Source: Eledone cirrhosa
Taxonomy: Eukaryota
Direction of reading: 5' to 3'
Length of the DNA stretch: 64,000 bases
Assembly: GCA_964016885.1 (NCBI GenBank)
Contig: OZ024748.1
Span: 14,756,001 to 14,820,000 of the forward strand
Shown: piece after piece, positions 1 to 64,000 of the stretch
Layout: each line of letters begins with the position of its first letter
Position numbering within the stretch: the first letter of the stretch is position 1
Made by a program: the position numbers and the translations under genes
Notes under the pieces: generated by a model
Database searches by the model: none
Told to the model about the DNA's origin: nothing
The model's input: the letters and a program-made list of their open reading frames with translations, nothing else

Positions 1-205
1 GGTTGAGAATGATGGTGATGGTGGTGATAATGTTAATGATGGTGATGATGGTGGTTATTGTTAATGGTGGTGATAATGGTGACAGTGATGATGATGATGA
101 TGATGGTGTTGAAGATGAAGATGATAATGATGATGATGAGGCTGAGAATAATGGTGATGGTGGTGATAATGGTGATTATTATGATAAAGACAATGATGAT
201 GATGA
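1..205. repeat. (GAT/GGT)n trinucleotide microsatellite
   Basis: Degenerate gat/ggt runs, followed by (TA)n at 220-261. Confidence 0.9.
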
Positions 206-217
206 CTCCTTAACTAG

Positions 218-263
<46 letters not shown>

Positions 264-693
264 AACTGCCATTGTTTCTATTTTTCTGACATTTTAGTTG
301 CTGATATATTAATTCCTTTTCCATGAATTCTAGTTAGAAATGGAACAACAAATAATGAAATGTCAAATTTTCAATTTATGAAGTAAATTCCTTGAATCAA
401 TATAACAATTTCTCTCTTCCATTGGCACAACATTTTATTGAAATAGTGAAAATAATAAATAACACAGTTTTACATCCCCACTCTGCAGGTTTGGGATGGT
501 TTATCCAGTAAATAGGATTGTTTACATAACTAGGTGTCCTTCCAACCATGTAATGATTTTTGTAGAAAATATCTAAAAAAAAACGTTTGTTAATTCAAAT
601 GTTTATAGTATTCTAGAGTTATAGTAACAACATTACATACAATCTTCATAGGATATCTATCATTAACCTTTTTTCTAACATGTTTTAACTCCT

Positions 694-825
694 TTCCAAC
701 ATTTCATGACTTCAAAGTTATGAACTCGTTTCCAACGGTTCATAACTTCAAAGTTATGAACTCGTTTCCAACATTTCATAACTTCAAAGTTATGAACTCG
801 TTTCCAATGGTTCATAACTTCAAAG
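694..825. repeat. 36-bp tandem repeat, ~3.7 copies, with internal palindrome
   Basis: Unit ttccaac(a/g)(t/g)ttcataacttcaaagttatgaactcgt; core ttcataactt-ca-aagttatgaa is self-complementary. Confidence 0.9.
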
Positions 826-1599
826 CTAGATGGGTTTACTAGTTTATTGATGGGATGTTTGTCAATCAAAATATTCATTTTACTGAAAAAAACACCCTGG
901 CACAGCAACTATAGCTGTGTAAAATATATGTGGCATTCAACAGGTTAAAACATTCGAGAAAGCACTTATGAGATGCAACCTCATAAGAGATCAACAAAAC
1001 CTACCTAGGTGTGATTTGTATATTTCATAAAAGTATTGTGGTAGTTGTCTACCTTGTTCACCCCCCCTCCTCGCCTTACCCCTCCTGCCATATTGCATCT
1101 ACCAGTGATAGTCAGTAGTGGTGATAGTAGGGAAAGAATATTATTTTGAATGTTATTTGGTACCTATTTGCAGCTGAATGGACTGTGGCATTTAAAGATA
1201 AGTATCTTTTTCATTGAACAAACACAAATCAAAGCCACAGACAAATACAATTCCCCCATCCCAACCCCCCAATTGTTCAGCCAGTAAGTAAATCTGCTAA
1301 TGAGACAATTTTAGTTTACACAGGTGAGATAAGGTAGAAGGATCAAAAATCAAAGAAAGAAAAACATGCTTTTGTTGTAGGGGATGACTCAAATATCAGA
1401 GTAGGAAATCAAAATAGACAAACTATGTAAAGTGGTTGGTGATTGGATCAAGAGAATAAAGGGTAGAGAGGACTCTTCAGTTTGGCCAAGAATAGGACAA
1501 TCTTTCTAGTGTTGGTGTAATGATAAAATGCACCCAGTGTATTCTGTAAAATAGCCATTTTGGTGCCACATAAAATGCACTCAGTACACTCTGTAAAAG

Positions 1600-1817
1600 A
1601 TTATCAGTAATTGGTAGAGTATTGGACAGCATGCTTTGCAGCATATAGTTACATTACAGCCCTTTATATTGTGAGTTCAAGTGCTGCTGAGGTTAGCTTT
1701 GCCTTTCATCTTTATTGGGGGTCAATAAAATAAAGTACCAGTAACACACTGTGGTCAATTTAAGTGAATTTACCCTTCCTTCAAATTGCTGGCCTTGTAC
1801 AAAATGTAGAAACAATT
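1600..1817 (+). mobile_element. tRNA-derived SINE, Meta-domain-like family, diverged copy
   Basis: gagttcaagtgc B-box-like; ctttgcctttcatc..ggtcaataaaataaagtaccag core; tgctggccttgt..gtagaaacaatt 3' end. Confidence 0.75.
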
Positions 1818-2044
1818 ATTTAATAACAATAACAGGAAATTTAAAAGACTTTATAATTGGAAATTCATTGGAAACACACCTTTATGGGAAGACTTCTACA
1901 AAATGAAATAAATGAAATATTTTCAGCAAAGTCTGAAGGAATTAGATTTTACATAATTTCCTAAAAAATTGAAATTGCTTAAAATTCCATTCTTTCAGAA
2001 ATTGTTTAAAATTCTATTTAAAATTTTTTTTTTATTTAAAAATT

Positions 2045-2555
2045 GTATCTGAGTATGTATGTGAACATGTGCGTATGCATATGTGTGAGTGAATGGTGTG
2101 TGTGCACATATATGTGAGTGCGAGAATGTGTTTGTGAATGTGTGTATACAGTATGATTGTATGATTTCTGTGAATGTGTAAATAATGTGTGTGTTTGTAT
2201 ATGCATGTGTGTGTCTGAATGTGTGTGTGAATGGTGTGTGCATATGTGTGTATGGGGTGGGGAGAATTTGCATATGAGTGTAACGTTATATTTGTGTGAA
2301 TGTGTGTGAGTGTGTGTGTGTGTGTGTGTGTATAATGTGATTGTGTTCCTGTGAACGTGTGTGAATGATGGATGTGTGCTTTTGTGCATGCATGTGTGTG
2401 TCTGAACATGAGTGAATGGTGTGTGTGTGTATCTATGCATATGTGGGCATGTGCATCTGGGTAAATGAGGTTATGTTTGTGTGTATATGTAAGTGTGTCT
2501 GTATGAGCATGTGTAAGTGTGCATGTGTATGTATGTGTGCATTTAAGTGACTGCA
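2045..2555. repeat. Degenerate (TG)n microsatellite
   Basis: TG-rich low-complexity tract. Confidence 0.9.
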
Positions 2556-2608
2556 TTGTTTTTTAAAATGCTAACTTTTGTTTCAAATTACTTTTCCTGC
2601 TGACAACA

Positions 2609-3300
2609 TCATCATCATCAACGTTTAACGTCCGTGTTCCACGCTTGCATGGGTTTGGACGGGGGTAGTCCCACTTGAGGCAAGAGTGATTGTCTTGCTC
2701 GCATAGGACTGTCTGGCAGGTTTTCTACAGTTGGATGCCCTTCCTAACACCAACCACATTTACAGTGTGGGTCTGGGAGGTTTTTACCGTGTTGCCTACA
2801 CGGCCACATTACAGCGTGGACTGTGTGTTTTTTTGTCGTGACACCTACACGATCTCATTTGTTTCGGCCTCGATGGCGCGGCACCAACATAACTTTACAT
2901 AGAACGGGGTGGTGTGGATGGGGTAGGGGTGGGGGTGGTGGGACGGGGTGTATTTTGTTAGGGATGCCTACTGGCTGGAGTAGGTTTTACTATATATTTA
3001 GGTAAGGCGGGTCTTCTCTGTTACTGAGTACCGCCAAAGGTCTCGGTCCAGTGACATTGTCCTGGAGAGGTGTAAGTGTGTGATGTCGGAGTTTATCAGC
3101 TCGTCCCAGGTTTTTCTAGGTCTGCCTATTCCGTGACTACCGTCTATCTTTATTGCCCTGCACTTTGTTATACAGCTATCGACTTTCATGCGCATCACGT
3201 GTCCATACCAACGTAGCCTTCTCTCGAGTAAACAACATCTGATCCCTCTTATCTCTAATTTTTTCCTTAGTTCGTTTATGCTTTGCCGTTCACGTATATT
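2609..3300 (-). mobile_element. 5'-truncated RTE-clade LINE: ORF2 C-terminus plus 3' UTR carrying SINE-like modules
   Basis: Minus frame NIRERQSINELRKKLEIRGIRCCLLERRLRWYGHVMRM..GRPRKTW..DRDLWR..stop at 2998 matches RTE C-terminal motifs; ends in ggacgttaaacgttgatgatgat; acaaca repeated at 2603-2608 and 3301-3306 (possible TSD). Confidence 0.8.
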
Positions 3301-3550
3301 ACAACAGTGAAATAAATTTCTAAATTGTGAAGTTCCACCATCATGTAGTTATTGTTTTTAAGAAAGGTGCATTATTGTATAACGTTCCTAGAAACAACTT
3401 TTCTATCAATAAGCTAGACACCATAGTCAATATTTATTCATTTTTAAATGTTTGTACATGTGCATGTACATATATATATATATATATGCATGTCTGTGTA
3501 TATAAATATGTGTATATATTTATGCATATATATGTGTGTGTGTGCGTGTT

Positions 3551-3580
<30 letters not shown>

Positions 3581-3582
<2 letters not shown>

Positions 3583-3789
3583 AAGAAGTGCCAGGAAATG
3601 CCAGTTGAAGGAAGACGTGGTAGAGGTAGACCACGAAAAACATGGGCGGAGGTGGTGAGAACACACCTCAGATCATTGAAGCTCACGGTGGAGATGACGA
3701 GGGACCGTGACGAGTGGAGAGATGCTGTGCTGAATAAGACCCGTCCCACCCTTGCAAGCAGGGAAAAGCGGACGTAAAATGATGATGAT
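3581..3789 (+). mobile_element. RTE-clade LINE extreme 3' fragment
   Basis: KKCQEMPVEGRRGRGRPRKTWAEVV..TRDRDEWRDAV..stop at 3775-3777, then (GAT)n tail; 5' end fused to (TA)n. Confidence 0.85.
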
Positions 3790-3971
3790 ATATATCTGTG
3801 TGTGTATTTGCATATATATATATACACATAGACATACACAGACACACATATCATCGTCACCATCATTTAATGGCTTCTTTCAATGTTTTCATGGGCTGGA
3901 CATATTTTTATGGTCTGATGCTAGATTGGTAAGTGTTCCACATCTTGACTTTTACATTTCATTCTGTAATA

Positions 3972-4512
3972 TATATCTATTGGACCATCAAAATTTCAAT
4001 TCAATATAAATGATACATTGTAAATGTTGTGTGTAAAATGGTGTGACTTATTCACTGGACCTACAAAACCTCTTTTCAAAATATATGGTACATTGTAAAT
4101 GTAAATAAAATGGAAGTGTAAATAGTTCACAATATATAATTGTTTCTACTTTAGGCGCAAGGCCATCAATTACCCAGTGCATTACTGGTACTTTATTTTA
4201 TCAACCCCGTAAGGATGAAAGGCAAAGTCAACCTCGGCAGGATTTGAACTCAGATCATAAAGGGACGTAACTATGCTGCCAATCCACCGCCCTTCATAAC
4301 CAGTTCACAATATATAATACCTTGTAAATGTTGTATATAAAATGGAGGTCTGACTTATCTACTGGACCGACAAAACTTTAGTTCAAAATATATGATATTT
4401 GTAAATGTTGTATATAAAATGGACGTGTGACCTATCTATTGGGCCTACAAAACCTTAGTTCAAAATCATGTTACATTGTGAATATATATAAAATGTTGGT
4501 ATGACATATTTA
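3972..4512. repeat. Degenerate ~75-bp tandem repeat, interrupted by a SINE
   Basis: Recurring atcta(t/c)tggacc..caaaac..ttcaaaatatatg..cattgtaaatgttgtatataaaatgg unit, about 5 copies. Confidence 0.75.
4141..4301 (-). mobile_element. Meta-domain-like SINE with 17-bp TSD
   Basis: Reverse complement of the 12629-12814 family, internally deleted; agttcacaatatataat at 4124-4140 and 4302-4318. Confidence 0.85.
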
Positions 4513-5149
4513 GTAGTGTGACTTGTACATAGGCATCTGCAGTATATTATATAATTATTTCATGCTGTGTTAAAGAAAATAGTTGAAAAAATAACTGAAA
4601 ATGTAATTACTGTATTCATTCATGTATATACATCACACCTTTTCCTCACACACACGTGAAAATTACATTAAAACCAGCATGTGTTTTATCTACTGAGCCC
4701 ACAGAACCTTATACATGAGTCAAGTATTGAGCCTAGTATGTTGTATGTAAAAGAAGGTTATGATTTATCTAGCAGTGCAACTCATACACATGTATATACA
4801 TGGTATATGAGATGTAAAAAATATGAAAATGTATAATTAGGGTGAATAACTGTGAGAAACATAGTCAATAATTTGTATTGTCTTCCTTCTGTTTTTTGCT
4901 GAAGTTAGGTATATGACGATGGTTACAACCTTAAAATTCATAGCGAAAGGCCTTCAAATGTTTTTCATAAACACCCCATATATTACTCAATATACAATAC
5001 GTACATTTATAGTCAATAAAATTTTAGAACATACAGGTATATATTAATACAGGTACATATTACAGGTTTAATATTATTACAAATGTATATCATTTATGTG
5101 TAATATTATTACAAATATAAATTACATGTATTCAGGTATATATTATTAT

Positions 5150-5562
5150 AGGTGACCTCTCGGAATAATCTTCCCGTCCCCCAGCTTATTAATTTTTCAG
5201 ATGTTCCCACCATCCTTCTTTTATACCACCCACCTTATTAAATTTTACTAATCTATCCTCCATGAAATTTTATTTTAATGGGTAGCATGCCTGCGATGAA
5301 TAATTTTCTTTATACATTAAGAAACAGTATACATGACAACAAAAATACATTACTAGAAATTCCATATGTTATAAAATAAATAGGATGGGTTGGGGGTCTC
5401 AATATGTAAACTAAACGACTAATTCTGTATTTTTTTAAATTCAACAGAGAAAATCGAGAAAAATTACCGATTTTACTGTACCCCCACTTATTCCAACTCC
5501 TCAGCTTATTCCACCCACCCCCTATTCCAACTCCCCTGCTTATTATTTGGGATCCAAGAGTA
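5150..5562. mobile_element. Possible non-autonomous DNA transposon remnant
   Basis: Weakly inverted ends (ctctcggaataat / attatttgggatccaagagta) and subterminal ccc..cttatt repeats; it splits a 20-bp tandem array. Confidence 0.35.
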
Positions 5563-5585
5563 CATTATTACAAGTATATATTATT

Positions 5586-5925
5586 CATTATCATCATCAT
5601 TTCATTTTATGTCCGCTTTTCCCTGCTTGCAAGGGTGGGACGGGAACTGATTCTGGCTTGATTTCTACAGCTGGATGCCCTTCCTAACACCAACCTCATT
5701 TACAGTGAGTGCTGGGTGCTTTTTTCCGTGGCGCCTACACGTCCACTTTGTAGTGGAATGATATGGACCCCAGTCCTATCATCTCATTTCTATAGCTGAG
5801 TAAACTGGAGCAATATGAAATAAAGTGTCTTGCTCAAGGAAACAACACATCACCTGGTCTGAGAATTGAACTCACAACCTTTTGATTGCTAGGCCAATGC
5901 TCTAACCACTAAGCCATGTGCCTCC
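5586..5925 (-). mobile_element. tRNA-headed CORE-like SINE with RTE-derived tail
   Basis: A box tggcttagtggttagagc, B box gagttcaattc, CORE-like ccttgagcaagacactttatttca, tail matching the RTE fragment at 3581-3789. Confidence 0.9.
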
Positions 5926-5929
5926 ATAT

Positions 5930-6285
5930 TATATGTGTATATTAGTAGAAGTGTATATTAGTATATATGTATATAATTACAAGTATATATTACATGTATA
6001 TTAGTACAGGTGTATATTAGGATAGGTGTAAATTATTACAGGTATATATTAGTACAGATGTAAACTATTACCGGTGTAACGTGTATATTAGTAGGGGTAT
6101 ATATTAGTAAAGGTGTGTATTATTACATGTGTATATTATTATTACAGGTGTAAACTATTACAGGTATATATTATTACAGGTGTAAAATATTACAGGTATA
6201 TATTATTACAGGTGTAAACTATTACAGGTGTATACATTAGTACAGGTATATGTTAGTACAGGTGTAAATTATTAGAGGTGTATAT
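5930..6285. repeat. Degenerate ~18-20-bp tandem repeat (atta(g/t)tacaggt(g/a)tat)
   Basis: Repeated tacaggt core; the same unit occurs at 5030-5150. Confidence 0.8.
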
Positions 6286-6500
6286 TCGAACACTAACAAT
6301 GCAATAGATACTCAAGTATGATATATTCGATATGAAAAATATGAAAATATATAACAGAACATATACCTGGTGGGTTGATTAACTATACAGGTATAGTAGA
6401 ATGTGCAGGTGTGTCTTACTATAGGTATATACTTCCTTGATGAAATATTCCTCTGTCTGTACAATCTACATTGAAACTAAATCTTCTGACATTATTATAG

Positions 6501-6662
6501 AGGGTCGGATGCCAAGCTTTGACGCATGGAGTTACGGCACTTGCCATTCTGAGTTCAAATCCCGCCGAGGTTAACTTTGCCTTTCATCCTTACGGGGTCG
6601 ATAAAATAAAGTACCAGTAATGCACTGGGTAATTGCTGGCCTTGTGCCAATAGTAGAAACAA
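6501..6662 (+). mobile_element. Meta-domain-like SINE, 5'-truncated
   Basis: B box gagttcaaatccc; gcctttcatccttacggggtcgataaaataaagtaccag; attattata on both sides. Confidence 0.85.
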
Positions 6663-6814
6663 TTATTATAATCCTAATATTATAAGTGAGTAAAGAAATT
6701 ATTCCTATTTCTTTTTATTATTAGAATTGTTTTAATTCATCACAATTGTTGCTTTGGAAATATTTACAAGTAAAATCCAGAGCTATCCAATAAATGTCCA
6801 TTAAAAAATGTCTT

Positions 6815-7168
6815 TTAACTGTGAGACCAATGTCGAAACTCCATGTAGTGGTTTAGGTGACCTTTAACTTTAGCTGTCCTTACATAACGACACAATAACA
6901 CAGTCCAAACTCCATGTAATGGAAGGTACTCTTTAACTTTAGTTGTCCTTACATAGCCACACCACAACACAGTTCAAGTTCTATGTAATAGTAAGTACTT
7001 TTTAATTTTAGCTGTCCTTACATAACCATAAAACAATACAGTCCAAACTCCATGTAATGGTAGGTACTCTTTAACTTTAGCTGTCCTTACATAACCACAA
7101 AATAACACAGTCTAAACACCATGATCCTCTTTAACTTTAGCTGTCCTACATAGCCACAAAACAACACA
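6815..7168. repeat. ~69-bp minisatellite, 5 copies
   Basis: Unit ctccatgtaatggtaggtactctttaactttagctgtccttacataaccac..cacagtccaaa. Confidence 0.9.
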
Positions 7169-7673
7169 TGTTTGTTATATACGTTGTAGTGTTTTATGTT
7201 TATTTGTACATTCATGTCTATACATAATATTAAATTATACATACACACATACCTACCTATGTACATAACCATATATATATATACATAACCATACACACAC
7301 ATAAATACATTCATGCACACATATACATAAACACACACATATACATGCACACATATACATAAACACACATACATACATTCATGTACACATTTACATAAAC
7401 ATACACACACATACAGACATGCACACATATACATAAACACATGCACACACACACACACAAATACATTCATGCATACATATACATAAACATACACACACAC
7501 ATACATGCATTCATGCGCACATACATATATACACACACATACATACATTCATGTACATATTGACAAACATATATGTATATATGTACACACACACACACAC
7601 ATATGCATACATAGAGTGGTTTTTTTTTGTTATTATTATTTTGTCAATAAATTATTATTATTCTGTAGCTTAC

Positions 7674-7787
7674 AGTTGAGAAAACTATTTCTAATTAGGC
7701 GTGGATGGTATTGAATATTGGTGATTGATACTGTATCATCTGTGCTACCACTGGTAACAGATGGACCATTTCTCAATAATTTTCCCA
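7674..7787 (-). CDS. Candidate internal coding exon (114 bp, phase 1-1), product unknown
   Basis: attag| acceptor, |gtaagc donor, one open frame GKLLRNGPSVTSGSTDDTVSITNIQYHPRLIRNSFLN in unique sequence between microsatellites. Confidence 0.3.
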
Positions 7788-7869
7788 CTAATAATAATAA
7801 TAATAATAATAATATGTTTATTGAAGGCGAGGAACACTGTTGATATAGATTGGAGAATGGGTGGAGTTT

Positions 7870-8215
7870 AATGAGAGAGAGGGGAAGGGTGAGAGAGATG
7901 AAGAGAAAGAGGGAGAGAAAGAGTGTGAGAGAGGGAGAGAGAGAAAGAGAGGGGAAGTGAGAGAGACAGAGAGAGAAAGAGAGGGGAAATGTGAGAGAGA
8001 GAGAGAAAGAGGGGAAGTGTGAGAGAGAGAGAAAAAGAGGGGAAGTGTGAGAAAGAGAGAAAAAGAGGGGAAGTGTGAGAGAGAGAGAGAAAAAGAGGGG
8101 AAGTGTGTGAGAGAGAGAGAGAGATTGAGAGAGAGGAAGTGTGTGAGAGAGAGAGAGAGATTGAGAGAGGGGAAGTGTGAGAGAGAGAGAAAGAGAGGGG
8201 AAGTGTGAGAGAGAA
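7870..8215. repeat. (GA)n-rich compound repeat with ggggaagtgt motif
   Basis: Purine-rich tandem units. Confidence 0.9.
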
Positions 8216-8351
8216 GATGTAATATGTTTGAAGTTGTCCCCTGTTAAAATGGTAATGAGTGTTGTCGGCCTTCAGTTGTTTTTTTCTTCTTTTTCTCAGC
8301 TAGATTGTTAAGAAATCTTAAACAACTTATTATCATCCTGACCATTTAAAC

Positions 8352-9138
8352 CACAAGTTCTCAACCCATTTAGGCCTAACGCCCCCTTTTGTCCCTCGAA
8401 ATCACGAAACGCCCCCCCCCCCCCCTACTTTTCTACTTTTCAATATACTACTGATTTTTATATCAGTAGATTACTAAAAAATTGATTAACAATATTCCAA
8501 AGATGTGTGTATTATCTGATTATGTGTTGTATGTGGTTCTAGATGTGTGTATTATCTGATTATGTGTTGTATGTGGTCCTAGATGTGTGTATTATCTGAT
8601 TATGTGTTGTATGTGGTCCTAGATGTGTGTGCTACTCGTTTCTGTTTTTTCTTTTCTTTTTTTATTTGTAATATTATTTATACAATAGGGAATAAAATAG
8701 ATCTACATAGTGTTAACTCGTTACGGTTGAGTCAATAATTTCAGACATGAAATACATTGTTATCGGTGAAGGAAAGATATGATTCTAACTGGCTGCGCTC
8801 AAAGTGTCTTTGACCCAGTTGACTGTGGGTTTTTCCATTTTTAGGATCTCAATTACCGGTTAATGTCTCAATTACCAGACATGCCTGCACACTTGCTCAC
8901 AGCTGCGGTCAGACTATAGTTATGCTGTCTGCAAGCTCATTCAAATGCATTCACACTGGCTGTCTCAAAGACATACAAATATGGCTTATAAAACTTACCA
9001 TAATAAAGAGCCTTCCAGCGCCCCCTAACCCCCCTCCCCCAGCTCCAAACGTCCCCCTAACGCGACCTTACTCCCAAACGCCCCCTGGAGTTCCGAAACG
9101 CCCCCGGGGGTGCATATGCCCCCCGTTGAGAACCTTTG
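8352..9138. mobile_element. Non-autonomous hAT-type DNA transposon (MITE)
   Basis: 14-bp imperfect TIRs cacaagttctcaac / gttgagaacctttg; exact 8-bp TSD atttaaac at 8344-8351 and 9139-9146; subterminal aacgccccc repeats; internal 40-bp x3 repeat at 8501-8630. Confidence 0.9.
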
Positions 9139-9992
9139 ATTTAAACTATTTCAACCATCTTTACTATCTTCTTGACCAACTTAATTATCTTAATCCTCTT
9201 CTAAACCATCGTAATCATCATCTTAACTGTCTTGACCATCAACATCATCTCAACCACCTTTACCATCTCCTTGACCAGCTTGAACCTCTTAATAATCTTA
9301 ATCTTCTAAACCATCTTAATCATCAAATCATCATCTTAACCATCAATACCATCTCAACAACCTTTACAATCTTCTTGACCCCCTTCACCATTTTAATCAT
9401 CTCCTTGACCAACTTAACCTCTTAACCATCTTCTAATCCTTCTTAAGCATCATCTTGATCATCTCAATCACCTTTACCATCATTGTAACCATTTTATCAT
9501 TTACTTAACTTCCTTTACCTTCATCTTGACCAATTTAACCAATTTAACCATCTAGAATAGTGTGTCCCAACCTGGGCAATAGTGTGCATTGGTGAGTAGA
9601 CCATCTCAACCAACATTGCTACTTGCTATTTTCTTGACTAACATCACCATTGTAATCATCTTCTTTACCAACCTAATTATCATCTAGACCATTTTAACCA
9701 TCTTATAAAGGCTTTTAAGTTAAGCAATAGGTCAGCAATTTAGAGGTAGAAAGAAATGTCGATTATATCAAACCCACGTACTTTATTTTATCAATCATGG
9801 AAGAATGAAAGGCAAAGTTGATTTCATTGGAATTTGAAGCCAGAACAAATAATACTACGCATTTGTGTGATGCTCTAACGACCCTGCTAATCCACAGCTC
9901 TGAAGCTATCATATAATGATTGTGTAAACTATCTTCTCTTTCTCTCTCTCTTACACACATGTACACTATATCTTTCTCTTTTATAGACATAC

Positions 9993-10135
9993 ACTTGTCT
10001 CTCTCTTTCGCTCTTTCTCACACAAACACACACAACTTGTCTCTCTCTTTCGCTCTTTCTCACACAAACACACACAACTTGTCTCTCTCTTTCGCTCTTT
10101 CTCACACAAACACACACAACTTGTCTCTCTCTCTC
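9993..10135. repeat. 42-bp tandem repeat, ~3.3 copies
   Basis: acttgtctctctctttcgctctttctcacacaaacacacaca starting at 9993, 10035, 10077, 10119. Confidence 0.95.
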
Positions 10136-10382
10136 TTACATAACATGCACTATTTCTCTCTCTCACACACACACTATATAACTCTTTCACACAAACTATT
10201 TCTCTCACTCATATACATACACCAGCCGTCTCACTCACACACATACACCATCCCACTGTCCCCCCCCTCTCAAGATGTTTAATTCAAACATTACGTTGTT
10301 CAGGATAATCTTTTAGAAGAGATCTTTGGGAAAAATTTAGATTTCTCTGTAAATTTTACACATTTTATTATTGGTATGGAAT

Positions 10383-10726
10383 GGTTGTTGTTGTTGTTAC
10401 TGGTGTTGTTGTTACTGGTGTTGCTGTTGTTGTTGTTGCTGTTGTTGTTGCTGCTGTTATTGCTATTTGTTGTTGTTAGTTGCTGCTGCTGCTGTTGTTA
10501 CTGTTATTATTGTTAGTTGCTGTTATTGTTACTGTTGTTGTTGTTACTGGTGTTGTTGCTGTTATTATTGTTACTGTTGTAGTTGTTATTGTTGTTGTTG
10601 TTAATGTTAGTTGCTGTCATTGTTACTGTTGTTACTGTTACTGTTGTTGTTGTTGCTGCTGCTGCTGTTGTGATTGTTGTATCATTGTTAAGGATGGTAG
10701 CAGTGGTAGTAGTAGTAGTAGTAGTG

Positions 10727-10773
<47 letters not shown>

Positions 10774-10832
10774 AGTAGTGGTAGTAGTAGTAGTAGTAGT
10801 GGTAGTAGTAGCAGTGGTGGTAGTAGTAGTAA

Positions 10833-10865
<33 letters not shown>

Positions 10866-10925
10866 CAGTGGTAGCAGTAGTAGTAGTAGTAGTAGTGGTA
10901 GTAGTAGCAGGAGGAGTAGGAGTGA
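10383..10925. repeat. (GTT/GCT)n and (AGT)n trinucleotide microsatellites
   Basis: Direct inspection. Confidence 0.95.
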
Positions 10926-11235
10926 CAATAAGATTTGCAATGAAAATTGTTTCCTTATCAAACTGAGGCTGATTTAATAGTTTCTTTGAAGTTCAATATT
11001 ATTATTATTATTACTATTATTATGTAATAAAGAAAGAAAGAAATCATTATTATTGTTTTGTTTCTGTTAAATGTTTGCACCATTTAATTAGTAATCTATT
11101 CTGTCAAAGATCTTTAATACACACACATACATACACACACACATATATACATACATACATACATACACACACATACATACACATATACACTACAAACATA
11201 CATACATACACTACTCACAGACACTCTCATAGTGA

Positions 11236-12590
11236 CACTGGATATTGCTTTTACACACACGCGCGCACACAGTGACATTTGATATTGATCTCATACACTA
11301 CATACACACACACACAGTCACAGTTGATATTGCATTTACACACATACACACACACACTTGATATTGCTCTTATACATACACACACATACACTTGATATTG
11401 CTCTTACACACACACTACACACATACACACACACTTGATATTGCTCTTACACACACTACACACATACTCACACACTTGATATTGCTCTTACACACACTAC
11501 ACACCCTCACATTTGATATTGCTCTTACATACACACACACACACACCCTCACATTTGATATTGCTCTTACATACACACACACACCCTCACATTTGATATT
11601 GCTCTTACACACACACACACACACCCTCACATTTGATATTGCTCTTACATACACACACACTCACATTTGATATTGCTCTTACATACACACACACATCCTC
11701 ACATTTGATATTGCTCTTACACACACACACACACACACACTCACATTTGATATTGCTCTTACATACACACACACATCCTCACATTTGATATTGCTCTTAC
11801 ACACACACACACACTCACATTTGATATTGCTCTTACATACACACACACACTTGATATTGCCCTTACACACACTACACACCCTCACATTTGATATTGCTCT
11901 TAGATACACACACACACCCTCACATTTGATATTGCTCTTACATACACACACACACACCCTCACATTTGATATTGCTCTTACATACACACACACACACATT
12001 CACATTAGATATTGCTCTTACATACACACACACACACCCTCACATTTGATATTGCTCTTACATACACACACACACTCACATTTGATATTGCTCTTACATA
12101 CACACACACACTCACATTTGAGATTGCTCTTACATACACACACACACTCACATTTGATATTGCTCTTACATACACACACACACACACACTCACACATTTG
12201 ATATTGCTCTTACATACATACACACACTCACACATTTGATATTGCTCTTACATACACACACACACACACTCACACATTTGATATTGCTCTTACATACACA
12301 CACACACTCACATTTGATATTGCTCTTACATACACACACACACTCACATTTGTTATTGCTCTTACATACACTCACACTCACATTTGATATTGCTCTTACA
12401 TACACACACACACACACACTCACATTTGATATTGCTCTTACATACACACACACTCACACATTTGATATTGCTCTTACATACACTCACACTCGATATTGCT
12501 CTTACATACACACACACACTCACATTTGATATTGCTCTTACATGCACACACACACATTTGATATTGCTCTTACATACACACACACACTTT
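11236..12590. repeat. Minisatellite with constant ~20-bp core and variable (CA)n spacers
   Basis: Core cac(a)tttgatattgctcttaca repeated roughly 35-40 times. Confidence 0.95.
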
Positions 12591-12628
12591 AGATTGAACT
12601 TATTAATTTTCATTATATTTATTTCTCT

Positions 12629-12814
12629 AGGGCGGTGGATTGGCAGTATCGGTAGAAGGTCGGACGCCATGTTTTCCAGTATAGTTACGTCCCTTTACGA
12701 TCTGAGTTCAAATCCCGCCGAGGTTGACTTTGCCTTTCATCCTTACGGGTTCGATAAAATAAAGTACCAGTAATGCACTGGGTAATTGCTGGCCTTGTGC
12801 CTAAAGTAGAAACA
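12629..12814 (+). mobile_element. Full-length tRNA-derived Meta-domain-like SINE with 17-bp TSD
   Basis: A-box-like tggcagtatcggtaga, B box gagttcaaatccc, core gcctttcatccttacgggttcgataaaataaagtaccag; TSD attatatttatttctct at 12612-12628 and 12815-12831. Confidence 0.9.
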
Positions 12815-13459
12815 ATTATATTTATTTCTCTGTCAAAATAGTTGGTCTACTCAAGATTTTAATTATTTTCTTTGGCTACAAATATAAAACTAAATCGACA
12901 AAAAGACCAACAACAACAGCCACACTGACATCACCATTAGTAACAACAACAAAAAATAACTGTATTATGTAACAACCCAAGAACACTACTAACTGCAAAA
13001 ACAACAGATACAACCAATAACAACACCACCACTACAACACCACCACTACCACCACCACTACAACACCACCACCACCACCACCACAACAACACTATTATGT
13101 AACAATCCAAGAACACTACAACCTGCAACAACAACACCGTCACAAATGGCAACAACACTGACATCCCTCACCGCCATTAATAAAAAAAAAATAAATAAAC
13201 AAATGTATTATATAACAACCCAACAACAGTACTTACTGCAAAAACAACAGACACATCCAATAACAACACAGACTACAACACCACTACAACAACAACAACA
13301 CTATTTTGTAACAATCCAAGGTAAATTAAAACTCTTTGTATTCAGTTGTACCATTAACACTATAAACACTCGCTTCAGCTCTACCTTGGAGACAACATAG
13401 TGTATTAAGTCTTCTGTAGTCTTGTAAGTTACAAGGTAATTCCCACTAGTGTTGATTTA

Positions 13460-13860
13460 GGGAGAAGGCCAATGATTTGTGGGAGTGGAAAGTCAATTAA
13501 ATTAACCCCTGTGTGTTACTGGTATGTTATTTTATCGACCCCTTCAGGATGAAAGGCAGGATTTGAACTCATAACATAAAGGACCATAATTATATGTCGC
13601 AAAGCATGTTGTCCGATGCTCTATTAATTCTGCCAATCCTCTACCCTAGCCCTCTTTACTCATAATGGTAATTGTTTCTACTTTTAGCACAAGGCCAGCA
13701 ATTATCCAATGCATTACTGGTACTTTATTTTATTAATCCTATAAGGATGAAAGGCAAAATTAACCTCGGCGAGATTTGAACTCAAATCATAAAGGGCCGT
13801 AACTCTATGCTGCAAAGCATGGTGTCCGACCCTCTACCGACAATGCCAATCCCCATCCCT
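13460..13860 (-). mobile_element. Two tandem Meta-domain-like SINE copies
   Basis: ctggta..ttattttat..ggatgaaaggc..gatttgaactca occurs twice (about 13460-13650 and 13672-13860). Confidence 0.8.
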
Positions 13861-14153
13861 TTATATTATTCATAATAATAATAAAAAACAGGATAAGGAC
13901 AAGAATTTGAAATATGGTTATCGTCAGTTGACTTTGTCATTAATCAAATACTTGATATACTGATGCCTTGCCATTCCATGTAATAAACCATTCTTGTGGA
14001 TTACAGCAAGCAGCAACCAAATGAAATATCAAATCCTCAATATTGATATTAGTTATCAAACCTCACCATCAGATTTCTAGTGGTCCCCCCCCCCCCTTTA
14101 AAGTTGGCTCTCATTTCATCAATTCTGCTATATATTCTTTATGATGAATTTAA

Positions 14154-14672
14154 CCCCTTCATTACTATATTTCTAAGGAGAGGGACAGCAGTTAGAATTT
14201 AAACAATTTTCAACAAATTTAGAGGAATTTAGTAAAATAACTTTCTCATTATTAAGCTAATGTTTGATGCTTAGAAAGTATCTAACTATATGTGAATAAA
14301 ATACGAATAAATTAGATTTTTATTAAAGCATTTCTTACGAAAAATATTGATTTTCAAATAATTTATAAGTAATCACAAATTTATAAGGGATTTTAGTAAT
14401 ATAACTAACTTTCTCATTATTAAGTTGATGTTTGGAACATAACTTAATAAAGGTTCTTACATAAAATTATGATGGAATGATTTTAGATAAATATAAACAT
14501 TGTAAAACAAATAGTTTTGTAATATTGAATCAGGGGTGTTTGGAACATAACTAAACAAAGATTCTTACATAATTTATGATGGAATAATTTCAGATAAATA
14601 TAAACACTTTAAAACAAATAGTTTTGTAACTTATAATCAGAGTTATTTTCAGGCATTTTAGTATCAAAGGGG
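14154..14672. mobile_element. piggyBac-like MITE (TTAA TSD, CCC...GGG ends)
   Basis: ttaa|ccccttcattact ... agtatcaaagggg|ttaa; related copies begin at ~14877, 15256, 33319, 34333, 42937. Confidence 0.75.
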
Positions 14673-16923
14673 TTAAACTTTTCTGCAATAGCTTGCCAAT
14701 AATTTTTCTTATCCAAGAAGATTTATAGAGCAACTGGTGACCATAGCTGTCTTAGAGAAGTCTTGATTGATTCTGTCACTTCTGATCAGCCATAACAGTT
14801 GTTGATTCACAAGATCAATATTAATGCTGCTAAAGGAAAATAGAAAAATGCAATGCTCTAATATATTATTAGATTTAACCCTTTTGGTACCAAACAACTG
14901 AAACTTCAGTTTGTTTTATGATAGAAAATTATTTGTTTAAGGCATTTATATTTATCTAAAAACATTCTAACATTAATTTATGTAAGATTCTTTGTTAATT
15001 TCTGTCCCAAACACCATTTCGACAATGAGAATGTTTGTTATATTACTAAATATCTCTCAATTCTTGATTAATTTCAAAATAATTTGAATATCACAGGCAG
15101 TGTCTTTCATTAGAAATATGGTAACAAAGGAGTTTAAAGCTTTGATTCTGTCACTACTAATCAACCTCAACGGTCGTTGACTCACAAGATCAATACTAAT
15201 ACAGCTGAGAGGGGTAGTGTAAGAAAAGTTCAATGTGCTAATGATTTATTACTTTTAACCATTTTCATACCAACCAACCCAAAATTAGCTTTGGTCCTCT
15301 GAAACAAAGCAACTCATTTTTGCGACCAGAAATCGATCGACAAAATCACAGGCCACATTCACTTACCAAGTAGGGTGGAGCTTGTCAAATCAGACCAAGG
15401 AAACAATGTTTCCATTGATCTTTTCATTGCTAATACTATCTACCAGTTGCAACTCCTAACAATGGAAAGAAAAGACCAATGCAAACATTGTTTCCTTGGT
15501 CCAGTTTGACAAGCTTGTTTTAAAATCTTCCAACATAATTTATAAAAGAACCATGTGTTAAATTACTTTCTTAGTAATGACATAATTAATTATTTTAGTA
15601 AATTCCCCTCCAAATCCTACATTAATTAATTGAAATAGATTGTATTTCATTAGAAATACAGTCATGGAAGAGATAAAATTCTTGGCAATGGCTAGCCAAT
15701 AATTTTTTTCCCTTTTCCTAGCAAATTTATAGAGCAACTTCGATAAGTCTTGATTGATTCTGCCACTTCCTATCAGCCTCAACGGCTGTTGACTCTCGGA
15801 ATCAATATTATTACAGCTAGGGATGGGAAGGGAGAGAGAAAAAATGCAATGCTGCGATGTTTTATTAGATTTAAACCTGCTTTTAACACGTGATAGATAG
15901 ACATCATTTTGGTTCAACACGATTTTGAATTTAAAAATCTATAATAATCCAATTACTTGCCTCAAAGTAATGGCATTCATTAAAGGCTTCGATGGATGGA
16001 CATTTCGATTTTTTTTATTTAGAATGTTAGCATGATTAACATTTATTTGAACACACAAACCCTAAATCCAAAGCTACAGTTGTTATATTGTTCGATATTA
16101 CGAACACAGTAGAAAATAATTAGCCCTTTCATTATCATATTTCTAAGGAAAGACACTGCTTCCGATTTTCAAATAATTTTGAAAATAATGCACTGGGTAA
16201 TTGCTGGCCTTGTGCCTAAAGTAGAAACAATTATTATTATTATTGTCACTATTATTTGTTTCTATTCATTGTGTGCTGTACTGCATTACCAAAAACAGCT
16301 CCGTGTGCCTAGGATAGCTGCAGTGGGTTTTTAATGATATTGTTGTTATTGTATTGAATGTTCTCTTCGTAATATGTGAGGAGGCCTAGCAGTACTACTT
16401 TCTGTGTGTTGTGTATATAAGTCCTGGGGTTCTAGTTATGTATCAGACTCTCCCTCTCTGTTTATTTTTTTATTATTCCCAGAGTACCTGTTATTATTGG
16501 AATTTTTTCCACTTTCATCATCCACATTTGGGTTATTTCTATTTCTAGAATATTTGGATAGTTTCTCCATTTCTTTGATAGAGATAATGCCGTCTGTGGG
16601 GACTGATATGTCAAATGTTGAAGTTATCGTTATTATTAATATTATTATTTTCATTATTCCTCGTTATATATTTACTATTAACCTTTTCAAAGGTGTACAT
16701 CCTTGAAAAGGATTGCCAAAATAACCTGAAAGGGCTAGCATTCGCAATCGGATTTTACCTTCCTTTATACCCACTCTGCTTCTGTCCATGCATATAATAC
16801 TACCCTGAATTGTGGTCACCCTAGTTTCAACACTGCAGACTTTATATACCTTGAGCTGGTCGATCATGAAACGTGTGTCACATGTGAATAAATATAATGT
16901 TATGTTGATACTTTGTACCTAAT

Positions 16924-16925
<2 letters not shown>

Positions 16926-16960
<35 letters not shown>

Positions 16961-17091
16961 GGCTCATGATTCTTTTCCTATTACCCACTCTACTAGCCTA
17001 AGTATTGAGTACTCTGGTGTGTTATGGTCCACCTGGTTTATTACATTTCGTTCATTTTTTATATATACACACATATATATATATATACACA

Positions 17092-17135
<44 letters not shown>

Positions 17136-17186
17136 TATATATATATACATATATATATATTTACATATATATACATATATATACAC

Positions 17187-17217
<31 letters not shown>

Positions 17218-17881
17218 CATATATATACACATATATATACATATATTTACATACATATACATATACACATATATATACATATATATATATTTACATACAT
17301 ATACATATATACATATATGTGCACACACATATATATACACATATATGTGCACATACATATATATACACATACATATATATATATACACATAAATATATAT
17401 ACATATATATACACATACACATATATATATATACATATACATATATATACATATATATGTGCATATACATATATATGTGCACATACATATATATGTACAC
17501 ATACATATATATACACATACATATATATACACATACATGTATATACATATAGATACACATACATATATATATATATACACATACACATATATATATACAC
17601 ATACATATATATATATACACATACACATATATATATATACACATACACATATATATATATACACATACACATATATATATATACACATACACATATATAT
17701 ATATATATACACATATATATATATATACACATATATATATACACATATATATATATACATACATATACATATACATATATATACATATATATACATACAC
17801 ATATATACATACACATATATACATATATATACATGTATATACACATACATATATATATACATATGCATATATATATATACA

Positions 17882-17928
<47 letters not shown>
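16926..17928. repeat. (TA)n/(TACA)n compound microsatellite with an embedded 100-bp dispersed repeat (16957-17060)
   Basis: Direct inspection; the embedded piece is homologous to 30703-30785 and 59470-59552. Confidence 0.95.
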
Positions 17929-18002
17929 TTATCCTATAACAAAATTAGGTTTCTTTCCATGTAGATTCTCAAGATAACCATCTTCCCTTGATTTTATTCA
18001 AT

Positions 18003-18448
18003 CATTTTTTTATGTCTTACGATGCATATATTCAAATATATTGACTTAGCTGCTGTTGTTGCTGTGGATGTTATTGTCGCCACAGCCACCACTACTACGG
18101 ATACCCCCACTGCCACCACCCCCACTACTACCACCACTACTTCTACCACCACTACTACTACTACCACCACTACTACTACCACCACTACTACTACCACCAC
18201 CACTACTTCTACCACCACTACTTCTACCACCACTACTACTACTACCACCACTACTACTACCACCACTACTACTACCACCACTACTACTACCACCACTACT
18301 ATGATTTTTATGTCTTATAATGCAGATATTCAAATATATATATTATCTTTGCTGTTGCTGGCATTGTCGACACCACCACCACCACCACCACCTTATTTAT
18401 GTCATATGCATATATTCAAATCTATTATCTTTGCTGTTGTCTTCATTG

Positions 18449-18480
<32 letters not shown>

Positions 18481-19372
18481 GGTGCCTCCACCAACACCAA
18501 CAGCCATCACCAACATCAACAACATCAACAACACTGAAATCTGCCCTATCCACCCTATATTTCTATGTCATATATGAACATATAGTCAAATATATTATCG
18601 TGGTTATTGCTGTGATAGTTGCGACTGCCACCATCATCACCATCACCAACAACAATATCAACATCACCATCACCAACATCACCATCACCAACGCCCCCAT
18701 CACCACTATCACCCCCACCATCACAACCAACACCACTATCACCATTACCAACAACACCACTATCACCACCACCACTACTATCACCACCACTACCAACACT
18801 ACCACCACTACTATCACCACTACCACCACTATCACCACTACTATCACCACCACTACCACCAACACCACTATCACCACCACTATCACCACTAATATCACCA
18901 CCACTACCACCACCACCACTATCACCACTACTATCACCACCACTACCACTACCACCACCACTACCACCACCAACACCACAATCACCAATACTACCACTAA
19001 CACTATCACCACCACTACCACCACCATCACTACCACCACCAACACCACTATCACCACCACTACCACCACCACCACTATCACCACCACTACCACCACCACC
19101 ACTATCACCACTAATATCACCACCACTACCACCACCACCACTATCACCACTACTATCACCACCACTACCACTACCACCACCAACACCACAATCACCATTA
19201 CTATCACCACCACTACCACCACCAACACCACAATCACCAACACTACCACCAACACCACAATCACCAACACCATTATCATCATCACAACTATGACGCCCAC
19301 CACCATTGCCCACACCACTATCACCACCCCAACCATTACCACCACCACCACCTCCTCCTCTACCAACACCAA
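18003..19372. repeat. (ACC/ACT/ATC)n expansions interleaved with a ~55-bp repeated unit
   Basis: tttatgtc(t/a)ta..gcatatattcaaat unit at ~18008, 18305, 18395, 18560. Confidence 0.9.
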
Positions 19373-19865
19373 TCCACCAATACAGAAATCCACCACTGCC
19401 ACAAAATACTTTTCCATTGCAGTTTATAGACCTTCTTATGATTCCATGAAAATATATTTTGATCGGATGACAGTTCATTATTTGTGCAGAGTGTGTGTGT
19501 GTGTGTATGCATGTATGTATGTATTCTCTTGTGAACGCAGTCATCTATTATTGGATCTTGATGTATTTCGCTTGTGTGTGTGTATGTATACAGCCACTTG
19601 TACATATATATATATACACATGTACATATATATATATATACATACAGATATATACTACACATATACACACACACACACAGATATATACAAACACACACAA
19701 ACATGGATGTTAGACGATAATGATGATGATGATGTATATATGTATGTATATGTACATATATATATGTGGAGGCACATATATATATGTGTGTATGTATATG
19801 TACATATATATATATATGGAGGCACATATATATATGTGTGTATGTATATGTACATATATATATAT

Positions 19866-20207
19866 GAAGGCACATGGCTCAGTGGTTAGAGCATTGGCCT
19901 TGCAATCGAAAGGTTGTGAGTTCAATTCTCAGACCGGGTGATGTGTTGTTTCCTTGAGCAAGACACTTTATTTCACATTGCTCCAGTTTACTCAGCTGTA
20001 GAAATGAGATGATAGGGACTGGGGTCCCTATCATTCCACTGTAAAGTGGTCGTGCAGGTGCCACGACAAACAAGCACCCAGCACTCACTGTAAATGAGGT
20101 TGGTGTTAGGAAGGGCATCCAGCTGTAGAAATCAAGCCAGAATCAGTTCCCATCCCACCCTTGCAAGCAGGGAAAAGTGGACGTAAAATGATGATGATGA
20201 TGATGAT
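19866..20207 (+). mobile_element. Full-length CORE-like SINE with RTE-derived tail
   Basis: A and B boxes, CORE-like block, 11-bp hairpin at 20009-20034, ggaagggcatccagctgtagaaa module, tail cccttgcaagcagggaaaagtggacgtaaaat(gat)n. Confidence 0.92.
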
Positions 20208-20860
20208 ATGTATATATGTATATATTTATATATATATATATAATCAATAGCTGATATTTCCCTAACATTGCAGTGAATTATTTCCGTAATTCAAGTATCC
20301 ATAATTTATAGGGCCAACACGAGTTTTAATATGTACTGTGAATGTATTGATATACACTGTAGAATCCTAGTTTTATAATGTATTGGATGAAAACGGAGAA
20401 AGGAAGGAGCTGATCATAAGATCAGACCAAGGAAATAATGTTTCCATTGGTTATTCCATTGCTGATACTAACAATTGGTTGCAACTTCTGGCAGAAGGAG
20501 CAACATAAAATAAAGTATTATAGTTAATACAAAGTATTGTTAGATATGTAATAAATGACTGATAGGGAAGAAGACATGGATCATTCATTTTTGTTTTGAA
20601 CAGTTTTTTTCACATTTGAAAAGAGGATATTAACCCTGAAATATCATGTTGAAATATATTGGGTAAATCATTTCTTTGTTTAATTTATTTGTCATTCTTT
20701 GCCCTTTATATATTTCTACCACACTGTACCAGCCTTTTGACAATTATCAGTGGCTTATTACATAAAAAAGTATTTTGCTCAAGAACACAACATGTCACGA
20801 GGTCACAACGTCTTTATTATGATCATGAGGCCAACATCCCTAACCACTAGTTTTAATATA

Positions 20861-21081
20861 CAGAGTGAGCATATAGAGTCCTTCTCTGATTATTAACCTT
20901 TATTAAGCAAAACATAAACAAGATAGAAAACAGTTTATGGCACACTTATAGCATATGCTTAGAAGCATGTTTCATTCATACATGAACTTCAGTGAGCTTC
21001 AACATGGGCCCCACTCGTCACTCGGAGCACGTCTAAACAATATTCAATTTCACACCATGTAAAAACTTTATGCTCACCCTG
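20861..21081. mobile_element. Tc1/mariner-type MITE
   Basis: ta|cagagtgagcata ... ttatgctcaccctg|ta (TIRs with TA TSD). Confidence 0.75.
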
Positions 21082-21890
21082 TATATAGTATCACATTAAT
21101 TTTAATGTGTATTGTAGAATATAAGTTATAATGTGAGTTGTTAAACTTTAGATGGTGAAGTAGAGTAGGTTGCATGTTCTAGAGAATTTGTTCCAAAATA
21201 ATTACACTTACAGACATATATTTGCATACTCACAAATATATATATACCTGCATGCTTACACTTTGTATACTAACTCATCTTATTAACAATATTTTTCCAT
21301 TACTGCTTGGAGTATCTTATGAAATTAATGTATTTATATACCCAAGAGAATATGGAAGTACAATATATACATACATATATATAGAGAGAAAGAGAGAGAC
21401 ACAGCGAGTGATAGAGAGAGAGTATCAAATACATGGGAGGCTATATGCAGTTTTATTCAGGTTTAATCTTATCTCCAATACAACTGCATATGGCCTTCGA
21501 TGTATTTAATACTCTATAATGATTTGGCTTGTACCATTTATAGATGTCGTTGAGCGCTTCATTTTATCTGTATCAGACAATCCACTAGAATGTGGTTGGC
21601 ACATCCCTGGTTGGTTAGCACCACACACATATATTTATATATATATAACATCACGTGACTTTCACATACATCATAGAATTCATCTTTCTTATAAATATAT
21701 CTCTATTATAAGTTGAGCCAACATATATATATATCTATATCTATTATAAGTTTAGCTAACTTATATATATATATAGTTTTGAGAGTTTTTTTTATATGAA
21801 ATCGTGTGTCGAAACAAATATTGTTATACTTGGAGAGGGTCATATTATTAATTCTGGCAATATTACACAAATATGACCCTCCCCAAGTAT

Positions 21891-21921
<31 letters not shown>

Positions 21922-22080
21922 CTATAAGTTGAGCCAACTTATATATATGAATATCTATTATAAGTTGAGCCAACTTATACAGCTTCATATGCAAATGAGA
22001 TTAATAATCACATTTACACAGATGAGGAAACTATATAATCTATGTTTTCAAAGTCCAGCAGTAGCACGAGCGGGAGGGAT

Positions 22081-22134
22081 TGTCCTGATGAGAACCAGTT
22101 CAGTTCGAAATGTCTCCCTTGTTTCTGATGGACA
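22081..22134 (+). ncRNA. Hammerhead-like core, probably decayed
   Basis: tgtc-CTGATGA-gaac/gttc stem II-GAAA...gaca; no proper stem III or NUH triplet. Confidence 0.4.
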
Positions 22135-22602
22135 CTGCCAGGTGGCGATAGCCGCTGGTGTTTTTGCATAGCTACAGCTTTCTAAATGTTTATTTAGAAA
22201 TACGAAATTCCAATACATATTTGTATACAGCTATGTTCGAAGCTAAATTCTAATTCTATTATATATAATATTATATTATATTATATTATATTATTTATAT
22301 GTCCCTTTATGATCTGAGTTCAAATCTCGCCGAGGTTAACTTTGCCTTTCATCCTTACGGGGTTGATAAAATAAAGTACCAGTGATGTACTGGGTAATTG
22401 CTAGCCTTGTGCCTAAAAATAGAAACAATTATATTATTTATATATTTAGGTTCATACACAAAACAAAAAATGGTACCTAAGGTTTCAAGGCCCAATTATG
22501 ACCATCTCCCCAGATTTTGCAGTGTGGAAGAGTGATCAAATTCCTGATCAGGTGCTTTTTGTTCTGTGTATGAACAAAAATAAATTATATGGTATAGCAG
22601 TA

Positions 22603-23099
22603 AGCAAAAAGAACATACCTCGAGATTATATATACATGAACATTTTAATCAGAGCAATAAAACAAAACAGGTTATCATATCAGTTGCTCCTTGGTTTGGG
22701 GTTTTTGCTAGTTGCTCATCGTTTTTCTACATACATGGTCCGCTGAACCGATTTTTATTTCTTTTTCTAAAAATCTGGTGGGAGACCATGTAGAAGATCA
22801 CACCACCTAGCTTTGACTTTGGAGGCAGTCGATTAACTGCCCTTAGTTCTGACGTCATATTCTGATGTCAAAAGCTGAATACACTCTCTTTTCAACTTTG
22901 TGTGTTGATGCGAGCAAATGCATTTCACTGTGGCAAAACAGCGATATCACACCATGCGGTCACGGGATATTTGAACACCGCCACGAAATGATAATTACAA
23001 ATTACAAATCAAGGAGCAACTGATATGATAACCTGTTTTGTTTATTGCTCTGATTAAAATGTTCATGTACATATAATCTCGAGGTATATTCTTTTTGCT
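22603..23099. mobile_element. MITE with ~92-bp TIRs and TA flanks
   Basis: 22601-22693 is the near-perfect reverse complement of 23010-23101. Confidence 0.85.
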
Positions 23100-24851
23100 T
23101 AATTGTTTACCTACACCTAACAACAAATAGAAGAGATGTTCTAGCAGCCAAGCTAAGGAAACGAACTCCCCTCTAAATCGTAAAACAATGCAGCCTTCTC
23201 AAATGGTGACCATCTCTCCTAAATTATATTGTATAGCAGCTTTCATACCAGATATATGTATGTACATATACACACACATATATATACATACATACACACA
23301 TCTATACACACATATATATATGTACAAACACACAGACACAGACACACACACAGACATGTATATATCATCCTTTTTACATCTGGTTTTTCATGCTTGATGG
23401 GTTGGATGTATGACTAGATGACTAGTGTTATTCCTGTATATGCAATTAGTGTGAATCTTAAATGTTTTACATATAAGATTTACACTGATCTTATATGTTG
23501 TAAATTCCAAAGTTTTTGGCAGGATTTTTTCTGGCTGGATGCCCTTCCTATTACCAACAACTTCACAGCAGGGACTTGGATAAAAATAAATGAGATTTTT
23601 ATTTTCTCTCCCAAAGAACTACAGAACCAAATTATATCATTACTCCCTCCACTAGTGTCTGAAAGATGATTATTTTACATTGAATATATATATACCACAC
23701 AACAACATATATATATATATTCATATATATATTCTATTAACTCTACATACTGTGTATTCACAGTTCTTTCGGAAAGACATTTGAAGAATAGATTTAAGCC
23801 AGACTTACTGATCACAGCGTAATAAATTTAATGTGAGTTTTTGGCTTATCTTCACTTAGCTAAAAGGTTTCCTTCGAAAAGCTCATGTCAATTTAGTTTG
23901 CTTTCTCTGCAAATTTGTTGCTTTATAAAAACTCCTATAGAGATATGGATGGCATAGTTTCAAAATTTCATTTAATTGTCTTTACACTAATGGAGATATT
24001 CGACAGGTATAAATGCAACTAGAGCCATATTTTGTCAAGAACTTATCACTATGGCACTGAAAATGTTGGCAGTATTAAATATACCTCTCTTCTACACATA
24101 TCCAGTTTATTGATTTTTATTTATTTGTGAGTGTATGTGTGTTTTGTGTTGTTTTTTTTTGTAGAATTTTGTAATTGAAAAAGTTGCAACATGGACATTG
24201 ACTCCAATCTCTGTTGTAAAAGAAGTAAAATATTGCCAAAACACGGAGTCAAAATAATGAAAGGTGAATGAAACACTTCTTCATTACCTTTTAAACTGGA
24301 AATGGACATTGCAGAGTAGATATAAAAAAAATAGAGAGTAATATTTTATAGATAAAAGAATTAGTATGGAATAGATATGCTATATGGTTAGGAGTATATG
24401 TTAAAAGTAAGGATTTGAAGAGTGAGAAAGGTATCTCTCTATCTTTGTGTATTATGTCTATCATCATCATCGTTTAACATCCCTGTTCCACGCTTGCATG
24501 GGTTTGGACGGGGGTTTTTCCACTTGAGGCAAGAGTAGTTGCCTTGCTCGCATAGGACTGTCTGGCGGGTTTTCTACAGCTGGATGCCCTTCCTAACACC
24601 AACTATATATATATATAAAAAAGGAAAAGTGTAGGATTGACTGCAAGCTCAGCAGTTTCGGCTATATACATATATAAATGATGAAATTTCATTTATATGT
24701 TTATGCTTTTATTGAGTATTGCCCTGTTATGTGCATTTTGGAGATGATTGGCATGAATACTTTGCTTGTATATTGAGTGTTCATATCAGTACAAACACCA
24801 GTAATTCACTGAATCACCTATACCATATATATATATATAGATATATGTTAT

Positions 24852-25198
24852 GGAGGCACATGGCTTAGTGGTTAGAGCATTGGCCTTGCAATCGAAAGGC
24901 TGTGAGTTCAATTCTCAGACCGTGTGATGTGTTGTTTCCTTGAGCAAGAGACTTTATTTTACATTGCTCCAGTTTAGTCAGCTGTAGAAATGAGATGATA
25001 GGGACTGGGGTCCCTATCATTCCACTGCAAAGTGGTCGTGGAGGTGCCACAGCAAAAAAGCACCCAGCACTCACTGTAAATGAGGTTGGTGTTAGGAAGG
25101 GCATCCAGCTGTAGAAATCAAGCCAGAATCAGTTCCCGTCCCACCCTTGCAAGCAGGGAAAAGTGGACGTAAAATGAAATGAAATGATGATGATGATG
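24852..25198 (+). mobile_element. Full-length CORE-like SINE with RTE-derived tail
   Basis: Nearly identical to 19866-20207. Confidence 0.92.
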
Positions 25199-25907
25199 TG
25201 TGTATATGTACAAACGTGCGCACACACACTTACACACTCGACGAAACCACTATGGAGACCAACTTAGGCATCCTACCATCAACAGCAATATATCCTAAAG
25301 AACAAAATAAGAGATATTCAATTCTAATACATTTTCATTGACTAAAACAGAGAGACAGACAGGCACACAAAAATCATATAAATATATATATATAAATTTC
25401 AATTATATAAATTTCAATTATATATATATAGGGAGGTGGGTGTAGATATCAACAGAAGAATTCATTCTTTATTTCCTAAAATAAAATCTTGCAAATCCAA
25501 TTTCATCACTGGAAGATTCCAAGGATGAGAATGAAGTAAACGTTATGTGTGCATATGTGTTGGTGTATGTGTGCATGTGTATGTGTGCAATCATTTTATT
25601 CTTATTAGTTTTCCTTTTTCTTTGTTCAGCATTTTGTTATATTTGGATTGCTAATTATTAATATTTTTATTATTATTGTTACTATTACTGCTACTAGTAC
25701 TCTTATTCTTATTCTAGGGAGTGGGGATAACATTTTGCATTAAGAAGACAGAAAATGTTATCTTTATAATGATACGGCTGCAAAGGACTACAGTGTAGTC
25801 TCAGGTATGTTTGATTCCCATTAGAAAAAAACAAACAAATCATTCTTGCCAACTGGAATTATAAGATTGTGGAAAATTGTTTCTTTCAGCAAGGCTATGA
25901 GTTTGCA

Positions 25908-26052
<145 letters not shown>

Positions 26053-27117
26053 CAGTTAAGGCATCTGAAGGGCATCCAGTTATAAAAGACTTTCTCAAAA
26101 TTCCTGTCCAACACATGAAATTGAGTAGACAGAAACTGTTTGAAAGGCTACCGGATGGACTGTACCTGTAATTCATATGTCTAACGTTGCCACACACTGT
26201 GTTGTACTGAATCTTCCTGAGAACTTTGTTAAGTTTCACCTATATCTGAAATGCTCATCCAACTGTGCTATACAGATGTCTATTCCAGATGTCCAATGCA
26301 TGTGTTTGTATGTACGATATTTAGCCAAGAGAAAACAGGGACATCTGTGGATGGGATGAACACCACAACAACATACATCTACGAATACTGAGATGGTGGC
26401 TGGAATATTTTAGGCTTGTGCAGAACCAGGACAATTATCCAATGGAGAAAAAATGTAGGCTTGCGACTCACAGACAGACATCATTTCATGTAACACATAT
26501 ATATGACTGTATTAATAATTAGATTCCACTAGCTAGAGTGATTCCCAAGGTTACATAATGTGTTATAAGAATACATGAAGTAGCACAAGTGCTGTAGTGC
26601 TGTATATTGGAAATATATATTCTGTTCAATTTATACTCCAGCAAAAATATAATATAGCAGCATAAATGATCCATAATATTTACTGTATATATGAGGAATA
26701 CAGAATCGGTAACAAAATATATCAAATAAAAGGTATTTTAGGTGATTATATATATATATATATATTGGGTGGCAAAAGTCATTAGAATTTCGAATACAAT
26801 GCCTTGTGGTATTTAAACTCTCTGAGTTTAAATACCACCAAGGTCAACATTGCCTTTCAACCTTTTGAGGTTGATAAAAATGTACCAGTACCAGTCTAGT
26901 ACTCAGGTTGATTCTTCATCTATACCTCTTTCCCATTCTTCTCTCTCACTTTCTATCTTTCTTTGGAAGAAATCAGCTGCATTCACACCTAGAGAGGTAT
27001 GTGTTCTGCCAGGCTTGAAATACTCAAGAAACGGCATCCCTACAACTTCATGAGGAGTTACAGAACCATACAATGTATATAATGGAGGCAGTTAGGTAAA
27101 CCTATGTATACATACAT

Positions 27118-27161
<44 letters not shown>

Positions 27162-27349
27162 GAAACACACAGATACATGCGGACACACACATATATACAT
27201 GAATGCATCCGCACCCAACTGTGAGTTAAGGGTGCCAACTTCACCGATGTTGCTCAATGAATGACTGGGACAGACCAATTCAGTTTGAACTTTTTGGGAT
27301 TCTTTCTCACGTCGTGTAGACGCGTTCTTGAGACCAGTAAAATGAGGTA

Positions 27350-27437
27350 TCCTCTTGATAAGTCGGCAGACCTCGCAAGGACTCTATATCTTTGATATAT
27401 TGTTTTTGTTTATGCCACGAAACTACGTAGTCGAGGA
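27350..27437 (+). ncRNA. Type I hammerhead ribozyme, U3-A8 core variant with extended stem II
   Basis: Stem I tcctc/gagga; core TTGATAA; stem II gt(c)ggca/tgccac; GAAA; palindromic stem III actacgtagt; GUC cleavage triplet. Confidence 0.8.
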
Positions 27438-27506
27438 ATTTAGGAACAGTTTAGGTATGATACATTTTATTACTAATTATATCTAAATGTTTCTTCTCTC
27501 TTCATA

Positions 27507-27540
<34 letters not shown>

Positions 27541-27725
27541 ATAATAATAAATTTGAAGACTAAAATCCAAAGAGGACTCGATAAGGATAAATATATATCA
27601 AATATATAAGAACCATAGAGCAAATATTTATTAAAATAACAGATTGATTGACTTTGTTAGTTTCAGAAGATCCCATTAAGGGTGAAAGCAGCGATTCTTT
27701 GCTTAAACTTTAATCTGTTATTTTA

Positions 27726-27765
<40 letters not shown>

Positions 27766-27873
27766 GAGGGTTTTTTTAAATGAAAAAAAAACGAGATGTC
27801 CTACACGAGTGACAGTATAAGGAAAAGAAATCGAAAATCCAACTGGAGATTTTTAAAGAATATCTATTTGTTT

Positions 27874-27912
27874 CCTTTACTGGTTTCACAGTTCTTATGC
27901 TTTTCAAAAGTA
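27874..27912 (-). ncRNA. Minimal hammerhead-like motif, diverged copy of 38064-38102
   Basis: ctt-TTGAAAA-gca..tgt-GAAA-cca-GTA-aag on the minus strand. Confidence 0.5.
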
Positions 27913-28300
27913 GAATTGAGATGGAGGGTTTGTGGTTTTTCTCATATGTATGTATGCATAATTTGATGTGTGTCTATGTATATATGATCCATACATATTC
28001 TGTCTAATACACTTCACTCACAAATCATCAGTTACCCAAGGCATATAGAAGACATTTGCCAAATGTGATCCATGCAGTTGGACTGAACCTAAAAGCTTGT
28101 GGATGCAAAGTGGACATCTTAATCATGCAGCCATGCCTACACCTGTACATGAGTGTGCGTAAATGACTACACACACACACACACACAGATATGAATGTGC
28201 CCTATCTATCCATCTTTTACAATGTTCAATATTCAATGTGTCATATCACTATCATATAACATCACATGACTTTCACATACATCATAGAATTTGTCTTTCT

Positions 28301-28364
<64 letters not shown>

Positions 28365-29821
28365 AGAGAGAGAGGGAGCAACACATTCTGTTACCAACAG
28401 AGACAAGATCTTCAGAATTATCTGATTCACATCTCTACTCCTTAATCTATCAAATCTTTTCCTTATATTTATGCCTATATATATATATACACACACACAC
28501 ATATTTATATATACATATATACACACATATTTACATATATATGCATACATATACATATATATACACATTTTATATATATATGTGTGTTAATATATACATA
28601 CATCTGTATGGCTTATATGGTACTGCTAGATATCAAACAAGCAAAAGAAAAAAATGGGGGGGTAAAATAAAATAAAATATCTTGTCAGGAAGTGGAGTCT
28701 GGTGAAAAGATAGAAAAGTTTGAGGTAAAAAAAATATTCAATATATGCTTAAATGATTCCCCCCTCCAAATAAACATAAAATAGAAGAAAAACAAATGAA
28801 GGGGGTGGGAAATAGTATTTTGGTGAAACCAATATTGTATTCCTCATAGCGAATATTTCATCTGAAAACAGCAATATCTGGAACAATAGATGAAAGGGCT
28901 TTGATAAACCCCACTCGCACCCCATCAAAAAAAAACACCCCACCACAGAACAACAATAAATACAAACATATGAACTCATATACAAAACAAATGAATACAG
29001 CCAGATTTCTAAGAAAATATAGTTGATTTCTTCTTCTTCTTCTATGATATCACAGCAAATCCAAGACAAATATATAGTTCCAGTTTTTCTCGTTTCATGT
29101 TCCGACGAAAGTTTTGTTGTGTTGAAAATAATTTCAGATTTGTCATGGAGGCCTCTTGTGTACATTTGACAGGCTGTTATATCTCTTATTGATTATTATC
29201 AATCAGAAAAAAAAAAAAAAAAAAATAACTGTATAATAAATATTGAACCATAAGATAATATTATTTTATCTCATCATATTTTTTTTCATTTGCAACATTT
29301 TTTTCCCTCACTGTTGATTTTCTAACTGGAATCTTTTTATCCCAAACATCATCCATCCCTCATATATGTGTTTCAGCTTTCTTTTTTTAATATATTTTTT
29401 CCTTCTAATTCTTGTACCTTTTATTCTGCCTTCAAATAACAGACACCACTGCCAGATTCTAAGGGAGTCAACTAACAGATCTCAGCCCACGCCACCCTTA
29501 AATCTTATTTATTTTGTTCATAGATTAATCCTTGTATAGATTCTGAGTGTCTTCTCCCTAATAGCATTATGTATTCAATAAGAATGAACTCTCCATGTTA
29601 TGTATTCAGTCAGAATCAATCCAGCTGTGTGGCTTAGCGGTTAGGGTTTTCATTTCTGGATTAGAGAGTGCTTTGGGCAAGACAATTTATTTCATATTGC
29701 TTTTCATGATAGGGCTGGGGGCTCTATCATTAAAACACAAGATAAACCTCCTATGAGATACAATCTTGTTAGAAGCTAACTAAACCTGCAAAAGTGTGAG
29801 TTGTAACTATATATATATATA

Positions 29822-30000
29822 CTAGCTGAGTAGCCCATCGTTGTCAGGCAATAATGACAATAGTATGCATTTATTTCAATGTTTTTTTTTATTCTATGTT
29901 AGATGACACTCCCCCCCCCCCCCACACACACACACACCCAAAAGATAGTCCCCTTGATGAGGACAAATTTCTTCATTAATTGGGTCGATTTATAATGTTT
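29822..30000 (-). mobile_element. Possible Helitron 3' end; extent uncertain
   Basis: Minus strand gcctgacaacgatgggc-tactcag-CTAG|t, a degenerate hairpin plus CTAG terminus. Confidence 0.4.
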
Positions 30001-30670
30001 GTATAAACAATGTTTATTTTTTTCCATCTAGTGTATAGATGTAAAGATTTTTCTGACTTCCTATTCTTGAACATTCAACGTAAAACTGACCAGGTGTAAA
30101 CTGGCAAACGAAAATGAATAACAGATACCATTGCAAGGTTTGAAGGAAGTTAACTAACTCACTTTACTTTATCCACTCACTAATAAATCTTATTTATTTG
30201 TCCATGGATTAATTCTCATCTCATTCCTGATGTCTTCACTACAATAACATCATTAGTTGACTAATTTAACTGTTTTATAGTCAAATATTTAAAATTCACC
30301 AGGCACTTTAGAGAATGATTAATGACATACACACATATGTGTGTGTAATATTGAACAATCGAAATAAAACAAAAGTCAAAGATAGGTTCTTATCTTCAAA
30401 TTTTGTTTCATTTTCATTGTTCAATACATACATCATCATCATCATCGTTTAACGTCCATCTTCCACGCTTGCATGGGTTTGGACGGGAATTTTCCCACTT
30501 GACATATATATATATATATAAATGACTCTATAGCTCGAAAAGAATCTTTGAGGGAACCTTATATGATGAAAGCCTACAACAAAAACTATATATCTCACTG
30601 AAACTATCTCTTCAAGACTGCATTGAGTTCTAACAATGTTATAATCCCTATAATAAACAGGGGGATACCA

Positions 30671-30708
<38 letters not shown>

Positions 30709-31238
30709 AAGGAAGGGAGGTAAGGAACCAGGTGGACCATAATGCACCAGAGTACTCAATACTATGGGTAGTAGAGTGGGTAATAGCTAGTTCTGAACTA
30801 GCTGTCGAAACGGCCGGAGCTCAGCCATCGGGGACCTAACTCTCTTCATATATATATATATATATCATCATCATTTTCATCATTTCATTTTACGTCCGCT
30901 TTTCCCTGCTTGAAAACAATGCATGGTTTCAAATTAAGGTAATGACCATTTCACAGATGGGTGGTTCAGGATCTATTTAAATGTTATAGACCCAACTTCA
31001 GGCCAATTGCTTATCAATATATACACCCTCCCTTAGCATAGAGTGCAGATTTTGTCACCTTATGCAGTAAACAACAAATCTACTGAACCACCTATCATTT
31101 TAATATATAAGTTTATCCCAGATTCAATCGGGGGTAACCACAGTAAGTAAGGTAGTCAATACATAGCAGAGTATAAATATTTAATATAGAAATGGCTTCT
31201 ACTGGACTAGAACTGTTTCATTCGGGAGAAATCATCAG

Positions 31239-31289
31239 GGCTTCCTGATGATTTCTCCTGAATGAAACTGTTCTACTCCTGTAGAAGCC
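31239..31289 (+). ncRNA. Type I hammerhead ribozyme inside a fold-back cassette (31177-31306)
   Basis: Stem I ggcttc/gaagcc; CTGATGA; ttc/gaa stem II; GAAAC...GTA. Confidence 0.75.
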
Positions 31290-31443
31290 ATTTTTATATT
31301 AAATATATATATATATGTATGTATTTGACGAATGAGATACAAGAGTACTCAATACTGAAGTAGAATTTAAATGTTCATTTATTATGGTTAAGTAGTGAGT
31401 CTTGTTAATGTAGAGTTTCAGCTGCACCTGTGCGCACACAGGA

Positions 31444-31490
31444 TTGTCTGATGATCCTATGTGCAAGCAGGTGAAACTCCAGAGTAACAA
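31444..31490 (+). ncRNA. Type I hammerhead ribozyme inside a fold-back cassette (31377-31514)
   Basis: Stem I ttgt/acaa; CTGATGA; cct/agg stem II; GAAA; stem III actc-ca-gagt; GUA triplet. Confidence 0.75.
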
Positions 31491-31991
31491 GAATTACTAC
31501 TTAGCCATAATAAATTAGACTATATATATAGACAGTGTATTTTTTTTAAACAGAAATATATCTCTAAGAGAACGAGAATATGTACATATGAGTGTGATTA
31601 TATGTATGTGTTCATATGATAATGATTATATGTGTCTGTGTGTATGATAGTGATTATATGTGTGTGTCACTTATGTATGAGTATACTATAGAGTGTGTGA
31701 GAGTGTGTACATGTATAAACACCATTACTACCAAGTTATAATATACAGGAGCTGTTGGCAATATATTCAGAATTGAATTATGGGACAAAATATCATTAAA
31801 CAACAACACTGCACTTTATTCTAATATAAGATTGGAGAAATGGGTAATTTCTTAATGTATGCAAATCTCTGTACGTAGGTAGGTATGTATGTATGTATGC
31901 ACGTATGTATGTATAAGTAATTGGTGCCAATTGGCTTCTGTCACTTAGAATATAGTGATACACACACACATACCCACACGCATCCACACAT

Positions 31992-32022
<31 letters not shown>

Positions 32023-32358
32023 CCTACATATGCATGCACACAGTCACACACACACATTTATATAGATTTAAATATATATTAAGTACATGCATTATAGGTA
32101 CCTACGCAGATGCACGCAGGCACTCATGTTTGTGTATATATATATATATATATATATAGATGTGCAGGTCTGTACTTGTATATATATGCACAGATATACA
32201 TAGAAGCATACATCAAAATGTTCCTTTGTGAAGAATTTGTAAGATTCCAAGATACAGATCCATGACTAATGTATATAACTACATACTATTTATAACATGG
32301 GGTGGGGTTCTATTGTTTGTGCCTTTATTATAGAATATTAACCATTTATGGTGTTTAA

Positions 32359-32577
32359 CCCTTTAGCATTTACATTACTCTATATTTACTATTGTATTTT
32401 CATGGTAAACACTTTATTTCACATAATTACCTCATAATATTGAGTCTATTAGATTTTGATATTTATTTATTTAGAGAACATTACCTTAACATAAGTATGA
32501 GCAGCCGGTTATGGCCAATTTGAACAGAAAGAGGTAAAAGAATTCTGGCAGGATAAGACTGGTTTAAATGCTAAGGT
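32359..32577. mobile_element. piggyBac-like MITE, second family
   Basis: ttaa|ccctttagcattta ... taaatgctaaggt|ttaa. Confidence 0.6.
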
Positions 32578-32629
32578 TTAAAATTGGGGGATGGGGTCAC
32601 TCTGTTGTTTGTACCCCTGCTATAGAATA

Positions 32630-32848
32630 ATGATTTCTAAATTAGGCACAAAGCCAGCAATTTGTATGGTGGTGAAAGTTAATTACATTTACCCCAGTAT
32701 ATGAATGGTATTTTATTTTATCAACCCCGGAAGGATGAAAGGCAGAGTTGACCTTGGTGGGATTTGAACTCAGAACATAAACAGCTGGAACAAATACTGT
32801 TAAGCATTTGTTCGCCACTTTTAATGGTTCTGCCAATCTACCACCTCT
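32630..32848 (-). mobile_element. Meta-domain-like SINE, diverged
   Basis: ttttatcaaccccggaaggatgaaaggcagagttgaccttggtgggatttgaactcag. Confidence 0.8.
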
Positions 32849-33015
32849 GCTATAAAATATTAAATTATGTACTATGTTAAAAGGTTGAGGAGGGGTCTAA
32901 TTTGGCAAAAATAAAACAATTTATGGTTTTTCTTTTAAATTTCATCAAAATAATTCTAATCTACATATCAAAATATATCTCTGGAAAAGTTCATTAGAAA
33001 ATATGCTTAATTAAG

Positions 33016-33207
33016 GGCCAGTTGATTGGCAGTAATTGGTAGAGCATTGGACAACATGCTTTGCAGCATAGAGTTACGACCCTTTATGATTTGAGTTCAA
33101 ATCCCGCTGAGGTTAGCTTTGCCTTTCATCCTTACGGGGTCGATAAAATAAAGTACGAGTAATGCACTGGGTAATTGCTGGCCTTGTGCCAAAAGTAGAA
33201 ACAATTA
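33016..33207 (+). mobile_element. Meta-domain-like SINE
   Basis: Same head, core and 3' end as 12629-12814. Confidence 0.88.
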
Positions 33208-34349
33208 TTAGGAAAGTTATGGGAACCACATTTCATTTGGTGGAGCAATGAACTAGTGAAAACAAGAAATTAATGTGTCACATGTTAAGTATTTCCTGAT
33301 CCTCTAATTCTGTTTATTTAACCCTTTTGATACCAATACATGAATCTGCACGACCTAATGTTTTAGGTTGTTGACTTTACAATCGTAATGTTGTTAGTTT
33401 GATTCCTGGACAGGGTACTGCATTGTGATCTTGAGCAAAACACTTTATTTCGTGTTTCTCCAGTACACTCAGTTAAGAGTGAGTACAGGCAGTTAATCCT
33501 GTGATAGACCAATGTAGTGTCTAGGGAGTGTCTTGTGCTCTCAGTCACTTTCTGCCATAGAAACCAGGGATGAGTTCCAGTGTAATGAGCCTTCAGCTTA
33601 GAACAGACCTTGACTATAACCAACACACCCAAATCTGCCTCAGGTTCTATGAAACTAAACTATCCATTTTATAGGGTTCCTATGTGAATTAAAATCTTTC
33701 AACATAATTTTATCAGAAAAGTTTAATAATGCAATGATTAATAATTATAGTAAATCCATAAAAAAATCATACATTAATTAATTTGAAACACATGAATGTG
33801 TGGAAAAAGGGACATAAAAACGATGATGATGATGTGTTACATTAAAAATATGGTAATGGAATGTTTAAGGTTAGAGAAGCTAAGCAGAAATTTGTGGTAC
33901 AGATCATGTCCTCTTCTGATAGGGTGTAATGTACAGCAGTATGGCAGATATATGTATTAGTATATCCTTTCATGTCTATGTTATACTGGTGGGTAGATCA
34001 GATAAAGATGTTATCATATCTCTCCACGTGTTTACTATGGTGTATGTATGGCAGATAACAGTATTATTTTAATGAGTTGGTGCAGTCAATAATCTGATTC
34101 TGAAGCAGGTTAAATATAAAGTAAGTCTTTGGGGAATACTAATAGATGATTATAATTTGTTTGTGTTGTTACTGAATTCTTTTAAGCTGCTTACTCATGG
34201 GTGTTGAGTTCGAATCCATGGCAAGATATGTGTTGTGATTCTATCTAGGCATGATACCTAATCCTACATTACTTCAGTTGCTGGAGATAAAAATAATATT
34301 TTATCAAAGATGAGAGTTACTTATTACATGTTTAACCCTTTGATTACTA

Positions 34350-34535
34350 CGAGGGTTGACTGAAATGTTCATAGGCTTACTATGAAGGAGTAATGCTAGA
34401 GCTGTGAAATCATGCATGCATTGACTTATTAATAACTGCATTGTTTCATTTGAGCATTTGAGGGAAAAATAAACTTCATTTGGGCATTCAATGAGAGTAT
34501 CTTGGACAGCCTATGAAATTTTCTGCTAACCTTTT
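34350..34535. mobile_element. mariner-type MITE; second copy at 46868-47064
   Basis: ta|cgagggttgactgaaatgttcataggc ... gcctatgaaattttctgctaacc; homologous interior in both copies. Confidence 0.7.
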
Positions 34536-34627
34536 TATTCTATATTTCTAAGGAAAAAAATATTACGATTCTATCCATTCCTATCTCTATGGGTTTATAT
34601 AGCCAACTTGTACAAATATTTTTGTGA

Positions 34628-34877
34628 TGGCATGTGGCTTAATTGTTAGAGAATTGGATTCGCAACTGTGATGTTGCAAGTTCAATTACTGGACCAGGCA
34701 ATGTGTTATGCTCCTTAAGTAAGACACTTAATTTCATGTTGCTCCATCTGCCAGGAATTGCAACCAGTAGATAGTATCAGAAATTGAAAAGACCAATGAA
34801 GACATTGTTTCTTTGGTCTGATTTGACAAGTCCCTCCCTATTCAATAAGTAAACAAGGTCTGTGATCTTGTCAATTG
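34628..34877 (+). mobile_element. CORE-like SINE with a different 3' half; related pieces at 15335-15460, 20400-20500, 58292-58503
   Basis: tRNA-like head, aagacacttaatttca CORE block, then ttgcaacc..gatagta..aagaccaa..cattgtttc(c/t)ttggtc..tttgac. Confidence 0.7.
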
Positions 34878-34994
34878 TACAACTATTTTATAGTTAAATT
34901 TGCATTGGAGCAGCTTACATAAAGTTAACATACTTTCAATATTATAAAGTGTATTTATTTGGAGAGAAATGTGGATGGAAGTGTAGAGAAATCT

Positions 34995-35490
34995 TGTGTG
35001 TATGTGTGTGTGGCTGTGTGAGTGTGTGTGGCTGTGTGAGTGTGTGTGGCTGTGTGAGTGGGTGTGGCTGTGTGAGTGGGTGTGGCTGTGTGAGTGGGTG
35101 TGGCTGTGTGAGTGTGTGTGGCTGTGTGAGTGTGTGTGGCTGTGTGAGTGTGTGTGGCTGTGTGAGTGTGTGTGGCTGTGTGAGTGTGTGTGGCTGTGTG
35201 AGTGTGTGTGGCTGTGTGAGTGTGTGTGGCTGTGTGAGTGTGTGTGGCTGTGTGAGTGTGTGTCTGTGTGAGAGTGTGTCTGTGTGAGAGTGTGTGTCTG
35301 TGTGAGAGTGTGTGTCTGTGTGAGAGTGTGTGTCTGTGAGAGTGTGTGTCTGTGAGTGTGTGTGTCTGTGAGTGTGTGTGTCTGTGAGAGTGTGTACCTG
35401 TGTGAGAGTTTGTGACTGTGTGAGAGTTTCTGACTGTGTGACTGTATGAGTGTGCGCCTGTGTGAGTATGTAAGTGTGTGCCTGTGTGTA
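34995..35490. repeat. 18-bp (tgtgtggctgtgtgagtg)n tandem array
   Basis: Direct inspection. Confidence 0.95.
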
Positions 35491-35644
35491 TACTGAGCAA
35501 ATTACTCTGTGCATTTAAATGATTAAATCTTGGTAGAAGGCACCAGCAATGGCTTGAAGATAAATATTTCAGCTCACTGGTTCCAATATAAGATTTACAA
35601 GACAGGTCGAATGACTGCCTCATACATTCCATTTTTGGTACAAT

Positions 35645-36010
35645 ATCTACAGCTGGATGCTCTTCCTAACACCAACCACTTCATGATATATACCAAGTAC
35701 ATTTTAGTGTAGCACCACCACTACAGCTTTACAGACTGGGTTGGTGTATTTGTTATGGCACCAGCACTACCACTTTAGAGAGTGAGTAAAGTGTATTTAT
35801 CATGGCACACCCACTACCACTTTAAAGTCTGGGTTGAGTGAATTTAATTGTGGCACCACCATTACAGCTTTACAGAGAGGGTGAGGTGTATTTTTCATGG
35901 CACCAGCGCTATCACTTTACAGAGTGAGTAAAGTGTATTTATCGTTGGACACCCACTACCACTTCATAGTGCGGGTTGAGTGATTTTAATTGTGGAACCA
36001 CCACTACCAA
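35645..36010 (-). repeat. SINE fragment followed by a ~46-bp minisatellite derived from the SINE internal module
   Basis: ctacagctggatgctcttcctaacaccaacc, then ~7 units of gcacc..cactaccactttacagagtgag..gtgtattt. Confidence 0.7.
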
Positions 36011-36514
36011 TTTTCAACACTAGGGTGCTCATTGAGTGCTTGGCCAGGCTGAGGGGGACAGTGATATGAAGGGGGATGATATATGGTCTTGCTTGTTGAA
36101 AGAGGGGGTGAGAGAGAGAAGAGGCCTTATGTTTCATTTTCATTTCTATATTGATCTCTCTCTCTCCCTCTCTCTCATCACACACAACACAAAACCTTCA
36201 CTTCATGTTAAGAATATTCTGGTTGTTGCTAGCTTCGTTCCTGTAAATATAGACTTACAGCATTACTACACAGAACAACAAACCTGAAGAATGATGTCGT
36301 AACAGAAGAAAGAAAGAAAGCAAGAGTTCTAGATGTTAGCATATCATAAATTTGCTTTGAAAATAATAAGAATGTTATTTATTCGTAAGTTACTCAGAAA
36401 TGAAAAAGGTAGGGGTAATCTATGTCTGTGTGTCTGCTAGAGAAAGAGTTGGGGGAGGGGCGGAAGTTTCTACAGCTATAGCACCACAGTTCTGCCTATG
36501 TGTAAATGATGATG

Positions 36515-36551
<37 letters not shown>

Positions 36552-37261
36552 TTAAAAACATACCGAAAGTAAAAACGATGAAGCAGATATTTGAGAGTGA
36601 CAGCCTTGATGGAAAAATTGTTGTTAACGATATATTATTTAATAGATGTTATAATTAGGTAAGGTATAAATTGTTATGATAACACAGATGGTGATGATGG
36701 CAGAGGGAGGGGGAAGAGCTAATTATCTTTAATAACTCTTTAGTATATTTCCTACTCTTTCAAGAACTATGTCTAATGTACTCTAAAAGATGACAACATT
36801 TCCCAAATCTTTGATGTAAACACTTCCATGATAAGAATGTATATTTTGTGTGTTTATGTGAGCGTGTGTGTGTATATATATACCATTGTACGTCTAACTA
36901 AGGTAAGATTATGTGTGTGTATGTATGAATATATATATATATATACACACACAGACACACGCACACACACACACAAACACACACATATATATAGTTTTTG
37001 GTGTGATGGTAAGACACATAACTTAGTGGTTAAGGTATTTGGCACACAATTACAAGGTTTCATGTATATATATATCATCATCACCATCAGCACCATTTAA
37101 TGTCCATTTTCTAAACTAGCATGGGTTAGTAAGGTTGTCCTATTTGAGGCATATCAGGTCAGATGTCTTTCTCATACAAAACTGATTTTGGTTTGTGATG
37201 CCAACCACATTTACATTGAATACTGGGTGTTTTTCGTCATGATACCTACATGATCACAATA

Positions 37262-37500
37262 CATGTGATGTGCATGGATGATGATTGTTGGGTGAAGAAG
37301 TGCCAGGAAATCCCAGAGGTAGGGAACTGCAATAGAAGTAGACCAAGGAAGACCTGGGCAGAGGTGCTGAGAACTAATCTCAAATCACTAAATCTGACAG
37401 AGCAGATGGCGAAGTAATGTGAAGAGTGGAGGGGCACTGTGCTGAAAAGGACCCATCCAATCTATTGAAGCATGAAAAAAAAGGACATAAAAGTGAAGAT
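37262..37500 (+). mobile_element. Degenerate RTE LINE 3' fragment, same family as 3581-3789
   Basis: gaagaagtgccaggaaat..agaccaaggaagacctgggcagaggtg (RPRKTWAEV) with an in-frame stop. Confidence 0.75.
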
Positions 37501-38063
37501 ATTTATATAAAATGTGTGTGTGTAAAAGTGGTCGTGTAGATGACACAGCACAAAGCACCCAGCACACACTGTAAATGTGGTTGGCGTTTGGAAAAGCATC
37601 CAGCCATAGAAAACAAGCTAAAATCATTTTTGTGTGAGTGAATCATGGTCCCTTAACATGATCCCTCACAAAGGGATAGCCCATCCTACCCATGCTAGTG
37701 TGGAAGGCGGATGTTAAATGATGATGATGATGACTATATGTATGTGTGTGCGTGTTCAAAATTGTAAGAAAGCCAAGGATAAGAAATTATTATTTATTCA
37801 TACATCTCTATAAACGTTTCTATATGACTAGATTATCACGTACATCAAGCTTATCTCATCTTACCAAAGAAAATAGTGAAGTACTACACCATAACCTCTC
37901 ACACACACACACACATATATATATATAAGAAAGTGAGGTTTTTTTACAAAATGAAAAATAACCGAGGTGTCCTACACGAGTGAAAGTATAAAGAAAAAAA
38001 GATGAAATCGAAAATTCAACTGGAGTCTTATTTTTTTTTTTAAATATATATATTTATTTGGTT

Positions 38064-38102
38064 CCTTTACCGGTTTCGCAGTTCTTCTGCTTTTCAAAAG
38101 TA
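38064..38102 (-). ncRNA. Minimal type I hammerhead ribozyme, U3-A8 variant
   Basis: ctt-TTGAAAA-gcag/ctgc stem II-GAAA-palindromic accggt-GUA-aag; stem I only 3 bp. Confidence 0.65.
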
Positions 38103-38269
38103 GAGTTGAGAGTGTGTATGTGTGTTAAAAATTGTAAGAAAGCCCAGGATAAGAAATTATTATTTATTCATACATCTCTATAAACGTTTCTATATGACTA
38201 GATTATCACGTACATCAAGCTTATCTCATCTTACCAAAGAAAATAGTGAAGTACTACACTATAACCTCT

Positions 38270-38333
<64 letters not shown>

Positions 38334-39228
38334 TGCAGGCATTGCTGTGTGGTTAAGGAGTTGACTTTGCAACCACATGGTTTTAGTTTGACTTTGCAGT
38401 TATCTATATTCCTGACCAACACAATATGAATAGTAGTTGAACAGATTTGTTTAGTATAACCCAAACTTGAATAGAACTAAACTTGTTTGCTCTAATTTAC
38501 ATAATAGTGGTGTAACCATTGGCAACATTTCATGCTTCTATGAATTAATTAAATGTTGCCATGTTTGCATTGCTGTTATGCAAATTGAGGCAGATCAATT
38601 TAGTTTATGTGTACGTGTGTGTGTGTGTGTATGAAATATTGATATATATTTGCATGTTAACAATTTCAAAAAATCTATATTCTATAAAAGTACCAGTAAA
38701 AGGAAGTCACTAGTTGTATAAATATATATTTATAAACAGTAACAACACAAATCAACCAATACATGGCTGTCACATTCTTTTGTTCGCTCATTCTTTCTCT
38801 CTGAAGTGAGAAAGCTCAGGAAGATGCTGCTTCATAATCCTAATGGAGAAGCACTGAAAGACACAGATTATTTTAGATGTTGTGTCATGATCCCAGCAGA
38901 TAAAATTGAAAGAAGGTTACTCCCAGATGAGAGCGAGGCAGAAGTACTGAAAGAGACAGTTCATTTTGGATGTGGTGTCATGGTCCCAGCAGATAAAATT
39001 GAAAAAGTGTTATTCAAAATTTAATTTAGTTATACCTAGATTGGATAAATCTATAAATATGACACCTTAAATGAAATGAGTAACACTGGTGAAATTAATC
39101 ATGTCAATTTGTCTTTATCTATCCACAAATAGAATAACGTAGTTTAAACTAAATTGCTGACTTTTCATGATGTGCTAAAATTGTGTTTACTTTAAATTAA
39201 CTGTATCTATCGCTCGCCCCCGCCCCAC

Positions 39229-39316
<88 letters not shown>

Positions 39317-39449
39317 GAGAGAGAGAGAGAGGGGGGAGAAAGAGAGGAATGACTTCTACAGAATTAGAACTGTTTCGTTCATATGAAATAATCAGGAATG
39401 TCTGATGATTTCATGGAAGTGAAAAAGTTCTAGTCCTGTAAAAGACATT

Positions 39450-40577
<1,128 letters not shown>

Positions 40578-40580
<3 letters not shown>

Positions 40581-42360
40581 ATGAAATATAAGAATCAAAG
40601 AACTGTTCAAAACATTATTGTGCTTACAGCTGTTTCCTCCAAACCGAGGTTTGGATTCTTCGGAGCAATTTATTAATGCATGGACAGTTATATGACCTCC
40701 TTTTCAGCCGAGGGACATACCAATACATATTCAAACATTGATACATATTCAAACATTGTGGGTCAACATTCATTACAAAATTTAGAGTGGCAGTACACAC
40801 TTCGAGATTACATTTATATTAATAGGTACAATCAAAAATCAAAGATATAGGTTAAAGTACAACATGAAGATAAGTGGTTATATAGTGCAAATGTTATATG
40901 TGTGGCACGCATGTGCGTCTTGTTTATATAGTGTGGCAGAGAGATATGTGTGGTAGAGGCACTTAGGTAGGTAAATAAGAGTGTTAGGTTGGTAGATCTG
41001 GTGGCAAAGTCTTTATATGATTGATGTAGTCTGTGTGTGGAGAAATATTATAAGCATTAAAGATAGGACTGCGGATTGACCTTTGGCCTGCCTGGGGACG
41101 ATTTTCTTTCGACATCCAATGTAGCAAGCGATGACCCAGATCTTACCAGAGATCATTGGGTCCTGAAGCAATCCTGCAATCACCGCGCCTGGTTATATGA
41201 GCAGACTACAACCACAGAGATCATTAATTTAGAATCCTCGCTCATCATCTATAATTTCCATTTGTAGCACCTTAAGATGGGTTAATCCACCTTAATAATA
41301 ATATGATCACCTTCAGCATAATTTAGTTAAACTACTCTATAGTTAGTACACTTTATGCTTTAATAGTCTCTTTTGGAGGGTGCACCTCACCATAGAATTT
41401 AGGGTCCATATTGGGACACATTTTAATGGCTAGATATAGAAACCCCAGAGTTACCTCCCCGCATGCATTAACTCCCCTTAGCCACACACACACTTCCGGT
41501 ATTCAATGGCGTCTCTCGAAACGTAACAACCTCCTGTATCGAACTAAAGAACACCAGACTACGATCTCTAACTGGATTGTCGTGGATTATGTGAAAGGCA
41601 TATAATCGAAATATACACTCCCTTGATCATGAAAATGCCGAAGTACATGAATTACTTGACATCCCTGCGTTGTGCATCTCCAATACTTATAACACTTTTA
41701 ATGCTTGCACTATCTTTAATGCTTATAATATTTCTCCACACACAGACTACATCAATCATATAAAGACTTTGCCACCAGATCTACCAACCTAACACTCTTA
41801 TTTACCTACCTAAGTGCCTCTACCACACATATCTCTCTGCCACACTATATAAACAAGACGCACATGCGTGCCACACATATAACATTTGCACTATATAACC
41901 ACTTATCTTCATGTTGTACTTTAACCTATATCTTTGATTTTTGATTGTACCTATTAATATAAATGTAATCTCGAAGTGTGTACTGCCACTCTAAATTTTG
42001 TAATGAATGTTGACCCACAATGTTTGAATATGTATCAATGTTTGAATATGTATTGGTATGTCCCTCGGCTGAAAAGGAGGTCATATAACTGTCCATGCAT
42101 TAATAAATTGCTCCGAAGAATCCAAACCTCGGTTTGGAGGAAACAGCTGTAAGCACAATAATGTTTTGAACAGTTCTTTGATTCTTATATTTCATATAAC
42201 TGCTCTGTAAATCAGCTGATGTTTTTACATTGAGCTACTTAACTTACTGGTAATAAGGTAGTAATACATTACTGCCTACCACTATTTAGGGTGTGTGTAA
42301 AATACTTACAACTGCTTAAGGTTTTGTGTTTACATAACCATAAATAGTATAACTAATACT
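40578..42360 (+). mobile_element. Probable Penelope-like element remnant: inverted pseudo-LTR pair with hammerhead and 3' tail
   Basis: 489-bp inverted arms at 40578-41066 and 41710-42198, HHR-like motif at 42109-42155, ~160-bp tail homologous to 58925-59060, (TA)n on both sides; no intact RT or GIY-YIG ORF seen. Confidence 0.7.
42109..42155 (+). ncRNA. Minimal type I hammerhead-like ribozyme; mirror copy at 40621-40667 on minus
   Basis: Stem I tgct/agca; core CCGAAGA (U4C); 8-bp stem II tccaaacc/ggtttgga; GAAA; palindromic acagctgt; GUA. Confidence 0.7.
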
Positions 42361-42372
42361 ATATATATATAT

Positions 42373-42422
<50 letters not shown>

Positions 42423-42940
42423 GCTATTAATAATTGTGATTAGTTAGACCATTATTCAACATATATACTGCAAATTTACATGATTTGTCCAGTACTAAAT
42501 ATACTATAAACATCTGAATCACAGAGCCCATTTTTAGCTATTCCCTGCTAAATAATCTGACGATGTTAAGTGTTGAAAAGAAGTTTGAATGTTTCAAAGA
42601 CTGCAAGAGCAAAATATAGATAGTAGGTTTAATTCTTGTAGAGGAAAGGGGTGTTACTGAATTTGGTATGGCTGGGGAGAGAAGAACTAGTTGGAACACA
42701 ATACAAATACGTCACAGTCATTATCAAGTATGTTGGATCAAAATCAAAACTCTTAGAGTGTTTGGCAAACATCCGCTTAAAGGAAAAATTTATTACCGAT
42801 TCTTCTTAAAACATGATTTCAAGAGAAGGCACAGCTTATTAAAGTAGATAGCAGAAGCAGTTTTAAATCAATAGATGTGTTAGTTTGCTATATAGAGGAA
42901 ATACTTTGATGTAAATGAAGTTAGAATATGATTGATTTAA

Positions 42941-43132
42941 CCCTTTTATTACCATTTTTCTAATAAAAGACACTGCCAGTGATTTCCAATAAGTTTGAAA
43001 ATAATCAAGAATTTGATGGGTTTTGTAGTAGAACTAATTTTGTCAATATTACATCGATGTGTGGAACATAACTTAAAATAGGTTATAACATAAAATTATG
43101 GCTGTTTCAAGACAGTTTTGTCTAAAAGGGGG
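42941..43132. mobile_element. piggyBac-like MITE, short copy
   Basis: ttaa|cccttttattacc ... taaaaggggg|ttaa; interior similar to 14154-14672. Confidence 0.65.
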
Positions 43133-44014
43133 TTAACGAGACAATAACAACAATAATAGACACTATGCTGTTATCCAAGAACAGAAATTGTATGTGTGTA
43201 TTTATAACTTACTGTATATACTTGAATATAAACTGACCATTATTTTATGTTTGAGAAATGGGCAAAAATCGAAACCCCATTTATAAAGCGAGGCAGCTAA
43301 TCAACCCATAATGTTTAGCTTGCGCAGTTTTGAAATTCTCATGGGTGATGAATATATTTTTGAAGTTTTGATATTTTGATATTTAAGATATTTTAAATGT
43401 CATTTAGAGCATAGTTTGTTTCAGAACTCCGTTATGTAAGTAATCATTTTTTACTAATTTCCAACGATTTTGAAGACCACATTCATTCAAAACACATCAA
43501 AATAGAAAAACCGAATTTCATGTTGAAAGTGAAACCAGTGTAATATTCACCTCAAAAGTGAAAATATTTTAACACCTCATTTACATAGAATCTTGAAGTT
43601 ACCATTCATTTTTTTTGTTGTCACATATTCCTCAGCTTATATAGAAGTATATAATGTGTGTTATTGGACAATTGTTCAGAGGAAAATCAGAAGAGAATGA
43701 TTGTGGTGGGAGGTGGAGAGGTGATGTCGGAGGCAGGGAGAAGAAGAGTGAGATAAAGAGAAAGAGAAAGAAGAGGAGTAAGAGAGAGAGAGGGAGAAAG
43801 TAATAGAGTAAATTAAAGGTGAGAGAAAGAGAGAGTAATAGCAAATGAGGAGCAAGAGAGAAAGGGGGAAGAGAGTAATAGAGATGAATGAATGAGAAGC
43901 AAGAGAAAGAGAGGGAGAGAGAAAGATAGAATGATGAATAAGAGAAGGAAAGAGAGTAAGAAAGAGAAAGAGGAATTTGTGTGAATATTTTAATGTCTTT
44001 ATGTATTTAAATAT

Positions 44015-44185
44015 GATTTCTAGTATAGGCACAAGGCCAGTAATTTGGGAGGAGGGAAAAGTCAGTTAGGTCAACCCCAATACGTTACTGGTGCTTTATT
44101 TTATCAACCCCTTAAGGATGAAAGGCAAAGTTAACCCTGGCGGGATTTGAACTCAGACTGCAAAGGGCCGTAACTCTATGCTGCT
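44015..44185 (-). mobile_element. Meta-domain-like SINE
   Basis: aggatgaaaggcaaagttaaccctggcgggatttgaactcag. Confidence 0.8.
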
Positions 44186-44447
44186 TAAATATAATCCACC
44201 TGTGTTACACTATATTATGACACACCTGAGTCTCCTTGTTTAGTGACATACATGTGTGTTAAACTGTATTATGACATATCTATGTCACACTGGTGTATTG
44301 AGAGATATATCAATAGAGGGGGAGTGATAGAGTAGAGTACAGGGGGAGAGGAGAGAGGTAGGATGGAGAGTGACAGAGTAGAAAAGAGAGGGAGAGATAA
44401 AGAGGAAGATAGAAAGAGAGAGAAACAGAAAGAGAAAAGAGAAGCAC

Positions 44448-44531
44448 AGTAGTAGTAGTAATAGTGGCAGTAGCATCATCATCAGCAGCAGTAGTAACAG
44501 TAGCAGTAACACTAGTAGTAGTAGCAGCAGC

Positions 44532-44625
<94 letters not shown>

Positions 44626-44712
44626 ACACTGGTAGTAGTAGTAGTAGTAGTAGTAGTAACACTGGTAGTAGTAGTAGTAGTAGTAGTATCAGTAGCAGTA
44701 GCAGCAGTAATA
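44448..44712. repeat. (AGT)n microsatellite
   Basis: Direct inspection. Confidence 0.95.
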
Positions 44713-44889
44713 GGAGGAGGAGAATCTGCAACAAAAAGTGATCAGGTGACAGCTGTATCGGTGAGGTTTTGTCTCAGAACCTTCCTCAGGGGTCCAGCTG
44801 TTACCAATTTCTGTTTTGAAATTTCCTTTGTTTGAAATTAAACTAATTTTCACAAGTTATATAGGAAAAGGAAGGGGGACATCCACCCA

Positions 44890-45185
44890 CGTAACATTGG
44901 TGAATCCATGTGACCCCTCATTTTCTCTACCCCATTCTCCTTAACATGGGTGATTCCATGTGGTCCTTCATTTTCTCCATTCCATCTCCTTTAACATAGG
45001 GGGCTCCATGTGGCTCTTCATTTTCTATATCCTCACCCCCTTAACATGGGTGAATCCATGTGGGTCTTCATTTTCTCCATCCCAATTCCCATTTACATGG
45101 GTTAATCCATGTGGCTCTGCATTTTCTCCATTCCCACCCCACCACCTTAACATGGGTGACTCCACATGGTTCTTCATTTTCTTCT
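44890..45185. repeat. ~50-bp minisatellite, 6 copies, hairpin-forming unit
   Basis: ttaacatgg-gtgaat-ccatgtgg..ttcattttctc units at ~44892, 44942, 44992, 45042, 45093, 45148. Confidence 0.9.
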
Positions 45186-45916
45186 ATAATGGGGAGTGAA
45201 GAATGAGGGCTTAGGGAGTGAGGAAGGAGGGAATGAGAGAATGAGGTGTGAAGAATGAGAGAATGCGAGTGGAGAATGAGGGAATGAGAGAACAGGGAAA
45301 TGTGGAGTCGAGAATGAGAGAATGGGTAGTGAAGAATTGGTGGGGCATGAAGAATGAATGAGGGAACCAGGACAATAAGTCGCAATGTTTTCTTTACAAC
45401 CATGTATGACCTTGGGCTAAACAACAAAAACAACAAACATTATCATCAATGTTTTCTTTAATTACATGCATCCTTGAAGAATAAACTCGTTAGATGTAAA
45501 AGGTCAATCAATGGTCCAGTCCCATCTTTGGAATTTATATTTTATTACACTTTAATTAATTAACAAAAAGAATGAAAAACCGAGAGAAAAATAAAGAAAG
45601 AAAATTATTAATAAACAAAAACAAAGAAAAATGGTTTCCAACCCCAATATCTATCTTTTCAGAGATGAAAGTTAAGTCAAATGTGTGTGCACGTTTGTGG
45701 TGTGTGTGTGTGTATGTAGGTAAGTATGTATATTACGCTTATATGTTGAGATACGATGGGAAAGTCAATTATATATATATATATATATATATAATATACA
45801 CACACACATGCACACACATGCACACACACATATATATATACTGGTAACACTGAGTATCACTAGATTCCTAAAAGTTTTGCTTTTTTTTAAATTTATATTT
45901 ACACACACCCACCCAC

Positions 45917-45953
<37 letters not shown>

Positions 45954-46429
45954 AGGCACAAACACATACAAACATGCACATATGCAAACAAAAACATATA
46001 GATACACATCATGAATTTCCATGTTATTCTTAAAAAAATTATAAAATTTATGATAAAATTTAAGCTCTACCACCAAATATTGATTTAAAAAAATATATTT
46101 GTTTATTTTTTTGCCAAGAAAAACCATGAACTTTCTCCTTTGAACAAGAAAAGAAAACTTTAAACAGATTCGACATGGCAGCAAACATTATTTGGAATAT
46201 ATCAACATCGTTTTTTACATGTCTGTATTTATACGACATTTTCATTGGGGAATTTTCATATTTTCTTGCTCACAGCCAGCCACGATCAGCTGATATAAAC
46301 TGGAAAACTTTGTTATTCGAAACAACTTTTGATACATAAAAAAAAAACTGGCTCTGGTTCTATGAAAATTCACTCATATTTAAGGGGCTCCTATTTAAAT
46401 TAAAATCTTACAGCATTACTTTTGTTGAA

Positions 46430-46610
46430 TGACAGTATTGGTAGAACGTCAGACAACATGCTTTGCGGCATAGAGTTAATACCCTTTACGTTCTGGGTTC
46501 AAATCCTGCCGAGGTTAACTTTGCCTTTCATCTTTACAGGGTCAATAAAATAAAGCACCAGTAATGCACGGGAGGTAATTGCTGCCCTTGTGCCAAAAGT
46601 AGAAACAATT
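46430..46610 (+). mobile_element. Meta-domain-like SINE
   Basis: B box gggttcaaatcc and family core. Confidence 0.8.
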
Positions 46611-47159
46611 ATTTTACAAGATAGTTCGGACACACAAGTGTGAAGGTGTTACAGTTGAGGGTCAAAACACCCAATGTATGTTGGTCACCATCTGAGGACA
46701 TCAACACACTTTTGGCCAAGGCTATGTTTACTGAAGGAGAATGAATATGAGGCATCTTCTTGAAGTTGTAATTATGCCTGACGAACCAGCGAACTGTTAC
46801 TAGTAGGAAAAATGGATGTTAAGCGAGGGCGATGATAATATTCCATGACTATTTATTATTTTTCCTATGAGGGTCAAATGAAAGGTTCATAGGCTGACTA
46901 TAAAGGAGTGATGCTAGAACTGTGAAATCTTGAAAGCATTAATTTCAAATCTTCTTATTAATAAATGCATTCTTCTTTCTAGGGATTATGTTGAAAAATA
47001 AACCTCATTTTATCATTCCATGAGAGTGTATTTGATAGCCTATGAACTTTCCAGCCAACACTTATACATATATATATATATGTGATATCAATACTTATAT
47101 ATATATATATATACACACACACATATATATTCAGAATATATATCTATATATGAATAAAT

Positions 47160-47542
47160 ATCATCATCATTTTACGTCCGCTTTTCCCTGCTTGCAAGGG
47201 TGAGACGGGAACTGATTCTGGCTTGATTTCTACAGCTGGATGCCCTTCCTAACACCAACCTCATTTACAATGAGTGCTGGGTGCTTTTTTTCTGTGGCGC
47301 CTACACGTCCACTTTACAGTGTGGGCTGGGTGCTTTTTTTTTTGCCGTGGCACCTCCACAACAACTTTGCAGTGGAATGATAGGGACCCCAGTCCTATCA
47401 ACTCATTTCTACAGCTGAGTAAACTGGAGCAATGTGAAATAAAGTGTCTTGCTCTTGGAAACAACACATCACCCAGTCTGAGAATTGAACTCACAACCTT
47501 TCGATTGCAAGCCCAATGCTAACCTCTAAGCCATGTTCCTCC
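47160..47542 (-). mobile_element. Full-length CORE-like SINE with a duplicated internal module
   Basis: Family consensus plus an extra gctgggtgcttttt..gtggc.cct..ac module. Confidence 0.9.
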
Positions 47543-48163
47543 ATATATATATATTCATATATATATGCATATATCAATATATGAATACACATATATATTC
47601 ATATATATATACACATACACACACACACATATATATACACACATATTTACATATGCACATACATACATATATATATATATTCATATGCACATATATACAT
47701 ACATACATTACATTCATTTACTACAATCTTATTTCATTACACTGTCACCAACAACTTTGAAAAGAAAGTAGAGAAAAATATAGAGGTGGGTAGGGAGTAA
47801 AAAAACCTAAAACCTACATTCTAGAAAACTTGGTAGAACTGTTACCGATTGTTGCAAAACGTCTATGTCTAAGAGGCATTAATGTAACTCTATTCCACAA
47901 AGTTACATAATGATAATTCTGAATTAAGTGGAAGAATAAGTGTAAATGTCACTCTGTGAGTGTATATGGCACATTCTTTAGCTCTGTGAAGATGATAAAG
48001 AATCTCTTGGAGGGAATGGTTACTGGGTAATTATATCTCAGTAGCTTCTGTATTCATTTTATTTTCTCAAAGCAAGCTACAGCTAGCATGTAGCATGGAG
48101 AGAATGGTTTACACTCAATGTTATGACAAGATATTTTAATAATATCAATATATGTGTGTGTGT

Positions 48164-48245
<82 letters not shown>

Positions 48246-48292
48246 CAGTTCCATATTGGGTTGATTTTTTTTCTATATATATCTTTTCCACA

Positions 48293-48343
<51 letters not shown>

Positions 48344-48625
48344 TAAAATAACAGATTAAAGTTTAAGCAAAGAATCGCTGCTTTCACCATCGCTGCCCTC
48401 TTTGGATTTTAGTCTTCAAATTTACTATTTCTATTATTTATATATATATATATATTGAGGTTGGTGTTAGGAAGGGCATCCAACTATAGAAATCAAGCCA
48501 AAATCAGTTCCTGTATGAGCAAGGTATGCTCAGCCGACCAGACACTGCCCATAAGAGGACAACCCGTCTAACCCATGCTAGCATGGAAGAACGGACGTAA
48601 AACGGTGATGATATTGATGATGATG

Positions 48626-48762
<137 letters not shown>

Positions 48763-50071
48763 GATAGATAAGAGAGAGAGAGATGTAGGAGAGATATATA
48801 TAGAAAAAGATTAACCCCAATATGAAACTGGTACATTATTTATAGACCTTGAAAAGATGAAAAGCAAAGTGGTGCTAGGTGGGATTCAAAATCAGAGTGC
48901 ATAGAACCAAAACAAATACCTCAAGGCATTCTATCCAATATTCTAACGAATTTGTCTCTTCCCTGTGTTGTAAAATATATATTTCCAAGCAAAGAAATCT
49001 ATCTTTAAAAACATTGGGCCTGGTTATGTAGTTAATGAGCTCACTTCACAACTATATGGCTTCAGATTCATTCCTACTGTGTGGCACCTTAGGCAAGTGT
49101 AGCCTCAGATGAGGATGTCTGCAAGCCCATTTTATATATGTTTGTGTGTCTCTGTCTGTGCTAACATTTACATTTTTCTGTATTCGGTAATTTAGTGATT
49201 CAACAAAAATAGATTGATGAATTAAGTATCAAATTTAAAAAAAAAAGTAATTGAGATCTCTATGATCAACTAAACGTCAAGGTAGTGCTTCAGCATGGAT
49301 GCAGTTATATGACATATGACTGAAAAGAACAAAATAATACAAGAGTATGACTGAAAAGAACAAAATAATACAAGAGTATAACCTCCAAGAAAAATTTTTT
49401 CTTAAAAAAAAATTAACTTGGATTTCCAAAAGTCTTTCTGATTATTATAATATTTTAATTTTTATTTTTTTCTAATTTTGAATTTAAATACAGACATTTT
49501 CTTCTTCCTCTCTCTCCTAACACTGCTACCACCTGTCATGTGACATTACTACTAGTGTTGCTGCTTGCTTTAAGGCAGGTGAAAATATCTGGTTTTCATT
49601 TATTATCATATTTATCTTCATGCTAAGATTTCCTATTCTCATTTCAGTGTTAGTCACAGATTAGATGAGTCAGCACAGCAAACACAGCTATGTTTTTGTC
49701 ACCAGTAGAATAATTATTTTGATAATAATCAGTGAGACTTGTGCATCTGCGCCAGGTGTCAATGACAGGGCTTCCCCTTTTTACAGAATTCCAAGTCTTA
49801 TCTATCAGTAGGACAAGTTTTATGGTCAGATAATATTTTCTCTTTAGATGGAACTCTAACTAATTCAGGCACAAGACCAGCAATTTTGGGGTGAGAAGAA
49901 AGTCAATTAAATTCTCCACCATAGTTGCATTGAACACAGAAAGGAGACACCCGGGGAAAGTGTATCCTACCCAGAAGTTATCAAATGCTGTTTTGTTTTG
50001 TGTAAATCTAAATTTGGAGGGATTTAGTGATATATTTATATTTTTCATTTATTAAGGTGATATTTATTATC

Positions 50072-50292
50072 GGAGGATGATGGATTGGCTTTATCAGTAA
50101 AGCGTCGAACATCATGCTTTGTGGTATATAGTTACATCCCTTTGTAATGTGAGTTCAAATCCTGCCAAGGTAAGCTTTGCCTTTCATCCTCATAGAGTCG
50201 AGAATATAAAGTACCATTAATGCACTGGGGGTGCTTTAATTAAATTTCCCCTTTTACCTTTAAATTGCTAGCCTTGTGCCTAAATCAGAAAC
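50072..50292 (+). mobile_element. Meta-domain-like SINE, diverged
   Basis: gagttcaaatcc; ctttgcctttcatcc; aaagtacca. Confidence 0.75.
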
Positions 50293-50337
50293 CATATCTA
50301 TATATAACTATACACACACACACATATATATATACAT

Positions 50338-50368
<31 letters not shown>

Positions 50369-50684
50369 CACACACACACACACATATATATATACACACA
50401 CACACACATATATATATACATACACACATATATATACATATATACACACATACACACACATATTTACATACACACACACACACATATATATATATATTTA
50501 TATATATATGTGTGTGTGTGTGTATAGATGTACCTCTTCTAAATGAAGGGTGTAAGTTCCATTTCTGGTAGATCCACTTCTGGCATTGAATCAACAAAAA
50601 CAATCATCTTTTCTACATTAGATCCTTTGTTATTTTTTCAGCTGTTGTATTATTCTACACAACAAATATATAGACTATAGATAG

Positions 50685-50736
<52 letters not shown>

Positions 50737-50889
50737 CACACACATATATATATATATACACATATATATACATATATATATATATATATAAACATATATT
50801 AAAATAACAGATTAAAGTTTAAGCAAAGAAGATACCGTTATGGGTGAAAGCAGCGATTCTTTGCTTAAACTTTAATCTGTTATTTTAAT

Positions 50890-51048
50890 AAATATATATA
50901 AACAATATATATATATATATAAACATATATATATAAACATATATATATATATATAAACATATATATATATATACAAATTTATATATATATTATATACATA
51001 TATATATAGATATACATATATATAAACATATATATATATATATATACA

Positions 51049-51082
<34 letters not shown>

Positions 51083-51219
51083 AACATATATATATATATA
51101 TATATGTATATGTATATATATATATACATATATATATATATACAAAATATATATATATACATATATATATACATATATATATACATATACATATATATAA
51201 ACATATATATATATATACA

Positions 51220-51251
<32 letters not shown>

Positions 51252-51365
51252 CATATACATATATACATATATATATATACTTATATATATACTTATGTAT
51301 ATATATACAAATATATATATATATATATATATACTTATATATATATACAAATATATATATATACA

Positions 51366-51397
<32 letters not shown>

Positions 51398-51529
51398 CAA
51401 ATATATATATATACAAATATATATATTATAATATACATATATATATATATACAAATATATATATATACATATATATATATATACAATATATATATATATA
51501 TATATATACAAATATATATATATATATAT

Positions 51530-51570
<41 letters not shown>

Positions 51571-51639
51571 AATATATATATATATATACATATATATATA
51601 CAAATATATATATATATATACTTATATATATATATATAT

Positions 51640-51720
<81 letters not shown>

Positions 51721-51749
51721 CATATATATATATACACATATATATATAT

Positions 51750-51783
<34 letters not shown>

Positions 51784-51796
51784 CATATATATATAT

Positions 51797-51835
<39 letters not shown>

Positions 51836-51836
51836 T

Positions 51837-51879
<43 letters not shown>

Positions 51880-51884
51880 TATAT

Positions 51885-51928
<44 letters not shown>

Positions 51929-52005
51929 TTATATAATATATATACATATACTTATATATATATATATATATACATATACTTATATATATATACATATACT
52001 TATAT
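50890..52005. repeat. (TA)n compound microsatellite, ~1.1 kb
   Basis: Direct inspection. Confidence 0.95.
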
Positions 52006-53705
52006 AACTTTGAACTTTGAATAACTTTGAAATGTTTTGGCCAGTATTGGCCCAGGCCATGTCTAACTTAATAGCACCACCTGGCGAAGTCTTTCATTCA
52101 GGATTTGGACACCATGGCCCATTCGAGAAGAGAATTACTGTTTGCGGAGACATATCCGGGTGTGGGTGGTTTGTCCGGGATTACTTGGAGGAATTTATCC
52201 AAAGATTTCTTGAATTTTGTGTGGTCAGTTTCTGTTTTGACGTGTCCTGGTGTGATGTTGAAGAGAGCAGGTCCGATTGAGGTGAAATAATTGTGCCGTA
52301 TTGTTGTTATGAGTTGCGATTTAGATTTTTGAATGGGACGGATAGCACGGGGCCCAAGCCTTGGGTGTATCTTGAAGGCGATGCCAACATCATTTGGGCA
52401 GTGATGATGGAACATTTTCCACATCATGCAGATAATATAACGCTCACGGCGACGTTGGAGTGAGTAAAGTTTCAGGTTTTCTAATCGACCCCAGTAGTCA
52501 AGGTCTGACATGCCATCTATCTTTTTCGTGATTGCCCTTTGAGGAGCTTCAAGTTTCATGATACTTTGTTTCGTGTGGGGAGACCACAGTGGACAACAGT
52601 ATTCAAGGTGTGGTCGGGCAAAAGTAGAGAAGAGAAGGATAATGGTGCGGAAATCTCTCGACTGGAAGGTTCTGAGGATCCAGGAACACATTCTGCGGGC
52701 CATGTCAACTTTGCTGCTTATATGCGTGGTCCAGCTTATGTTGCTGTCCACGGTTACTCCCAAGTCTCTGATGTTGTTAGATGCCACGAGAGTTTCCCCG
52801 GAGGGAAGGGAGTACGGGAGTTTCAGAGTATCCTCTTTTCCAAAGTGGATCAGTTCGAATTTGTCTTCGTTCAATAACATGTTGTTCTTTTCTGCCCATT
52901 GGGTAACAGCCAGTAGGTCTGACTGAAGGCTTATCCGGTCATCCACGCCATTGATGACCTTTTGGAGCTTGGAATCATCAGCGAAAATTTTAATGTTGCT
53001 GTGTTTGATGATGTCAGTGATGTCATTAATATAGATGATGAAGAGAAGTGGGCCCAACACAGTGCCTTGTGGGACCCCACTACTGACTTTGGCTGGGCTT
53101 GATTTGACTCCCTCAACTACAACATGCTGGGTTCTGTTTGACAGGAAGCTCTTGATCCACTGCAGCAGCTTTCCAGTGACACCAATATTGGACAGCTTTC
53201 TCAGTAGAATGTTATGATCAACCCTGTCAAAAGCCTTGCTGAAATCAAGGTAGATAACATCAGTGTTGGAACCCTCTCCCAAGGCTCTCAAAATGTCATC
53301 AAAGTGATGCAGTAGCTGTGTCAGGCAATCCCTTCCATTACGGAATCCATGCTGGTTGGAGTTCAGCATATTGTTACTCTCAAGGAAGTGGGTCATTCGC
53401 GATCTCACCACTCTCTCAAATACCTTAATGATATGAGAGGTGAGTGAGATTGGACGGTAATTCACGGCAAGGGATTTGTTTACCTTTTTGAAAACTGGGA
53501 CAACAGACTGGGATAGAAGGTTTTCTGGCACATATCCAGCATCCAGTGAGTTCCGCCACAGATTGGCAAGAGGAGATGCAAGTTGGTGTTGACACGCCTT
53601 CAAGACACAAGCAGGGAACCTATCGGGACCTACTGCTGAATTATGCTTGATTTCCTTTATTGCCGCCAAGACATCAGGGGCGCCAAACGTTATGTCCGAT
53701 AAGGT
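52006..53705 (-). mobile_element. 5'-truncated CR1/L2-group non-LTR retrotransposon (LINE)
   Basis: Open RT frame, ~90-bp 3' UTR with ggcca-atac-tggcc hairpin and (ttcaaag)-type terminal repeats; (TA)n on both sides. Confidence 0.93.
52098..53705 (-). CDS. LINE ORF2 reverse transcriptase (C-terminal ~535 codons; no endonuclease domain, no true start)
   Basis: [47 protein letters not shown] and RPHLEY motifs with no internal stop. Confidence 0.92.
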
Positions 53706-53792
53706 GTATATATATACAAATATATATATACATATATATATACATATATATATAAATATAATATACATATATATATACAAATTATATATACA

Positions 53793-53826
<34 letters not shown>

Positions 53827-53843
53827 CACATATATATATATAC

Positions 53844-53874
<31 letters not shown>

Positions 53875-53930
53875 CATATATATATATAATACACATATAT
53901 ATATACATATAGAGATATACATATATATAT

Positions 53931-54284
53931 GGAGGCACATGGCTTAGTGGTTAGAGCATTGGCCTTGCAATCGAAAGGTTGTGAGTTCAATTCTAAGACT
54001 GGGTGATGTGTTGTTTCCTTGAGCAAGACACTTTATTTCCCATTGCTCCAGTTTACTCAGCTGTAGAAATGAGATGAGAGGGGACTGCGGTCCCTTATCA
54101 TTCCACTGTAAAGTGGTCGTGGAGGTGCCACGGCAAAAAAAAGCACCCAGCACTCACTGTAAATGAGGTTGGTGTTAGGAAGGGCATCCAGCTGTAGAAA
54201 TCAAGCCAGAATCAGTTCCCGGTCCCACCCTTGCAAGCATGGGAAAAAGCGGACGTAAAATGAAATGAAAATGAATGAAATGAT
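53931..54284 (+). mobile_element. Full-length CORE-like SINE with several small indels relative to sister copies
   Basis: Family consensus. Confidence 0.88.
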
Positions 54285-54507
54285 ATATATATACACCATT
54301 ATATATATATACTACATAAATATATATACACATATATATAACTATAATATATTATCATATATACATATATATATATATACATATATATATTACACTAATA
54401 TATAATATATATACATATATATATACATATATACATATATATAATATTATACATATATATATATATATATATATAATATATATATAATATATAACATATA
54501 TATATAC

Positions 54508-54547
<40 letters not shown>

Positions 54548-55040
54548 CATATATACATATATATATATCATATTCTATATACATATATATATATATATAT
54601 AATATATATATATATTATATATATATATACACATATATACATATATATATATACACATATATACACATATATATATATACTTACATATATATATATATAT
54701 ATATAATATAATATATATACTTATAATTATATATAAATTACTTATACTATATATATATATATACATATACTTATATATATATACATATACTTATATAGAT
54801 ATATATACATATACTATATATATAGATATATATATATACTTATATATATATACATATACTTATATATATACAAATATATATATATATACATATATATATA
54901 AATATATATACATATATATATATACAAATATATATATATATACATATTATATATATAATACACATATATATATAATACACATATATATAATATATACATA
55001 TATATATATACAACATATATAATATACATAGAGATATACA

Positions 55041-55085
<45 letters not shown>

Positions 55086-55119
55086 ATATATACTATTATA
55101 TATATATATATAGATATAA

Positions 55120-55173
<54 letters not shown>

Positions 55174-55355
55174 TATATATAGATATATATATCTAGACAT
55201 ATATATATATAGATATATATATCTAGACAGATATAATATATATAGACACATAAATATATACACACATATATAATATATATACACATATATATATACTATA
55301 TATATACATATATATATACTATATATACATATATATATATATATACATATATATA

Positions 55356-55612
55356 TCATCATCATCATCATCATCATTATATTTTACGTCCACTTTTCCC
55401 TGCTTGCAAGGGTGGGACGGGAACTGATTCTGGCTTGATTTCTACAGCTGGGTGCTTTTTTGCCATGGCGCCTCCACGACCACTTTGCAGTGGAATGATA
55501 GTGACCCCAGTCCCTATCATCTCATTTCTACAGCTGAGTAAACTGGAGCAATGTGAAATAAAGTGTCTTTGCTCAAGGAAACAACACATCACCCAGTCTC
55601 TGAGAATTGAAC
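55356..55612 (-). mobile_element. CORE-like SINE, 5'-truncated, internal deletion at a gctgg microhomology
   Basis: tctacagctgg joined directly to gtgctttttt. Confidence 0.85.
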
Positions 55613-56368
55613 TATATATACATATATATATTAAATATACACACATATATATACACACATATATATATACATATATATACATACATATATATATATACAT
55701 ACATAATATATATATACAAATATATATATACATACATATATATACATATATATATATGTACATATATATATACAAATATATATATATATACATATTTCGT
55801 TTCTGAATTTGTTTAGCAAGATTCTTTATCTGAAATCGTGTGTTGAAACCGATATTGTTATACTTTGGGAGGGTCATGTTGCCAATAAGAAACACACGCA
55901 CCAGTTGCTTTCACTTCAATTTAATTAATATATATTTTATAAATTTACAAATTTATAAATTTCTGGTTGGTTGGTTGGTTCCACAACCAGATAAGTTGTT
56001 TATATATATATAGTCATAGTTCTTTCGTCACACACTCTGTGACCTCTTCAGTGACTGGGGATTTCTTTCTTCGTTTCTGTGCCTTTCCTTTTCTTCTATC
56101 CTACGCCATTTTGTTTGTGTGTGGGTCGATAAAATAAAGTACCAGTAATGTACTGTGTAATTGCTGGCCTATGTGCCAATAGGAGAAACAATTATATAAT
56201 CAATAATTTCTCTGAAGCAACCGGATGAAACATGTGTAAGAGTTATATAAAGAACTTGTTTTTTAGCGGCTTGTAATTCCTTATTGATGACATTATATAA
56301 CCCACACACAAACAAAATGGCGTAGGATAGAAGAAAGGAAAGGCACAGAAACGAAGAAAGAAATCCCC

Positions 56369-56415
56369 AGTCACTGAAGAGGGTCACAGATGTGTGTGAC
56401 GAAAGAACTATGACT
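56369..56415 (+). ncRNA. Minimal type I hammerhead-like motif; mirror copy at 56012-56056 on minus
   Basis: Stem I agtca/tgact; CTGAAGA; stem II gtcaca/tgtgac; GAAA-g-aa-CUA. Confidence 0.6.
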
Positions 56416-56856
56416 AGTATATATATAAACAACTATCTGGTTGTGGAACCAACCAACCAACCAGAAATTTATAAATTTGTAAATTTATAAATATATATTA
56501 AATTAAATTGAAGTGAAAGCAACTGGTGCGTGTGTTTCTTAATGGCAACATGACCCTCCCAAAGTATAACAATATATATACATACATATATATATATATA
56601 CACATATATATATATATACATATATATACACATATATATATATACACATATATATACACATATATATATACACACACATATATATATACATATATATACA
56701 CATATATATATACACATATATATATATATACATACATATATATATATAACATACATATATATAATATACATATATAATATATATATACATATATATACTA
56801 CATTAATATATATACATATATATATATATACACACATATATATATTACACACACAC

Positions 56857-56891
<35 letters not shown>

Positions 56892-56900
56892 CTAAACATA

Positions 56901-56942
<42 letters not shown>

Positions 56943-57060
56943 TTTCTATATAAGCAAATGAATGAATGAAGGAATTACAAGCCGCTAAAAACAAGTTCTT
57001 TATATAACTCTTACACATGTTTCATCCCGGTTGCTTCAGAGAAATTATTGATTATATAAT

Positions 57061-57248
57061 TGTTTCTCCTATTGGCACAAGGCCAGCAAATTACACAGTA
57101 CATTACTGGTACTTTATTTTTATCGACCTCGTAAGGATGAAAGGTAAATTAACCTTGGCGGGATTTGAACTCAGAATGGCAAGGGCCGTAACTCTATGCC
57201 TCAAAGCATGACGTCCGATTCTCTACCGATACTGCCAATCCACCGCGC
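57061..57248 (-). mobile_element. Meta-domain-like SINE, full length
   Basis: Family consensus; ttgattatataat on both sides. Confidence 0.85.
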
Positions 57249-57408
57249 TTATATAATAATTGATTATATAATGTCATCAATAAGTATAAATACCGTTGAG
57301 AATCATTCTCTCAGTTTAACGTCTCTCTGCATGGTAGGCGAGAAAATAACAACAATGACACTTGTGAAAGGGGCATAATCCACCAGGATATGCCCCTATA
57401 TATATACA

Positions 57409-58223
57409 TCTGTATATATATAAAATTAAGTACGTGTGTGTGTCTGTATTACCTATAGGGGCCTACATCTTACGACCGATTTTCATGAAACTTTACAGGC
57501 TCATAGATTAGTCATCGGGGAGCGTGTTTATATAGTTCAGCGTATCGTTTCTTTATTCCGGTGTCATTCTGCAGATAAAAATCAATAGGGGGTTCACCTC
57601 TTTTTAGGTATCGAAAAATAAGATTTTTGGCTCTAGCTCCCACATTTTGTCACCGATTTCGTTCAAATTTTAAAGCAAAATAGAATTTATCATTGCACAT
57701 CCTGTAATCGCTTTATATTTTGCATTTATTGTCAGGGACGGCGTGGTAGCCGCTTAAATATTCAAAAATACCACTTTTAGATTCAAATTTCCACTTTTTC
57801 GGCTCTAGCTCCCACATTTTTCAACCGATTTCGTTCAAATTCGAAACTTCGGTTCCACCTCACACATAAATCAATTTATTTGGTTCAACTTTTATTATTG
57901 CACATCTTATAGATAGTCAAAGGCAAAACGATGGCCACTAACGTCGTCTGAGCTTTTAGTTGTGAATTTGAGAATTCATCGGTTTCCAATCAAGTACCGT
58001 GAGGCAATTTGGCTTAGTGTTAGAGGTCATTACCGCCCTCCTCCAGCATGCCTCTTCGTCAGTCACCCGCGTTTCTCAGTGATAGAGGTCATCACCACCC
58101 TCCCCCGCATGGCCTGTGTGTGGCCATAGATGAGTCATCGAGAAGCAGTCGCTAAGATCAACACCTTTTCATCAAAGCAGATATTATTTTACCTACCCAA
58201 GCAATGCTGGGTACTGCTGCTAG
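57409..58223 (+). mobile_element. Non-autonomous Helitron
   Basis: a|TC 5' end (tctgtatatatataaaa), 3' hairpin accca-agcaatgct-gggt then CTAG|t, no TSD, internal repeated accgattt..aaa motifs. Confidence 0.85.
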
Positions 58224-58246
58224 TATATATGTATATAATTATACAT

Positions 58247-58290
<44 letters not shown>

Positions 58291-59311
58291 CGATCGACTT
58301 TCGTCAAATTGGACCAAGGAAGCAATGTTTTCGTTGGTCTTTCCAGTTGCTAGTACTATCTATCGGTCGCAACTCCAGGTAGGCAGAGCAACATGTAATA
58401 AAGTCTCTTGTTCAAGGACATAACGCATCGCCTGGTCCAGGAATCGTACTCACAACCTCAAGATTGTGAATCCAATTATCTAACCACTCAGCCACACGGC
58501 TTCACTCTCAGCCACACGCCTATATATATTTGGTGGAGCATAAACACAGGCAGACACACACACACACCTATATACAGAGAGAGGGAGAGGTTGGGGCAGA
58601 ATTTATTAAATCTATACATGTGTGTGTATGATGATTGTAAGTTTGTTGTATTTATGGCTCACATCTGTATAGGTTTAGCTGCCTGCCTCATATGGGGTTC
58701 CACAGGGGTTTGAAATGAAGGTTTGTTAATTTCATTGAAGTGCCAAATATAATCAATACTGTTTAGTGAATTGGAATAACATTTATTGAACATTGGGTCT
58801 GTTTGTATTTCTACTCTGAGTTTCTTAGACTCATTTTTTTCTGGTTATGTCAAGAATAGGATAAGAAACTCCAACTAACAAATCAACTGGACTCAATTCT
58901 GACAAAATACATTTACATATATATAAGAATAATACTATTTATAGTTATGTATATACTATAAACAACTATAAACAGGAAAGGTCAGTAATTTATTACTACC
59001 TTATAACCAGTAAGAGAAATAGCTCAATGTAAGAACATCAGTTGTTTTACAGAGCAGGAAAATTTTTTTATTTATTTACATATATATATATATATACATA
59101 TGTATACATATATACGTATGTGTGCATGTGTGTATATATATATATATATATGATGATGATTACATATACAGGAAGAGTTTCTAGCTATAGAAACCAAGCC
59201 AAAATAAATTCTGTATTTGCAAGAAATGAACATCTGATCTGGTTTCTTCGATAAGAGTGCAACTCGTCTAACCCAAGCTAGCATGGAAAAACGGACATTA
59301 AATGATTATGA

Positions 59312-59351
<40 letters not shown>

Positions 59352-59356
<5 letters not shown>

Positions 59357-59550
59357 AACCAGTAAGACCCCGACAGCTGAGCTCAAGCCGTTTCGACGGC
59401 TAATTCTGGACTAATTCCAGAATTAGCCGTCGAAACGGCTTGAGCTCAGCTGTCGGGGTCTTACTGGTTCCTATTACCCACTCTACTACCTCAAGTATTG
59501 AGTACTTTGGTGCGTTATGGTCCACCTGGTTCCTTACCACATTTCCTTCG

Positions 59551-59595
<45 letters not shown>

Positions 59596-59690
59596 TATAT
59601 ACATACACAAATATATATATATATATGTATATATATATAACGAAGGAAATGTGGTAAGGAACCAGGTGGACCATAACGCACCAAAGTACT
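59352..59690. repeat. Double fold-back cassette carrying the 3' half of a hammerhead; family also at 16957-17060 and 30703-30848
   Basis: Perfect 59-bp arms at 59352-59410 and 59416-59474; second 52-bp inverted pair at 59501-59552 and 59639-59690 around (TA)n. Confidence 0.9.
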
Positions 59691-59804
59691 ATATATATAT
59701 ATAGACAGACACATACTCAGGCATTTGTATTGTTTTCTGTGTGTACATTTATTTTTCTTTAAGATGGCTAGAAATTGTAGAATGCTGATCTAAATTCACT
59801 GAAG

Positions 59805-59839
<35 letters not shown>

Positions 59840-60157
59840 ATGTATATTTATATATGTATATGTCTTCCACTGAACCAACTTCACAATAAACATATTTCAT
59901 TTGTTGTTATTATTTCTATTATTATTATTATTATTTCATGTAACATAATTCAGGTCAACAGAGTTCCAAGAAATAAAACAACTGTAGATTCACGACACAC
60001 ACATACACACATGAAATTCTTCACAATTCAATACTCTTGTCTGAAAACAGGTACAAGTAATTATATATATATATAAAGAGAGAGAGAGAGACACATATAT
60101 ATATATAGATATATATATATATACACACACTCACACATATGTAGATATATATGTAGA

Positions 60158-60195
<38 letters not shown>

Positions 60196-60212
60196 TATAG
60201 ATATATATATAT

Positions 60213-60260
<48 letters not shown>

Positions 60261-60277
60261 TCACACATATGTATATA

Positions 60278-60317
<40 letters not shown>

Positions 60318-60370
60318 TATATAGATATAGATATATATATAGAGATATAGATATAGATATATATATATAT

Positions 60371-60582
60371 GTGTAGGCGCCACGAAAAAGTACCCAGCAC
60401 TCACTGTAAATGAGGTTGGTGTTAGGAAGGGCATCCAGCTGTAGAAATCAAGCCAGATCAGTTCCTGTATGAGCAAGGCATGGTCAGCCGACCAGACACT
60501 GCCCACAACAGGACAACCCGTCTAACCCATGCTAGCGTGGAAGAACGGACGTAAAACGGTGATGATGATGATGATGATGATG
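60371..60582 (+). mobile_element. SINE 3' half with alternative tail; also at 48456-48625
   Basis: ggaagggcatccagctgtagaaatcaagcc..gagcaaggcatggtcagccgacc..cccatgctagcgtggaagaacggacgtaaaac(gat)n. Confidence 0.85.
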
Positions 60583-61650
60583 ATATATATAGAGATATAG
60601 ATATAGATATATATATATATAGATATATATATATATATACACACACTCACACATATGTAGATATATATGTGTATATATATATATATATATAGATAGATAT
60701 AGATATATAGATATAGATATATAGATATAGATATAGATATATATATATAGATATATATATATAGATATATATATATATACACACACTCACACATATGTAG
60801 ATATATATGTATATATATATAGATATAGATATATATATATATATATACACATACACATACACACACAAACAAACACTATATATTTATATATAGAGAGAGA
60901 AACCACACACATACATACATTATTATTATCATTTATACATACATATATACACATATGCACACACACACATGCACAGATATACATTTTGAAATATACGATT
61001 CCATTTCCAATGGATATAATCTTGAAAAACAAATTTATGTATTTTCTTATAAATTCTTCATTTGGTTTAACATCCATTCTTTAAATTTTACGCAATAACA
61101 AGGATTTTCCTTCTTTTTTTCTTTCAATGAAAGCCAAATCAGTGAAGCATGATTCATTTTCCAGTTCAGTGAAATTTGCTGACAACATGTTCAGTGTGGC
61201 ATAAATAATAATAATGATTAAAGTATAAAATAGAAGCAAATATACCATAAATTAGATAATCCACAATGTTTAGCTGCAAAGTAATATCATGGATAAAGGA
61301 ATATATTACTTTGTTATAACCTAAAGTAATAAATATATATACATATATATACGCATACACAAATATATATATATATATATATACACAAATATATATATAT
61401 ATATACACAAATATATATATATACACACAAATATATATATATACACACATACTACACAAATATATATATATATATATACACACATATATACACACATACT
61501 ACACAAATAAATATATATATATATATACACACATATACAAATATATATATATACACACATATACAAATATATATATATAGACACGCATATACAAATATAT
61601 ATATATACACACATATACAAATATATATATATATTTGTGTATGTATATAT

Positions 61651-62085
61651 ATCATCATCATCACCATTTTACGTCCATTCTTCCACGCTAGCATGGGTTA
61701 CACAGGTTGTCCTGTTGTAGGCAGTGTGCGGTCGGGTGACCATGTCTTGCTCATACAGGAACTGACTTTTGGCTTGATTTCTACAGCTGTATGCCCTTCC
61801 TAACACCAACCTCATTTACAGTGCGTGCTGGGTGCTTTTTTGCCTAGGCACCTCCACATTCACTTTACTGTGTGGGCTGGGCGCTTTTTTACCGTGGCAC
61901 CTCCACGACCACTTTGCAGTGAAATGATAGGGACCCCAGTCCTATCATCTCATTTCTACAGCTGAGTAAACTGGAGCAATGTGAAATAAAGTGTCTTGCT
62001 CAAGGAAACAACACATCACCCGGTCTGAGAATTGAACTCACAACCTTTCGATTGCAAGCCCAACTAACCACTAAGCCATGCACCT

Positions 62086-62087
<2 letters not shown>
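61651..62087 (-). mobile_element. Full-length CORE-like SINE with alternative tail and duplicated module
   Basis: Same head and CORE block as 19866-20207, tail as in 60371-60582. Confidence 0.88.
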
Positions 62088-62116
<29 letters not shown>

Positions 62117-62421
62117 CAAATATATATATATACACATACACAAATATATATATATATACACATACACAAATATATATATATATATACACATACACAAATA
62201 TATATATATATATACACATACACAAATATATATATATATATACACATACACAAATATATATATATATATACACATACACAAATATATATATATATACACA
62301 TACACAAATATATATATATATATATACACAAATATATATATATATATATACACATATATATATATATATACACAAATATATATATATATATATACACAAA
62401 TATATATATATATATATACAC

Positions 62422-62452
<31 letters not shown>

Positions 62453-62465
62453 TATATATATATAT

Positions 62466-62506
<41 letters not shown>

Positions 62507-62555
62507 AATATATATATGAATACTTATCTATATCTGTGTCTATGTGTCATTGTAC

Positions 62556-62614
<59 letters not shown>

Positions 62615-63533
62615 TACAATGCTTCATAAAATGTTTCCTAGAATTAATTATTCATATGCAAATATCATTACACGATAAAGAGAAAATGAATCTAGTTTTA
62701 TTTTTAACTGACTACTCTTTCTTATAAAAGTACATTTTGGGTTCAGCTAGGTTAAGTCCCTAATGCATGGCAACAGGAATCTGTCTCCATATGTATGAAT
62801 GCATGTGGCTCTGTAGTTAGAGTGGTTATCCTATGATTGTAAGGTCATGAATTTGATTGCTAGCAGTGTAATGTGTCCTTGAGCAAGATACTTTATTTCC
62901 TGTTGCTCGAATCCACTCAGATTGAAAAAAAGAGTGTTATCTGTTATTGAAAGGATTAACCTTGTCACACACTGTGTCAGGAAGAATGGCAGAATCATCT
63001 TAAAATGTATTGTACAATTGCATGTTTCTGTGCAAAGATCAACCACTTAGATGATAATTATCCAATGTAACCTGATCAATTGATCAAACACTTGGAACAC
63101 TGAACATCAGAAAATGTAGATGTCCAACACACAGACACACATATCTCCACCTGTAATAGAGTCACCTGTGTTTTGATTGGCAGCTTGACCCTCCCAAATT
63201 ACAACAATACCTGTTTCAACACATGATTTCACATAAAGAATCATGCAAAATAGATACACAAATGATATACATATATATATATATATATATATATGTATAC
63301 ACACACACATATATATACACACACACATATACATATATATATCATCATCATCATAATCATCATCTTCATTTAACATCCATCTTCCACGCTAGAATGGGTT
63401 AGACGGGAGTTGTCCCATTTGAGGCAAGGTTGGTCGGGTGACCGAGTCTCGCTCATATAGGACTATCTGGCAGGTTTTCTACGGCTGGATGCCCTTCCTA
63501 ACACCAACCACATTTACAGTGTCGAACTGATAC

Positions 63534-63577
<44 letters not shown>

Positions 63578-63670
63578 AACAAATAGTGATGATGATATAT
63601 ATATAACACACACACACATATATATATATATATATGTATGTGACATAAAACATTGATAATGATAATGATG

Positions 63671-64000
<330 letters not shown>

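Follow-up and report, generated by a model that had tools for sequence, protein, structure and literature searches.

The hammerhead motif at 27350-27437 of the window, by which we mean the whole 64-kb stretch of DNA that was analyzed, is carried by a variant of an already known type of genomic parasite and does not represent a host switch. As the likely explanation, we propose that this predicted hammerhead lies in a truncated copy of a non-LTR retrozyme and that a borrowed Penelope-like RT/endonuclease pastes the element into (TA)n, probably from a re-ligated circle. The window copy itself is a 5′-truncated, two-armed insertion of a 590-bp non-coding tandem unit. With one ribozyme and a partial unit, and without the means to release a monomer, it is probably an inert dead end, and because it carries only one ribozyme, it is unable to dimerize in cis. 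The single locus in the window is of little importance by itself; the evidence given below comes from the window copy and from its relatives in the same genome.

The window copy and its repeat family

A descriptor scan for hammerheads on both strands of the 64-kb window gave six matches. Only the match at 27350-27437 had a palindromic helix III and at least two pairs at every stem base, in agreement with an earlier note on this DNA, which had called it the best-formed hammerhead. Read off the letters, it is a type I hammerhead motif with a U3-A8 core, a palindromic helix III, and a 44-nt stem II extension, the insert between the stem II strands occupying 27369-27412. TCCTC/GAGGA, TTGATAA, stem II, GAAA, the palindrome, and GUC were all present as the note had described them. 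Two details were corrected: the upstream GAGG, which had been placed at 27345-27348, is located at 27344-27347, and the 44 nt, which had been thought to include small hairpins, form one long extension hairpin (pair probabilities of 0.89-1.0) with an internal loop. The surroundings had been described as a ~300-bp host segment between two (TA)n tracts. The flanking (TA)n tracts were found, but the segment between them is 351 bp long and consists entirely of mobile element, with no host DNA. The order of the parts in the window is (TA)n, an inverted arm running from unit position 245 to 107, a sense arm with unit positions 451-590 followed by 1-80, and (TA)n (Table 1). No second copy of the 590-bp repeat was found in the window or in the 10 kb on either side.

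Table 1. Features of the insertion in the window (positions of the window; unit positions are counted from the predicted cut) and of a young Hydra-type PLE in the same genome
Feature	Position	Strand	Remarks
(TA)n target microsatellite, left part	27121..27158		Overlaps the arm end through TA microhomology
Inverted arm of the insertion, unit positions 107-245; stops at the long fixed 3′ end	27153..27291	-	100% identity, 139 nt, to the unit from L020
Long predicted hairpin immediately before the long 3′ end	27164..27227	-	Folding: -36.7 kcal/mol for unit 140-247, z -3.9 vs mononucleotide shuffles
Sense arm, unit 451-590 then 1-80, 5′-truncated; stops at the short fixed 3′ end	27292..27512	+	98.6-98.8% to the L020 unit
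UGAGGU, predicted stem I-stem II pseudoknot, 5′ strand; contains GAGG 27344-47	27343..27348	+	Pairs with 27370-75 in 17/17 aligned copies; duplex -8.0 kcal/mol
Hammerhead stem I, 5′ strand (TCCTC)	27350..27354	+	Two pairs with compensatory changes between families
Catalytic core UUGAUAA, U3/A8 variant	27355..27361	+	1 deviation in 343 sites of 49 older copies
Stem II, GTCGGCA 27362-68 / TGCCAC 27413-18, one bulged C; internal loop; extension hairpin 27375-27409	27362..27418	+	Folding and alignment
ACCUCG, predicted pseudoknot 3′ strand in the stem II internal loop	27370..27375	+	Outer pair U-A, U-G, or C-G; five pairs invariant
GAAA 27419-22, palindromic helix III ACTACGTAGT 27422-31, GUC; predicted cut between 27432 and 27433	27419..27432	+	Descriptor scan, genomic counts, alignment
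Stem I 3′ strand GAGGA 27433-37 and predicted downstream hairpin based on it; ends 9 nt before the short 3′ end	27433..27503	+	-21.0 kcal/mol, z -4.7 vs mononucleotide shuffles
(TA)n target microsatellite, right part	27510..27537		Sequence
Young Hydra-type PLE	L271:1880-5613	-	Frameshifted in this copy; remnant in the window near 59400-59550

The window's own 3.0-Gb genome was searched with window 27160-27510 as the query. Near-identical copies were found on many contigs; all derive from a unit of 590-592 bp (range of 583-599 bp among the units measured) that repeats head to tail and contains one hammerhead. The exact helix III motif had 8,149 genomic copies compared with 7 for the reversed control, and the core motif had 6,487 genomic matches compared with 0 in the control. 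The hammerhead copies of the 590-bp repeat number ~8,000 genome-wide, and a chance origin is ruled out. Among the matches listed, the helix III loop was TACGTA in 96 of 100. At the family level, at least two consecutive units that each carry a complete type I hammerhead were present in L020, L061, and L081. The longest stop-to-stop frame in a natural dimer was 126 codons, the GC content of the unit was 0.42, and a search of the unit for a Pol III A/B box found none. When the whole unit was folded as a circle, the z value was -5.3 for the plus strand and -1.4 for the minus strand. Three related families were distinguished, namely the young F1, the older F2 (79% identical), and F3 (61%); these identities, as well as one of 65%, come from single representative units.

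Several members of the family deviate from this pattern. A long array at L019/L020 (G000:C1:166.38 Mb) contains two unit types, ~14 differences apart, in a repeating order. F1 variants without the inner stem II extension were observed at L141:2142-2951 (minus strand), where they stand in tandem with 565-bp spacing, and in L148; judging from these sequences, the inner part of the extension may be dispensable. A fourth related family, 70-80% identical and with the near-palindromic helix III loop TGAGCA, was found at L149:2613-2935 (minus strand). Both units at L013:1441-2477 share the core change of GAAG for GAAA, and this probably impaired hammerhead was nonetheless copied in tandem. A tRNA-derived SINE with a target duplication lies within stem II of an F2 copy at L073:2530-2925 (minus strand), and the same SINE accounts for two weak tRNA matches in the window at 19875 and 24858.

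Fold and conservation of the predicted ribozyme

Rfam reported no hammerhead at gathering over the window and none at E ≤ 10 over 27150-27520, returning only weak miRNA-hairpin matches, and the isolated 106-nt stretch was no more stable than shuffles (z -0.6). Therefore, the case for a hammerhead rests on comparison. Stem I and helix III were mostly unformed when the window copy was subjected to nested folding. Between 88 F1 copies, which were chosen on the helix III motif and include one locus entered twice, and 49 F2 copies, 3 of the 57 ribozyme columns differed, and pairing was kept in all three; 18 of the 45 flank columns and 12 of the 42 extension columns differed. In an alignment of the three families (17 hand-picked rows out of 176 extracted), 92.7% of the cells were paired compared with 32-53% in slid controls. 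Nine pairs changed on both sides, spanning stems I and II, the extension, and dimeric helix III, a count that was equalled by 69 of 500 shuffles and has only three lineages behind it. The earlier note had named covariation across genomic copies and conservation of the core among homologous copies as checks on the motif. The stems keep pairing between families through compensatory changes, and the core is invariant in all three families, in F3 by construction because that family was retrieved with a pattern containing the core.

The U3-A8 swap had further been taken as an argument for selection on function. The hammerhead is under selection, and U3-A8 is described as a natural, active hammerhead variant (PMC4209133, PMC3088659), but the swap is fixed within the family and does not covary, so that selection is shown by the stems and not by the 3-8 pair. 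C3-G8 was found in 0 of 100 core motif matches among those listed. The palindrome of helix III had suggested dimeric folding, and this was corroborated: the loop changes from ACGU to GUAC between families with the palindrome preserved, and in folding, helix III was stable only as a self-duplex (-12.9 kcal/mol), with no stable intramolecular hairpin. These energetics agree with the published view that animal type I hammerheads fold as dimers (PMC4209133). The features of a type I hammerhead were found in their U3-A8 form, comprising a conserved core with paired 3-8 and G10.1-C11.1, GAAA, the GUC triplet, and three helices with an open-ended stem I. We consider it highly likely that the lineage possesses a functional dimeric hammerhead.

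Just 5′ of stem I, UGAGGU (27343-48) is complementary to ACCUC(G/A) (27370-75), and the two strands can pair in all 17 aligned copies. Five of the six pairs are invariant, and hence there is little covariation. The conservation of the 12 nt of this pairing between F1 and F3 gave a p value of about 0.04; neighboring bases differ, and F3 was unselected on these strands. Stem I-stem II pseudoknots lie at equivalent positions and accelerate cleavage according to PMC3088659. UGAGGU/ACCUC(A/G) is a probable stem I-stem II pseudoknot, as predicted from pairing. The earlier note had instead seen a possible switch in this region, in which GAGG would pair with CCUC and compete with stem I. Such a hairpin does form in nested folding of the window copy, reaching as much as 0.89 when stem II and the downstream hairpin are in place, but it is not conserved across families, with an A-C mismatch in 27 of the 49 F2 copies and an absent or marginal hairpin in the F2 and F3 representatives. 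In the folding model, the hairpin at 27433-27503, which would take up the stem I 3′ strand, is a likelier off-switch than GAGG/CCUC. This downstream hairpin was also present in F2, and in F3 it was weaker and lacked GGGA.

Insertion ends and the template of reverse transcription

The insertions sit in (TA)n, and their 3′ ends are fixed at 80 and ~245 nt after the cut, each ~10 nt past a long predicted hairpin; hairpins similar to the one before the long end (27164-27227) were predicted in F2 and F3 too. The ends were first sampled at 51 loci taken in order from contig C1 (54 blocks, one duplicate). In this sample, 75 of the 84 3′ ends adjoined (TA)n against a background of 0.10, and 27 of the 30 two-armed blocks combined a long with a short end, whereas none had two ends alike. 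Genome-wide, exact junctions of the short end with (TA)n were found 2,715 times compared with 0 in the control; the 616 matches of the long-end pattern capture one spelling of that end and are not a count of long ends. In a second sample anchored at the short end (94 of 100 examined among the matches listed, 93 mapped), the partner arm ended long in 52 of 55 cases and short in none, and when the 59 new loci of this sample were taken alone, the partner was long in 31 of 32. Because the ends lie within (TA)n, target-site duplications are unreadable.

The 590-bp repeat showed 5′ truncation, partial tandems, an inverted arm, a tail at one end, and a microsatellite target, which are the marks of Penelope-type insertion. 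Penelope-like elements (PLEs) are described as inserting with a bias toward (TA)n, in the form of truncated tandems that lie next to an inverted copy and have their tail at one end (PMC8557442). One PLE protein has been shown in vitro to nick both strands and extend them, with the 'tail' delimited by two internal sites at which the RT begins (PMC11167929). It is very probable that the 590-bp repeat is a retrozyme mobilized by Penelope-like machinery.

With regard to the template, 89 of the 93 short-end arms crossed the cut site, 36 of them twice or more, with up to five laps. Such crossing means that a linear monomer fresh from cleavage is not the usual template, which must instead be a re-ligated circle or an uncut multimer. 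Units differed by 0.4% within an insertion compared with 1.9% between insertions, and 29 private variants common to all overlapping units were found in 17 of 65 insertions; the eight-unit, two-armed L081 had five private variants. The arm 5′ ends were evenly spread round the unit (KS p of 0.16). A 5′-end pile-up just after the cut, hinted at in the first sample, was rejected, as 5 of 89 ends fell in positions 1-30 compared with ~4.5 expected. Three of 219 passes (in L208, L216, and L061) stopped within 1 nt of the predicted cut, with 0.70 expected (p of 0.034), which may be a weak hint of RNA cleavage there in vivo. Of four sequencing runs that may be RNA or DNA, X2 and X3 yielded a single contig each, with a depth of 8 and lengths of 621 and 620 nt. 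This is the unit plus 30, the length that a closed assembly cycle would have. These contigs were not counted for a circle because a tandem DNA array gives the same. Runs X1 and X6 gave many variants, with (TA)n junctions at the two ends. In 8 of 9 Xenopus retrozyme dimers, no cleavage is reported in vitro (10.64898/2026.07.22.740005). On balance, we lean toward an RNA circle as the main template.

The alternative that survives best, although we hold it to be unlikely, retains the same element and enzyme and takes as template an uncleaved linear multimer from master arrays, so that no circle is needed and the hammerhead trims some ends or acts late. A precedent exists in PAc, which in vitro transposes without hammerhead cleavage and copies unprocessed RNA (PMC11167929). 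Mixed unit types occur within some arrays (L019/L020, L053), beyond what one monomer circle can yield, and the nearest other insertion is a median of 0.5% away, about as close as units within one insertion. The few cDNAs that end exactly at the cut are also what a trimmed linear 5′ end would give, but no position of the unit shows a 5′-end pile-up. Furthermore, private variants that occur in all units and both arms, such as the five in L081, would need many homogeneous long masters, and the fold is preserved across ~40% divergence.

If the template is a circle made by the hammerhead, the following course of events can be envisaged. In a transcript of two or more units, two hammerheads would dimerize via the palindromic helix III, braced by the pseudoknot, and cut at GUC. 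The hairpin just after the cut would then sequester the stem I 3′ strand and turn the ribozyme off, and the freed monomer would be ligated into a structured circle. As the insertion ends suggest, the Penelope-like protein would nick both (TA)n strands and start cDNA at two internal sites, one per strand; each start would lie ~10 nt past a long hairpin, and synthesis would continue for up to five laps round the template. The truncated products would be joined either to each other, back to back, or to the opposite end of the (TA)n.

A bolder form of this proposal, which we put forward tentatively and would not ourselves bet on, is twin-primed rolling-circle reverse transcription combined with an undescribed dimer-dependent, pseudoknot-braced U3-A8 hammerhead that is self-silenced by the downstream hairpin. 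One Penelope-like protein dimer would hold one hammerhead-made circle at its two hairpin-marked starts, both nicked (TA)n strands would be primed, and the circle would be copied in both target directions simultaneously. Were this true, the genome would be a fossil record of rolling-circle reverse transcription. Irrespective of this form, the young family, with its thousands of insertions, two nucleotide-precise starts, and strict rule of one end of each kind, provides a defined RNA, target, and read-out for testing circle versus linear templates in vitro, and this genome also contains a candidate enzyme clade.

Relation to known elements and other hammerhead insertions

By its testable features, and as far as sequence can tell, the 590-bp repeat is an animal non-LTR retrozyme. 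Like those elements (PMC7229834; 10.64898/2026.07.22.740005), it consists of non-coding tandem units that lack an LTR organization, with one type I hammerhead each and a GC content below 50% (42% here), occurs as dimers to multimers, is dispersed at high copy number, and has a structured plus-strand fold. The unit is 590 bp here compared with 150-450 in PMC7229834 and 51-972 in 10.64898/2026.07.22.740005. The repeat differs in having a U3-A8 core, a long stem II extension, and a predicted pseudoknot instead of the usual loop 1-loop 2 contacts of retrozymes. Strict (TA)n targeting, two fixed ends, and back-to-back arms were not found described for retrozymes in the portions of these two sources that were available.

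The repeat also resembles EN+ PLEs, especially the (TA)n-targeting Hydra and Naiad, and Poseidon PAc, for which 5′ truncation, partial tandems, an adjacent inverted copy, a one-end tail, two internal RT starts with a hammerhead just upstream of them, and microsatellite targets are described (PMC8557442, PMC11167929). Unlike EN+ PLEs, it contains no RT or GIY-YIG ORF, its tail is 165 nt and not 30-40, and no homology to a coding PLE terminal repeat was found among 270 loci. Among ribozymes, the PLE hammerhead variants of PMC4209133 share the U3-A8 core, a large bulged helix II, and a palindromic helix III for dimers, and the pseudoknotted hammerheads of PMC3088659 share a stem I-stem II pseudoknot of 5-6 bp. 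Unlike the hammerheads described in these two papers, that of the 590-bp repeat combines all of these features in one repeat-borne ribozyme with a 44-nt extension, and no Rfam model matches it. Each ribozyme feature has a precedent. No prior description of this family, its feature combination, unit size, or two-end rule was found in the literature, and the supplements of PMC7229834, PMC8557442, and the 2026 preprint may hold similar repeats or ribozymes. Because the ribozyme escapes Rfam, such repeats are probably under-counted. Both the genomic return of animal retrozymes and the role of the hammerhead in PLEs are treated as open questions in the literature (PMC8557442; 10.64898/2026.07.22.740005).

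It is very improbable that the unit is the terminal repeat of an autonomous PLE with unsampled ORF-bearing copies, the repeats being its truncated by-products. The insertion anatomy is that of PLEs (PMC8557442), whose terminal repeats have been reported as the source of retrozymes (10.64898/2026.07.22.740005). However, the head-to-tail junctions of the units recur after exactly 590-592 bp, over as many as five laps, and no ORF intervenes; the RT/EN fragments near some copies are set off by (TA)-rich DNA and have no sequence in common with the unit. Among the loci scanned, no ORF with RT and GIY-YIG was found in the unit or joined to it. A BLAST search of three units against 270 loci (1.1 Mb) returned only family members and microsatellite-like matches, with no sequence shared between the unit and any coding PLE, and no terminal repeat matching the unit was found downstream of other Hydra-type ORFs.

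Still less credible is a satellite, that is, a solo repeat expanded locally by unequal crossing-over, with a decaying and non-functional hammerhead. Unequal crossing-over has been proposed as a route to retrozyme arrays (10.64898/2026.07.22.740005), and one long mixed array exists at C1:166.38 Mb, but the thousands of dispersed short insertions with fixed 3′ ends, the strict long/short rule, and the compensatory changes between families speak against this origin. Equally hard to credit is a host regulatory ribozyme that is specific to this locus and controlled by the GAGG upstream of it. Nested folding of the window copy does populate the GAGG/CCUC hairpin, but this hairpin is not conserved. 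Moreover, thousands of other copies match the window copy at 98-100% identity, and it has no feature of its own.

For the retrozyme, a candidate helper is a young PLE in the same genome. Its unit is 3,634 bp long, and its U3-A8 hammerhead has a long stem II. The element targets (TA)n and has two fixed ends, as 18 of the 30 ends lie at 0, 11 at +80, and 1 at neither. The motifs of its ORF (RWR, DKT, CxCX5C, CxxC, and CxH) match the published list for the Hydra clade. Pfam and PDB searches of the Hydra-type ORF gave no match, and the clade assignment rests on these motifs. Many more distant relatives are present in the genome.

Other insertions with hammerhead-like motifs were observed in the window and elsewhere. 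At 55790-56575 of the window, another Penelope-type insertion with two arms lies in (TA)n. Each arm contains a hammerhead-like motif with a CTGAAGA core, at 56012-56056 on the minus strand and 56369-56415 on the plus strand, and one arm has a ~60-bp tail; a copy resembling this insertion is present in L013 near an RT fragment. The insertion at 40580-42360 of the window is likewise two-armed and is flanked by (TA)n tracts; its hammerhead-like motif is minimal (CCGAAGA core, palindrome CAGCTG), and one arm bears a ~160-bp tail. A separate ~316-bp tandem family with a compact U3-A8 hammerhead per unit extends over at least 8 kb in L142 (G000:C3:114922000-114931900) and L143. More U3-A8 hammerhead families, with a canonical-size stem II and a palindromic helix III, were found in L124-L134, L146, and L147, and the corresponding canonical-stem-II U3-A8 pattern had 153 matches genome-wide compared with 14 in the control. 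In L140, L144, and L145, two first-half cores (CTGAAGA, then TTGATAA) share one GAAA and stem III, possibly forming a nested or permuted ribozyme.

Follow-up and report, generated by a model that had tools for sequence, protein, structure and literature searches.

Paired fixed 3′ ends in head-to-head insertions of a Penelope-like element in Eledone cirrhosa

An inverted insertion between TA microsatellites

The window, by which we mean the whole stretch of 64,000 nucleotides analysed, comes from Eledone cirrhosa (assembly GCA_964016885.1, contig OZ024748.1, positions 14,756,001 to 14,820,000 of the forward strand). The insertion studied here consists of two 5′-truncated copies of one element placed head to head. 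The left copy (40578–41066, reverse strand; 489 nt) ends without a tail at a position that we call site A; the right copy (41065–42362, forward strand) comprises about 1.3 kb of non-coding pLTR and ends, with a tail, at a second position, site B; and the two meet at 41065–41066 in a 2-nt microhomology (AG). An alignment of the arms, 40578–41066 and 41710–42198, shows them to be 100% complementary along all 489 nt, separated by 643 nt, and the perfect inverted repeat described in the initial annotation thus stands. The same is true of its one-sided tail: the right arm goes on for another 164 nt (42199–42362, forward strand), the interval between sites A and B, before it reaches the TA run on the right (42360–42409), while the left arm directly abuts the TA array on the left (39450–40582). 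Both flanks are the target microsatellite. Site A (42186–42198, forward strand) holds the TA-rich template TATATTTCATATA, the origin of the TTTCATATA reiterations discussed below, and is where, without exception among the resolved insertions of the family, one arm has its fixed 3′ end; site B (42350–42362, forward strand) is the fixed 3′ end of the other arm and has the bases TAT in common with the TA run. Just 3′ of site A, a GCTC...GAGC hairpin is predicted at 42202–42235 (forward strand), and in full-length tandem copies the tail lies directly upstream of the ORF.

The spacer (41067–41709, forward strand) is non-coding pLTR DNA that the right arm alone reaches. A faint GIY-YIG trace had been suspected in it, and this suspicion did not hold: the family's own protein gives no tblastn match in the spacer, and the HMM search of its six frames gave no match with a positive score, which rules it out as an endonuclease remnant. 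The spacer and the right end each have at least 40 genomic copies at 99–100% identity, the scoring having covered the 40 top candidates out of 1462 and 1138, respectively. The right arm departs from the majority of the family alignment columns at only 8 of 1121 positions, and the window copy is therefore young; it holds no ORF sequence. The two arms have in common a minor allele that is found in 11 of 156 arms overall. If transcribed, the arms may form double-stranded RNA and serve as a substrate for ADAR or siRNA pathways; none of the public runs listed with the family sequence is an RNA run. An ORF scan of the window, which is blind to introns, revealed no host gene, the ORFs of at least 110 aa being simple repeats or retroelement pieces.

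Several other features of the window deserve mention. A second head-to-head palindrome, of a different family, lies between TA arrays at 55795–56575; it has an extension on the left arm only and carries a hammerhead with a canonical core (CTGAAGA) at 56051 on the reverse strand, with a counterpart near 56374 on the forward strand. Directly left of the TA array, at 39349–39455, two hammerhead-like motifs (CTGATGA/CTGATTA) form a small head-to-head pair that is older and resembles family 5 below; similar sequence is found near 31172–31292. At 58983–59057, a 75-nt reverse-strand match (89%) to the tail segment 42200–42274 is the remnant of an older copy from this family or a sister one, and an open frame with a non-LTR-type RT (52098–54032, reverse strand) is 5′-truncated into a TA array; a similar frame occurs at another fetched locus (L045).

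The parent element and its hammerhead-like motif

Comparison of the spacer and the right end with the genome gave many near-identical copies and, elsewhere in the genome, the full element, and the earlier reading of the locus as a young, 5′-truncated Penelope-like element (PLE) insertion with an inverted pLTR proved correct. At the fetched loci, the parent unit, arranged in partial tandems, is 4198–4199 nt long, with an 819-aa ORF (RT and GIY-YIG) and a non-coding pLTR of about 1.74 kb. Its protein has 301 homologues at E≤0.001, and the predicted model (pLDDT 87) has TERT structures as its top Foldseek matches (E about 2e-8). The telomerase-like RT in the ORF of full copies has a YRDD motif. 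Pfam gave no match on the family-1 protein itself; among 12 aligned homologues, one hits RVT_1 and one hits GIY-YIG (PF01541). The C-terminal GIY-YIG domain, a putative endonuclease, lies in the same ORF as the RT and has the pattern VIY...YVG...R...H...E...N when aligned with the homologues. A homodimer prediction for residues 9–480 scored 0.00 and weighs neither way. Pieces of other PLE-type GIY-YIG/RT ORFs adjoin family-1 insertions at L042:7384-8193, L058:1105-2876 and L060:530-1411.

The Hydra clade of C-terminal EN+ PLEs is defined, in the available text of Craig et al. 2021 (PMC8557442), by RWK, DKT, a CxCX5C linker, CxxC and CxH around the E and N residues, and the absence of CCHH. The family-1 protein has RWR38, ADKT122, CNCRANRTC678 (CxCX5C), CNLC (CxxC) and CQH (CxH), with RWR in place of RWK being a conservative change, and no cysteine pair was seen by eye between the GIY and YIG equivalents in the alignment with homologues. 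The insertions have the traits of EN+ PLEs, namely partial tandems, 5′ truncation, an inverted copy and a one-sided tail, and nearly all A and B ends of the family copies run into TA. The likeness to the clade as described in PMC8557442 thus covers the single ORF with RT and C-terminal GIY-YIG-type domain, the RW[K/R], DKT, CxCX5C, CxxC and CxH motifs, the (TA)n target and a hammerhead in the pLTR; the family differs in its RWR, its Asn-rich inserts, an atypical hammerhead core and a unit of 4.2 kb, about 1.74 kb of it non-coding, against a size generally below 3 kb, a trait that is descriptive rather than diagnostic. On these sequence motifs we place the family as a young Hydra-clade EN+ Penelope-like element. 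Hydra-1_Obim, listed in the available text of PMC8557442 without a pLTR and with one end, looks by eye nearer to family 3 below than to family 1. Family sequence at about 98–99% is also present in runs from separate studies labelled as several different organisms, for which related species, mixed samples or horizontal transfer may all account.

A perfect long inverted repeat flanked by TA runs could also call to mind a MITE or a DNA transposon whose termini are long inverted repeats, and the initial annotation had allowed for symmetric repeats in other copies. Arm lengths and joints, however, differ from copy to copy with no fixed symmetric termini, the tail is always at one end, and the parent encodes RT and GIY-YIG but no transposase; we regard this explanation as having next to no chance of being right.

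As the initial annotation had pointed out, each arm contains a hammerhead-like motif of the form TGCT-CCGAAGA-stem II-GAAA-CAGCTG-TA-AGCA, at 42109–42155 on the forward strand (core at 42113, predicted cut after 42151) and at 40621–40667 on the reverse strand (core at 40663). Our descriptor for the motif matched three times in the window and 0–2 times in each of 20 shuffled windows (mean 0.35); Rfam gave no hammerhead match at E≤1 within 34000–48000, only microsatellite-driven miRNA matches below gathering scores. The three-helix layout is intact, and loop III changes from CAGCTG to CAATTG between families with the palindrome kept, and in folding of the monomer stem II alone is stable (z about -1.1 to -1.7). 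The layout is that of the minimal type I hammerheads which Cervera and de la Pena (2014, PMC4209133, available text) described from metazoan PLEs, with a 4-bp stem I, an 8-bp stem II, an extra base after A9 and a short palindromic loop III suited to dimers. Unlike these, nearly all copies of the family have C for U at position 4 and A.G for G10.1-C11.1, and thus depart from the consensus CUGANGA with G10.1-C11.1. The variant core CCGAAGA occurs in at least 249 of 261 motif matches, overlapping loci counted; G8U, also considered as a family trait, was rejected as a minor variant seen in three matches. U4C is a natural hammerhead variant with much lower activity in vitro (PMC3088659, available text), and with so atypical a core, self-cleavage in the family is uncertain. 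The predicted cut falls 47 nt upstream of site A, so a cleaved RNA could not template the A or B ends, which agrees with PMC11167929.

Pairing of ends and relation of the arms across copies

The clean 3′ ends of family 1 all fall at site A (42198 in the window) or at site B (42362). Among 72 head-to-head insertions, 69 combine one A end with one B end, and neither A+A nor B+B pairs were found; the remaining three each have one end at an internal position, in an assembly gap or where the fetched stretch runs out. Some of the loci had been found with a query that contained the tail, and the bias-free subsets were therefore counted apart: A+B pairs make up 37 of 37 resolved insertions selected by the ORF (P=7e-12 under a coin toss) and 19 of 19 selected by the spacer. 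Another 25 family-1 insertions are lone arms (16 B, 9 A). An apparent A+A pair on one contig (C1) was rejected on inspection, being an A+B pair with internal reiteration. A search for target-site duplications flagged 4 of the 69 insertions; only two of these are convincing (16 and 44 nt), and they fit staggered nicks.

The same pairing is seen in related families, of which families 2, 3 and 5 were counted together with family 1, family 4 (719 aa) lying outside the count. Family 2 (81% protein identity; 28 loci) has 12 A+B pairs, one B+B pair and one A end paired with an internal end, the others being single or unresolved. Family 3 (35%; 15 insertions) has A+B in all 10 resolved cases, and family 5 (38%; 14 loci) has five A+B pairs, called from motif orientation only, one ambiguous case and the rest unresolved; the tail is about 70 nt in both. 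This adds 27 A+B pairs in three families of 35–81% protein identity, for a total of about 96 loci in four families. The exceptions are one B+B pair (L213), one ambiguous case (L262) and two A ends with an internal partner (C2_44426500 and L218). In families 3 and 5, the pLTR has a fixed stretch of 1.5–2.5 kb resembling a TA/TG microsatellite, which is copied with the element (L237, L251 and sister loci).

The recurrence of this layout, with different joints, at about 96 loci bears on the possibility that the window insertion is a fold-back chimera of long reads or an assembly error. The arms are 100% identical, and the Logan contigs of four runs, from four independent studies, include none that spans the joint of the window insertion; in family 2, the inverted repeat of the B+B case (G000:C3:34061500-34071499) extends, palindrome-like, about 130 nt into the flank, for which reason we take that locus to be a DNA-level palindrome or an assembly fold-back. 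The flanks of the window insertion, on the other hand, differ, its ends are asymmetric and at the family's two fixed sites, and the contigs of all four studies contain the family sequence. We think an artefact very improbable.

Separate priming by two unlinked complexes, or a second insertion into an already occupied TA tract, the arms being made alike afterwards by gene conversion, would seem plausible for a hot target such as (TA)n, and nested same-strand pieces do occur at three loci (L168, L200 and L262). Such events should nevertheless produce A+A and B+B pairs as often as A+B pairs, and there are none in the 69 family-1 cases. The two arms of an insertion derive from a common source. Over 93,839 nt of overlap in 61 insertions, the two arms of an insertion show 110 differences, compared with a mean of 944 to the arms of other insertions (41 versus 227 in the first locus set alone, with some arms counted twice), and 87 variants are private to the two arms of a single insertion. 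The partner is the closest arm in only 44 of the 61 insertions, many overlaps being too short to tell. Conversion between close inverted repeats would also yield shared private variants, and later gene conversion could be the source of variants common to both arms; by multi-copy variants, however, the two arms of an insertion belong to the same subfamily. On balance, we consider unlinked events quite unlikely.

The published view, proposed in PMC3846280 and PMC8557442, is that a single cDNA gives the inverted arm by folding back or by self-priming, for which an antisense template may serve, and that the endonuclease trims one end to leave a one-sided tail. It accounts for the identity of the arms and their shared rare variants, and a few joints do start at one position in both arms (e.g. 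C4_20884500, L173 and L181). Against it, the A arm extends further 5′ than the tailed B arm in 30 of the 69 insertions, and 12 of these longer A arms have no tail at all; with such non-nested arms, neither can be a fold-back copy of the other. The overlap of the arms within an insertion reaches 4 kb, and 49 of the 69 joints have 1–8 nt of microhomology. A collision model, in which RT primed at B is halted by a complex at A, was tried and found no support: 5 of 166 5′ ends fall within the 33 nt around A, no excess over the local density.

The A ends themselves point to initiation rather than trimming. Template reiteration is found at 28 of 80 A ends and 1 of 86 B ends, and family 1 repeats the unit TTTCATATA, family 2 the unit CT, in each case what the family's own template predicts; this marks site A as a start of synthesis from the target primer. 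One locus (L200, G000:C1:211715000-211724999) has four TTTCATATA units inside one of its arms, at site A and ahead of the tail, and slippage therefore also happens during synthesis through A. Other retroelements, too, are known to slip at their 3′ ends. A genome-wide count of the reiteration pattern was not specific (467 versus 724 for a reversed control), with 17 of 20 distinct places inspected adjoining the element. Insertions with a single arm are also informative: the far joint has ATATGAA, which would be an abortive A-primed piece, in 6 of 15 B-only insertions and in none of 9 A-only insertions, and one A-only insertion (L157) carries a B-primed piece; the A signature is absent in the other 9 of the 15 B-only insertions. 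Templated reiteration at A, together with abortive A pieces at far joints, indicates initiation at A, and we judge fold-back of one cDNA to be unlikely, albeit less so than the other alternatives.

Both sites are followed, a few bases 3′, by a predicted GCUC...GAGC hairpin in families 1–3; in full copies, the second one lies after site B, has a weak fold energy and is absent from the window copy. Family 5 has an ACUC...GAGU hairpin at A and a different one at B, which is not closed by GCUC/GAGC. These folds were noticed after the fact, and since a comparison of families 1 and 2 shows a change on both sides in just 2 of the 40 pairs counted, the support comes from conservation more than from covariation; most pairs of the B hairpin, being invariant between the two families, say nothing for structure.

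Proposed mechanism and comparison with known systems

We propose, with a probability of roughly 0.75, that insertion proceeds from both cut ends of the target, each priming reverse transcription, at A in one case and, 164 nt further 3′, at B in the other. The GIY-YIG domain would nick both strands within (TA)n, and each 3′-TA end of the target would pair with a short UA-rich template, that of A or that of B, probably defined by the GCUC/GAGC hairpin that directly follows each site on its 3′ side. The two cDNAs would halt early at random and then join via a few bases of microhomology. They would come from one donor, the same RNA or a pair of RNAs, probably within one ribonucleoprotein, and the template of the A and B ends would be uncleaved RNA, with the hammerhead passively carried along. 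Whether this extends to an obligate, asymmetric two-ended priming in Penelope-like elements, with two hairpin-marked RNA starts, one RT for each and telomerase-like repeat addition at A, is a step further, towards which the evidence leans slightly. If true, head-to-head arms with a one-sided tail would, across the class, be a direct product of insertion, and neither an antisense template nor fold-back would be needed. The window locus itself is ordinary; the genome, however, has Hydra-clade ORFs that are intact and very young, and the reiterative copying of a short template by a sister group of telomerase bears on the origin of repeat addition.

The closest analogy for priming from both sides is twin priming of L1, in which both target strands prime reverse transcription and the product is an inversion joined by microhomology. 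There, annealing of the second primer takes place at internal sites that vary, and the arms are free of overlap, whereas family 1 has two fixed starts and arms with as much as 4 kb in common.

Among PLEs, the inverted pLTR with a one-sided tail of 30–40 nt has already been published (PMC8557442, PMC3846280), and the origin of head-to-head repeats with such a tail is named as an open question in the available text of both papers. Pen2a_Av (PMC3846280; also the legend of Fig. 2 in PMC8557442) has, like the insertions described here, a 5′-truncated inverted copy head to head with a tail at one end. Compared with the published tails, those of family 1 (164 nt) and of families 3 and 5 (about 70 nt) are longer, and unlike in insertions of the Pen2a_Av type as described there, one tail per insertion is the rule rather than an option and the arms are often non-nested. 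A literature search that covered few subscription papers returned neither strict A+B pairing nor twin priming in a Penelope-like element, and the available portions of bioRxiv 10.64898/2026.07.22.740005 and PMC2377424 have no bearing on the rule. What the copies studied here add is the strict rule of one A and one B end per insertion.

Mechanistically, the best match is PAc, a Poseidon element of Anolis (Frangieh et al. 2024, PMC11167929). In vitro, both strands are cut and extended, synthesis starts at two sites that define the tail, and hammerhead cleavage is not needed; two internal RT start sites defining a tail and an AT-rich target are thus common to PAc and family 1. In the available text of that study, the start site does not differ between top strand and bottom strand, and neither a strict pairing of A and B per insertion nor reiterative copying is reported; the family-1 sites, moreover, lie upstream of the ORF and each is followed by a hairpin. 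The A+B rule makes a sharp prediction, namely that every event has a start at A and a start at B, both beside a short hairpin, and the assay established for PAc could test it directly.

Follow-up and report, generated by a model that had tools for sequence, protein, structure and literature searches.

Head-to-head 3′-end pieces of a Penelope-like element in Eledone cirrhosa probably record paired cDNAs that ran off an RNA 5′ end within a hammerhead loop

The locus raises the question of why an insertion in a TA repeat of Eledone cirrhosa turns back on itself beside a hammerhead ribozyme. The window, i.e., the whole stretch of DNA analysed (64,000 nt; assembly GCA_964016885.1, contig OZ024748.1, positions 14,756,001 to 14,820,000 of the forward strand), contains a perfect inverted repeat with 59-bp arms and a 5-nt loop at 59352–59474. 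It is followed by GAAAC, stem III, GUC, and GGGG, and (TA)n lies on both flanks. The initial annotation, which had described this palindrome correctly, placed hammerhead stem II at its centre and proposed that ribozyme structure dictated where reverse transcription ended or snapped back. Judged from the genome sequence, the locus comprises head-to-head 3′-end pieces of a Hydra-clade Penelope-like element (PLE) in a TA repeat, and the pieces likely derive from two target-primed cDNAs that ran off an RNA 5′ end, itself likely to lie inside loop II.

The coordinates of the features are given in Table 1. Element positions were counted as the distance from the tail end, position 1 being the last base (window 59553). 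The hammerhead part of the locus contained the stem II 3′ strand, GAAA, stem III with a palindromic loop, GUC, and the stem I 3′ strand, and the hammerhead 5′ half was absent. The tail was defined as the stretch bounded by two reverse transcriptase (RT) start sites, as in the accessible text of Frangieh et al. (2024, PMC11167929). The tail-less and tailed arms reached positions 142 and 138, a difference of about 4 nt; the former would represent a cDNA primed at the −80 site that ended at the wall described below, and the latter a cDNA primed at the tail end. For the copy at 30703–30848, an inverted tail had been thought to join onto stem II; instead, a tail-less arm that reached 141 nt abutted a tailed arm truncated at 83 nt, and the small hairpin of this copy was mostly the junction plus a near-palindrome of its subfamily.

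Table 1. Coordinates of the locus and of two related copies in the window.
Feature	Window positions	Strand
(TA)n target, left side	59316..59353	.
Tail-less arm (putative −80-primed cDNA), covering positions 80 to 142 as counted from the tail end	59352..59414	-
One extra base at the head-to-head junction	59415..59415	.
Tailed arm, comprising the element's final 138 nt (98.6% to L105)	59416..59553	+
Type I hammerhead 3′ half, predicted cut between 59454 and 59455	59422..59459	+
One-sided 79-nt PLE tail, between two putative RT start sites	59475..59553	+
(TA)n target, right side	59552..59637	.
Separate 53-nt tail fragment in the same microsatellite, orientation opposite to the tailed arm	59638..59690	-
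Copy of an older subfamily, with a tailed arm at 30705-30786 (-) that reaches 83 and a tail-less arm from 30788 (+) that reaches 141	30705..30848	
Copy with a single arm, from a third subfamily; its first base is C17, one base 5′ of the predicted cut	16959..17058	+

The exact 22-letter tail end occurred 23,084 times (14,085 + 8,999) in the 3.0-Gb genome, and the tail-end pieces were mostly stubs. The 40 best-scored genome matches were 99–100% identical and nearly all carried an inverted arm. Long copies were reached through recurring sequence upstream of the stubs. The near-full copies L105, L106, L107, and L111 encode an RT together with a region of GIY-YIG type at the C-terminus, and the unit length was ~3,523 nt (L105). 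The single ORF of 717 aa, translated from L107, contained the RT motifs FDI..Y and YRDDG and, near the C-terminus, VIY..YIG, as read from the alignment. Its RWR, DKT, CNC-x5-C, CNLC, and CKH motifs matched the Hydra-clade set RW(R/K), DKT, CxCX5C, CxxC, and CxH given in section 11 of PMC8557442 (Craig et al., 2021). A Pfam search of two element proteins gave no matches, and 822 relatives were found at about 40% identity. Among the listed matches, the tail ends ran into TA repeats, as expected for (TA)n insertion, and the insertions had the architecture of EN+ PLEs, namely a partial tandem, an inverted 5′-truncated copy, and a one-sided tail. At the level of its motifs and insertion habit, the parent is a Hydra-clade PLE. 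The Naiad clade was rejected because the endonuclease is C-terminal.

The C-terminal EN+ PLEs of the Hydra clade (e.g., Hydra-1_Obim), as far as the accessible parts of PMC8557442 describe them, share the single ORF, the motif set, the (TA)n target, the hammerhead near the 3′ end, and all three traits of insertion architecture. The inverted-copy-plus-tail architecture itself is thus already known. The present family differs in its unit of 3.5 kb (<3 kb in most families listed there), its tail of 79 nt (30–40 there), and its 23,084 tail ends, mostly stubs. A non-autonomous MITE-like unit copied whole was rejected: the junctions varied from copy to copy, and the arms carried their own subfamily's bases. 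The identical tips that had suggested such a fixed unit were selected by the query, and the unbiased sample showed varied junctions. A non-LTR retrozyme, with tandem units each bearing a complete hammerhead, was also rejected, as the stubs hold the 3′ half alone; the 257-nt tandem in L120 likewise lacked the hammerhead 5′ half. The tail was joined directly to the 5′ leader at 378 exact junctions, some of them in four-unit arrays. Head-to-tail arrays of at least four units, spaced 3.53–3.54 kb, were observed at C1:91476607-91487254 and C1:437200356-437210969.

Full copies contained stem I and a UUGANAA core in which N is G, U or A. They also had a long stem II, a loop II of 31–33 nt, GAAA, a stem III of 5 bp whose loop is palindromic, and GUC. 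In these copies, the strand before GAAAC paired with a strand ~35 nt upstream. Because the natural stem II pairs across the 31–33-nt loop, the turn of the palindrome lies in loop II. The central hairpin of the stub is therefore not stem II, as had been annotated, but a junction product lying in loop II, and the stub retains the 3′ half of the hammerhead alone. A CUGANGA box upstream of the hairpin, which the initial annotation had predicted for full copies, was literally absent; the search for CUGANGA near GAAAC gave 48 matches, and those inspected were chance junction sequence. The core itself was present as the U3-A8 variant, and UUGANAA with a variable N7 was found in both element families. 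The features of a type I hammerhead were all found, i.e., three helices round the core, the 3–8 pair, G10.1-C11.1, GAAA, and a UH triplet. In 19 copies of the two families, 91.3% of 380 cells were paired. Three helix II pairs changed on both sides, which represents few independent events because the changes were mostly between the two families; helices I and III showed none.

The CUGANGA hammerhead was described as universal in the Hydra clade (PMC8557442), and this element family is thus a hammerhead variant, of a form that CUGANGA descriptors miss. The Hydra hammerheads in the accessible part of File S2 of that paper all have CUGANGA and a loop of ≤10 nt, in contrast to the U3-A8 core and 31–33-nt loop II here; the hammerhead of Hydra-1_oBim also differs in sequence. 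The Cercyon PLEs of Schistosoma (Cervera and de la Pena, 2014, PMC4209133) share the U3-A8 covariation, a long helix II whose 5′ end has an unpaired base, and a palindromic loop III. They differ from the present form, which has a full 5-bp helix III, a very long loop II, and a putative RNA start inside the loop. An Rfam scan of the window gave no hammerhead among the 150 of 286 matches listed, which were mostly microsatellite-driven miRNA matches. A 9-bp stem was also predicted (L107:5415-5515), in which tail positions −74 to −66 pair with positions +17 to +25 of the 5′ leader. It brackets the tail-end RT start site and can form at the tail-leader junction only; it was nearly invariant in the junction rows examined and thus gave no covariation evidence.

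The positions of arm ends were compared in 160 loci, comprising every tail match (152) within the initial 41.5 Mb of contig C1 and the next 8 matches, with none dropped and with possible segmental duplicates included (e.g., L232 and L237). An inverted tail-less arm was present in 120 of them. The ends were far from uniform: 177 of 280 arm ends fell within 14 nt, at 133–146 nt from the tail end and thus inside loop II, whereas 27 lay beyond 146. This zone is called the wall here. Its commonest exact start was A140 (33 of the 166 starts at 134–145). The claim that the ribozyme dictates the ends stood to the extent that breakpoints concentrated at the hammerhead and that a minor class began at its predicted cut (see below). 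The far end of the tail-less arm was fixed in place, at position 80 in 99 of 112 measured arms. In the RNA run X1, a small set of contigs, a single contig aligned, and it did so away from the wall. In the run X2, contig depth rose 14-fold across the wall; X2 may be the assembled sample, so that this step counters an assembly artefact and is not independent biology. In the older family, the 100 of 3,720 matches listed were read by eye and ended at the corresponding motif or a few bases beyond it; long parents exist. The upstream pseudo-LTR pieces of L396, L398, and L400 all ended at 221, which reflects either descent from a common master or a break in the alignment of a diverged subfamily.

The wall could mark a roadblock on a longer RNA or the 5′ end of the RNA. 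Under a structural stop, the RT would be halted by the folded hammerhead or by protein bound to the hairpin of loop II. This is in keeping with the covariation of stem II and with a pile-up of ends that begins immediately past the 3′ strand of stem II. In both families, and in most rows, the wall motif can serve as the 3′ strand of a weak hairpin (0.7 to 8 kcal/mol) within loop II, and the conservation of the motif may thus be structural. However, long templates were copied through this zone. Among the first 30 of the 378 tail-leader junctions, 19 had at least 840 nt of unit downstream, and the upstream piece passed the wall in 15, ended below 133 in four, and stopped at 133–146 in none, as against 87 stops and 14 passages in ordinary tailed arms (Fisher p = 2e-9, one four-row array counted once; the long-template rows were selected for molecules that had passed the wall once already). 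The four-unit tandem arrays and the scarcity of ends at the stronger stems I, II, and III also argue against a structural stop, which the initial annotation had favoured and which we regard as quite improbable.

In seven junction rows (six loci), a piece reaching 137–143 was preceded by 63–820 nt of 5′ leader and by another tail piece that ended at or before 143; L373 had three arm ends at 137–139. The row of L394 jumped at position 100, the cut site, and three of the 30 rows fitted neither class. The leader before the piece and the repeated wall end therefore indicated templates in which leader lay downstream of the tail and which each time had their end at the wall. Such templates would match the expectation for the 5′ end of the element RNA. 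As none of the 19 long templates stopped at the wall and template-jump products stopped there twice, the wall is likely the RNA 5′ end rather than a roadblock. A repeated 257-nt tandem mini-unit with an inverted arm, made of the last 143 nt and 114 nt of leader, was found at L120:2514-3170; it looks like repeated jumping or a small circle.

Such a 5′ end might also come from processing, by a 3′ splice site at the conserved yAG, a nuclease, or small-RNA cleavage, instead of from initiation. The wall motif resembles a splice acceptor, introns of the Drosophila virilis PLE overlap its promoter and hammerhead according to the accessible part of the source, and the signal of a cap-derived extra G was missing, with no enrichment before A144; before A140 it was ambiguous (G 15, C 14, and A 4 of 33) and confounded by the other arm. 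Yet the 160 copies contained no recurrent upstream exon, three of three sense-orientation joins checked lacked a GT donor, and the arms often included bases 5′ of the AG. A splice acceptor at the wall was rejected on the absence of a shared exon and of GT donors, and processing as a whole appeared very unlikely. T-runs from non-templated A occurred in only 4 of 87 wall copies. The wall motif resembles the arthropod initiator consensus. A TATA-like box was found 29 nt upstream of the wall in the young family; as a general feature it was rejected, being absent from the older family (family 2).

The arms themselves bear on whether one cDNA snapped back or two were joined. Of 120 pairs, 35 had a tail-less arm that extended further 5′ than the tailed arm by >5 nt, and in 26 the excess was >20 nt; the reverse was seen in 22 and 4, respectively. 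Plain snap-back, which had been proposed for the locus, is disfavoured because a folded-back cDNA cannot give a tail-less arm that reaches beyond the tailed arm, as it does by about 4 nt at 59352. A better fit is given by the head-to-head joining of two target-primed cDNAs. Ascertainment accounts for part of the skew, as a tail-less arm shortened by >60 nt vanishes, and within differences of 6–55 nt the asymmetry was balanced (19 vs. 21). Later deletions at palindrome centres could mimic the asymmetry or contribute to it.

Self-priming of one cDNA followed by asymmetric deletions at an unstable palindrome centre, under which the wall could still be the RNA end, was considered on these grounds. 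The arms shared subfamily bases at 209 of 219 diagnostic sites (67 loci without indels; 46% when shuffled), which indicated that both came from one RNA or one source subfamily and fits snap-back too. A long arm was often paired with a long arm (8 of 14), and short self-complementary words were used at junctions. In the rotifer Adineta vaga, PLEs with similar head-to-head inverted pLTRs, a palindromic junction, and an optional tail were explained by self-priming (Arkhipova et al., 2013, PMC3846280, in its accessible part), whereas the arm lengths here favour two primers. At least 35 of the 120 pairs would require a second event. The tailed arm of L184, moreover, ended at the wall and its tail-less arm ran 1091 nt, and in L107 a tail-less end with a long partial tandem stood against a 799-nt tailed arm. 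Snap-back also leaves the fixed −80 end unexplained; two primers account for it, because PMC11167929 shows two RT start sites bounding the tail, the second of which the −80 end matches. Self-priming with later deletions therefore appeared unlikely. Both arms were tailed at L129:1544-1715 (reaching 78 and 98), as if both primers had used the tail-end site. DNA from outside the element (~40–75 bp), duplicated in inverted orientation, was joined directly to wall-length arms at L041:1340-1515 and immediately ahead of the element at L048 (- strand). At L012:1440-1510, an 11-nt arm-end word occurred three times at the junction, which suggests repeated RT slippage or templated end-joining.

From the observed anatomy, the wall at 133–146 with its mode at A140, the fixed −80 end, and the parent, we infer the following steps. 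Transcription would start in the upstream pseudo-LTR, ~140 nt before the tail end, and give an RNA that has, of the hammerhead, just the 3′ half at its 5′ end; in D. virilis, an internal promoter starts Penelope transcription within the upstream pseudo-LTR (PMC2377424). The RT-endonuclease would nick both (TA)n strands and prime at two internal sites, the tail end and −80. The cDNAs would run off after ~140 and ~60 nt, lose or gain a few bases, and be end-joined; alternatively, one cDNA may jump to another RNA position and run off again. Hammerhead-cut RNAs would yield the minor class starting at GGGG. Long and tandem copies may come from multimeric or circular templates with no end at the wall, and a circular-template model was presented for the Cercyon PLEs (PMC4209133).

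The in vitro work on the Poseidon PLE of Anolis carolinensis (PMC11167929) offers the closest parallels for priming that we cite: both target strands were cleaved and extended, two internal RT start sites bounded the tail, the template needed sequence downstream of the start site, and the hammerhead was protein-assisted. The accessible main text of that paper mentions neither run-off stubs nor an account of head-to-head arms. A search of the literature outside subscription journals likewise gave no account of PLE run-off stubs or of two-primer head-to-head joining.

A minor class of copies starts exactly at the predicted hammerhead cut. Genome-wide, five A/T letters stood directly before GGGG 63 times and before CGGGG 23 times (p = 4e-14); the CGGGG control pools two positions upstream of the cut, and 12 of its 23 matches look like inverted-arm ends with a shared C. 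Pure TA joins at the cut site numbered 34 vs. 7 (by eye). CpG decay at that C was too rare in the sample to explain this excess, with 2 differences at site 100 in 67 loci. The class accounts for ~4% of copies (7 of 160 at 98–100). When the sample of 160 copies was taken by itself, the cut had 7 of the 41 starts that fell between 81 and 132 (p = 0.008 at the named site, 0.29 when any 3-nt window is allowed). The copy at 16957, which had been read as starting at the cleavage position, lies outside this class because it retains the C: it starts (T)C-GGG with C17, 5′ of the scissile bond, is 1–2 nt off, and falls in the control class. The accessible text of PMC11167929 states that no RNA-seq reads were found to end at the cut, in contrast to the genomic spike here.

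We also speculated, tentatively and with rather low expectation, that the transcript starts inside its own hammerhead and thereby splits it, so that the enzyme half at the 3′ end of the same RNA can complete the substrate half at the 5′ end. Cutting at both ends would give a circularised unit-length RNA as the sole source of long and tandem copies, uncut linear RNA would give the 140-nt head-to-head stubs, and 5′-cut RNA the 99-nt class. The split ribozyme would then act as a switch that makes retrotransposition either abortive or productive.

Published work names the replication cycle of PLEs and the role of their hammerheads as open questions (PMC8557442, PMC11167929, accessible parts). A family of >23,000 mostly young copies records cDNA start and stop points to the base and gives a testable clue to the movement of these poorly understood elements. 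If the two-primer run-off reading holds, it would offer genomic support for two-primer integration over self-priming, name a candidate RNA start, separate two template classes, and provide indirect in vivo evidence of cutting by a U3-A8 hammerhead. New here are the wall splitting a long-loop U3-A8 hammerhead, the long-template control against a structural stop, and the cut-site spike.

The repeat finder, when run on the window, was swamped by (TA)n. Pieces of ~50 nt with ~82% identity to the element 3′ UTR at −733 to −680 were observed at window positions 6621-6669, 12774-12828, 16189-16238, and 33163-33210, and are probably another repeat embedded in that 3′ UTR. Common SINE-like repeat fragments ending in (CAT)n adjoined the insertions at 30430-30500, 30866-30925, and 59251-59314.
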